32,000 bases of DNA from Nostoc sp. PCC 7120 = FACHB-418 (GTDB lineage: Bacteria > Cyanobacteriota > Cyanobacteriia > Cyanobacteriales > Nostocaceae): NCBI RefSeq assembly GCF_000009705.1, contig NC_003272.1, positions 3,360,001 to 3,392,000 on the forward strand, in the 5' to 3' direction. The translations under genes and the position numbers were made by a program. Under the pieces are notes generated by a model. That model worked only from the letters and a program-made list of their open reading frames with translations, had not been told where the DNA came from and searched no databases. Shown piece after piece: positions 1-32,000 of the stretch. Each line of letters opens with the position of its first letter. The first letter of the stretch is position 1.

Positions 1-64
1 GATATAAGTTCTAATTAGTCTAATTTTATTAAGATATATCAAGGTTTTTGGCAAACTAGAGTAT

Positions 65-1255
65 ATGCCTAATCAATTATCTAATCAAACCTTGTCTAAT
101 CAAACTGCTAGTTCATTAATCACCCTCGCGGTTGCCCCGGCAAAAGTTATCCGTGGCTGTAATATATTGCAGGTAGCCGCCACAGAAATTGCCAAATTGG
201 GCAGTCGTCCTTTAATTGTGGCAGGTAATAGCACCGTTGCTATCAGCCAAGAGAAACTACAGCCAATTTTAGAAGCCCAGAATCTGCACGTTGCCCAAGC
301 CTCTTATGGTGCAGATTGTGCGGAAGTTAGCTTAAAAGCCTTGAGGAAAGCAGCCAAAGAACATAAAGCCGATACGATTATCGGGATTGGTGGGGGCAAA
401 GCTTTAGATACAGCAAAGTTAGTTGCCCATCAGTTAGATATACCTATAGTCACAATTCCCACATCGGCAGCTACCTGTGCCGCTTGGACGGCGCTATCAA
501 ATGTATATTCTGAGGACGGGGCGTTTCTTTACGATGTGGCTTTATCTCGCTGTCCCGACTTGCTGATACTTGACTACGACTTGATCCAAACTGCACCACA
601 ACATACACTAGTGGCAGGGATTGGGGATGCGATCGCTAAATGGTATGAAGCTTCTGTTAGTAGTGGGCATTTAGAACAAACTTTAATTATCTCCGCAGTC
701 CAACAAGCGCGAGTTTTACGCGATATTTTATTCCAAAAGTCGGCAATTGCCTTACAACAACCAGGTAGTGAAGCTTGGCGGGAAGTTGTTGATGCCACAG
801 TTTTACTAGCTGGTGTCATCGGTGGACTCGGTGGGGCGCAGTGCCGTACAGTAGCCGCCCATGCAGTCCATAATGGTTTAACCCACATTGCCGGACACAG
901 TAGTATCCACGGTGAAAAAGTTGCCTACGGTATTTTGGTACAGCTGCGTCTGGAAGAAATGGTACAAGGTAATCAATTAGCAGCCGCCTCACGACAACAA
1001 CTATTAAAGTTTTATGCAGAGATTGGACTGCCACAAAAATTAGGAGACTTGGGGTTGGGTAATATTACCTTAGGCGAGTTACAAACAGCCGCCGAAATCG
1101 CTTTAACACCTCAATCTGACATTCATCGTCTACCATTCAAAGTTGTGTTGGAACAGTTAATGGCAGCGATGGTTTCTACCACTGCACCAACAGATAGTAG
1201 AGACTCAGTTCATCGTGTCTCCACCAGGGGAATAAGTGACGAGGTTGAGGAATGA
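65..1255 (+). CDS. Iron-containing (group III) alcohol/glycerol dehydrogenase family oxidoreductase
   Basis: 396-aa ORF. It has the glycine-rich nucleotide-binding motif GIGGGKALDTAK and the His-rich metal-site region AAHAVHNGLTH...IHGEKVAYG typical of the Fe-ADH/GldA fold. Its stop overlaps the next start (ATGA at 1252-1255). The N-terminal NQ-rich ~20 aa make the true start uncertain. Confidence 0.8.
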   Translation: MPNQLSNQTLSNQTASSLITLAVAPAKVIRGCNILQVAATEIAKLGSRPLIVAGNSTVAISQEKLQPILEAQNLHVAQASYGADCAEVSLKALRKAAKEHKADTIIGIGGGKALDTAKLVAHQLDIPIVTIPTSAATCAAWTALSNVYSEDGAFLYDVALSRCPDLLILDYDLIQTAPQHTLVAGIGDAIAKWYEASVSSGHLEQTLIISAVQQARVLRDILFQKSAIALQQPGSEAWREVVDATVLLAGVIGGLGGAQCRTVAAHAVHNGLTHIAGHSSIHGEKVAYGILVQLRLEEMVQGNQLAAASRQQLLKFYAEIGLPQKLGDLGLGNITLGELQTAAEIALTPQSDIHRLPFKVVLEQLMAAMVSTTAPTDSRDSVHRVSTRGISDEVEE

Positions 1256-2463
1256 GTTTCGATTGGATTACGCCAGCAGATAGGATACAGCAACTACCAC
1301 CTTATGTATTTGCCCGTCTTGACGAGCTGAAAGCTAAGGCAAGGGAGCAAGGAATTGATTTAATAGATTTGGGGATGGGGAATCCTGATGGCGCGACGCC
1401 ACAACCAGTGGTAGATGCGGCTATCCAAGCTTTGCAAGACCCCAAAAATCACGGTTACCCTCCCTTTGAAGGTACAGCAAGTTTCCGCCGTGCCATTACT
1501 AACTGGTACAATCGCCGCTATGGGGTTGTACTAGACCCTGATAGTGAAGCCTTACCCCTACTCGGTTCTAAAGAAGGATTATCTCATTTAGCGATCGCCT
1601 ATGTGAACCCTGGCGATGTGGTGCTGGTTCCTTCTCCCGCCTACCCCGCCCATTTTCGTGGCCCGGTAATCGCTGGGGGTACAGTCCACAGCTTAATTCT
1701 TAAACCTGAGAATGACTGGTTAATTGATTTAACCGCCATTCCTGAAGAAGTTGCCAGAAAAGCCAAAATATTATACTTTAACTATCCCAGCAACCCCACA
1801 GGCGCAACTGCACCCCGTGAATTTTTCGAGGAAATTGTGGCATTTGCCCGCAAATACGAAATTCTCTTGGTGCATGATTTGTGTTATGCCGAGTTAGCCT
1901 TTGATGGCTATCAACCCACCAGCTTACTAGAAATTCCTGGCGCAAAAGATATCGGCGTGGAGTTCCACACCTTATCGAAAACCTACAATATGGCTGGTTG
2001 GCGTGTGGGCTTTGTTGTGGGGAATCGTCATGTAATTCAAGGCTTGCGGACACTCAAAACCAACCTGGACTATGGCATTTTCGCCGCCTTGCAAACAGCC
2101 GCCGAAACAGCCTTACAACTACCAGATATTTATCTGCACGAAGTACAACAACGCTACCGCACCCGTCGGGATTTCCTCATCCAAGGATTAGGCGAGTTGG
2201 GCTGGGATGTTCCCAAGACCAAAGCCACCATGTATCTGTGGGTGAAATGTCCTGTGGGTATGGGTTCAACGGATTTCGCCCTCAACTTGTTGCAACAAAC
2301 AGGCGTTGTCGTCACCCCTGGTAATGCCTTTGGGGTTGCCGGGGAGGGATATGTGCGGATAAGCTTAATTGCAGATTGCGATCGTTTAGGTGAAGCCTTA
2401 GACCGAATTAAGCAAGCTGGCATCCGTTATCGTCCAGAAGCTCTCGTTTCTGCCCCAGAATAG
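1252..2463 (+). CDS. PLP-dependent class I/II aminotransferase (aspartate/alanine/LL-DAP-like)
   Basis: 403-aa ORF with LPPYVFARLDELK, GMGNPDG, NYPSNPTG and the PLP-lysine motif SKTYNMAGWRVG. It is translationally coupled to the upstream dehydrogenase. Confidence 0.88.
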   Translation: MSFDWITPADRIQQLPPYVFARLDELKAKAREQGIDLIDLGMGNPDGATPQPVVDAAIQALQDPKNHGYPPFEGTASFRRAITNWYNRRYGVVLDPDSEALPLLGSKEGLSHLAIAYVNPGDVVLVPSPAYPAHFRGPVIAGGTVHSLILKPENDWLIDLTAIPEEVARKAKILYFNYPSNPTGATAPREFFEEIVAFARKYEILLVHDLCYAELAFDGYQPTSLLEIPGAKDIGVEFHTLSKTYNMAGWRVGFVVGNRHVIQGLRTLKTNLDYGIFAALQTAAETALQLPDIYLHEVQQRYRTRRDFLIQGLGELGWDVPKTKATMYLWVKCPVGMGSTDFALNLLQQTGVVVTPGNAFGVAGEGYVRISLIADCDRLGEALDRIKQAGIRYRPEALVSAPE

Positions 2464-2492
2464 AGATAGCAGCCCTTTATTGACTTTCATTC

Positions 2493-2819
2493 ATGCAAAC
2501 CCCCACTGCTACCGTTCCTCATTTCATCGCTGCCGGTTTCCATGCTCTTTCTGATCCTATCAGGATTAATGTCTTGGAATTACTTCGTCAGCGAGAATTG
2601 TGCGTCTGTGACTTGTGCGAAGCTTTGGGGGTAAGTCAATCAAAACTGTCTTTTCACCTCAAAACTCTCAAAGAAGCTAGTTTAGTTAACTCCCGTCAAC
2701 AAGGGCGCTGGATTTATTACAGTCTGAATTTGCCTCAATTTGCTGTGTTAGAAAAGTATTTGACAGATTACCAACACTTTGGGCAAGTATTACCTGCACG
2801 CTGCTGTGATAATAAGTAG
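2493..2819 (+). CDS. arsR: ArsR/SmtB-family metalloregulator with an ELCVCDLC metalloid-binding motif
   Basis: 108-aa ORF. The winged-HTH core ELCVCDLCEALGVSQSKLSFHLKTLKEASLV includes the ELCVCDL motif known from As(III)-sensing ArsR repressors. Confidence 0.8.
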   Translation: MQTPTATVPHFIAAGFHALSDPIRINVLELLRQRELCVCDLCEALGVSQSKLSFHLKTLKEASLVNSRQQGRWIYYSLNLPQFAVLEKYLTDYQHFGQVLPARCCDNK

Positions 2820-2885
2820 CCGATAATAGGTTAGGACTGACGCTGGGCAAGGGTATAGGGATTTATATAACTAAATTCCTTTGCA

Positions 2886-2910
2886 GTAGGGTGGGCATTG
2901 CCCACCCTAC
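2886..2910. terminator. Perfect 12+1+12 palindrome GTAGGGTGGGCA-T-TGCCCACCCTAC, a likely terminator or dispersed palindromic element
   Basis: Read directly from the sequence. It lies 67 nt downstream of the arsR stop, between convergent genes. Confidence 0.5.
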
Positions 2911-2947
2911 TTATATTTCAGAAATCAAATACTAGTTCTATAGTAAA

Positions 2948-2976
2948 CAACCCCTCACTTATTTAATGAGGGGTTG
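2948..2976 (-). terminator. Stem-loop CAACCCCTCA-N9-TGAGGGGTTG downstream of the minus-strand ORF that ends at 2985
   Basis: 10-bp GC-rich inverted repeat seen in the sequence, positioned just 3' of the minus-strand ORF. Confidence 0.5.
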
Positions 2977-2984
2977 AGGTAGTT

Positions 2985-3480
2985 CTAAACAACGTGATAC
3001 GCAGTTATTACCAACTTTTGGTCTGGACTATATATTGACTCAACTCTCGGATAACTACTATGAATCCACCAGACTTTTACTCTATTTCCTTGTGCTGGCG
3101 CGCTTCCTGATTTTGAGTACCCTGCACTAGTCATCGTTGTTTCAAATGCGCTTGAGTCTAAGACAGTAGTACTAAAAGCTGGAAGTCCCTGTATCAGATG
3201 CTTGTTTAGGGTCATAGTTGCCCTGGTAGGTCGAGAAAATCCTATACCCTGGTAATACTAAAGCAATTCCGGTATCACTGTGAATTATTCCTGGATATTT
3301 GTAAGGATGATCATCCGGTACACTACCACCAATCCGAACACTAAAGGCTGGCAACCAAATATATAAGCCAGGGATTAGCAAATCCATACTATAAGTAATG
3401 GCCCTCATTTGCTCATTTTCTTTAGGGGCAGCGATATTTCTTATTCTCAATCCGAAGCTTGGTTTTGTGACACTTAGCAT
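2985..3480 (-). pseudogene. Hypothetical gene split into two overlapping frames (3172..3480 and 2985..3215); a frameshifted gene or two small ORFs
   Basis: The two minus-strand ORFs overlap by 44 nt in different frames, and a terminator-like hairpin follows the second. I recognise no family motif. Confidence 0.3.
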
Positions 3481-3481
3481 A

Positions 3482-3676
3482 GTTTCAATCCCGTAAGGGG
3501 ATTTTTAATTTGTTAATTTCCTTGTGAAAATTAGCTGGTCGTCTTAGAAGTTGTGGGAGTTTCTTTCCCTAATAGGGATTGTATCTTGATACTTTCTATT
3601 AATTACAAGTTTTAAGAGTTTCAATCCCTATTAGGGATTATATCTTGACATTCTCTATTAAAAATCCGTTTAAGTC
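3482..3676. repeat. Three CRISPR-repeat-like units (starts 3482, 3559, 3618); the last two form a 59-bp tandem duplication
   Basis: Units begin GTTTCAATCCCGTAAGGGGATT / GTTTCTTTCCCTAATAGGGATT / GTTTCAATCCCTATTAGGGATT. On the minus strand they read AATCCCTAATAGGGATTGAAAC, i.e. a hairpin plus an ATTGAAAC tail like cyanobacterial CRISPR repeats. The sequence between units 2 and 3 is itself repeated, so there are no unique spacers. Confidence 0.5.
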
Positions 3677-3925
3677 TGAAACGACCTTGTAAAAAGGGTT
3701 ATACGCTTTATCTTACTGAACCTGATAGAAGAATGCGACTGCCTCACAGTCAATAATCAAAATCAAGGTTTTTGGACTGTGGACTATTGACCACCCTCAG
3801 AAGAGTTTTTTGGTTCAGTGCGTAAGTCCTAATTGCTTTATATCGGTCTATACGGAGGGCAAACTGCTCAAGTGACTCATATTATAAGCGATTGAGTACT
3901 GAGTAGAAAAACTCTGAAACCGACG

Positions 3926-4696
3926 ATGAAAAACCTAATTTTTATTGCTACTACTTTTATAACTACAATTAGTTTGACCAATATTGCCCAAGCCGCAAAT
4001 CAAGAACATATTAGACAGTTGTTGGCAACTAAGCAATGTCAAAACTGTGACTTGAGTGGTGCTGGTTTAGTGATGGCTGACTTAACTGGAGCCAATTTAA
4101 GCGGCGCTAACCTTGCGGGTGCAAATCTGAGCCGGGCAAATTTGAGTGGTGCTGATTTGCGCGGCGCAAACTTAAGTGGTGCGGGTTTATTTGGGGTGAA
4201 CTTGAGTGAAGCCAAACTCGGTGGAGCAAATTTAGCCGGTGCTGATTTAAGAAGTACATTTTTAAGTAATGCCGAATTTACTGGTGCATATTTGCAGGGA
4301 ACTAACTTTCAAGGTGCGTTAGGGATACCATTGCAAATTGCGACACCAGACGAATTTTATGCTTTGGGTGTAGCAGAGGCACAAAAAGGCAATCAACAAC
4401 AGGCTATTAATTATTTTAACCAGGCGATCGCATCTAAACCAGAATACGCTGGTGCATATTTAGCCCGTGGTATTGCTCGATACCAGCTATTTGACCGCCA
4501 AGGTGCAGCCCAAGATGCCCAAACCGCAGAAAAACTCTTTACCTCTCAAGATAACGCCACAGGAATACAAACAGCCCAAGCTTTCATCAAAGAACTACAA
4601 ACACCATACACAGAAAAGTTAAGTGCCGGTAAACCCAGTTTTTTCGACTTTTTAGGCAGTCTAGGTTCAGTATTGCTACAGTTCCTACCATTTTGA
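3926..4696 (+). CDS. Secreted pentapeptide-repeat protein with a C-terminal TPR-like region
   Basis: Signal peptide MKNLIFIATTFITTISLTNIAQA. About 20 tandem A(D/N)LxG pentapeptides (ANLSGANLAGANLSRANLSGADLRGANLSGAGL...). TPR-like segment ALGVAEAQKGNQQQAINYFNQAIASKPEYAGAYLARGIARYQL. Confidence 0.88.
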   Translation: MKNLIFIATTFITTISLTNIAQAANQEHIRQLLATKQCQNCDLSGAGLVMADLTGANLSGANLAGANLSRANLSGADLRGANLSGAGLFGVNLSEAKLGGANLAGADLRSTFLSNAEFTGAYLQGTNFQGALGIPLQIATPDEFYALGVAEAQKGNQQQAINYFNQAIASKPEYAGAYLARGIARYQLFDRQGAAQDAQTAEKLFTSQDNATGIQTAQAFIKELQTPYTEKLSAGKPSFFDFLGSLGSVLLQFLPF

Positions 4697-5347
4697 ATGC
4701 TTAATTTTGAATTGGAGGTAAGCGACTTGACTTTCTCAAATCAACTTTGGACAGCAAATCAAGATTTAGCCGCAGCTTGCCTAGAGCATCCTTTTGTTCA
4801 AGGTATTGGTAATGGTAGCCTGGAGGAGCAAAAATTTGCTTATTATGTAGGGCAGGATGCTTTTTTCTTAGCAGCCTTCGCCCGTGCTTACAGTATTGCT
4901 GCGGCTAAATCACCAGACTGGATAGGTTTTACTACGTTTCACAATTTAGCTGGTGGTGTATTGGCAGAGATGCGTCTACATGAAAGCTACGCAGTCCAAT
5001 GGGGAGTTGATTTACATTCTGTGCAACCAGGAGTGGCTACCCGTCGCTATACCGATTTTTTGTTGGCTACTGCTTGGGGTGGAGATGTAGGTTTAACTGC
5101 TGCGGCCATGTCTCCTTGTATGCGTCTGTATGCTTTTTTGGGAGAACAGTTAGCTAAGAATGGTATTCCTAATCATCAATACGCTGATTGGATTCGGACT
5201 TACTGTAGTGCTGATTTTCTACCATTAGTACAACAATTGGAAAGTTTAGTAGAAAACTATGCTACTGCTAATACCTTAACCAGTTCAACTTATCGCTACG
5301 CCATGCTTTGCGAACAAGAATTTTTTCAAGCAGCCTGGATGATTTAA
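4697..5347 (+). CDS. tenA: TenA/thiaminase-II family (haem-oxygenase-like fold) protein
   Basis: 216-aa ORF with HPFVQGIGNGSLEEQKFAYYVGQDAFFLAAFARAYS and the Cys-containing motif SPCMRLYAFLG typical of TenA_C enzymes. The ATG directly abuts the upstream stop (TGAATG). Confidence 0.75.
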   Translation: MLNFELEVSDLTFSNQLWTANQDLAAACLEHPFVQGIGNGSLEEQKFAYYVGQDAFFLAAFARAYSIAAAKSPDWIGFTTFHNLAGGVLAEMRLHESYAVQWGVDLHSVQPGVATRRYTDFLLATAWGGDVGLTAAAMSPCMRLYAFLGEQLAKNGIPNHQYADWIRTYCSADFLPLVQQLESLVENYATANTLTSSTYRYAMLCEQEFFQAAWMI

Positions 5348-5360
5348 TCACAGCACATTC

Positions 5361-5518
5361 TATAGAACTCATATTTGATTTTTGAATAAAACTCAGTACA
5401 CATTTATTGCTTTCTTCCCAATCCCCATTACCCCTTATCCCCAGAGGGGGCCCCACCTTCCCCAGTCCCCAGTCCCTTACCTCTACGAGTGATTCAGAAA
5501 TCAAATCGGATTGCTATA
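5361..5518. mobile_element. About 158-bp MITE with terminal inverted repeats matching the IS630-family element at 10747-11942
   Basis: The left end TATAGAACTCATATTTGATTTTTGAATAA matches the reverse complement of the IS right end (TATAGGAATCCTATTTGATTTTTGAATAA) at 26/29. The right end TTCAGAAATCAAATCGGATTGCTATA matches the IS right end TTCAAAAATCAAATAGGATTCCTATA at 23/26. No ORF. It contains the STRR heptamers CCCCAGT CCCCAGT (5460-5476). TA dinucleotides lie at both ends. Confidence 0.6.
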
Positions 5519-5519
5519 C

Positions 5520-6758
5520 TTATTTGACTTGAGTGACTCGCCAACTGAGGCGCAAGTTTACCCAGAAGTTCCAAACAGTGGCTATGGCGATCGCAATCAG
5601 GTTGGCAATATAGCGGTTAGGAATGAGATAATTAAAGATAATATTCAATATCAGTACATTCAGCACTACCCCGGCTAGACAAACAATATTAAATTTTAAA
5701 AATCGCTTCACACGTTGATTCCAACCTCTTTGCTGCATTGATACGTCGGCAAATGTCCAGGCATCATTCCAGAGAAAATTGTTGAAAATCGCTATTTCTG
5801 AAGCAATAATTTTACTGCGGGTCAGTGGCCAGGCTAGTGTTGATGGGTCACTTAGTAGGTAAAGTATTACCATATCTACAAATACACCACTCAACCCTAC
5901 CAAACCAAAACGGATGAATTTATCCAAGGGAAAGCTTTGATGAATCCTTTGCAATCTGCCGGTGGAGACTCGCAAGCGAATTAAATGGTGGATGTAATCT
6001 ACATACTGCTTCCAAGTAACTTTGCTCTCACCTTCTTGGCGTTCACAGAATACATAACCCGCTTCGGCAATTTCGTCTACTTTACCTCGCCCAATCACTT
6101 CTAATAAAATTTTGTATCCTACCGGATTAAAGGTGGCATTGGTAATACAGTTGCGCCGCACCATAAAATAACCACTCATCGGGTCAGAAACCCTACCCAA
6201 TACACTGGGTAGAATGACTAGTCCTAATAATTGCGCCCCACGAGACAAAAAACGTCTGATAAAACTCCAGCTACTTACACCACCGCCATCTACGTGACGA
6301 CTAGCTACAGCTAAATCTGCACCCCTATGGATTTTACTTAAAAGTTCCAGCAATACATGGGGTGGATGCTGCAAATCTCCATCAATGACCCCTAAAATGC
6401 TACCTCTAGCTACTTGCCACCCACGAATTACGGCTGTAGATAGTCCTCTTTCTTCCTGCCGTCGCATCACTCGTAACTGTGGATATTCTGCCGTCAAAGA
6501 TAGGGCTACCTCCCAAGTGCCATCTGGGCTATCATCATCTACTACAATCAGTTCATAATCTCCCGGTATAAACTCATCCAGTATCTGACTTAATCTCTCA
6601 ATGACATTCCTAATATTCCCGCTCTCTTTATAAGTAGGAATAATGAGAGAAAACTGGATGGGTTGACCAGTCACACCCGAATCACTAGGTGGAAACTCAG
6701 GAACTTGTAAATTACCTGCGGGTACTGGCAACAATGACTGAGTTTTATTGATACTCAT
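5520..6758 (-). CDS. Family 2 glycosyltransferase (polyprenyl-phosphate sugar synthase-like) fused to a C-terminal GtrA-like membrane domain
   Basis: 412-aa ORF with IIPTYKESGNI, VVDDDSPDGT and DGDLQH (DxD). The C-terminal ~130 aa hold 4 hydrophobic helices (RFGLVGLSGVFVDMVILYLL...) as in GtrA. Confidence 0.85.
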   Translation of the reverse strand: MSINKTQSLLPVPAGNLQVPEFPPSDSGVTGQPIQFSLIIPTYKESGNIRNVIERLSQILDEFIPGDYELIVVDDDSPDGTWEVALSLTAEYPQLRVMRRQEERGLSTAVIRGWQVARGSILGVIDGDLQHPPHVLLELLSKIHRGADLAVASRHVDGGGVSSWSFIRRFLSRGAQLLGLVILPSVLGRVSDPMSGYFMVRRNCITNATFNPVGYKILLEVIGRGKVDEIAEAGYVFCERQEGESKVTWKQYVDYIHHLIRLRVSTGRLQRIHQSFPLDKFIRFGLVGLSGVFVDMVILYLLSDPSTLAWPLTRSKIIASEIAIFNNFLWNDAWTFADVSMQQRGWNQRVKRFLKFNIVCLAGVVLNVLILNIIFNYLIPNRYIANLIAIAIATVWNFWVNLRLSWRVTQVK

Positions 6759-7199
6759 GTATTAGAATTCAGGTGGTAGAAGATTCTTTTATGACATTAA
6801 CTGTATCTGCTTAAGTATACATAGAGTCAGTAGATATTCTTCATGAAATCTTCAATATTTTTCTCGGTGAAATCAGCTATCGGATACAAGTATTTTATCT
6901 CTGTATCTAAATTTTCCCGACTCAAAGACGTTACTAGGCACTAGATTTATCTATAATGCTGTTGAATCACGAATGTAATGTTGTTATTTGAATTATTATA
7001 CAATTTACGATTTATCTATTGACAAATATACATATATGTGAATTTGACTAGATGACAAATCATCATCAATCTAGACTATAGGTGATGGTAAGCAGATGAA
7101 TTTTCTTTCAAGATGGATGCAAATTAGTACATCATCTGCATGAGAAAATACAGGTAATACAATCGCAACACAAGCGATGAAGGCACAGAAGGAAAAACG

Positions 7200-8891
7200 A
7201 TGTCGGAGAATTTTAGAAGCAAGGCTATCACACAAGGGGTACAGCGATCGCCTAACAGAGCAATGCTGCGGGCTGTTGGTTTTCAGGATGCAGATTTTAC
7301 CAAAGCCATTGTAGGTGTTGCCAATGGTTACAGCACGATTACCCCGTGTAATATGGGGATAAATCAACTAGCACAAAGGGCAGAAGCTGGTATAAATACT
7401 GCTGGAGCAAAGCCGCAAATATTCGGTACAATTACGATTAGTGATGGGATTTCGATGGGAACCGAAGGGATGAAATATTCCCTGGTATCACGAGAAGTAA
7501 TCGCTGACTCCATTGAAACCGTTTGTAATGGGCAAAGTTTAGACGGGGTAATTGCCATTGGTGGCTGTGATAAGAATATGCCAGGGGCAATGATTGCGAT
7601 CGCCCGGATAAATATCCCTGCTATCTTTGTTTACGGTGGCACAATTAAACCCGGACATTACAACGGTAAAGATTTAACTGTTGTCAGTTCTTTTGAGGCT
7701 GTTGGTGAGTACAGCGCCGGTAAAATTGACGAAAATGAACTGTTAGCAGTAGAACGCAATGCTTGTCCTGGTGCAGGTTCCTGCGGTGGGATGTACACAG
7801 CAAATACCATGTCCTCTGCTTTTGAAGCACTGGGGATGAGTTTGCCCTATTCGTCTACAATGGCGGCAGAAGATGACGAAAAAGCTGATAGTACGGAAGA
7901 ATCAGCCAAGGTATTGGTAGAGGCGATTCGTCATCAATTATTACCCAGACAGATTATCACTCGTAAGTCCATAGAAAACGCCATATCTGTAATTATGGCT
8001 GTGGGTGGTTCTACTAATGCGGTGTTACATTTTCTAGCGATCGCCCGTGCGGCTGGTGTAGAACTAAATCTGGACGACTTTGAAACTATTCGTGGTCGTG
8101 TCCCCGTTTTGTGCGACTTGAAACCAAGCGGTAGATATGTGGCTACAGACCTGCACAAAGCTGGTGGTATACCCCAAGTCATGAAAATGTTACTCGTGCA
8201 TGGTTTACTCCACGGCGACTGTATGACCATCACAGGTAAAACCATTGCCGAAGTTTTAGCAGATATCCCAGAAGAACCATCGCCTAATCAAGATGTAATT
8301 CGTCCTTGGAATAACCCCATGTATGCCCAAGGCCACTTGGCTATACTCAAAGGTAATTTGGCAACAGAAGGCGCAGTTGCCAAAATTACTGGTGTGAAAA
8401 ATCCTGTGATTACAGGGCCAGCCAAAGTATTTGAATCAGAAGAGGATTGTTTAGATGCAATTTTGGCAGGTAAAATTAAAGCCGGTGACGTGATTGTCAT
8501 CCGCTACGAAGGCCCCAAAGGCGGCCCTGGGATGCGAGAAATGTTAGCCCCCACCTCAGCTATTATCGGTGCAGGTTTAGGCGACTCAGTGGGACTAATT
8601 ACCGATGGACGCTTCTCCGGTGGTACTTACGGTATGGTTGTGGGACACGTTGCACCAGAAGCAGCCGTTGGTGGGGCGATCGCTCTGGTACAAGAAGGTG
8701 ATAGCATCACAATTGATGCCCACGCCCGTTCTTTGCAGTTGAACATATCAGACGAAGAATTAACCCGTCGTCGTGCCAATTGGCAACCCCGTCCCCCACG
8801 TTACACTACAGGCATACTGGCAAAATACGCCAAGTTGGTAGCTTCTAGTAGTGTGGGTGCTGTCACCGATTTAGACTTATTCAATAAATAG
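7200..8891 (+). CDS. ilvD: Dihydroxy-acid dehydratase
   Basis: 563-aa ORF with the N-terminus [22 protein letters not shown], plus [19 protein letters not shown] and ITDGRFSGG. Confidence 0.97.
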
Positions 8892-8972
8892 GCGGTAAAT
8901 TCCAAAAAAGCCTCCTATTTTTAGATTTTGCATTTTGAATTAGTGCAGAATCACCTTTCTTGATTTTAAGTT

Positions 8973-9194
8973 TTAATTAGACGTGAGTTCGACGAATAAA
9001 ACAACCCTCTCCTCTAGATGCGGCTACCCGCCTGCAAGGAGAAGCCACCGCGTTGTAGCAAGTGGCGTAGAGGCTTTAAAACCCCATTTCTCGTTGAGAT
9101 GTTAGCTCTTTACTCCCCTCTCCGTGTCGGAGCGAAAAGTCTCAGGGGCTGGGGGAGAGGTCAAAAAAGACTTGTCGAACTCACGTTGAATTAG
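8973..9194. repeat. About 220-bp palindromic (MITE-like) intergenic element
   Basis: The terminal inverted repeats TTAATTAGACGTGAGTTCGACGAA (8973-8996) and CTTGTCGAACTCACGTTGAATTAG (9171-9194) share a 13-bp perfect core. Internal CCCTCTCC / GGGGAGAGG arms and the GCCAC-N13-GTGGC hairpin add structure. No ORF. Confidence 0.45.
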
Positions 9195-9271
9195 TGGAAA
9201 GAGAGAGGATAAATGCTGAAGTCTACAACGAGCATCCGCCTAGCCGTGAAATGGCTGGCATATAAGTTACC

Positions 9272-10507
9272 CTAATTGCTATTCTCTACTTGTTTAATTG
9301 GGAGTATAATATCGATTTTAGTTCCTTGGTTCTCAATAGAAGTACATTTGATAGAGCCACCATGCTGCTCAACAATAATTTGATAGCTAATAGACAAACC
9401 TAAACCAGTTCCTTGACCAACAGGCTTAGTAGTAAAAAAAGGTTGGAAAATGCTCCGACAAATGTCTTCACTCATACCACAACCATTATCAGCAATTGAG
9501 ATAGTAATTTGATTGTCCTGAGAATGAAATGTACGAATCCAAATAGTTGGTGTTTCATCTATATTTGGAGCGAGAGTAGCTAACTTTGAAATTAAAGCAT
9601 CGATGGCATTATTAATTAAATTTAGAAATACTTGATTTAAAAAGCGTGGATTACAAAAAATTTGAGGAATTTTCCCGTACTCTTTAATCACTGAAATAGG
9701 CTGGCCATTACTACCATCACAGTTAAGCCGATGCTGCAAAATGACGAGTGTACTATCAATACCCTCGTGAATATCAGCTTTTTTATAGTTAGCTTCATTC
9801 AAACGTGAGAAATTTGAGAGCGATTCTACAATCTCCTTAATACGAACTGCGCCAACCTGCATGGAATTCAGCAGCTTTGGCAAGTCGCTCTGGATATACT
9901 TCAAATCGCTGTTAGCAAGAGCCTTAACAATTCTGACATCTGGATTTGGATATACAGAAGCATAAGTTGTTACAAGGTTTAGTAAGTCATGAGCATACTG
10001 GTGAAGATATTCTAAATTGCCATGTATAAAACTCACTGGATTATTAATTTCGTGGGCAACCCCAGCAACCATTGTTCCCAACGCTAACATAGTTTCACGT
10101 TGAATTAATTGCATTTGAGCTTGCTGAGTTTCTTTTAATTGAAATAAAGCTGATTCAGCATTTTCTTTTGCTGCGCGGTATTTTTCCTGTACTATAAATA
10201 GTCGTTGCAGTGTGTGGTAGTAGATAGTAACACTAAAAAACACGAATAATGCTCCGAAAAAGAAAACCATCCCAGTGAGCAATGGTATCCATTCAATCAG
10301 CCTCGCAATTGTTAAATAGATGCTCCCCAAATAACCACCCAGAAAAAAAATCATTAGTAAAAACATGATTTGCCAACTCAGTTGCTCTGGTTCGGTCTTG
10401 AATAATTTGAGAATTTTTTGAGTCTTGAGAATGGATAGTCCCATTATCCCAGCCCCAAGTGTAATCAGAATGATAATGAAAGACAGAACAATGGAAGAAT
10501 TCAACAT
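9272..10507 (-). CDS. Membrane-bound sensor histidine kinase with no response regulator adjacent
   Basis: 411-aa ORF with 3-4 N-terminal TM helices and a coiled-coil linker. H-box VAGVAHEINNPVSF, N-box LINNAIDA, G1 DNGCGM, G2 GQGTGLGLS. Confidence 0.9.
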   Translation of the reverse strand: MLNSSIVLSFIIILITLGAGIMGLSILKTQKILKLFKTEPEQLSWQIMFLLMIFFLGGYLGSIYLTIARLIEWIPLLTGMVFFFGALFVFFSVTIYYHTLQRLFIVQEKYRAAKENAESALFQLKETQQAQMQLIQRETMLALGTMVAGVAHEINNPVSFIHGNLEYLHQYAHDLLNLVTTYASVYPNPDVRIVKALANSDLKYIQSDLPKLLNSMQVGAVRIKEIVESLSNFSRLNEANYKKADIHEGIDSTLVILQHRLNCDGSNGQPISVIKEYGKIPQIFCNPRFLNQVFLNLINNAIDALISKLATLAPNIDETPTIWIRTFHSQDNQITISIADNGCGMSEDICRSIFQPFFTTKPVGQGTGLGLSISYQIIVEQHGGSIKCTSIENQGTKIDIILPIKQVENSN

Positions 10508-10820
10508 AGTATTAAGCCGACATAAACATAAAAAACCGCAAGATGCTCTGTAAACTCCTACTATATCTACGCCTAGTAGACATAAGTTATAGAGATACGT
10601 CTCAGTAACTTTATCTATATAAATAGATTTACAGCGCTCACGTAATGCTTCATAAATAGGTATAGTGGGGGTTTCGCGCTCACTCCTTTTTTAGCTTCAT
10701 CAAATATTTTTTATACTCATGTATTTAATGTTATAGATATTACATCTATAGGAATCCTATTTGATTTGTGAACAAGACCAAGAGATAATACGGAGAGGGA
10801 TAAAAGTCTAATAGTAAACA

Positions 10821-11390
10821 ATGAAAAGTCAGCATTTACAAGCTACTACACTTGCGGGGGAAGTATCGCAGCAATATTTAAAAGAGGAAACTGCACTGAA
10901 TGCGATTGCTGAATTACAAGATTTTATAGATATGTGTCCAGATGCGCGTGAAGTAAGGAAAGCATTGGCAGTCAAGCTAGTTTATCAAGGTTACTTGTAT
11001 GATGAAATCCAAAAAATTTTAGACGTATCGCGAGGGTCAATCACAGGCTGGAAGCAAGCCTATGAAGAAACTGGAATTGACGGACTGCGACTAAACTACA
11101 AAGGGAGAAAGAGCTATCTGAATGCTAAACAACTCCAAGAGGTGTTGAGCTGGCTACAAACAAAAGATTGTTGGGAGCTTGGGGAACTAGAGTATCAACT
11201 AGCTTTTGAGTATGACGTAGTTTATGAGTCAAAGCAAAGCTACTACGACTTGTTCTCCGAAGCAGGAATCAGTTGGAAGAAAACCACAAAGGTAAATCCG
11301 AAAGCCGATGAGAATGCTGTTGCAGAAAAAAAAAAGAGATTGAAACATTGCTGGCAAATAACCGAGAAGAAATCGAAACAGGAAAGTTAA
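10821..11390 (+). CDS. IS630-family transposase, N-terminal HTH part (orfA)
   Basis: 189-aa ORF inside the IS. It has helix-turn-helix-like segments (VSRGSITGWKQAYEETGIDGL) and ends shortly after the A10 run. Confidence 0.85.
   Translation: MKSQHLQATTLAGEVSQQYLKEETALNAIAELQDFIDMCPDAREVRKALAVKLVYQGYLYDEIQKILDVSRGSITGWKQAYEETGIDGLRLNYKGRKSYLNAKQLQEVLSWLQTKDCWELGELEYQLAFEYDVVYESKQSYYDLFSEAGISWKKTTKVNPKADENAVAEKKKRLKHCWQITEKKSKQES
11326..11335 (+). promoter_or_regulatory. A10 homopolymer, candidate -1 programmed frameshift (or slippage) site of the IS630 transposase
   Basis: GAAAAAAAAAAG lies in the orfA/orfB overlap, and the -1 frame is open from 11312. Confidence 0.55.
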
Positions 11391-11932
11391 GAGTATTGTT
11401 AATTGATGAGTGTCATTTAATGTGGGGAGATTTAAGTGGTTATGTATGGGGAAAAAGTGACCAAGAAATCGCAGTCCCAGTTGTCAACGAGCGAGATAAG
11501 CAGACATACTATGGGGCAGTTGACTATCTCCTTGGAGAATTAGTTCTCAAAGCTTATGATGCTGGAAACTCAAAAAATACTATCAACTACCTAGAATACT
11601 TACTAGCTAACTCTCCCGACCAGCGATTACTAATTTTTTGGGATGGGGCTAGCTACCACCGTTCCAAGGAAATTAGAGGTTTCTTGGACTCTGTTAATCA
11701 AAGCTTACCAACCGAGCAATGGAAAATACACTGTGTCCGTTTTGCCCCTAATTGCCCAGTACAAAATCCGATAGAGGATATTTGGTTACAAGCCAAAACA
11801 TGGGTTAGACGTTTTTGTGCTTTAATTCCTTCATTTTCACATTTAAAGTGGATATTTGAGTGGTTTATTAGACACACTACCTTTGATTTTGACACTCTAC
11901 AGATGTACGGAACTTATTCAAAAATCAAATAG
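11348..11932 (+). CDS. IS630-family transposase, DDE catalytic part (orfB, -1 frame; this frame is open from 11312)
   Basis: Contains LLIDECH, IFWDGASYH and NPIEDIW (a D,D,E triad arrangement). The frame is -1 relative to orfA. A slip on the A10 run would give ...AEKKKKEIETLLANNREE.... Confidence 0.85.
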   Translation: MLANNREEIETGKLRVLLIDECHLMWGDLSGYVWGKSDQEIAVPVVNERDKQTYYGAVDYLLGELVLKAYDAGNSKNTINYLEYLLANSPDQRLLIFWDGASYHRSKEIRGFLDSVNQSLPTEQWKIHCVRFAPNCPVQNPIEDIWLQAKTWVRRFCALIPSFSHLKWIFEWFIRHTTFDFDTLQMYGTYSKIK

Positions 11933-12043
11933 GATTCCTATATTTATATAAATACTAGAAAATACGGGTGTGAAATTAAGTTAAGGAAGAACGCAAACAA
12001 CTGATATCCAGAATTAGCCAAGCATCAGGTGTTGCTCAATACC

Positions 12044-12239
12044 TTCACCCCCGCGAACTTGAAAGCCGCCGACACTATTTTTCGGCATAGCTTTTGCCAA
12101 AATGGAAATGAAGATTGTTGCAGCCCATCTTTTACGTCGCTATCATTGGGAAATCTTGCCCAATCAAAGTTTAGATTCGGTGCTAGTCCCTACTAACCAA
12201 CCTCAAGATGGGTTGCGAGTTCGATTCCAACCTCTGTGA
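12044..12239 (+). pseudogene. 3' remnant of a cytochrome P450 gene
   Basis: The frame ending at TGA 12237-12239 reads ...FFGIAFAKMEMKIVAAHLLRRYHWEILPNQSLDSVLVPTNQPQDGLRVRFQPL, the typical post-haem-loop C-terminus of P450s. The FxxGxRxCxG cysteine loop is missing, an in-frame TGA sits at 12060-12062, and an FxP-like bit (FTPANL) lies in another frame. There is no 5' part of the gene. Confidence 0.6.
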
Positions 12240-12985
12240 GATGTTTTATGTCACTCCCAGTAAAAATAAACTTATCTGAAGGTTTATTACAACATTGGCA
12301 AACAGCAAAGGGTTATGTTGACCAAAGGGTTAACTCTTTAACTGACTCAGCACAAAAACTTGGGCAATCTTTACAAGAAACGACTAATACAACCACTGAT
12401 AAAACTATTGATGCCGTTACAAAAACTCTGGGACAAAGCTGGCAAACGGCAGAACAAATTAAGAGTACAACATCTGTGGCGCTAAAAACAGCCATAGATG
12501 CTTCTGTAAATGATTGGCTAGTACAACACCCTACATTTTGGCGATTAGTGCAGATATTAGTTTGGGCAACTAATCACCCAATTATTAGTTTAATCATACT
12601 ACTATTTACCATAGCTCTCATTTGGAGCATTATCAAAGCAATAATGCGCTTGATTGAGACAGCTAGCGCGTCAATTTTGCAAGTACCATTAAAATTTATT
12701 CAGGCTTTAATTCAATTTGTGATTTTATCTTTAACTAAAGTTGGCAGCTTCGCTATACAAAAAATCAGCAATCATCACATAATAGACGATGCAAAAGCTT
12801 TGTCAATGACGAAAACTGAAGTGTTTCATCAAGATAAACAGCAAAGATTAATAGATATTTCCCATCGCCTGGAAGAAATTCAACAGGAACAGCAACAGCT
12901 TTTACAAGAAGCTCAAGAGCTAATTGCTTCAGATACCATTGAGGTAAAACATCCGGAAATAAAATTAACTCCCAGTCAATATTAA
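12236..12985 (+). CDS. Hypothetical membrane protein with a C-terminal Q-rich coiled coil
   Basis: 249-aa ORF. The more likely start is ATG 12248 (MSLPVKINL...). It has two or three hydrophobic helices (PIISLIILLFTIALIWSIIKAI, LIQFVILSLTKVGSFAI) and the coiled-coil segment RLEEIQQEQQQLLQEAQEL. No family recognised. Confidence 0.6.
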   Translation: MRCFMSLPVKINLSEGLLQHWQTAKGYVDQRVNSLTDSAQKLGQSLQETTNTTTDKTIDAVTKTLGQSWQTAEQIKSTTSVALKTAIDASVNDWLVQHPTFWRLVQILVWATNHPIISLIILLFTIALIWSIIKAIMRLIETASASILQVPLKFIQALIQFVILSLTKVGSFAIQKISNHHIIDDAKALSMTKTEVFHQDKQQRLIDISHRLEEIQQEQQQLLQEAQELIASDTIEVKHPEIKLTPSQY

Positions 12986-14125
12986 AACATCAGAAAATTG
13001 GGGAATGATATCATCTTCTGTGCCAGATAAAAATTGAGCAAAGCGCTGTGCTAATGGTGGTATCAAAACTAAAGGATTGCTGAAACCAGAAAAAATATGC
13101 ACGCCTGTAAATTCGGGAATAGCACCAATTACAGGTAAGCCACTACTACTAAATGCAACTAAACAATGATGCCAATCTCCTGGTAAATCACCTAATGTAG
13201 GTAAAATTTGACTAATACTTTGTCGCAACCAACGCTCACTTTCTTCATGGTTGATATCAGCATCTACATCTGTCAGTACCCGACTAATTTGACCCAAGCG
13301 TAAACTTCCATCTAAAAACTGAACTGCACCCGCATCTAATATAGGTGGTAACAGTTGATTACCGGATTCATCCCATAATTCATCGACTTTAGTAGATGCA
13401 GACTCTAATTTAAATCTTTGCAGGTTCGCTGGCATGACTAAAGTATTTAACCGCGAATCAACGGGAGGAGTTTCAATTATTTCTGCATGGGTGAAATACA
13501 CTTTAATGGAAACACCTGCTGATTTTAGTAAGCGTCGGCTGAGTCCACCAGCGCAAACGACTACATTAGCACTGTGATAAGTTGCAGTAGTCGTTTTGAC
13601 ACCACCTGACATTACCTGCAATACTTCACCTATTTGCAACTCACCCCCAGCACGCAAAAAGGCTTGAATGTAAGCTTGCACAGTTTTTTGGGGATGAATA
13701 TGACCATGTTTGACAGTTAACGCACCTGCGATCGCTCCTGGGTTCAACAGTGGTTCTAACTCACAAGCTTCTGGTACACTTAATAGACATGGCGGTACTG
13801 CACACTGAGCATACAACTCTGCTGTAACTTCTAGGTCACTGTCAGCAGGAATTGTCAGCAATAAATCCAATTCTCGCAATTCAATATCAGCATCTAACTC
13901 TTGGGAAAGAATATTGTAGCGATCGCGCGCCTCCTGGCATAATTGTCTTGTTAATGGTGTACTCCCCGACCAATAGGCAAGTCCGCCATAACTGTAACGA
14001 GTAGCATTCTGGGCTACAGCGTCTTTTTCTAATAAAAGTACACTAAAGCCTGTTTTCACCAATTCATAGGCGAGTACAGCACCCGTCATTCCCCCGCCAA
14101 CCACAATCCAATCGTAAGTTTTCAT
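12965..14125 (-). CDS. FAD-dependent oxidoreductase (DAO/glycine-oxidase-like superfamily)
   Basis: 386-aa ORF with the N-terminal Rossmann motif DWIVVGGGMTGAVLAYELVKTGFSVLLLEK. It overlaps the convergent upstream ORF by 21 nt. Confidence 0.85.
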   Translation of the reverse strand: MKTYDWIVVGGGMTGAVLAYELVKTGFSVLLLEKDAVAQNATRYSYGGLAYWSGSTPLTRQLCQEARDRYNILSQELDADIELRELDLLLTIPADSDLEVTAELYAQCAVPPCLLSVPEACELEPLLNPGAIAGALTVKHGHIHPQKTVQAYIQAFLRAGGELQIGEVLQVMSGGVKTTTATYHSANVVVCAGGLSRRLLKSAGVSIKVYFTHAEIIETPPVDSRLNTLVMPANLQRFKLESASTKVDELWDESGNQLLPPILDAGAVQFLDGSLRLGQISRVLTDVDADINHEESERWLRQSISQILPTLGDLPGDWHHCLVAFSSSGLPVIGAIPEFTGVHIFSGFSNPLVLIPPLAQRFAQFLSGTEDDIIPQFSDVLILTGS

Positions 14126-14250
14126 TTAATAGGTTGCTTGTAGACGACTTACAAGATATTCTCCCGCAAGTATGGGAGGATATATGGGCGCTCTGTCTGG
14201 CTGACAACTTGCTCGCTACTATCTCCCCTAATGGTATTTGCATGATTTTA

Positions 14251-14283
14251 CAAAAAAGCAGATCAGTGAATCACTAATCTGCT
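14251..14283 (-). terminator. Rho-independent terminator of the rbp gene
   Basis: The minus strand reads AGCAGAT-N13-ATCTGCT followed by TTTTTTG, about 60 nt downstream of the rbp stop. Confidence 0.6.
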
Positions 14284-14342
14284 GATTATGGGATGATTTG
14301 CTTTTAAGAAATACTAAATTTTCTCAAGAAACAGTATTGACG

Positions 14343-14642
14343 TTAGTAGCCACCATTATTTCTTGACCAACTACCCCCACCGGAACGAGCGCCTTTCTCT
14401 TCCCGTGGACGAGCTTTATTAACTTTAAGTACACGCCCCATCCATTCTGCGCCATCAAGAGCTTGAATGGCTGCATCTTCTGCGGCTGATGATTCCATTT
14501 CTACGAAACCAAAACCGCGAACACGTCCGGTTTCTCTATCTGTGGGTAACTGAACGCGTGTGACTGAACCGTACTCGGAAAATACTTTAGTAAGGTCGTC
14601 TTGTGTGACGCTGTAGGACAGATTCCCTACGTATATTGACAT
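14343..14642 (-). CDS. rbp: Glycine-rich RRM-type RNA-binding protein
   Basis: 99-aa ORF with RNP2 IYVGNL, RNP1 RGFGFVEM and the Gly-rich tail SGGGSWSRNNGGY. This is the classic cyanobacterial Rbp architecture. Confidence 0.95.
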   Translation of the reverse strand: MSIYVGNLSYSVTQDDLTKVFSEYGSVTRVQLPTDRETGRVRGFGFVEMESSAAEDAAIQALDGAEWMGRVLKVNKARPREEKGARSGGGSWSRNNGGY

Positions 14643-14646
14643 GAAA

Positions 14647-14687
14647 CTCTCCAGAATCCATTGATGCAGAGATGTTTATCCGGAGAG
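14647..14687 (-). promoter_or_regulatory. 5'-UTR stem-loop that pairs with the rbp Shine-Dalgarno region
   Basis: The mRNA reads CUCUCCGGA-N23-UCUGGAGAG-UUUC-AUG, a 9-bp stem with one G-U pair. The GGAGAG in the 3' arm lies 4 nt before the AUG. Confidence 0.4.
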
Positions 14688-14838
14688 CCGCTTGAAATTA
14701 TTACTAAAAACAAGATACGTATCACCGAACTTAACTTCTCTAATTATATTTTATCACATCTTCATGATTAGTAAAGTATGTATTGAAATTTTTGTTTTAA
14801 TGTATGGTATAATACAAAACTTTTTGACTATCTAGAAA

Positions 14839-15858
14839 TTAAGTTTCTACAAAGAAAGTCTCTGGATCAGTTCCCCAGTTTATCCAGCAAATCGCTTCAC
14901 GGGCTGATTTTGTCTGGGGTGGAACCCGCAAAACGTGAATGAATCCTGTGCTGGGGCAGGTCATTTTTAATAAGTAGATTGGCTCAACATCAATGGAGTT
15001 GTCAATCTGCACAAGGGTATATTCTGCCCAACTATCTAATTCAACCGCTTGCAATTCTTGGCAGATACGAGCGTAACCTATACCTTGAATCAAAACGCGG
15101 CGTAGTTCAGCATTTGTTTCTGTTAACAGCCATTGCGGTTCCCATTGCTGCGGGTGGAGTTTGCCGTATTTTTCCGGTAGGGTGATACCGTGATAGGAGT
15201 AGATACTGTATCCATCTGCAAACTCTACAGCTGGTTCGCCTTCGGCGTGGAGTTGATTTTGATTGTCGAAGCGGATGTGAAGTGGGCGATCGCAGATAAT
15301 ACAAACATGATTATAAGGAAAGAACCAGGGACACTCATTAGCGAGTGCTAACCAAAACTCCCAAAGATGATGATGATATTCACAACCTAATACAGAGATA
15401 CAATAATCAATATAAGTTGCATAATATACCCATCCTGTTATTAAATTAAGATCATCCCAAGATAAAAACTGATTCTCGCTAATAGACATCAATAATCTCT
15501 TGCTTATACCTCCAAAAGGATAATAAATTTTTCCTCTTACCTTTTTGAATATCTCAGTATTGATTTGACTATTTATCTTCTCTTTAAGAGGTAAATTTAT
15601 TTTAACTTGAACTTGTTTTACTAAAGATTGTTCTATTAAATTGTGTGCATCAATTTTTAGGAAATTATTATTAAATTGATTAGGGCTTTCTAAAAAGATA
15701 ATTTTCGGTATTGATTTACCAAGTAAAGAATATGCTAGATCTGCCGCTTTTATGGCTTTCTCTCGTTTAATTCTTTGGGTTAAAAGCGCAATATTTCGCC
15801 ACTTCTCTCGATAAACCGTAATCAAACTTTCTTGCTCATTCGTTAACTGGTTTATCAT
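14839..15858 (-). CDS. Conserved hypothetical protein (possibly DUF6745-like; from memory only)
   Basis: 339-aa ORF with good coding appearance. Motifs WRNIALLTQRI...AADLAYSLLGKSIPKIIFLESP and HAEGEPAVEFADGYSIYSYHGITLP. I can assign no function. Confidence 0.65.
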   Translation of the reverse strand: MINQLTNEQESLITVYREKWRNIALLTQRIKREKAIKAADLAYSLLGKSIPKIIFLESPNQFNNNFLKIDAHNLIEQSLVKQVQVKINLPLKEKINSQINTEIFKKVRGKIYYPFGGISKRLLMSISENQFLSWDDLNLITGWVYYATYIDYCISVLGCEYHHHLWEFWLALANECPWFFPYNHVCIICDRPLHIRFDNQNQLHAEGEPAVEFADGYSIYSYHGITLPEKYGKLHPQQWEPQWLLTETNAELRRVLIQGIGYARICQELQAVELDSWAEYTLVQIDNSIDVEPIYLLKMTCPSTGFIHVLRVPPQTKSAREAICWINWGTDPETFFVET

Positions 15859-15910
15859 TTTTCACTTTAGTTTATTCCTAATAAACATATTTTTTGGAAG
15901 AGCATTTTAA

Positions 15911-15983
15911 AACGCAGAGGGGCGCGGAGGTTTGTTTACGCGGAGGGACACGGAGGTTTGTAAGAGAGACGGGGATTTTTAAT
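15911..15983. repeat. Dispersed GC-rich CGCAGAGG/CGCGGAGG repeat ending in GGGGATTTTTAA (copy A)
   Basis: AACGCAGAGGGGCGCGGAGG...ACGCGGAGGGACACGGAGG...TGTAAGAG...GGGGATTTTTAA. The same blocks recur in a different order at 30557-30618. Confidence 0.6.
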
Positions 15984-16272
15984 CGGCGACATAACGCCAA
16001 CCTTCAGGTTCGTATTCGCGTTGAATTTTCACCATCCAATGACCTTGGGGTATGGGAATTGCTTGATGTTCCTCATGGGTTAGCAAAGCAGTCTTGGAAA
16101 ACACACGCAAGTAGAGTGTGCCATCTTTGTTAAATAATTGTGCCTCACCCTCAGTGATGCGATGCTTATGCCCTGTAACTTCACCCTCTGCCAAAGTTAA
16201 GTGAGGTATCATTTCTCCAGTAACTTCCTGCACAGGTAGTAGAATAACATCGCCTTGGCGAATTGCCTGCAT
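15979..16272 (-). CDS. Small conserved hypothetical protein (RQGDV...AEGEVTGHKH motif)
   Basis: 97-aa ORF. The N-terminal RQGDVILLPV and LAEGEVTGHKHRI resemble a small protein family I recall from phages and cyanobacteria with no known function. Confidence 0.6.
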   Translation of the reverse strand: MQAIRQGDVILLPVQEVTGEMIPHLTLAEGEVTGHKHRITEGEAQLFNKDGTLYLRVFSKTALLTHEEHQAIPIPQGHWMVKIQREYEPEGWRYVAD

Positions 16273-16350
16273 GATTTTGCCTCTGGGGATAAGTACAAAC
16301 CCCTCTTCGCTTTTTCTCTCAAGTTTGGTTTAATTTTGGCACAGGATGTT

Positions 16351-16367
16351 GGGGACTGGGGACTGGG
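16351..16367. repeat. STRR1-type heptamers (GGGGACT x2.4)
   Basis: GGGGACTGGGGACTGGG read directly. It is the complement of the CCCCAGT heptamer typical of heterocystous cyanobacteria. Confidence 0.7.
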
Positions 16368-16721
16368 TATTAGGGAGTGATGAGTGCTGAGTTCTCAAGC
16401 AAGAGTTTCTCCCCTACTGCTCCCCTGCCTCCTGCCTAAAGCTAAGGTATCGTTGTACTAAACTCACGGGGTATATTGAAAACTCTAGTCGCCAATTTGC
16501 CTTTGATAAGTTAAAGATGGAAATAGCTGGAAATTCCAGCACCATTCTTCTAACATATGTTCTAGAAAGGACTACACCCGCAGTTTGAAGGATTTTCAAC
16601 CCAACAGACAGTCTTGATGAGGCTCAATCTAAAGCAATCGTGACGTTTCATCTTGACATTTCATCGAAGTTAACTCAATTTGACTGTTTAGCTTCACAGC
16701 TATTCTTTTTTTTGAAATTCC

Positions 16722-19367
16722 ATGTCAACTCTCGTCATTGTCGAATCTCCAACCAAAGCTCGTACCATTCGTAACTACCTGCCAAAAGACTATCGGGTAG
16801 AAGCGTCGATGGGTCATGTGCGTGACCTACCCCAGTCAGCTAGTGAAATTCCCGCCAGTGTTAAAGGGGAAGCATGGGCGCAGCTTGGGGTAAATGTGGA
16901 CGCGGACTTTGAACCAGTGTATGTTGTCCCCAAAGACAAAAAGAAAGTTGTCACCCAGCTCAAAGAAGCGCTGAAAGATGCTGACGAACTGATTCTAGCA
17001 ACTGACGAAGACCGAGAAGGTGAAAGCATCAGTTGGCATTTATTCCAGTTGCTGAAGCCAAAAGTACCGACAAAGCGGATGGTGTTTCATGAGATTACCC
17101 AAGAAGCCATCAAAAAAGCTTTGAAGGACTGCCGCAACATCGACGAGCAGCTAGTCCGCGCCCAGGAAACACGGCGGATTTTGGATCGTTTGGTGGGCTA
17201 TACCCTCTCCCCTCTGCTGTGGAAAAAAATTGCTTGGGGACTATCTGCGGGACGGGTACAGTCTGTGGCGGTGCGACTGTTGGTAACCAAAGAACGCCAA
17301 CGCCGGGCTTTCCATGAAGGTACCTACTGGGATTTAAAGGCGTATTTGGAGCAAAGCAAAAGTCCATTTACCGCCCAGCTAACCACCCTGGCAGGCACGA
17401 AAGTGGCAACTGGGAGCGATTTTGATGCGTCTACCGGCAGAATTACCGCCGGGCGTAATGTGGTGCTGCTGAGTGAAACAGAAGCAGTTGCTCTCCAAGA
17501 ACGGCTGACTGGTAAACCTTGGAATGTCTCAGAGGTAGAAGAACGCCCAGTGACGCGCAAACCCGCGCCACCCTTTACCACTTCGACATTACAGCAGGAA
17601 TCTAACCGGAAACTGCGCCTGTCAGCAAGGGACACCATGCGGATTGCCCAGAATTTATACGAGCAAGGGTATATTACCTATATGCGTACAGATTCAGTGC
17701 ATTTGTCAGAACAGGCGATCGCAGCTGCTCGCAATTGTGTAGAACAATTATACGGCAAACAATATCTCAGTCCCCAGAAGCGCCAATACACCACCAAATC
17801 CAAAGGCGCACAAGAAGCCCACGAAGCCATTCGTCCGGCTGGTAGCACCTTCCGCACGCCCCAAGAAACCGGTTTAGGTGGTCGAGAACTTGCCCTCTAT
17901 GATTTGATTTGGAAGCGTACCGTCGCCTGTCAAATGGCTGACTCTCGCCAAACCCAAATTACTGTGCAGTTGCAAGTAGAAGACGCTGGTTTCCGTGCTT
18001 CTGGTAAGCGGATTGACTTCCCTGGATATTTACGCGCCTACGTTGAAGGTTCCGATGACCCAGAAGCAGCCTTGGAAGACCAAGAGGTAATTTTGCCCAG
18101 TCTGAAAGTTGGGGATCATCCAGATTGTCAAAATATCGAAGCAGTTGGTCACGAAACCCAACCCCCAGCTAGATACACCGAAGCGACCCTAGTCAAAACC
18201 CTAGAAAGTGAAGGCATTGGTCGTCCTAGTACCTACGCCAGCATTATCGGCACAATTATCGATAAGGGTTATTCCCAATTGGTGAATAACGCCCTCATTC
18301 CCACCTTTACCGCTTTCGCCGTCACCGACTTGTTGGAAAAAAATTTCCCTGATATCGTTGACCCCAGCTTTACCTCCAAAATGGAGCAAACCTTGGATGA
18401 TATTGCTGACGGTGAAGTTGAGTGGCTACCCTACTTAAAGAAATTTTATCTAGGGGATAAAGGTTTGGAAACTCTGGTCAGAGAACGAGAAAGCTTAATT
18501 GATGCCAGTAAAGCCAGAACTGTTGAACTAGAAAACTTAGACGCTAAAGTCCGTATTGGTAAATATGGGCCTTACATTGAAGTGGAAAACGGTGACGGTG
18601 TTGTCACAGCCTCAATTCCTAAAGACTTAACACCAGCTGACCTCGACCCCAAACAGGTGGAAATAATCCTGCGGCAAAAAACCGTCGGGCCAGACCAACT
18701 AGGCCGCCATCCTGAAACCGGCGAACCAATTTACGTGAAAATTGGTGCTTACGGGCCTTATGTCCAGTTGGGTGATAAGTCTGATGAAAATCCCAAACCC
18801 AAACAAGCTTCTCTACCCAAGGGAGTTACCCCAGAAAACATCACCTTAGAGAAGGCTATTGGTTTGTTATCACTACCCCGAACCTTAGGAACCCATCCTG
18901 GTACTGGCGGGAAGATCCAAGCCAGTCTAGGACGTTTTGGCCCTTACGTCGTCCATGACCAAGGTAAAGAAGGTAAAGACTACCGTTCTCTCAAAGCGAG
19001 TGATGATGTTTTAACAATTTCTTTAGAAAGAGCGCTGGAGTTGATATCCGAACCGAAGAAGACCCGTGGTTCTACTAGTAGTAAATCAAAGGCTGCTTTA
19101 CGGGAATTAGGTACACACCCAGAGGATGATGCACCCATAAATATCTACGACGGCCCCTATGGCCCTTATATTAAACACGGTAAGACCAATGTAGGTCTTC
19201 CTGAGGGGACTTCAATGGAAGATGTAACATTAGCTACGGCATTAGAGTTACTATCTGCCAAAACGGCAACGGCTAAAACCACACGCAAAACAAGTAAAAC
19301 CAGTACAACTAAATCCAAATCAACGGCAAAATCATCTAACGCTGCTACGAAAAAGAAGGGGGCGTAA
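16722..19367 (+). CDS. topA: DNA topoisomerase I (type IA)
   Basis: 881-aa ORF with [19 protein letters not shown] and ATDEDREGE, the active-site Tyr region [10 protein letters not shown], four C-terminal G(K/A)YGPY repeats and a basic K/T/S-rich tail. Confidence 0.97.
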
Positions 19368-19374
19368 GGTTAAT

Positions 19375-19434
19375 GGTCAACAGTCAACAGTCCAAGATTT
19401 TCGACTATGGACTAATGACCAATAACCAATGACC
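19375..19434. repeat. Short STRR-type heptamer runs (TCAACAG x2; CAATGAC/CAATAAC x3)
   Basis: GGTCAACAGTCAACAGTCC and TAATGACCAATAACCAATGACC read directly, just downstream of topA. Confidence 0.6.
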
Positions 19435-19637
19435 GCCCTTAGATGCAGTCCGATAGGTTGCTAATGTGATACTCTAAAAAGTAAGAGAGATAACAACACG
19501 AAAATTTTAAAATTAGCCTGCGACTGCAATACAGAATTGTGTATGAGTTCGGTTGTAGGCCAGAGGTGCAAAATTACGCCAGTTTCTGCGTAGCTGTTAG
19601 TCAAAATTGAGGTAGTATCTCAGGAGCGGTCAGTTTA

Positions 19638-19808
19638 ATGGACTATATAGAAAAGGTACTGGAAAAGCTGAAAGAATTGGCACGAAAGCTAATTGAGTCC
19701 TTACTAGGACCAGAAGCAGAGCCGGAACCGGAGCTAATTCCGATTCCTGTAAACGATCGCCACCGCCGGGGGGGAGCATCGTCGCTCACGTCGTCGCTAA
19801 AAGCCTGA
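19638..19808 (+). CDS. Candidate 56-aa small protein (below the ORF-track cutoff)
   Basis: ATG 19638 to TGA 19806-19808 encodes [56 protein letters not shown]. It has an amphipathic helix plus a P/E-rich tail and ends 12 nt before aroQ. The listed antisense ORF 19643..19831 looks less protein-like. Confidence 0.4.
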
Positions 19809-19819
19809 AGGTACGAAAC

Positions 19820-20269
19820 TTGACAGTGCAACCTCTAAGTATTTTGGTGCTGCACGGGCCAAACCTAAATTTGCTGGGAAAAAGAGAACCAGGAGTTTAT
19901 GGCTCCACAACTTTGGCTGAGATTAATAGCTTATTGGCAGAAGCAGCCCTCAAGTTACAGGCAAAAGTGTTTCCCCTACAGTCCAATCATGAAGGCGTGT
20001 TAGTAGATGCTATTCATGAGGCGTTGGGGAAACATCAGGGAATTTTGATTAATGCAGGAGCTTATACCCATACCAGCGTAGCTTTACGAGATGCGATCGC
20101 TGCTGTAAATTTACCCACAGTAGAAGTCCATCTCAGTAATATCTATCGCCGAGAAGATTTCCGCCATCATTCCTACATCGCCCCCGTAGTTATTGGTCAA
20201 ATTAGTGGCTTTGGTGTGCAAAGCTATTTATTAGGATTGCAGGGGTTAGTGGCGCATTTGAAGGGATGA
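19820..20269 (+). CDS. aroQ: Type II 3-dehydroquinate dehydratase
   Basis: Contains [36 protein letters not shown] and EVHLSNI. The start may be GTG 19826 rather than TTG 19820. Confidence 0.93.
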
Positions 20270-20407
20270 AATGGAGAGCAGGGGGTGAGAAAGAATCTAT
20301 TTATGAAAAAAAGTTAGGTTTAAAACCTCGCTTAAACTCAGCACTTTTCCTGTTAAAAAAGTTAAAAGTAAAAAGGTAGAATAACTTGCTTTTAACTTTT
20401 TAAGATT

Positions 20408-21343
20408 ATGCGCTACTCGTTGGTTAGTAGGTTTAAGGGTGCTTTTGTTGGAGGAGTATTAGGGGAAAATTTGGCTAAGGGTGGAGTAAAGAATAACAGC
20501 GAACGTTCCTCCAACTTTGCTAGAAGTATTATTCCTGGTACTGAAAGTTTAATTAAGCTGGGAAATCTAGATATAGATGAGTGGCTAGCACTTTATCAAA
20601 AAGAATTTATTGCTTCATCTGCAACCTCAGGTATCAAAAACAATACAATTTTTGCCACAATCCCAGTAGCGCTTTTTTTTCATGAAAATCCTGTGAAACT
20701 GCGTCAAAATTTGGCGCGGGTGTCAAATATCTGGGATGATGCTCTAGTTGTTCGTGATAGTACACTAGCAATAGGGTATGCGATCGCTCAATCACTGACA
20801 GAAAAGCTGCACCTCCACACCCTGATACCGCAAATAATCTCTTTTATTGGAGAAACCAAGACATTACTTCCACAAAAATTATTAATAATACACAAACTGT
20901 TAGAAGAACAGGCCGGTTTAGAAAGACTACAAGCTGAGTTGAGTAGAGAAGAGAAACTTTCTTATGCTACTGCTGTGGCATTTTATTGCTTTCTCAGCAC
21001 CTTGGAAGACTTTCGTTTCTCAGTTTTGCGTAGTTTGCAACTAGAATCTATTCACTCACAGACAATAACAGCTATTACTGGTGCTTTGTCTGGAGGTTAT
21101 AACAGTACTGTAGGTATTCCTGCTAATTGGCAGACTTCACTTTTACCAACTAACTCAGCAGCCAACGAAGAAACCAACCTCTGGCAGATGCTAGAATTGG
21201 CCGATGCTCTTGCTGCGGTGTGGTCGGGGGTGTATAATCTTCCCCTACATTCCAGAGAGTTTTCAGAATCAGGGTTTATCATGCTTAATCAACCGGTTCC
21301 ATTTTCTGTTTATGCAGCGCCTCACATTATTCGAGGGCGTTAG
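20408..21343 (+). CDS. ADP-ribosylglycohydrolase (ARH/DraG)-fold protein lacking the canonical metal-binding aspartates
   Basis: The N-terminal RFKGAFVGGVLGENLAKG aligns with ARH G-x-x-x-G-D-A-L-G (D replaced by E). The C-terminal SIHSQTITAITGALSGGYNSTVGIPANW aligns with GGDxDTxxAxxGxxxGAxxGxxxIPxxW, with GGDxDT replaced by SIHSQT. Confidence 0.6.
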   Translation: MRYSLVSRFKGAFVGGVLGENLAKGGVKNNSERSSNFARSIIPGTESLIKLGNLDIDEWLALYQKEFIASSATSGIKNNTIFATIPVALFFHENPVKLRQNLARVSNIWDDALVVRDSTLAIGYAIAQSLTEKLHLHTLIPQIISFIGETKTLLPQKLLIIHKLLEEQAGLERLQAELSREEKLSYATAVAFYCFLSTLEDFRFSVLRSLQLESIHSQTITAITGALSGGYNSTVGIPANWQTSLLPTNSAANEETNLWQMLELADALAAVWSGVYNLPLHSREFSESGFIMLNQPVPFSVYAAPHIIRGR

Positions 21344-21495
21344 AGAGGAAGAAGCAGGGAGCAGATCAATTCAAAATTAGAAGTAATAACTCTCTATCTA
21401 CTCATAACTTACTTATTCCCTAATCCCTGAAGAAATTCGTAACCGTGGAAAAAGCTCGTTGCATCAGCTTTTGAGCCTGAGAGACCTAGCAAAAA

Positions 21496-24018
21496 ATGGC
21501 AAAATCGTTCAAAAAGAAAAGTTGGGTAGATGCAGCAAATCTGGGCTGGGTGCATGAACAGCGTTCATCCGTTGTTTTGGCGATCGCAGTTGTTTCTCTT
21601 ACGGGAATAATCGGTCATAAGTTATACAATCAACCAAAGCTGAAAATAGGGACTGTTGCACCCCAAACGATTAAAGCGCCTCATACTGCTAGTATCGAAA
21701 ATAAAAAGCGTACTGAAGTTGAGCGCAAAGCAGCTAGTAAAAGTTCGACACCAGTGTTAATGGTCGATGCCAAAATCACAGCACAAATCGACCAAAACTT
21801 AGAGAAAATGCTGGAGCAGGGGAACGAAATTCGCATATCTGCTGGTTCTTTCCCTTTTTATGATACTTCAGTCCTGTCCTTATCTAGCCAGCATTACCTG
21901 CGCTCTTGTTCTGATGCAGAATGGCAAATGATGCTGATGGCTTTAGAAAATACGGGTCAAAAAAGGTTGGGATTGTTCTTAGAAAAACCCAGGACTCGCC
22001 TGCACAAACAAGAAAATTCCCAGAATTTCCCGAATACGAAAACACAAACTTCTTTAGTATTTCCCCCTCCGACAGTTTCCCTCAGTCAGGAAAGTCCAGT
22101 TCTAGGTATTTCTATTGACGCTGGTCAACCAGAGGAAAGTATATCTTCCCCAAAAACACAAAATCCTGAAGTCTCTACAAACACTCAGTTTGTGCAAGCG
22201 TTGGCAGAATTAGCTACTTTTCGGATGACAACTGCCAATCAAAATTTGCCTAGACTCATCAACCAAATTACTCAAGCAAGGGAAGCTTATGCCCAAGCTA
22301 GAGTCCAAATTTTACACGTAGATACAATTACAACACAGACAATTTATCACGAAACTGTTCTCCTGGAATTGTCAGATTATGAATGGACTCAAACACAAAA
22401 GGGAATCCGCCAAGGTGCAGAACGGATTTTAGCCCAAGGTATTCCTGCGGGTTTACCCCAAAGTGTTTTACAAAATGCCGTAACTTTGCAAGTGCAGGCT
22501 TTTGTCCCCAAAAATGCGGAATCTTTAGCGACTAAACTATTGTTGGCTGTACTGGAACCAAATCTGAAGAAAGATGAGGAACAAACCAGAAAATACGCTC
22601 AAAAAGCCGCATCTGTTATTGAACCTGTGATGGTAGAGGTGAAACGAGGTGCAATTATCGTTAACAAAGGGAAGGAAATTACTGAGTGGGATTTTGAGGT
22701 ATTAGATCATTATCAACTGATTAGCCGAGAAAATAACTGGTTAGCCTTGCTGAAATTAGGCGGTTTGGTGACAGGGGGAATTTGTATATTTGCTCTAGTC
22801 GAAACTCGGAGTAAATGCCCACTTAGACAACGCGATCGCCTGTTAGTTTTATTACTTACCTTGAGTACGCCAGGAGTCCTGGCAATGGGTGTACCCTACA
22901 CGACTTGGAGCGCTGTCGGTTTGCTGTTGGGTAGCTTCTATGGCCGGGAGTTGAGTATGACAGTTATCGGCTTACTCCTGTTCATACTACCCATGAGTAT
23001 GGAAATTAGCACCATTGGGCTAGTAGCTGGTGCGGCTGGGGGAATTTTAGGTAGTTACATCGCCCACAGATTGCGATCGCGTGAGGAATTAGCGCTTTTG
23101 GGTGGGGCGATCGCTCTTACTCAAGGTGGCGTTTACCTACTAATGAAAGTCCTGATTGGTGCGGCTTTTGGCTCCTCCTGGTATCTCATCCTCCAAGAAG
23201 CAGGGTTATTTACTTTATCTGGGCTGGCTTGGAGTGTGGTGGCTTTGGGCTTAAGTCCTTATTTAGAAAAGCTATTTGATTTAGTTACCCCCATTCGCTT
23301 GGCAGAATTAGCAAATCCCAATCGACCTTTATTAAAACGGTTAGCGACAGAAACACCAGGGACATTTCAACACACCCTATTTGTGGCAACCCTGGCGGAA
23401 GCTGCGGCGAAACACCTGGGATGTAATGTGGAATTGGTGAGGGCTGGGACTTTGTATCACGATATTGGCAAAATGCACGACCCCCTGGGCTTTATTGAAA
23501 ACCAAATGGGGGGGCCAAATAAACACGAAACGGAAATCAAAGACCCGTGGAAGAGTGCAGAAATTATTAAAAAGCACGTCAGTGAAGGCTTGGTAATGGC
23601 GCGCAGACATCTTTTACCCACAGCGATTCAAGCTTTTATCCCCGAACATCAAGGGACGATGTTGATTGCCTATTTTCATCATCAAGCAGAACAGATGGCA
23701 CAGGCAGATCCTAACATTGTCGTCAAGGAAGTGGATTTTCGCTACGACGGCCCGATTCCCCAATCGCGGGAAACGGGAATAGTGATGTTGGCTGATGCTT
23801 GTGAAGCTGCACTGCGATCGCTCAAGGATGTAAATACTGAACAGGCATTAACTGTACTAAATAATATTCTCCGCGCTAGATGGCAAGACAATCAACTCAT
23901 TGATTCCGGTTTAACACGGGAAGAAATGTCACAAATTGCCGAAATCTTTGTAGAAGTTTGGCAACAGTTTCATCATAAACGCATTGCTTATCCCAAGATG
24001 AAGTCTGGTAAGGGGTAA
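21496..24018 (+). CDS. 7TM receptor with intracellular HD hydrolase domain (PgpH/YqfF-like; candidate cyclic-di-AMP phosphodiesterase)
   Basis: 840-aa ORF with one N-terminal TM, a long extracytoplasmic region and a ~7-helix block (aa ~415-600). The HD domain shows FQHTLFVATLAEAAAKHLG...LYHDIGK...IPEHQGT. Confidence 0.85.
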   Translation: MAKSFKKKSWVDAANLGWVHEQRSSVVLAIAVVSLTGIIGHKLYNQPKLKIGTVAPQTIKAPHTASIENKKRTEVERKAASKSSTPVLMVDAKITAQIDQNLEKMLEQGNEIRISAGSFPFYDTSVLSLSSQHYLRSCSDAEWQMMLMALENTGQKRLGLFLEKPRTRLHKQENSQNFPNTKTQTSLVFPPPTVSLSQESPVLGISIDAGQPEESISSPKTQNPEVSTNTQFVQALAELATFRMTTANQNLPRLINQITQAREAYAQARVQILHVDTITTQTIYHETVLLELSDYEWTQTQKGIRQGAERILAQGIPAGLPQSVLQNAVTLQVQAFVPKNAESLATKLLLAVLEPNLKKDEEQTRKYAQKAASVIEPVMVEVKRGAIIVNKGKEITEWDFEVLDHYQLISRENNWLALLKLGGLVTGGICIFALVETRSKCPLRQRDRLLVLLLTLSTPGVLAMGVPYTTWSAVGLLLGSFYGRELSMTVIGLLLFILPMSMEISTIGLVAGAAGGILGSYIAHRLRSREELALLGGAIALTQGGVYLLMKVLIGAAFGSSWYLILQEAGLFTLSGLAWSVVALGLSPYLEKLFDLVTPIRLAELANPNRPLLKRLATETPGTFQHTLFVATLAEAAAKHLGCNVELVRAGTLYHDIGKMHDPLGFIENQMGGPNKHETEIKDPWKSAEIIKKHVSEGLVMARRHLLPTAIQAFIPEHQGTMLIAYFHHQAEQMAQADPNIVVKEVDFRYDGPIPQSRETGIVMLADACEAALRSLKDVNTEQALTVLNNILRARWQDNQLIDSGLTREEMSQIAEIFVEVWQQFHHKRIAYPKMKSGKG

Positions 24019-24070
24019 TTGGATCGTTAAGCTAATACGCGCCTAAATTGCATAAATACTAATCAGGGCT

Positions 24071-24126
24071 GTTGAGTGTTGACTGTTAACTGTTAACTGT
24101 TGACTGTTGACTGTTGACTGTTGACA
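24071..24126. repeat. STRR heptamer array (GTTGACT/GTTAACT x8)
   Basis: GTTGAGT GTTGACT GTTAACT GTTAACT GTTGACT GTTGACT GTTGACT GTTGACA read directly. Confidence 0.85.
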
Positions 24127-24330
24127 TTACTCACGATGGATTGTGCAATTCAAAAGCAGAATATGTTGATTGAAACTATCAAAACATTTACTCATTGGTA
24201 TTAATCCAAGGGGTTGCTTTTTTATTTTGATACATATATGCTAACAAATCTACATACAGCATTATCGTAAGCAAATGTAATTTATTACACTTTCTACGTC
24301 AAATCATTGACAATTTTCTTGATCGCCACC

Positions 24331-24379
24331 GTTAACTGCTGACTGATGACTATTAACCGTCAACTGTCAACTGTCAACG
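24331..24379. repeat. STRR heptamer array (GTCAACT-type x7, degenerate)
   Basis: GTTAACT GCTGACT GATGACT ATTAACC GTCAACT GTCAACT GTCAACG read directly. Confidence 0.8.
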
Positions 24380-24468
24380 TGAAATCCTATACCCTTTTAG
24401 GGATGGGATGAGCTTAAAGTTATAGATTTACGTCAGTATTTCATTGTGAAGAGTTAATTTTATCACCA

Positions 24469-26418
24469 ATGAGTTTATTATCTAATTTGCCAGAGTCTAC
24501 TAATATATCCCATATATCCCGTCGCACCCTTTTAAAGGTGTTTGGTGTTGGTGCAGTCGCAGGAGTAACAGGATACTCTCGGTTTACCAAGCCCAAGCCA
24601 ACGGTATTTCAAAAAGATACCTTGAGTTTGCCACGGTTACTGAATCAAGCAAAAAGTGTCATAGTTATCGGGGGTGGTTTAGCGGGTTTAGCTTGTGCGT
24701 ATGAATTGAGTCAACGGGGGTTTACAGTCACACTGATAGAAAAATCACCCCAACTCGGTGGTAAAATTGCTAGCTGGCAAATAGAAGCCGTGGGCGAAAC
24801 CTTCATGATGGAACATGGCTTTCATGGCTTTTTTCCCCAGTACTATAATTTGAAAAGTATAGTTGCAGAACTGGGAATAAATGAGAATTTCCAATCATTA
24901 AACTTTTATTCAGTTGTCTATCGAGGAGATCAATACAAACCAGAGGTTTTTCGTCCCAGTCATTCAGCATTTCCTTGGAATATTGTAGACTTAGCGATCG
25001 CCTCTCCTAATCGCTTCCAATGGGGAATTAATTTAACGAAGATTAAACACCTACAAGTATTTCAAGCCATCACAGGTTTTCAGCGAGAAAAGAATTATCA
25101 ACGCTTTGATAATATATCCGTGGCTGATTGGGTGAAAACGGAATTTCCCCAAGGTTTATATGATTTGTATTTTCTCCCATTTGCTAAGTCTAGCTTGAAC
25201 GCACCAGATACGATGAGTGTGGGAGAATTAATGCAATTCTTCCATTTTTATTTTTTTGGCAATCCAGAAGGACTGGCTTTTAATGGTACGAAAGATGATA
25301 TGGGGACAAGTTTAGTCCAACCCATTGCCAAGAGTGTGAAAAATAAGAGTGGGACAATTATCACTGATGCTACGGTGAGTGAAATTATTGCCAAGGATGG
25401 TAAAATTCAAGGCTTGAAATATTATGTTGGCAATAATCAAAATAATGCCCCTTTTTGGGTAAAACGTAACTCAGTTATTACTGAAGAAAAAACAGAATAT
25501 TTTGGTGCTGCTGATGAAGTATTTGCTGTAGAATCTGGTAGCGAAACAGCAATTTCTCTCACTTGTACTCATCAAGGTTGTACTGTGAAAAAATCCACAG
25601 ATGGTAAATACCGTTGCCCTTGTCATGGGGCTGAGTTTGCGGCTGATGGTAAAGTGTTGAAGGGGCCAGCCAAGCGGGATTTACAAAAGTTGCAGGTTGT
25701 ACAAAAACAAAATGATGAATTGCAACTGCTAGCTACAACCAATGATGCACCCTTACCAGAGACAATCACCGCAGATTATTACGTGTTTGCTACCGATGTA
25801 CCTGGAGTGCAACAATTATTTAAGCATATTAGTGGTGATGTAGATCAAACAGTGCGATCGCAAGTGGAAAACTTGAGTATCGCTGATCCTTTTGCTGTGT
25901 GTCGTTTCTGGTTTGATCAAGATTTTGAGTGGGAACAAAGTAACTTTACTTCCTTATCTGGCTATCAGTTAACCGACAGCATCACCTTATATCACCGCAT
26001 TCAGCAACAATTTATTGATTGGTCAAAAAAGACTGGTGGTAGTGTAGTGGAGTTACACGCCTATTGTTACAAAGAAAAAGAATTTCCCACCCAAGAAGCT
26101 TTGTTAACTACCTTTGAAAACGAATTATATGAGATAGTCCCCCAGTTGAAGCAAGCAAAACTCCTGCATCGGGAATTAGTGAATCAACATAACTTTTCTG
26201 GCTATCCACCAAATAGTTATGGAGAACGTCCAGAAACCAGTACAAACATTTCTAACTTATTATTTGCTGGTGATTGGGTAAAAATGCCTTTTCCCTGCGG
26301 CTTAATGGAACGCGCCGTCAGTAGTGGTTTAATCGCAGCTAATGAGATTTTACACCGAGAAGGTTTGCAGAGGCGATCGCTTTTATCGGTGAATCCAGAG
26401 GGTTTGTTGCAGATTTAA
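24469..26418 (+). CDS. Tat-signal FAD-dependent (amine-oxidase/phytoene-desaturase-like) oxidoreductase with an embedded Rieske [2Fe-2S] domain
   Basis: Twin-arginine motif SRRTLLKVFGVGAVAG. Dinucleotide-binding motif VIVIGGGLAGLACAYELSQRGFTVTLIEK. Rieske boxes CTHQGC and CPCHGA (DNA 25564-25629) lie in the middle of the FAD fold. Confidence 0.85.
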   Translation: MSLLSNLPESTNISHISRRTLLKVFGVGAVAGVTGYSRFTKPKPTVFQKDTLSLPRLLNQAKSVIVIGGGLAGLACAYELSQRGFTVTLIEKSPQLGGKIASWQIEAVGETFMMEHGFHGFFPQYYNLKSIVAELGINENFQSLNFYSVVYRGDQYKPEVFRPSHSAFPWNIVDLAIASPNRFQWGINLTKIKHLQVFQAITGFQREKNYQRFDNISVADWVKTEFPQGLYDLYFLPFAKSSLNAPDTMSVGELMQFFHFYFFGNPEGLAFNGTKDDMGTSLVQPIAKSVKNKSGTIITDATVSEIIAKDGKIQGLKYYVGNNQNNAPFWVKRNSVITEEKTEYFGAADEVFAVESGSETAISLTCTHQGCTVKKSTDGKYRCPCHGAEFAADGKVLKGPAKRDLQKLQVVQKQNDELQLLATTNDAPLPETITADYYVFATDVPGVQQLFKHISGDVDQTVRSQVENLSIADPFAVCRFWFDQDFEWEQSNFTSLSGYQLTDSITLYHRIQQQFIDWSKKTGGSVVELHAYCYKEKEFPTQEALLTTFENELYEIVPQLKQAKLLHRELVNQHNFSGYPPNSYGERPETSTNISNLLFAGDWVKMPFPCGLMERAVSSGLIAANEILHREGLQRRSLLSVNPEGLLQI

Positions 26419-26425
26419 GGATTAT

Positions 26426-26458
26426 AGATACCCGACTTTTTCAAAAAGTCGGGTATCT
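26426..26458. terminator. Near-perfect 16-bp inverted repeat AGATACCCGACTTTTT / AAAAAGTCGGGTATCT, a likely bidirectional terminator
   Basis: Read directly, 8 nt after the stop of the Rieske/FAD gene. The T-runs are part of the structure. Confidence 0.65.
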
Positions 26459-26485
26459 GCATCTTTTGTAGATCCCTAAGCAATA

Positions 26486-26584
26486 TCATTCTTGCTCTAA
26501 AATTCTTTCTATATCTTGCCCTGCATAAAGAATGCGTATAATTTGAATGCTCTCTTAAATTAAATATAAACGAATAATACTCAT
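26486..26584 (-). pseudogene. Decayed remnant of a DUF5615/PIN-like (Mut7-C type) toxin gene partnered with DUF433
   Basis: An ATG lies 2 nt after the DUF433 stop and reads MSIIRLYLI*ESIQIIRILYAGQDIERILEQE*. The start resembles the M-x-I-(K/R)-L-Y-L-D-E-D N-terminus I recall for DUF5615 proteins. It is interrupted by TAA at codon 10, and the rest of the gene is absent. Confidence 0.4.
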
Positions 26585-26586
26585 TT

Positions 26587-26874
26587 TTAAGTTGCAGCTT
26601 TATGTAGTGCAGCTAGTCTTTCATACTCTGCTTGTTCTTCTGCCAAATCTGTATCAATTTCTTCCCGGTTAGCATGATAGTAAGTTATCGCTGCATAGAC
26701 CTGCGCTATATTCAAATGGTTTTTGTCAGCAGCAATTTCTTCGGCGTTATAACCTTGCTTATATAAAGCTGCAATTCGACGCACAGATGTACCTGTTCCG
26801 GCAATAATGGGACGACCACCACGGAAGTTAGAATCTCTGGTAATAAGTGTACCGATATCAGTGATAGTTACCAA
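26587..26874 (-). CDS. DUF433-domain protein (antitoxin-like HTH)
   Basis: 95-aa ORF. GGRPIIAGTGTSVRRIAALYKQGYNAEEIAADKNHLNIAQVYAAITYYHANREEID matches the DUF433 signature. Confidence 0.85.
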   Translation of the reverse strand: MVTITDIGTLITRDSNFRGGRPIIAGTGTSVRRIAALYKQGYNAEEIAADKNHLNIAQVYAAITYYHANREEIDTDLAEEQAEYERLAALHKAAT

Positions 26875-27053
26875 GGTTTGTTCCTCGATATTTTGTTTTT
26901 ACATAAACTAGGTTAACATTCCCATCGCTTGGCAGTATTTCACATTCAATTGCAGCAAAACAATGATCTCGTTCCGCGCGATCGCCTACAATATGGCAAA
27001 GCGATCGCAACGCGATTTAAGGAACTACCAGATCAAAAAATATCCAAGATGTA

Positions 27054-27112
27054 GGGTGCGTCAGTGCGATAGAACCTAAATATACTCAGCAATTATTCAT
27101 GCTGACGCACCC
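27054..27112 (-). terminator. Inverted repeat GGGTGCGTCAG-N37-CTGACGCACCC downstream of the NB-ARC/TPR gene
   Basis: 11-bp perfect arms seen in the sequence, starting 16 nt after the stop at 27128. The large loop makes terminator function uncertain, and it may be a dispersed palindromic element. Confidence 0.35.
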
Positions 27113-27127
27113 CACCAAACTACCCAA

Positions 27128-29920
27128 TTAATGACGATTTAGCGATCGCCATAACCAGTAGAATGGTAAAAAGAATATTCTCAACAATAATTGTAAAATT
27201 CTACCTAATTGCCGTCGCCAAATAGCAACGGGAGTTAACTGGCGTTGCAGAAATGCCAAGTTTCCTCGAATTACCACCGTAGTGGGATGATTAACCCCTA
27301 ACACCCGTTGACACATCTGCAAAGCTTCCAAGTACAGGGGTTCGGCTTCTCCATACCTGCTTTGGCTTTCATAAAGTAGAGCTAAATTGTTTAAGCTAAT
27401 AACCATATCGGGATGGTCGCCCACAAACAGACGCTTTCTCATGGCTAAAGCTTCCAAGTACAGGGATTTGGCTTCTCCATACCTGCCTTGGCTTTTGTAA
27501 AGTGCAGCTAAATTGTTCAAGCTAATAACCATATCGGGATGGTCGCCCACAAACAGACGCTTTCTCATGGCTAAAGCTTCCAAGTACAGGGATTTGGCTT
27601 CTCCATACCTGCCTTGGCTTTTGTAAAGTGCAGCTAAATTGTTCAAGCTAGTAGCCACATCGGGATGGTCGCCCACAAACAGGCGCTTTCTCATGGCTAA
27701 AGCTTCCGAATACAAGGGTTCGGCTTCTCCATACCTGCCTTGGCTACGGTAAAGTCCAGCTAAATTGTTCAAGCTACTAGCTACATCGGGATGGTCGCCG
27801 ACAAACAGGCGCTTTGTCATGGCTAAGGCATCAATGTACAGGGGTTCGGCTTCTCCATACCTGTCTTGGCTACGGTAAAGTCCAGCTAAATTGTTCAAGC
27901 TACTAGCTACATCGGGATGGTCGCCGACAAACAGGCGCTTTGTCATGGCTAAGGCATCAATGTACAGGGGTTCGGCTTCTCCATACCTGCCTTGGCTACG
28001 GTAAAGTTCAGCTAAATTGTTCAAGCTACTAGCTACATCGGGATGGTCGCCGACAAACAGGCGCTTTGTCATGGCTAAGGCATCAATGTACAGGGGTTCG
28101 GCTTCTCCATACCTGCCTTGGCTACGGTAAAGTCCAGCTAAATTGTTCAAGCTACTAGCTACATCGGGATGGTCGCCGACAAACAGGCGCTTTGTCATGG
28201 CTAAGGCATCAATGAACAGGGGTTCGGCTTCTCCATACCTGCCTTGGCTACGGTAAAGTTCAGCTAAATTGTTCAAGCTAGTAGCCACATTGGGATGGTC
28301 ACCCACAAACAGACGCTTTGTCATGGCTAAGGCATCAATGTACAGGGGTTCGGCTTCTCCATACCTGCCTTGGCTATAGTAAAGTCCAGCTAAATTGTTC
28401 AAGTTTAGTGCGACATCGAAATTGTCGCCCACAAACAGGCGCTTTGTCATCGCTAAAGCATCAATAAACAGGGGTTCTGCTTCTCTATACCTGCCTTGGC
28501 TACGGTAAAGTTCAGCTAAATTGTTCAAGCTAGTAGCCATATTGGGATGGTCGCCTGGAAATACAGCTTGGCAAACCTTGAGGCATTCCTGATTCCAAGG
28601 TTCTGCTAATTGATATAGTCCTTGTCCGTTGTAAAATCTGGCTACGCCCACAAATACCCAAATTACTTCATCATTGGGGACTGATGCTGGGGAATTTATC
28701 TGTTCCTCACCTGCTTGATTAATGTCGTCAATTACCCGATTTCCTAAGTCTTCAATGTGGGGAACAACATCTTTGATGCGTTCGATATCCTTCGAGGTGG
28801 GTAACGGAGGAAGACTTTGAGCTTTATTTATCATCGCCCAAGCAAAGGTGTTTTCTAAAACCGCTTTCATCTCCCAAGCATCAGTTAATTGTTCTTGCAA
28901 GAACCACCGCACTAGAGTATGAATTTGATAATATCCTTGGCTGTCTTGTACCAGTTGCAGCAAGTTACGTTTGTAGAGTTGCTTTTTTGCCTCGTTTAAT
29001 TCCTCTGCTGACAAACCTAACCCCCCTAACCCCCCTTCTCTACCAGGGCATGGGGGAATTAAAGCCTCTCCCCGCGTCGGGGAGAGGTTTGGAGAGGGGT
29101 CATCTTCTTCCTCTCCTCCACTAGTCGCCACCCACACCACCAAATCCCACAGAATGGACTGGGGAGAAAATAAACTCAAAAATCTGCCTAATTGTTGGGC
29201 TAATGGGTCAAGTTCTGACCATGTTAAAGCAAAGGCGGCTTTCACTCCCAATTGGGTTGAGGTGAGGGTTTCCCGGTTTTGTAAGGCTGCTTCTGCTAAT
29301 TTGCGCTGTTGCAATTGTTCTAACATGACATCTAGAAACAAATCCGGGTCTTGTCGCAAATAAGCCCCCACTAACTCTATCCCCAAAGGCAAATATTCCA
29401 GAGATTTACAAATTGCGTTGGCAAAGACTGGTTGATTATCAACTCGCCTGTCTGTGTTTCCCAACAGTCCTTTTAACAGTTCTAATGCTTTGTCTGGTTC
29501 TTTTTCTGGGGAAAGAACATCTAAGGGAATATCTTGAATAAAATTTGGTTCTAAATTCCGCAGGCGAGTAGTCACTAAAACGCGAAAACGGTTATCAGTG
29601 GGGATAACTTCCCGTAAGTTGGCTAGGTCTGTGACATCATCAAAAATAATTAATATGGGTAAAAGAGATTCAGCATATTGCAGCCAACACCAAGCGATTT
29701 GTTCCTTGAGGGTTAATAGTCTTCCCCCTAGTTCTTGGGGAATCTCTAAACCAAGACCGATAAAAGACTCCAAAATTCCGGCGGCGAGATTGTTGGCTCT
29801 ATCATTAAACCAAGCAACACCATCATAATTAGCTTGATATCGTCTGGCGTATTGGGTGGCTAATTCGGTTTTGCCTATGCCTCCCATCCCTGATATTGCC
29901 ACATAATTACCACGCTGCAA
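27128..29920 (-). CDS. NLR-like STAND NTPase: NB-ARC (AP-ATPase) domain plus ten 42-aa TPR units. The called TTG start is almost certainly not the real N-terminus.
   Basis: Walker A GMGGIGKT, Walker B LLPILIIFDDV, RVLVTTR and the GLPL-like YLPLGIELVGAYL are present. Ten tandem HPDVASSLNNLAGLYRSQGRYGEAEPLYIDALAMTKRLFVGD units follow. The frame stays open upstream (…PRGSVHFVGREQELRLLHEDL) back to an in-frame TGA at 30032-30034, with no ATG/GTG/TTG in between. Confidence 0.9.
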   Translation of the reverse strand: MQRGNYVAISGMGGIGKTELATQYARRYQANYDGVAWFNDRANNLAAGILESFIGLGLEIPQELGGRLLTLKEQIAWCWLQYAESLLPILIIFDDVTDLANLREVIPTDNRFRVLVTTRLRNLEPNFIQDIPLDVLSPEKEPDKALELLKGLLGNTDRRVDNQPVFANAICKSLEYLPLGIELVGAYLRQDPDLFLDVMLEQLQQRKLAEAALQNRETLTSTQLGVKAAFALTWSELDPLAQQLGRFLSLFSPQSILWDLVVWVATSGGEEEDDPSPNLSPTRGEALIPPCPGREGGLGGLGLSAEELNEAKKQLYKRNLLQLVQDSQGYYQIHTLVRWFLQEQLTDAWEMKAVLENTFAWAMINKAQSLPPLPTSKDIERIKDVVPHIEDLGNRVIDDINQAGEEQINSPASVPNDEVIWVFVGVARFYNGQGLYQLAEPWNQECLKVCQAVFPGDHPNMATSLNNLAELYRSQGRYREAEPLFIDALAMTKRLFVGDNFDVALNLNNLAGLYYSQGRYGEAEPLYIDALAMTKRLFVGDHPNVATSLNNLAELYRSQGRYGEAEPLFIDALAMTKRLFVGDHPDVASSLNNLAGLYRSQGRYGEAEPLYIDALAMTKRLFVGDHPDVASSLNNLAELYRSQGRYGEAEPLYIDALAMTKRLFVGDHPDVASSLNNLAGLYRSQDRYGEAEPLYIDALAMTKRLFVGDHPDVASSLNNLAGLYRSQGRYGEAEPLYSEALAMRKRLFVGDHPDVATSLNNLAALYKSQGRYGEAKSLYLEALAMRKRLFVGDHPDMVISLNNLAALYKSQGRYGEAKSLYLEALAMRKRLFVGDHPDMVISLNNLALLYESQSRYGEAEPLYLEALQMCQRVLGVNHPTTVVIRGNLAFLQRQLTPVAIWRRQLGRILQLLLRIFFLPFYWLWRSLNRH
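27290..28549 (-). repeat. Ten tandem 126-bp TPR-coding units, several nearly identical at the DNA level
   Basis: The motif CTACATCGGG recurs at 27781, 27907, 28033 and 28159 (period exactly 126), and I saw only 1-3 nt differences per unit. A second near-identical pair lies at about 27403 and 27529. Confidence 0.95.
29018..29104. repeat. Small palindromic GC-rich repeat element embedded in-frame in the NB-ARC/TPR gene
   Basis: CCTAACCCCCCTAACCCCCCTTCTC...CCTCTCCCC-GCGTC-GGGGAGAGG-TTTGGAGAGGGGTC, with a perfect hairpin at 29065-29087. It encodes DPSPNLSPTRGEALIPPCPGREGGLGGLG. It resembles the CCCTCTCC/GGGGAGAGG element at 9100-9160. Confidence 0.55.
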
Positions 29921-30031
29921 ATCTTCATGCAGCAGTCTGAGTTCCTGTTCTCGACCGACGAAATGAACGGAACCACGAGGTATATATTTTGTGGGGGTTA
30001 ACTTTGTCTGTTCCCTGCCAGACGACTGTAG

Positions 30032-30472
30032 TCAAAAATTAAAACTACTACCTCTTTGGTCAATAGTTTGATTTTGTGCGGCATTAACTGCTTTTTGAAT
30101 GTTTTGGTTAAAAGTTGTAGGAAATGGATGTTGCGATTTTTCTATGGTTGCTTTAATTTCTTCGAGAATTTGAGCCAAATTTTTGGGAGGATTAACTTCT
30201 GCTGCTGCGGCTAATTCCTGTACAGCTTGCTTAACTTCTGGGTGCGCTTGAGTTGCTGTTTCTACATCAATTACAGCTTTACCATAATCCAGGGGTTCGT
30301 CTGATGCTTTTTCAATGGCGACTACAGTCTGGGGAGAGTGTTTTCTCAAGGTGACGAGAAACTTACTAGTTTTATCCCAGAGAGTTTCACCGATTATTTC
30401 CCCGGTTCTTTCTAAGGCTTTGGTGGCTAGGACTGTGCCAATGGCGATCGCCGCAGTAGTTAGTGGTTCCAT
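30032..30472 (-). CDS. 146-aa all-helical ORF with a hydrophobic N-terminal helix and Q/N-rich tail; a probable N-terminal effector module of the downstream NLR-like gene (same frame, separated by one TGA)
   Basis: MEPLTTAAIAIGTVLATKALERTGEIIGETLW... has a hydrophobic/amphipathic first helix. The tail is TFNQNIQKAVNAAQNQTIDQRGSSFNF. The stop TGA 30034..30032 lies exactly 38 codons, in frame, upstream of the called NB-ARC start. Confidence 0.7.
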   Translation of the reverse strand: MEPLTTAAIAIGTVLATKALERTGEIIGETLWDKTSKFLVTLRKHSPQTVVAIEKASDEPLDYGKAVIDVETATQAHPEVKQAVQELAAAAEVNPPKNLAQILEEIKATIEKSQHPFPTTFNQNIQKAVNAAQNQTIDQRGSSFNF

Positions 30473-30556
30473 GTACTATTTTATTATCGGCATATCTTTT
30501 ATTAACACATGGCTGGTGTGTATATTCCCGTAATTTAAGCGGGAAATTTAGATTTT

Positions 30557-30618
30557 CGGGGATTTTTAACGCGGAGGGTCGCGGAGGTAAGCGCAGAGGG
30601 GCGCGGAGTGTAAGAGGC
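30557..30618. repeat. Dispersed GC-rich CGCGGAGG/CGCAGAGG repeat beginning with GGGGATTTTTAA (copy B)
   Basis: CGGGGATTTTTAACGCGGAGGGTCGCGGAGGTAAGCGCAGAGGGGCGCGGAGTGTAAGAGG shares its blocks with 15911-15983. Confidence 0.6.
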
Positions 30619-30641
30619 TGTCTGTCGGAGATTATCGTCCA

Positions 30642-30830
30642 CAATCAACTTAGTTTCGTGACGAATCAACTTAGTTTGGTGACCAATCAACTCAGTTTCG
30701 TGACCAATCAATTTAGTTTCGTGACCAATCAACTTAGTTTCGTGACCAATCAACTTAGTTTCGTGACCAATCAACTTAGTTTCGTGACCAATCAACTCAG
30801 TTTCGTGACCAATCAACTTAGTTTCGTGAC
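30642..30830. repeat. Nine tandem copies of the 21-bp unit CAATCAACTTAGTTTCGTGAC
   Basis: Units start at 30642, 30663, 30684, 30705, 30726, 30747, 30768, 30789 and 30810, with 0-2 substitutions each. The array is open in frames on both strands only because 21 is a multiple of 3 and the unit has no stop. Confidence 0.95.
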
Positions 30831-30929
30831 CAACGCAAGTTTTTTCAGTGAGTTCACTAGCACACAGATATAACATTATGGAGTAATAAGCTATTCTGCT
30901 TTTAAGTTGCATAATCAATCGTGAAGGCT

Positions 30930-30957
30930 GTTAACAGTCAACCGTCAACCGTCAACA
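30930..30957. repeat. STRR heptamer run (GTCAACC-type x4)
   Basis: GTTAACA GTCAACC GTCAACC GTCAACA read directly. Confidence 0.75.
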
Positions 30958-31176
30958 ACTTTTATTAGTAGTTACTAGTCTTTGTGCATAAAAAACACAA
31001 GTCACATCTATTGAAATAATGTAGGGAATTTTTTCTGGAAATCAGGAATGCTGTAAGTTGAGTTTGTAGTTAACAATCACAATGCAATATCTATACAGAT
31101 ATGGCTGTAGCTTGTTTTTATTTGTGATTTCCGGTGATTTGGCTACGAGTAATTATTTAACAAAAAACGTAGGTTA

Positions 31177-31563
31177 ATGATGAATAGTCAAATTTATAGT
31201 GTAGCGATCGCATTACCAACTATATTACTCACTGCTTTGCCTAGCTTGGCAAGCAATAATTATAACGCTTCCCAGATTCAGAGACTAGATGCTAGTTACA
31301 TTGCCCAGATACCAAGCACTGGTGTAGATGAAGTATCAAGACCTAGACCCCGTGGCCCCGGTGGTCATGAAATTGAAGCCGTACAAGAAACAACTATAAT
31401 TAATCCGTCAGGATTACGGGAACGTCCTAGACCAAGAGGGCCAAAGGGTTCTGAAGACGGAATTAATGCAATACAAGGGCAATTCCTTCACTTATCACCC
31501 ACATTATTAAACCAACCCAAATTAGAAGGTGTTCAAAATTCCAAATTTAAAACTCAATATTAA
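31177..31563 (+). CDS. Small secreted hypothetical protein with a duplicated RPRPRGP(G/K)G motif
   Basis: 128-aa ORF with the signal peptide MMNSQIYSVAIALPTILLTALPSLAS. The two copies are SRPRPRGPGGHEIEAVQ and ERPRPRGPKGSEDGINAIQ. Confidence 0.55.
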   Translation: MMNSQIYSVAIALPTILLTALPSLASNNYNASQIQRLDASYIAQIPSTGVDEVSRPRPRGPGGHEIEAVQETTIINPSGLRERPRPRGPKGSEDGINAIQGQFLHLSPTLLNQPKLEGVQNSKFKTQY

Positions 31564-31767
31564 ACCAATTCGCAATGGACTAACGAAATGACGTAAACGT
31601 GTACTTTCACCTTCTACAATTCCCTTGACAACTTGCCAATCGCCAAAGTTAAGTGAGGAAAATCCTTAACTTTTCTACATCGACAGCCACGGGCAGTACC
31701 TCTATAAATATAGCAGTCAACTTTGTAAAGTATCGCATTAATTCAGAATTGTCAGGCAGAGATACCC

Positions 31768-32000
31768 GTGCAAAAACTAACTTCATCCTACGAATATCAA
31801 GTTGGCGGTCGTCTCAGAGTTGATGCACCTAGCTATGTAGTACGGCAGGCAGACAAAGAGCTTTACAATGCTCTCAAAGCAGGTGAGTTTTGTTACGTTC
31901 TCAACTGTCGGCAGATGGGTAAATCTAGCTTGCGGGTGCAGGTTACTAAACGTCTGCAAGAAGATGGTATTGCTTGTACAACAGTTGACCTCTCAGGAAT
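31768..32000 (+). CDS. 5' end (77 codons, runs off the window) of an AAA-like/STAND-type ATPase
   Basis: GTG 31768 opens [77 protein letters not shown]. The YQVGG...YV.R.AD.ELY..L..GE...[11 protein letters not shown]-terminus is characteristic of the cyanobacterial 'AAA-like domain' (AAA_35-type) proteins I recall. There is no stop before the window end. Confidence 0.7.

Follow-up and report, generated by a model that had tools for sequence, protein, structure and literature searches.

An in-frame UGA and a conserved downstream RNA hairpin between a Bell-like effector and an NB-ARC/TPR sensor in Nostoc sp. PCC 7120: candidate programmed readthrough

The window analysed here, a 32,000-nt stretch of Nostoc sp. 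PCC 7120 (NC_003272.1), contains a small helical open reading frame (ORF-A) that is followed in the same frame by a large NB-ARC/TPR frame (ORF-B), and an in-frame TGA lies between them, which raises the question of how the sensor half is translated. With a probability of about 0.65, we propose that positions 30472-27128 form one translation unit, in which programmed UGA readthrough would connect the two parts of a Bell-type effector/NB-ARC-TPR system of cell death or anti-phage defence. That readthrough takes place, how efficient it is and which amino acid is inserted are inferred from sequence, as are a cell-death or anti-phage phenotype and amyloid behaviour of the ORF-A tail.

Anatomy of the locus

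The locus (27128-30472, minus strand) comprises exactly 1115 codons in a single frame, common to ORF-A and ORF-B (Table 1) and broken once, and all 967 codons past the TGA are open in the window. The sequence-only reading had described one continuous frame, of which the shared frame stands and the lack of interruption does not, given this single TGA. In the frame of ORF-A and ORF-B, none of the 37 codons 3′ of the TGA is ATG, GTG or TTG; they encode the pre-P-loop motif FVGREQELRLLHEDL and, as part of the STAND module, the conserved hhGRE strand that precedes the P-loop, and translation confirmed the earlier remark that this motif lies upstream of the TTG, in the same frame and with no usable start.

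Table 1. Features of the locus, in window coordinates
Feature	Position	Strand	Description
ORF-A	30472..30032	minus	146 aa, ATG start; coding part 30472-30035
Bell-like helical effector domain, ORF-A residues 1-111	30140..30472	minus	starts MEPLTTAAIAIGTVLATKALE; AlphaFold2 (AF2) and homologues
Q/N-rich C-terminal tail, ORF-A residues 112-146	30035..30139	minus	ends …FNQNIQKAVNAAQNQTIDQRGSSFNF; abuts stop
In-frame TGA stop, then C (UGA-C context)	30034..30032	minus	read from sequence; conserved
Conserved post-stop RNA element	29993..30031	minus	8-nt spacer, 5-bp hairpin, A-rich stretch, C-run
37 sense codons, TGA to first canonical start (TTG, 29920)	29921..30031	minus	encode LQSSGREQTKLTPTKYIPRGSVHFVGREQELRLLHED
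930-aa ORF (ORF-B)	29920..27128	minus	TTG start; frame of ORF-A
NB-ARC NTPase domain	29294..29935	minus	Pfam PF00931, E=4.4e-14, residues 33-246 of post-TGA protein
ORF-B segment without nucleotide match in L038 orthologue	29022..29104	minus	BLASTN, window against L038
About ten near-identical 42-aa TPR units	27284..28555	minus	126-bp tandem repeats

The P-loop GMGGIGKT (29890-29867) lies 11 aa past the TTG, and the Walker B motif LIIFDDV, VLVTTR and LPLGIELVG were all found in the ORF-B translation; together with the PF00931 match, they bear out the full NB-ARC motif set and the P-loop position read earlier. The ten TPR units counted in that reading agree with Tandem Repeats Finder (126-bp unit, 9.8 copies, 93% identity, 27321-28555) and with Pfam, which placed TPR_10 in 11 stretches and TPR_12 in 9. 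These repeats are presumed to form the ligand-sensing domain, and ORF-B ends in a hydrophobic tail followed by the stop at 27130-27128. One segment of ORF-B (29104-29022) has 83 nt in the window versus 20 nt (7704-7723) in L038, the orthologous locus of Nostoc parmelioides, a net difference of +63 nt that keeps the frame; it holds a palindrome, CCTCTCCCCGACGCGGGGAGAGG (29087-29065), called terminator-like, and encodes …SPTRGEALIPPCPGREGGLGG….

ORF-A is all-helical in a confident AF2 model (pLDDT 86.8, pTM 0.82), with domain helices at residues 3-23, 29-45, 47-54, 63-76, 78-93 and 99-111, and helix 1 is hydrophobic with a central Gly (MEPLTTAAIAIGTVLATKALE), so that model and sequence agree with the helical N-terminal ORF, hydrophobic first helix and Q/N-rich tail noted previously. 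Its 473 close homologues are nearly all 144-148 aa long, and the family (347 clusters at 50% identity) is large in Nostocales, consisting of helical proteins of about 130-160 aa whose first helix is hydrophobic and of the Bell type ("MEPxx"). A MEPxx/MEPIS-type N-terminus and a Gly-containing hydrophobic helix 1 have been reported for Bell, Hell and Babybell domains, and the N-terminal module of ORF-A is probably membrane-targeting. No family for ORF-A was found in Pfam, PADLOC or NCBIfam, and a fold search of the PDB gave no match. The suggestion that this is an undescribed execution domain was nevertheless abandoned in view of the family size and the MEPxx helix, and because the homologues in sister loci are effectors of classical effector/NLR pairs that share an amyloid-type motif; on sequence comparison, ORF-A is homologous to these effectors.

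The Q/N-rich tail, judged by its sequence a candidate amyloid-type signalling motif, is kept as FIQNIEKAINAAQNQTIDQRGSTFNI among homologues. Other TGA-type loci have different G/N/Q-rich tails in this position, including KLAEKIGLVIQGGNVNINEVKF, a motif type present on both proteins of two-gene loci. Since AF2 models tail residues 119-140 as a helix and not as a beta-motif, amyloid behaviour of the tail stays putative. The assignment to an NLR/STAND-type locus, with a helical N-terminal module and a signalling-type tail rich in Q and N, is supported.

Evidence from conservation: stop, frame and RNA element

The frame was compared in 60 loci with an ORF-A homologue ending in TGA, "open" being defined as at least 100 codons directly after the TGA. 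Frame 0 was open in 52/60 loci (median 716 codons), whereas frames +1 and +2 reached 100 codons in 0/60, with a maximum of 78; the same-frame arrangement of ORF-A and sensor is far beyond chance. About 85 related loci with differing sensor modules retain both the in-frame TGA and the hairpin, and TGA is the stop in 86/86 hairpin-bearing instances. The base at +4 is C in 79/91 cases and T in 0/91 (C45 G8 A1 T0 in the genome set; C34 G2 A1 T0 in the metagenome set). In two-gene sister loci, the effector mostly ends in TAA (17 times) or TAG (4 times). The modules found 3′ of the TGA include NB-ARC+TPR, NACHT+HEAT+NCC-H, NACHT, CHASE2, FGE-sulfatase, PsbP-like and CHAT+TPR, and this variety indicates that the stop-in-frame junction has been maintained across many fusions. 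Among 62 related instances, the first ATG, GTG or TTG falls 3′ of the hhGRE motif in 40 and an ATG ahead of this motif was found in none, and the sequences thus appear to hold no conserved start codon for the sensor of TGA-type loci.

A single protein among 5.8 billion spans the junction, P0121 of Dolichospermum, in which Trp (TGG) replaces the stop and the beginning of the NB-ARC domain is intact, and this rarity suggests that selection keeps the stop. The same near-absence of sense variants bears on the view that an all-in-one effector-NLR gene was hit by a nonsense mutation and has decayed, leaving the 146-aa fragment or nothing useful. Some copies are indeed clearly degenerate (L049/L105 read TGA CTG TAG, L027 has a later TAA, and the downstream frames of L003, L037 and L029 are short), and ORF-B of the window has the net 63 nt of extra sequence; but about 85 loci, differing in their sensors, share an identical stop position, and their downstream ORFs are undamaged and reach up to 1230 codons, including the open frame and ten intact TPR units of the window, which makes decay highly unlikely.

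The conserved TGA and RNA hairpin, overlooked by the sequence-only reading, are in our judgement the most interesting feature of the locus. The element has the consensus TGA-N8-GYCYG-N8-CRGRY-AAAGTTAA-N-CCC and occurs at one site in the window, with none expected by chance. There, the 8-nt spacer (30031-30024) is followed by the 5′ stem GUCUG (30023-30019), the 8-nt loop GCAGGGAA (30018-30011), the 3′ stem CAGAC (30010-30006), the A-rich AAAGUUAA (30005-29998) and a C-run (29997-29993), and possible pairing of the C-run with the loop GGG might form an H-type pseudoknot. Alignment A2 shows pairing in 98.4% of the stem cells and compensatory changes at 3/5 pairs, and RNAalifold predicts the identical hairpin. 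The main covarying pair is UA in 51, CG in 32, UG in 3 and CA in 0 of 86 instances, and the window carries a doubly compensated U-A pair; each tail class, and 3/4 sensor classes, include both the UA and the CG variant, which could partly represent two cassette haplotypes that spread by recombination, as opposed to numerous compensations of independent origin. The element is also fixed at its synonymous sites (TCG 41/41, CGG 44/44, ACA 28/28, TTA 41/41, CCC 39/40). The second, pseudoknot stem is 86.5% paired and, being nearly invariant, is unproven by covariation; the hairpin itself is short and thermodynamically unremarkable (z = -0.39), and Rfam holds no matching family. When metagenomes were scanned with the hairpin sequence alone, the stop being left unspecified, 39 loci were retrieved, and 39/39 have an in-frame TGA exactly 7 nt upstream, with an effector-like ORF before it and a long ORF after it.

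The fixed spacing also bears on whether occasional, unprogrammed misreading of UGA would suffice, the element having some other role, for instance in the stability or processing of the mRNA, in binding a protein or sRNA, or as a DNA recombination site for cassette movement. The weakness of the hairpin, the in-frame TGA without hairpin in Dapis (L028) and Okeania (L029), and the cassette exchange between orthologous loci described below are consistent with such leakiness; we consider it improbable, however, given that the element keeps a constant 8-nt distance from the TGA in all 39 of the unbiased matches, the spacing seen in known readthrough and frameshift stimulators, and that the compensatory changes in the stem favour an RNA helix over a DNA site. 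A stop that is exclusively UGA with a hairpin directly 3′ also resembles bacterial selenoprotein genes, in which case the TGA would encode selenocysteine and the hairpin would be a minimal SECIS element. This is extremely unlikely: no homologue has Cys there and the sole sense variant is Trp, the position falls in a linker between domains, where a redox residue would make no sense, the short hairpin (5-bp stem, 8-nt GGGAA loop) is unlike the longer one bound by SelB, and Rfam gives no SECIS.

Two-gene sister loci and the proposed mechanism

The NLR of two-gene loci starts at a separate ATG and carries a second copy of the motif found at the effector's C-terminus, whereas the NLR of TGA-type loci has neither, and a single motif lies just ahead of the TGA; the motif type KLAEKIG..V.GG..NI was found in both arrangements. 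L038, about 95% identical to the window locus, is such a two-gene pair. The two loci are about 95% identical on either flank and differ in a central cassette, which spans 186 nt in the window (tail-TGA-hairpin) versus 522 nt in L038 (motif-TAA-spacer-ATG-motif), and from 30010 onward the window is 95.7% identical to the L038 NLR gene; judging from these alignments, orthologous loci have clearly exchanged the cassette. It had been suggested that orthologues consisting of two genes with their own starts would speak against a joint system, and L038 is literally of this kind; since its effector C-terminus and NLR N-terminus share the motif, however, the pair supports functional coupling rather than refuting it.

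These loci also help to weigh translational coupling, in which ribosomes would terminate at the UGA and re-initiate on or shortly past the following codon, or on a non-canonical one among the first 13 or so, the hairpin holding or stalling them, and the NLR would be made without effector domain and tail. The Bell and NLR genes of classical pairs frequently overlap or adjoin (10.1101/2020.01.06.895854), the +1 codon is often CTG (19/50) or GTG, both possible weak starts, and re-initiation exactly at codon +1 would likewise preserve frame 0. Yet the +1 codon is also CTA (15), CCA, CCG, GAA, CAG or ATC, which are non-initiators, no Shine-Dalgarno-like sequence precedes the TGA, and coupling has no need for TGA specifically or for the avoidance of T at +4. 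In addition, the NLR would have no effector-coupling motif, while every two-gene paralogue has one, and the natural TGG variant shows that the fusion is tolerated. Coupling is therefore an unlikely explanation.

Under programmed readthrough, the majority of ribosomes would stop at the UGA and release the helical membrane-targeting domain with its Q/N-rich tail, and a fraction would decode UGA as sense, most likely as Trp via near-cognate tRNA-Trp, aided by the weak UGA-C context and by the conserved hairpin, possibly a small H-type pseudoknot, 8 nt downstream. The latter ribosomes would enter the NB-ARC and 10-TPR sensor and yield a 1114-aa effector-tail-sensor fusion. The readthrough frequency would set a high effector:sensor ratio, and readthrough would put the tail motif of the free effector on the sensor as well. 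The activated, oligomerised sensor may then nucleate or recruit free effector, as in two-gene Bell/BASS-NLR (BASS, bacterial amyloid signalling sequence) and fungal HET-S/NWD2 systems, and the end result would be membrane damage and cell death.

Comparison with known systems

The Bell/HeLo and amyloid-signalling comparison drawn earlier proved apt. Sister loci including L038 are textbook Bell/BASS-NLR pairs with the motif on both proteins. Bell/BASS-NLR pairs of filamentous bacteria (Dyrka et al., 2020; bioRxiv 10.1101/2020.01.06.895854) and the E. coli Bab/Agp abortive-infection pair (Ibarlosa et al., 2024; bioRxiv 10.1101/2024.11.07.622273) resemble this locus in the helical N-domain, which measures about 100 aa and has a hydrophobic helix 1 of the MEPxx type, the G/N/Q-rich C-terminal tail, the adjoining, collinear NB-ARC/TPR protein with highly similar repeats, and the abundance in Nostocaceae. 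Unlike in Bell/BASS-NLR pairs, the NLR here lacks a start codon and a motif copy of its own, and the one motif copy is followed by the conserved in-frame TGA and RNA hairpin. The terms "stop codon" and "readthrough" have 0 occurrences in both preprints, whose motif-pair search design would miss TGA-type loci, and we found no earlier description of this readthrough arrangement in the literature.

ORF-B also matches NCBIfam NF040586 ("FxSxx-COOH system tetratricopeptide repeat protein"; 364.6 bits, cut-off 300), with which it shares the NB-ARC+TPR architecture. ORF-A, however, ends in …GSSFNF and not in FxSxx, and no radical-SAM partner was found among the flanking genes scanned with Pfam (part of the window ORFs); the match most likely reflects generic architecture. 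The predicted readthrough product, with an N-terminal helical execution domain followed by NB-ARC and TPR, is identical in architecture to all-in-one NLRs (fungal HeLo/HELL-NLRs, plant CC-NLRs such as ZAR1, bacterial Bell-NLR fusions). The true fusions of the ORF-A N-domain recovered in this analysis combine it with HEAT repeats, a dynamin-like GTPase or unidentified modules, and lack the ERERxKL linker. Unlike in all-in-one NLRs, the stop is kept here between effector and NOD, so that free effector would also be made, probably in excess.

Known readthrough signals include MuLV gag-pol (UAG, 8-nt spacer, pseudoknot), the UGA-C and stem-loop of alphaviruses and coltiviruses, and Qbeta coat/A1 (UGA), for which we know of no dedicated downstream structure. 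The present locus shares with viral signals the conserved, putatively leaky UGA-C stop, the in-frame extension by a functional domain, the structure about 8 nt downstream and, presumably, a fixed ratio of short to extended product; it differs in its cellular, bacterial genes, in a stem of no more than 5 bp and in a pseudoknot that is still hypothetical. To our knowledge, the known cases of programmed stop-codon readthrough are viral, mostly eukaryotic, and RNA-structure-stimulated programmed readthrough is not established for bacterial chromosomal genes. If the proposed reading is true, one gene would supply both the short effector and the effector-sensor fusion, and readthrough of this kind would extend to a cellular, chromosomal, multi-copy bacterial gene family.

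Frame anatomy and surroundings of the locus

Translation of the minus strand from ORF-A, a helical effector-like reading frame, through ORF-B, the NB-ARC and TPR (NLR) frame behind it, yields a single frame of 1115 codons with only one internal stop, the TGA that ends ORF-A. The sequence-only reading had described an NLR-like locus in one continuous frame; its observations on the sequence were correct, but the frame is interrupted by this stop, and the N-terminal module, which shares the frame of ORF-B but is separated from it by the TGA, would belong to the same polypeptide only if the stop were read through. The TGA is followed by 37 sense codons (LQSSGREQTKLTPTKYIPRGSVHFVGREQELRLLHED) that include no ATG, GTG or TTG, and the next codon is the TTG chosen by a mechanical ORF finder as the start of a 930-aa ORF.

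Coordinates of the features of the locus, relative to the window
Feature	Position	Strand	Description
ORF-A	ATG at 30472 to TGA 30034-30032	minus	146 codons
Single frame, ORF-A through ORF-B	30472-27128		sole internal stop TGA 30034-30032
TTG, start called for the 930-aa ORF	29920		
Hairpin	GUCUG 30023-30019 : CAGAC 30010-30006	minus	5 bp, 8-nt loop, starts 8 nt past TGA
Segment differing from the orthologous locus	30011-30196		tail, TGA, hairpin
83-nt segment of ORF-B	29022-29104		between NB-ARC and TPR regions
Palindrome in the 83-nt segment	29065-29087		perfect, CCTCTCCCCGACGCGGGGAGAGG
TPR-encoding tandem repeat	27321-28555		126 bp x 9.8 copies, 93% identity
Hydrophobic tail of ORF-B	27131-27250		past last TPR unit
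DUF433 gene	26587-26874	minus	95 aa, directly 3' of NLR stop
21-bp tandem repeat	30642-30833 (also 30570-30614)		9.1 copies, 94% identity, ~170 bp 5' of ORF-A start

ORF-B is a STAND/NLR protein, in which an NB-ARC domain with Walker motifs is joined to C-terminal superstructure-forming repeats. The NB-ARC domain matches Pfam PF00931 at E=4.4e-14 (52.8 bits against a cut-off of 23.5), and the motif set that had been called complete is indeed present (GMGGIGKT, LIIFDDV, VLVTTR and LPLGIELVG, with both Walker A and Walker B). Pfam finds TPR_10 in 11 stretches and TPR_12 in 9, corresponding to 10-11 units. ORF-B, taken as 27131-30031, also scores 364.6 bits against NCBIfam NF040586, the 'FxSxx-COOH system TPR protein', for which the curated cut-off is 300 bits. 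Membership in an FxSxx-COOH system was rejected, as ORF-A ends in SSFNF and the flanking genes scanned, a subset of the window ORFs, include no FxsB radical-SAM/SPASM protein; the match is most probably one of generic architecture, and automatic annotation of this type may mislabel such NLRs.

The C-terminus of ORF-B, past the final TPR repeat, is strongly hydrophobic (…RQLGRILQLLLRIFFLPFYWLWRSLNRH); this tail may be a membrane anchor, which would be unusual for an NLR. In addition, the 83-nt segment of ORF-B has no nucleotide match in L038, the ~95%-identical orthologous locus of Nostoc parmelioides FACHB-3921, where 20 nt stand in its place (net +63 nt, frame kept). The segment, which encodes …SPTRGEALIPPCPGREGGLGG…, looks like a small mobile repeat tolerated in frame.

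The flanking genes scanned with Pfam encode Rieske/amine oxidase, DUF433, 7TM-HD and topoisomerase I proteins. The DUF433 protein was identified by PF04255 (E=4.5e-16), and DUF433 proteins are often antitoxin-like partners. Upstream of ORF-A, the 21-bp tandem repeat CAATCAACTTAGTTTCGTGAC, which yields spurious ORFs on both strands (GHETKLI and TNQLSFV repeats) and is also kept at L038, could represent a regulatory array or one of the STRR-like repeats of cyanobacteria.

The effector domain and its two-gene relatives

Anabaena sp. FACHB-709 has a protein that matches ORF-A with 100% identity. ORF-A has 473 close homologues, nearly all 144-148 aa long, and its profile retrieved 347 clusters, nearly all of 120-160 aa, from 1.84 billion cluster representatives. 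Family scans of ORF-A against Pfam, PADLOC and NCBIfam returned nothing significant, and Pfam holds no Bell model. Weak matches to OmpH and MCE/MlaD were rejected as coiled-coil noise, and the names 'MlaD' and 'SPINDLY' carried by homologues in JGI were judged not credible.

Bell-type effectors are described as all-helical domains, ~80-100 aa long, in which a hydrophobic helix 1 at the N-terminus is cupped by the helices (Dyrka et al., 2020; Ibarlosa et al., 2024). The AlphaFold2 (AF2) model of ORF-A, built from 73 homologues (pLDDT 86.8, pTM 0.82), is likewise predicted to be all-helical with a hydrophobic helix 1 (residues 3-23), a likeness that concerns helix content and hydrophobicity, as cupping was not read from the coordinates. 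The N-terminus MEPLTTAAIAIGTV, in which M1, L4, A8 and A10 are invariant or nearly so across the family, appears to correspond, with Gly, to the 'MEPIS'-motif/helix-1 signature, as matched by eye and not with the authors' profile; this signature is shared by execution domains of the Bell, Hell and Babybell types and also occurs in several antiphage NLRs (Ibarlosa et al., 2024, 10.1101/2024.11.07.622273). A Foldseek search of the PDB with the AF2 model gave no match (best E = 0.5, TM <0.35; presence of the Bab structure in the PDB set unconfirmed), which argues neither for nor against Bell membership because the same authors report that, apart from the helix-1 signature, helical topologies vary among these domains. 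The tail of ORF-A is Q/N-rich in composition, and AF2 gives a helix there.

The decisive evidence is contextual. A sister subfamily consists of ~132-aa proteins with a TAA or TAG stop (TAA in 17 and TAG in 4 of the two-gene loci), whose C-terminal motif recurs at the N-terminus of the downstream NLR, for example LEKLADKIGQVVMPGGTGNIQNMSF in the effector and MPEDSGKFADKIGAYAAPGGQVNIGTQIIEGQKQLTPTKYIPRGSVHFVGRE… at the NLR start; the NLR has its own ATG, in any frame, 17-509 nt from the effector. This layout of separately initiated adjacent genes with a shared motif was observed in L038 and ~20 sister loci. It is exactly the arrangement of the Bell/BASS-NLR pairs (BASS, bacterial amyloid signalling sequence), in which the same ~25-aa G/N/Q-rich motif occurs at the effector C-terminus and the NLR N-terminus of adjacent genes (Dyrka et al., 2020, 10.1101/2020.01.06.895854). 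Because the sister-subfamily genes form such pairs, ORF-A most probably belongs to a described kind of effector, and the earlier suggestion that its module might be an undescribed execution domain is not upheld, given the Bell-type N-terminus and this gene-pair context. In the window, ORF-B has neither its own start nor a copy of the motif, so that the two-gene layout is absent.

Comparison of the window with L038 revealed 95.1% identity over 31000-30197 and 95.7% over 30010-29105. The central segment differs, comprising 186 nt in the window and 522 nt in L038 (6276-6797), where a BASS-type tail, TAA, a 305-nt spacer, ATG and a second motif copy are found. This pattern implies that recombination between paralogous loci replaced the signalling cassette, and since the flanks are ~95% identical while the cassettes differ, the two architectures are interchangeable solutions at one locus. 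In addition, two-gene loci contain the motif type KLAEKIG..V.GG..NI in duplicate, and two other loci (L085 and L119) have one copy of it, before the TGA.

Conservation of the in-frame TGA and of the RNA element behind it

Among 80 genome loci with ORF-A relatives, 59 end in TGA (60 including the window). Directly after the TGA, frame 0 is open for at least 100 codons in 52 of these 60 loci (median 716, maximum 1230), and the other two frames close at a median of 10 and 16 codons and are never open beyond 78. The modules that follow are diverse, including NB-ARC+TPR, a second NB-ARC type, NACHT+HEAT+NCC-H, NACHT, CHASE2, FGE-sulfatase, PsbP-like, TPR-only and CHAT+TPR. A search of 5.8 billion proteins with a junction-spanning peptide found one crossing protein, a Dolichospermum fragment (P0121) with Trp (TGG) at the stop position. 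With frame 0 kept open and only this one protein crossing the junction, selection appears to act on the stop as well as on the frame. A pseudogene, in which the TGA would simply be a disabling mutation, is a very improbable account and was rejected for the family as a whole, since the arrangement recurs with long intact downstream ORFs, even if individual decayed copies do exist (L003, L027, L037 and the pair L049/L105).

Two Dolichospermum copies have TGG for the conserved TGA: P0121 runs into an intact NB-ARC start, and L027 (6001-6532), with a later TAA inside its FVGRE motif, looks like a decaying copy. In L049 (~6421) and L105 of Brasilonema angustatum, a double stop, TGA CTG TAG, precedes an intact hairpin and an in-frame NB-ARC ORF, which may reflect either a recent nonsense mutation or a need for two readthrough events.

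No conserved independent start exists for the downstream ORF. The first canonical start lies 1-115 codons 3' of the TGA (median 34); it falls after the hhGRE pre-P-loop motif in 40 of 62 instances, and an ATG never precedes that motif. We consider termination-reinitiation, by which the NLR would be made as a separate protein, unlikely: the +1 codons include non-initiators (CTA, CCA, GAA and others), a Shine-Dalgarno sequence is absent, only TGA is used, and a coupling motif is functionally needed.

The stop is always TGA; at +4, 79 of 91 instances have C and none has T. UGA-C is the weakest termination context in E. coli and bacteria, and U at +4 gives the strongest, so the stop context at the TGA-type loci is predicted to be leaky. 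The post-TGA consensus reads TGA CTR NAG TCG YCY GAM SGG GAA CGG RYA AAG TTA ANT CCC. Synonymous sites are nearly fixed at codons +3 and +7 to +13 (TCG 41/41, GAA 42/42, CGG 44/44, ACA 28/28, AAG 49/49, TTA 41/41, CCC 39/40), unlike the four-fold sites 5' of the stop, which vary freely.

This stretch contains the hairpin, which was independently predicted by RNAalifold. In the alignment, pairing holds for 98.4% of stem cells and three pairs show compensatory changes; the most variable pair, across 86 distinct instances, is U-A in 51, C-G in 32, U-G in 3 and C-A in none. Every upstream-tail class, and three of the four downstream-module classes, contain both the U-A and the C-G variant, and the window has a doubly compensated U-A pair where C-G is found in most loci. 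The covariation thus points to a conserved RNA structure ~8 nt 3' of the stop, though the hairpin is weak. It is part of the minimum-free-energy fold, but at z = -0.39 its stability is unexceptional, and therefore the argument rests on conservation, not stability. The loop GGG and a C-run 9-10 nt past the stem, always present and with hardly varying bases, could pair into a small H-type pseudoknot whose third loop would be A-rich, a hypothesis that is geometrically plausible and that near-invariance places beyond demonstration by covariation.

The hairpin pattern occurs once in the window. Searched over the full window at the gathering threshold, and near the TGA with E relaxed to 10, Rfam yielded no family, SECIS and known recoding elements included. 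A phage element was rejected as the identity of the hairpin after a scan of viral contigs gave 0 matches. Metagenome contigs were searched with the hairpin sequence alone, the stop being unspecified, and in all 39 loci recovered a TGA lies exactly 7 nt 5' of the pattern, and every one of these stops shares its frame with a preceding effector-like ORF and with a long ORF that follows. The preceding ORFs encode a variety of MEP… helical domains, 135-187 aa in length, whose tails are G/N/Q-rich; in one case the module is weakly alpha/beta-hydrolase-like. The joint occurrence of the stop and a downstream in-frame coding ORF (52/60 genome loci, 39/39 metagenome loci, one sense variant) is conserved across homologues.

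In L103 (683-1951), the TGA and hairpin follow an ORF of at least 309 aa that is not Bell-like and has sub-threshold Pfam matches of alpha/beta-hydrolase type (best E=1e-4), and because of this weak resemblance the cassette may not be restricted to one effector type. Conversely, the ORF-A homologues L028 (Dapis sp., ~6439) and L029 (Okeania sp., ~3862), from Oscillatoriales, have a TGA and then an in-frame ORF with a TM-like segment and TPRs, and the hairpin consensus is absent from their post-TGA sequence. Since these loci have the TGA without the hairpin, the in-frame arrangement may be older or more general than the RNA element. They also favor, together with the weakness of the hairpin, the unlikely alternative that the stop is only basally leaky and that the conserved element has another role.

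Decoding of the TGA as selenocysteine is the least probable of the explanations considered. The UGA lies in a linker position where no homologue has Cys and the sole sense variant is Trp, the hairpin is unlike a SECIS, and a survey found the Sec-decoding trait absent from the cyanobacteria examined (PMC1273633).

Proposed programmed readthrough and its relation to known systems

Programmed UGA readthrough at the end of ORF-A is the best-supported reading of these sequence comparisons. Termination at the UGA would give the 146-aa effector with its tail, and occasional decoding, probably as Trp, would extend it to an effector-tail-NB-ARC-TPR protein of 1114 aa. Stop context and hairpin would determine how much short product is made relative to long; with the UGA in the A site, the hairpin would lie at the mRNA entry channel. 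Readthrough would explain why the NLR lacks a start and an N-terminus, why TGA alone is used and why the frame is conserved across unrelated sensors, as well as the scarcity of sense variants, the position-locked RNA element and the lack of another copy of the motif. If Bell/BASS and HET-S/NWD2 signalling are a guide, an activated sensor oligomer may nucleate or recruit free effector via the shared tail, and helix 1 may then be freed to attack the membrane. As UGA is read only by RF2, one may speculate that sensor dosage could also respond to translational stress.

More broadly, we propose, with a probability of roughly 0.55, that Nostocales and some other filamentous cyanobacteria use a modular recoding cassette, a leaky UGA-C with a hairpin or pseudoknot 8 nt on, to link death effectors to varied sensors (NB-ARC, NACHT, CHASE2, FGE-sulfatase, CHAT and others). 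One ORF would thereby give abundant free effector and a rare fusion, functionally replacing the two-gene amyloid pair, and the cassette would be exchanged between loci by recombination. Readthrough would also explain why many annotated cyanobacterial NLRs seemingly have no N-terminus and start codon, and why hundreds of ~146-aa 'hypothetical proteins' precede NLRs; at present, gene callers break TGA-type loci in two and place a spurious start at an internal TTG or GTG. The gene family supplies ~85 or more naturally occurring examples, complete with covariation and with a TGG variant that can serve as a natural control, and the proposal is testable in Anabaena/Nostoc PCC 7120.

In viruses, programmed readthrough of a stop codon under the influence of a dedicated RNA stimulator is textbook knowledge. 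To our knowledge it is essentially without example in bacterial cellular genes, and we know of no precedent among bacterial chromosomal genes for a leaky stop combined with a conserved RNA element. If true, the present case would be the first widespread structure-stimulated programmed readthrough in bacterial chromosomal genes and a new way to set stoichiometry in prokaryotic immunity. The class of system, a Bell-type effector with an NB-ARC/TPR NLR, is already known; the leaky-stop architecture with its conserved RNA element was not found in the studies describing it (Dyrka et al., 2020, 10.1101/2020.01.06.895854; Ibarlosa et al., 2024, 10.1101/2024.11.07.622273), and a full-text literature search of incomplete coverage returned no description of an effector-TGA-hairpin-NLR arrangement. 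Such a 'leaky all-in-one' would stand as a third architecture, intermediate between two-gene amyloid pairs and true fusions, with a bearing on effector-to-sensor stoichiometry and on the control of nucleation.

Follow-up and report, generated by a model that had tools for sequence, protein, structure and literature searches.

On the minus strand of the window, by which we mean the whole 32-kb (32,000-nt) stretch of Nostoc sp. PCC 7120 DNA that was analysed, an open reading frame for a small helical protein of 146 amino acids ends at a single TGA, after which the same frame stays open for a further 967 codons, to a stop at positions 27130-27128 (Table 1). The anatomy set out in a preliminary description of the locus, namely an in-frame TGA between a 146-aa ORF and an NB-ARC frame, was thus confirmed. 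Its statement that the 37 codons from the TGA to the TTG at 29920 hold no in-frame ATG, GTG or TTG was also correct, and no AUG, GUG or UUG overlaps or adjoins the stop, which is followed by CTA. Taken together, the module, the linker and the NB-ARC–TPR body would make up a predicted read-through product of 1114 aa.

Table 1. Features of the locus (positions are those of the window)
Feature	Positions	Strand	Remarks
146-aa all-helical N-terminal module	30035..30472	(-)	ATG at 30472; sense codons only
In-frame TGA, proposed recoded stop	30032..30034	(-)	Context AAT TTT TGA CTA
8-nt spacer CUACAGUC	30024..30031	(-)	Opens with the +4 C; codon +1 is CTA
RNA hairpin (predicted)	30006..30023	(-)	5' arm GUCUG 30023-30019; loop GCAGGGAA 30018-30011; 3' arm CAGAC 30010-30006
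Conserved 3' tail AAAGUUAA + CCCCC	29993..30005	(-)	Near-invariant nucleotides
Stop and hairpin element, covariance-model match	29987..30037	(-)	Model R1, 64.5 bits, E = 7e-10
37 start-less codons: linker and beginning of the NTPase domain (…GSVHFVGREQELRLLHED)	29921..30031	(-)	From ORF reading
NB-ARC–TPR body	27128..29920	(-)	First canonical start TTG at 29920; stop 27130-27128

The intervening codons had been said to look like genuine STAND sequence. The NCBIfam FxSxx_TPR alignment (364.6 bits against a cut-off of 300) begins at residue 18 after the stop, the Pfam AAA_16 match at residue 24 and the Pfam NB-ARC match at residue 33, all of them upstream of the TTG. In the downstream body, Pfam NB-ARC was matched with E = 4e-14 (52.8 bits, cut-off 23.5) and TPR_12 with E = 3e-156 (508 bits), and the TPR units are encoded by a 126-bp tandem array. 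Judged by these matches, the body is a STAND or NLR-like NB-ARC–TPR protein in which an NTPase domain is followed by a repeat sensor domain.

The N-terminal module belongs to a family of its own. We collected 473 homologues, nearly all of 144-147 aa, and a search of representatives placed the family in 351 clusters at 50% identity. As modelled by AF2, the module is a seven-helix bundle (pLDDT 84.9) with its final eight residues disordered, and comparison of this model with the PDB by Foldseek gave no relative (best E = 0.39). A Pfam scan at E <= 0.1 returned chance-level matches to OmpH, TetR_C and DUF7432 only, with none to EAD or EACC1, and scans of NCBIfam and PADLOC gave no family for it, so that 'effector-like', as the preliminary description called the module, is a putative label. 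Distant relatives are true N-terminal domains of proteins of 600-900 aa, while stand-alone copies of 132 aa, ending in TAA or TAG, exist as well. The module opens with a hydrophobic or amphipathic helix.

The TGA and its surrounding context are identical in 10 independent genome or metagenome assemblies of this strain group, and the position of the stop is conserved in Nostocales and beyond, in more than 100 loci from many genera. In 50 of the 80 loci anchored on the module, the module ends in TGA and the frame continues for 138-1230 codons. Over this length frame 0 is free of stops in 49 loci, whereas the other two frames have about 6.4 stops per 100 codons. Long downstream ORFs outnumber short ones by 50 to 7 behind a TGA but are outnumbered by 1 to 21 behind a TAA or TAG (Fisher p = 3e-12). 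As the arrangement recurs in 50/80 related loci and in 52/52 loci retrieved by the hairpin (see below), and as the type of stop is tied to a long downstream ORF, it goes beyond chance. The parts that follow the junction include NB-ARC, NACHT, CHASE2, FGE-sulfatase, TPR and other domains; the part before it mostly comes from the helical module family and is once an alpha/beta-hydrolase.

The context of the stop is conserved too. C occupies the +4 position at 41 of 49 junctions, compared with 2 of 30 ordinary TGA stops of flanking genes (p = 5e-12), and UGA-C is reportedly a weak terminator. The codon that follows is most often CTG (19 loci), CTA (14) or GTG (6). ATG occupies this place in none of 101 junctions, GTG does so in 6/49 module-anchored and 2/52 hairpin-anchored loci, and CTA, CCA, CCG, CAG, GAA and ATC together account for about 45% of the +1 codons of the 101 junctions. 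In most loci no canonical in-frame start is met until 16-108 codons past the stop, within the domain. In 17 related loci the entropy of linker codons 14-38 is 0.33, 0.21 and 0.60 at codon positions 1, 2 and 3, which is coding periodicity. Codons 14-38 therefore bear a coding signature although they lie upstream of the first canonical starts, while such periodicity is absent from codons 1-13. By these measures of sequence variation, the downstream part is under purifying selection as coding sequence. No protein bridging both halves, and hence no intact fused version with a sense codon, was present among 5.8 billion proteins. The sole copy with a sense codon, L027, has TGG at the site and has also lost its ATG and acquired a TAA. 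Decayed copies were noticed at four loci of the family (L003, L027, L048 and L099).

Beginning 8 nt past the stop, a 5-bp RNA hairpin is conserved at synonymous sites and was also predicted independently by RNAalifold. In the hairpin alignment 97.9% of the cells are paired and three of the five pairs have changed on both sides; one pair is UA in 27, CG in 18 and UG in three sequences and unpaired in none. The score of the hairpin was reached by 0 of 500 shuffles. The hairpin of the window carries its own U-A variant and is the minimum-free-energy fold of the window RNA, at about -6.5 kcal/mol, a folding energy that is unremarkable against shuffles (z about -0.7). A stretch AGUCG in the spacer region is nearly invariant. 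Two further candidate pairings have a different record: GGG of the loop with a downstream CCC, a possible pseudoknot, is paired in 90% with one double change only, and an outer helix of UGACU with AGUUA is paired in 89.6% but has no compensatory change, its changes breaking pairs. At locus L011 a 1-nt insertion in the loop alters the peptide, yet the RNA element is retained and the ORF is still in frame. Two Oscillatoriales loci, L028 and L029, have TGA-CTR and an in-frame continuation without the hairpin, so the hairpin may not be essential. Recombination among paralogues, rather than selection on the RNA, could also account for some of the conserved and co-varying nucleotides.

The covariance model R1 gave a single match in the 32-kb window, and 53 of its 53 matches in 593 kb fall at module stops; with the same model, neither a second copy of the element in the window or its flanks nor an inverted partner was found. 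An Rfam scan of positions 29800-30200 returned chance matches only (snoRNA and miRNA, E > 2) and no SECIS, and the element motif was not found in the IMG/VR viral contigs. When metagenomes were searched with the hairpin only, 52 loci were retrieved; in 52/52 of them a stop lies in frame and equally far from the hairpin, TGA in 40 and TAG in 12. All of these stops are preceded by an ORF, which where complete mostly measures 134-187 aa, and a long in-frame ORF follows in most of the loci.

The explanation we favour, with a probability of roughly 65%, is programmed read-through of the TGA, stimulated by the hairpin on its 3' side, which would yield both the free module and a fusion. At TGA 30034-30032 most ribosomes would terminate, setting free the helical module of 146 aa. 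Some would instead decode the UGA by a near-cognate tRNA, most likely tRNA-Trp, continue in frame and add the linker and the NB-ARC–TPR body to give the 1114-aa fusion. Read-through would be favoured by the weak UGA-C context and by the conserved hairpin 8 nt downstream, which would stand at the mRNA entrance of the ribosome when the stop occupies the A site. The stop and hairpin may form a reusable joint by which filamentous cyanobacteria connect short N-terminal modules to varied sensor or NTPase bodies. The purpose may be to keep the sensor-fused form at a constant, low proportion relative to the free module, in the manner of Qbeta coat/A1 and retroviral Gag/Gag-Pol, and upon oligomerisation of the STAND sensor the fused copy might engage free copies through homotypic contacts. 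The stop, frame, context and hairpin are conserved and the linker is under coding selection; that read-through occurs, how efficient it is, which amino acid enters and what the module does are what we infer from such comparisons. Among the three readings that the preliminary description had left unranked, UGA read-through is the best supported by the sequence data, while sequencing error and a recent nonsense mutation are refuted. Most of the weight is carried by three features missing from that description, namely a hairpin that begins 8 nt past the stop, conservation throughout the family and variants with TAG.

Two separate genes would be an unlikely explanation of the locus. The TGA would then terminate efficiently, and the sensor would be made by termination-reinitiation or from a non-canonical start, either CTG, CTA or GTG right after the stop or a conserved ATT/ATA Ile codon 17, the hairpin serving coupling or mRNA processing. 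Annotation pipelines already call two genes here, CTG is the commonest +1 codon, and the FxSxx_TPR profile starts at residue 18, beside the conserved Ile codon; moreover, GTG adjoins the TGA in six of 49 loci, so that ordinary translational coupling is possible there. However, the +1 codon is never ATG in 101 junctions and is an implausible start in about 45%, and no start-like codon is common to the NACHT, CHASE2 and FGE-sulfatase versions. Coupling does not require that the stop be almost always TGA-C, the weakest terminator known, and an independent start past the hairpin would not hold the frame with the stop, as nearly all junctions do. We consider it quite improbable that the element has another primary role and that the downstream protein is made otherwise. 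It would then be a site for RNase processing or for stability, bind a protein, or act as the joint at which recombination shuffles modules. A simple hairpin roadblock does not explain the conserved loop GGGAA and the 3' tail AAAGUUAA, and many different upstream and downstream parts meet at the same joint, as they would at a shuffling junction; but such a role does not account for the invariable 8-nt distance of the stop upstream, for its being TGA-C or for the frame that is kept through the element, the L011 indel included, and there is one copy per locus with no inverted partner. A dispersed repeat or MITE was rejected because the element is a single copy per locus and always at the junction. 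Ribosome hopping was rejected as well, the take-off codon being variable and the frame preserved, and so was transcriptional slippage, for which a conserved homopolymer is absent.

Dedicated recoding of the stop, either as selenocysteine by means of a SECIS-like hairpin or through A-to-I editing of UGA or UAG to UGG, appears very improbable. UGA and UAG could both in principle be converted to UGG by editing. The TadA editing motif is UACG in a loop, and since this loop is absent from the element, TadA-type editing was rejected. As in bacterial SECIS elements, a hairpin stands soon after an in-frame UGA, and its loop starts 14 nt downstream and has G residues. Unlike at selenocysteine sites, the stop is TAG in 12 of 52 hairpin-anchored loci, which Sec decoding could not read; homologues with a Cys codon are lacking, the only sense variant being the TGG of a decayed copy; and in the AF2 model the site falls in a disordered interdomain linker and not in a redox centre. 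Rfam gave no SECIS match, and the Sec-decoding trait has been reported as undetected in Cyanobacteria (PMC1794560). It is hardly credible that the locus is a plain pseudogene born of a recent nonsense mutation, or that the stop is an error of assembly or sequencing. A lone in-frame stop in an otherwise intact frame of 1114 codons would suggest either if a single genome were viewed alone, and decayed copies do occur in the family. Error is contradicted by the TGA and context shared by the 10 independent assemblies, and nonsense mutation by a stop conserved in more than 100 loci of Nostocales and beyond, followed by an open frame under purifying selection. The preliminary description had expected a sense codon in sister strains in the case of a mutation; no intact fused sister locus was found.

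Read-through stimulated by a 3' structure is known from viral and mammalian genes: in MuLV gag-pol, UAG is followed by an 8-nt spacer and a pseudoknot, and UGA-CUA contexts are read through in alphaviruses and mammals. The cyanobacterial joint resembles these in its conserved in-frame stop between two coding units, in UGA-C, often as CUA or CUG, in an RNA structure from about 8 nt downstream and in the fixed ratio of short to extended product that would be expected. It differs in that it occurs in bacterial chromosomal and plasmid genes, has a predicted 5-bp hairpin with a conserved loop and at most a possible pseudoknot, is reused modularly in many paralogous immune-like genes and has no Rfam family. 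In phage Qbeta, the coat UGA is read at low frequency by tRNA-Trp to give the minor extended protein A1, and both forms are needed. The proposed mechanism is likewise a UGA read-through by bacterial ribosomes that gives a minor extension of an abundant short protein, but unlike in this RNA phage it would operate in cellular genes, with a 967-aa STAND NTPase extension and a conserved downstream hairpin.

On the protein side, EADs are small non-enzymatic helical N-terminal domains of sensor or NTPase proteins of multicellular bacteria, which also occur on separate proteins and, as has been proposed, link components to one another through homotypic contacts (Kaur et al. 2020, PMC7159879). The module shares their downstream repertoire of NACHT, NB-ARC, FGS/FGE-sulfatase and TPR. 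Unlike EADs, it has no Pfam match at E <= 0.1, any EAD or EACC1 model held by Pfam included, and its free and fused copies would arise from one gene through a recoded stop. The words 'stop codon', 'readthrough' and 'TGA' are absent from the text of Kaur et al. 2020 (PMC7159879). In EACC1-protease systems a small 5' gene precedes a sensor, and the EACC1 protein is a death effector that acts as a membrane pore (Kaur 2020; Evans et al. 2025, PMC12642450). Here also the ORF directly 5' of a large sensor encodes a small protein, whose first helix is hydrophobic or amphipathic. EACC1 itself is alpha+beta, carries a TM helix and depends on a partner caspase for its activation, whereas the module is all-helical, a protease is absent and the two ORFs on either side of the conserved stop share one frame.

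Viruses and eukaryotes offer well-documented cases of programmed stop-codon read-through. To our knowledge, the bacterial record is essentially confined to examples from phages and to sporadic leaky stops, and we know of no bacterial cellular gene for which read-through stimulated by RNA structure has been established. No description of the joint of stop and hairpin was found in the full-text literature searched on read-through, recoding and in-frame stops in cyanobacteria and in NLR, NACHT and STAND proteins, and the Aravind-lab papers on these conflict systems that were part of it make no mention of stop codons. It is conceivable, if rather doubtful, that stop, 8-nt spacer and hairpin form a dedicated cis-acting recoding cassette of filamentous cyanobacteria, which programs read-through on bacterial ribosomes, can be plugged in between a death or adaptor module and an NLR-like sensor, and supplies free and tethered module from one gene. 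As read-through depends on the fidelity of termination, translational stress or phage attack might then raise the level of armed receptor, and translation fidelity itself would become an input to immunity. Loss of the TrcR repressor is already known to increase the read-through of stops in Anabaena (PMC10272220).

If the favoured read-through is true, this would be the first conserved structured read-through signal in bacteria that is reused in more than 100 cellular genes, and bacterial ribosomes could be tested with a defined RNA motif. What are now hundreds of 'hypothetical 146-aa proteins', together with the N-terminally truncated NB-ARC or NACHT proteins or unannotated gaps behind them, would become single recoded genes. 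NLR-like receptors of bacterial immunity would gain a new regulatory layer, and stoichiometric supply of free and sensor-fused module would parallel the adaptor logic of death domains and EADs. Receptor dosage would also be tied to translation fidelity.

The single-frame translation from 30472 to 27128 consists of a 146-aa N-terminal module, one stop (an in-frame TGA), 967 sense codons and a final stop. The first canonical start past the TGA is a TTG at 29920, and none of the 37 intervening codons is an in-frame ATG, GTG or TTG. The preliminary description, made from the sequence alone, was accurate on this anatomy, as the ORF ends, the shared frame and the 37 start-less codons were all reproduced. 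Its impression that these codons look STAND-like was borne out too, since the Pfam matches to AAA_16 and NB-ARC start at residues 24 and 33 past the stop, respectively. NCBIfam FxSxx_TPR was aligned from residue 18 after the stop (364.6 bits versus a cut-off of 300). The start of the predicted NTPase domain is already encoded ahead of TTG 29920. We refer to the stop, an 8-nt spacer and a 5-bp RNA hairpin, lying between the module and the sensor/NTPase body, as the joint.

Features of the window and of related loci (L numbers are handles of related genomic loci)
Feature	Location	Coordinates	Strand	Details
Module ORF	window	ATG at 30472 to TGA 30034-30032	minus	last codons AAT TTT TGA, then CTA
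Hairpin	window	30023-30006	minus	GUCUG / GCAGGGAA / CAGAC, own U-A variant
21-bp tandem array	window	30642-30833		9.1 copies, 94% match; 170 bp upstream of the module ATG (minus strand)
126-bp tandem array	window	27321-28555		9.8 copies, 93% match; encodes 42-aa TPR units
GC-rich palindromic insert	window	29012-29091		within the NB-ARC–TPR ORF; arms AAGCCTCTCCCCG / CGGGGAGAGGTTT
95-aa ORF	window	26587-26874	minus	~250 bp downstream of the NB-ARC–TPR gene, same strand
TGG (Trp) at the TGA site	L027	4439-4441		only sense-codon copy
Module relative	L028 (Dapis)	4439-4981		Oscillatoriales
Module relative	L029 (Okeania)	3859-4008		Oscillatoriales
Plasmid copy	L133 (Nostoc sp. C057)	4501-6045
Plasmid copy	L134 (Nostoc sphaeroides)	4501-8237

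A nonsense mutation, a sequencing error and read-through had been put forward as readings of the TGA. TTT TGA CTA and the next 117 nt were identical in all ten independent places read, namely four NCBI genomes and metagenome assemblies from ENA and JGI; the sequencing-error reading therefore fails. Anabaena sp. FACHB-709 has a database entry for the identical 146-aa protein, and the assembly collection indexes this product in 95 blocks. Of the 473 module homologues, 120 were listed, almost all with a length of 144-147 aa, and the genera include Nostoc, Anabaena, Brasilonema, Stigonema, Dolichospermum, Aphanizomenon, Mastigocladus and others; a profile search of 1.84 billion cluster representatives gave 351 module clusters, nearly all of 120-170 aa. 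A recent mutation is thus ruled against by the ten identical copies and by the conserved module length across genera. The intact fused gene that a mutation would predict in relatives was not found among 5.8 billion proteins, where a junction-spanning query (module + W + 99 aa) matched none over both halves (maximum coverage 59%).

We fetched 80 genomic loci encoding module relatives and walked each past its stop, taking ≥100 codons in frame, or a frame running off the contig, as a long continuation. TGA stops were followed by a long in-frame continuation in 50 loci and a short one in 7, versus 1 and 21 for TAA or TAG stops (Fisher's exact test, p = 3e-12). Stand-alone module copies are typically 132 aa with nothing downstream. 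In 49 TGA loci, 138-1230 codons past the stop are free of stops in this frame, compared with ~6.4 stops per 100 codons in the other two. The downstream parts are diverse by Pfam (NB-ARC(-TPR), NACHT–HEAT–NCC-H, CHASE2, FGE-sulfatase, PsbP-like, TPR), and in 42/49 loci the first canonical start lies 16-108 codons past the stop, i.e. inside the domain. Taken together, the stop-type counts, the open frame and the missing intact fusion indicate that the stop is under selection and that TGA specifically is tied to the fused layout. The sole long TAA case is L027, whose TAA arose secondarily within the NB-ARC region, 31 codons past the TGG; as its ATG is also lost, L027 is a decayed copy. In two further decayed or odd copies, L048 and L111, the TGA is followed two codons later by a second stop (TAG), and the hairpin is intact.

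The base after TGA is C in 41/49 junctions, and the following codon is CTG in 19, CTA in 14, GTG in 6, CCA in 4 and another in 6. Among 153 stops of ordinary long ORFs flanking the related loci, TGA is the rarest (30/153); it is followed by C in 2/30 and never by CTR (p = 5e-12 versus the junctions). UGA-C is reportedly the weakest bacterial termination signal, as put by Poole, Brown and Tate in 1995. In alphaviruses and mammals, UGA-CUA is well known as a leaky context.

The DNA past the stop is conserved at the nucleotide level, synonymous sites included, with the consensus TGA CTR NAG TCG YCY GAM SGG GAA CGG RYA AAG TTA AMT CCC. RNAalifold independently predicted a 5-bp hairpin beginning 8 nt past the stop, a feature missed in the preliminary description. 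Across 48 distinct sequences, 97.9% of cells are paired and three of the five pairs show double-sided changes; one pair is UA in 27, CG in 18 and UG in 3, with none unpaired, and another is GC in 43 and CG in 2. The score was reached by 0/500 shuffles, and slid controls were only 23-60% paired; in folding energy, this small hairpin does not stand out from shuffles. In the alignment, both pair types are present within at least four upstream tail subtypes, which suggests that the switch happened several times and does not go back to a single inherited change. Codon-position entropy (positions 1/2/3) is 0.38/0.37/0.42 over the 13 codons of the element, 0.33/0.21/0.60 over the next 25 codons and 0.17/0.08/0.67 in the P-loop region. 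Hence the element, with a conserved hairpin and no codon periodicity, is constrained as RNA, and the linker, being periodic, is constrained as protein in frame 0 though upstream of canonical starts. In the related locus L011, a 1-nt loop insertion alters the peptide and keeps the RNA sequence, and a 728-codon ORF still follows in the frame of the stop. A covariance model of the element gave 53 matches in 593 kb, one per locus, at module stops only (one in the window) and at no locus with a module ending in TAA or TAG; no Rfam family matched. L028 and L029 end in TGA-CTG or TGA-CTA and continue in frame as a small protein with the hydrophobic stretch …KSFWW(L/F)II(L/S)LCLLSIPI…, and the hairpin is absent from both.

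Metagenome contigs were then scanned with the hairpin-region pattern AGTCGYCYGNNNGGGAACRGRYAAAG, which includes neither stop nor module. All 52 loci returned carry an in-frame stop exactly 7 nt ahead of the pattern (40 TGA, 12 TAG), each preceded by an ORF, 134-187 aa in most complete cases. A long in-frame ORF follows most of the stops; the few short continuations (1-63 codons) look like decayed copies. The TAG copies (L084, L086, L088, L089, L094, L105, L118, L119, L121, L124, L128, L131) form one family from several sequencing projects, with the junction …YYPSD(T/N)NKEH * LESSGREQTKLAPT…, the same hairpin as the TGA copies and intact continuations of 701-787 codons encoding NB-ARC–TPR proteins. 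The upstream modules include several divergent subfamilies sharing a MEPLT…AIA…TKALEKTGEK N-terminal helix. In contig L109 (JAAUYH010089630.1), a 309-codon ORF for a DUF676/PGAP1-like alpha/beta-hydrolase (285 aa scanned) stands in place of the helical module before the TGA and hairpin, followed by a P-loop protein; the joint is thus not tied to one module family. It looks general: short N-terminal module, stop, 8 nt, hairpin, sensor/NTPase. The motif was absent from the viral contigs scanned.

At the sequence level, these comparisons establish that stop, frame, context and hairpin are conserved and that the linker is under coding selection. Programmed stop-codon read-through at the joint is the best fit to them. 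Termination would be the usual outcome, releasing the free module, and some ribosomes would instead pair a near-cognate tRNA with the stop (at UGA, we infer, inserting Trp) and translate on into the sensor, giving a predicted 1114-aa product in the window. With the stop in the A site, the 8-nt spacer would bring the hairpin to the mRNA entrance, an arrangement that matches known stimulators of frameshifting and read-through. The modest size and ordinary folding energy of the hairpin count against this reading, as does its absence from L028 and L029. Reinitiation or a non-canonical start could instead make the sensor separately, and the GTG directly past the stop in six loci would allow ordinary coupling there. 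However, ATG occurs at +1 in 0/101 junctions, about 45% of +1 codons are unable to initiate, the different downstream families share no start-like codon, and coupling requires neither TGA-C nor frame preservation through the element; we therefore consider it improbable. Still less probable is another role for the element, such as processing or a recombination joint, as this leaves the fixed stop, its context and the frame unexplained.

Selenocysteine (Sec) insertion was rejected because TAG variants exist, Cys homologues are lacking and the site lies in a disordered linker; Cyanobacteria are moreover reported to lack the Sec-decoding trait (PMC1794560). Pseudogene and SECIS identities were likewise rejected for the joint, and no sequence feature supported A-to-I editing, hopping or slippage.

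Under programmed read-through, the joint would work like viral and eukaryotic programmed read-through and Qbeta coat/A1, and one gene would, by inference, give free and fused module at a set ratio. AF2 modelled the module as a 7-helix bundle with a disordered C-terminal tail (pLDDT 84.9, pTM 0.79); no relative was found in the PDB and no family in Pfam, NCBIfam or PADLOC. More distant relatives occur as true N-terminal domains within proteins of 600-900 aa; three of these are fused to a body with a GxxGAGKST P-loop, read as putatively dynamin-like. The downstream partners match the repertoire of NTP-dependent conflict systems of multicellular bacteria. Small helical effector-associated domains (EADs) of those systems sit on the core protein as well as on separate proteins, and homotypic contacts have been proposed to couple them (PMC7159879). 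The module is not a described EAD or EACC1 family. Residues 5-17 read as a hydrophobic or small-residue stretch, and we speculate that the module is a membrane-active effector.

The full-text literature searched, key papers on conflict systems included, made no mention of a stop and hairpin joint. In the plasmid copy L133, RefSeq labels the module a 'hypothetical protein' and places the beginning of the NB-ARC gene 88 nt past the stop; for L134, with only 32 open codons past the TGA, the partial PLSDB gene table has no gene downstream. Read-through reporters already exist for Anabaena, making the joint directly testable (PMC10272220).

The downstream products called in assemblies with the identical module differ in length (924, 882 and 798 aa), which suggests TPR copy-number polymorphism or repeat collapse in assembly. 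The 21-bp array, which resembles a promoter or 5'-region repeat of the Nostoc STRR type, creates spurious ORFs on either strand; one of these reads as HETKLIG heptads. The palindromic insert, read in frame as …SPNLSPTRGEALIPPCPGREGGLGGLG…, resembles a small dispersed cyanobacterial repeat tolerated in coding sequence.
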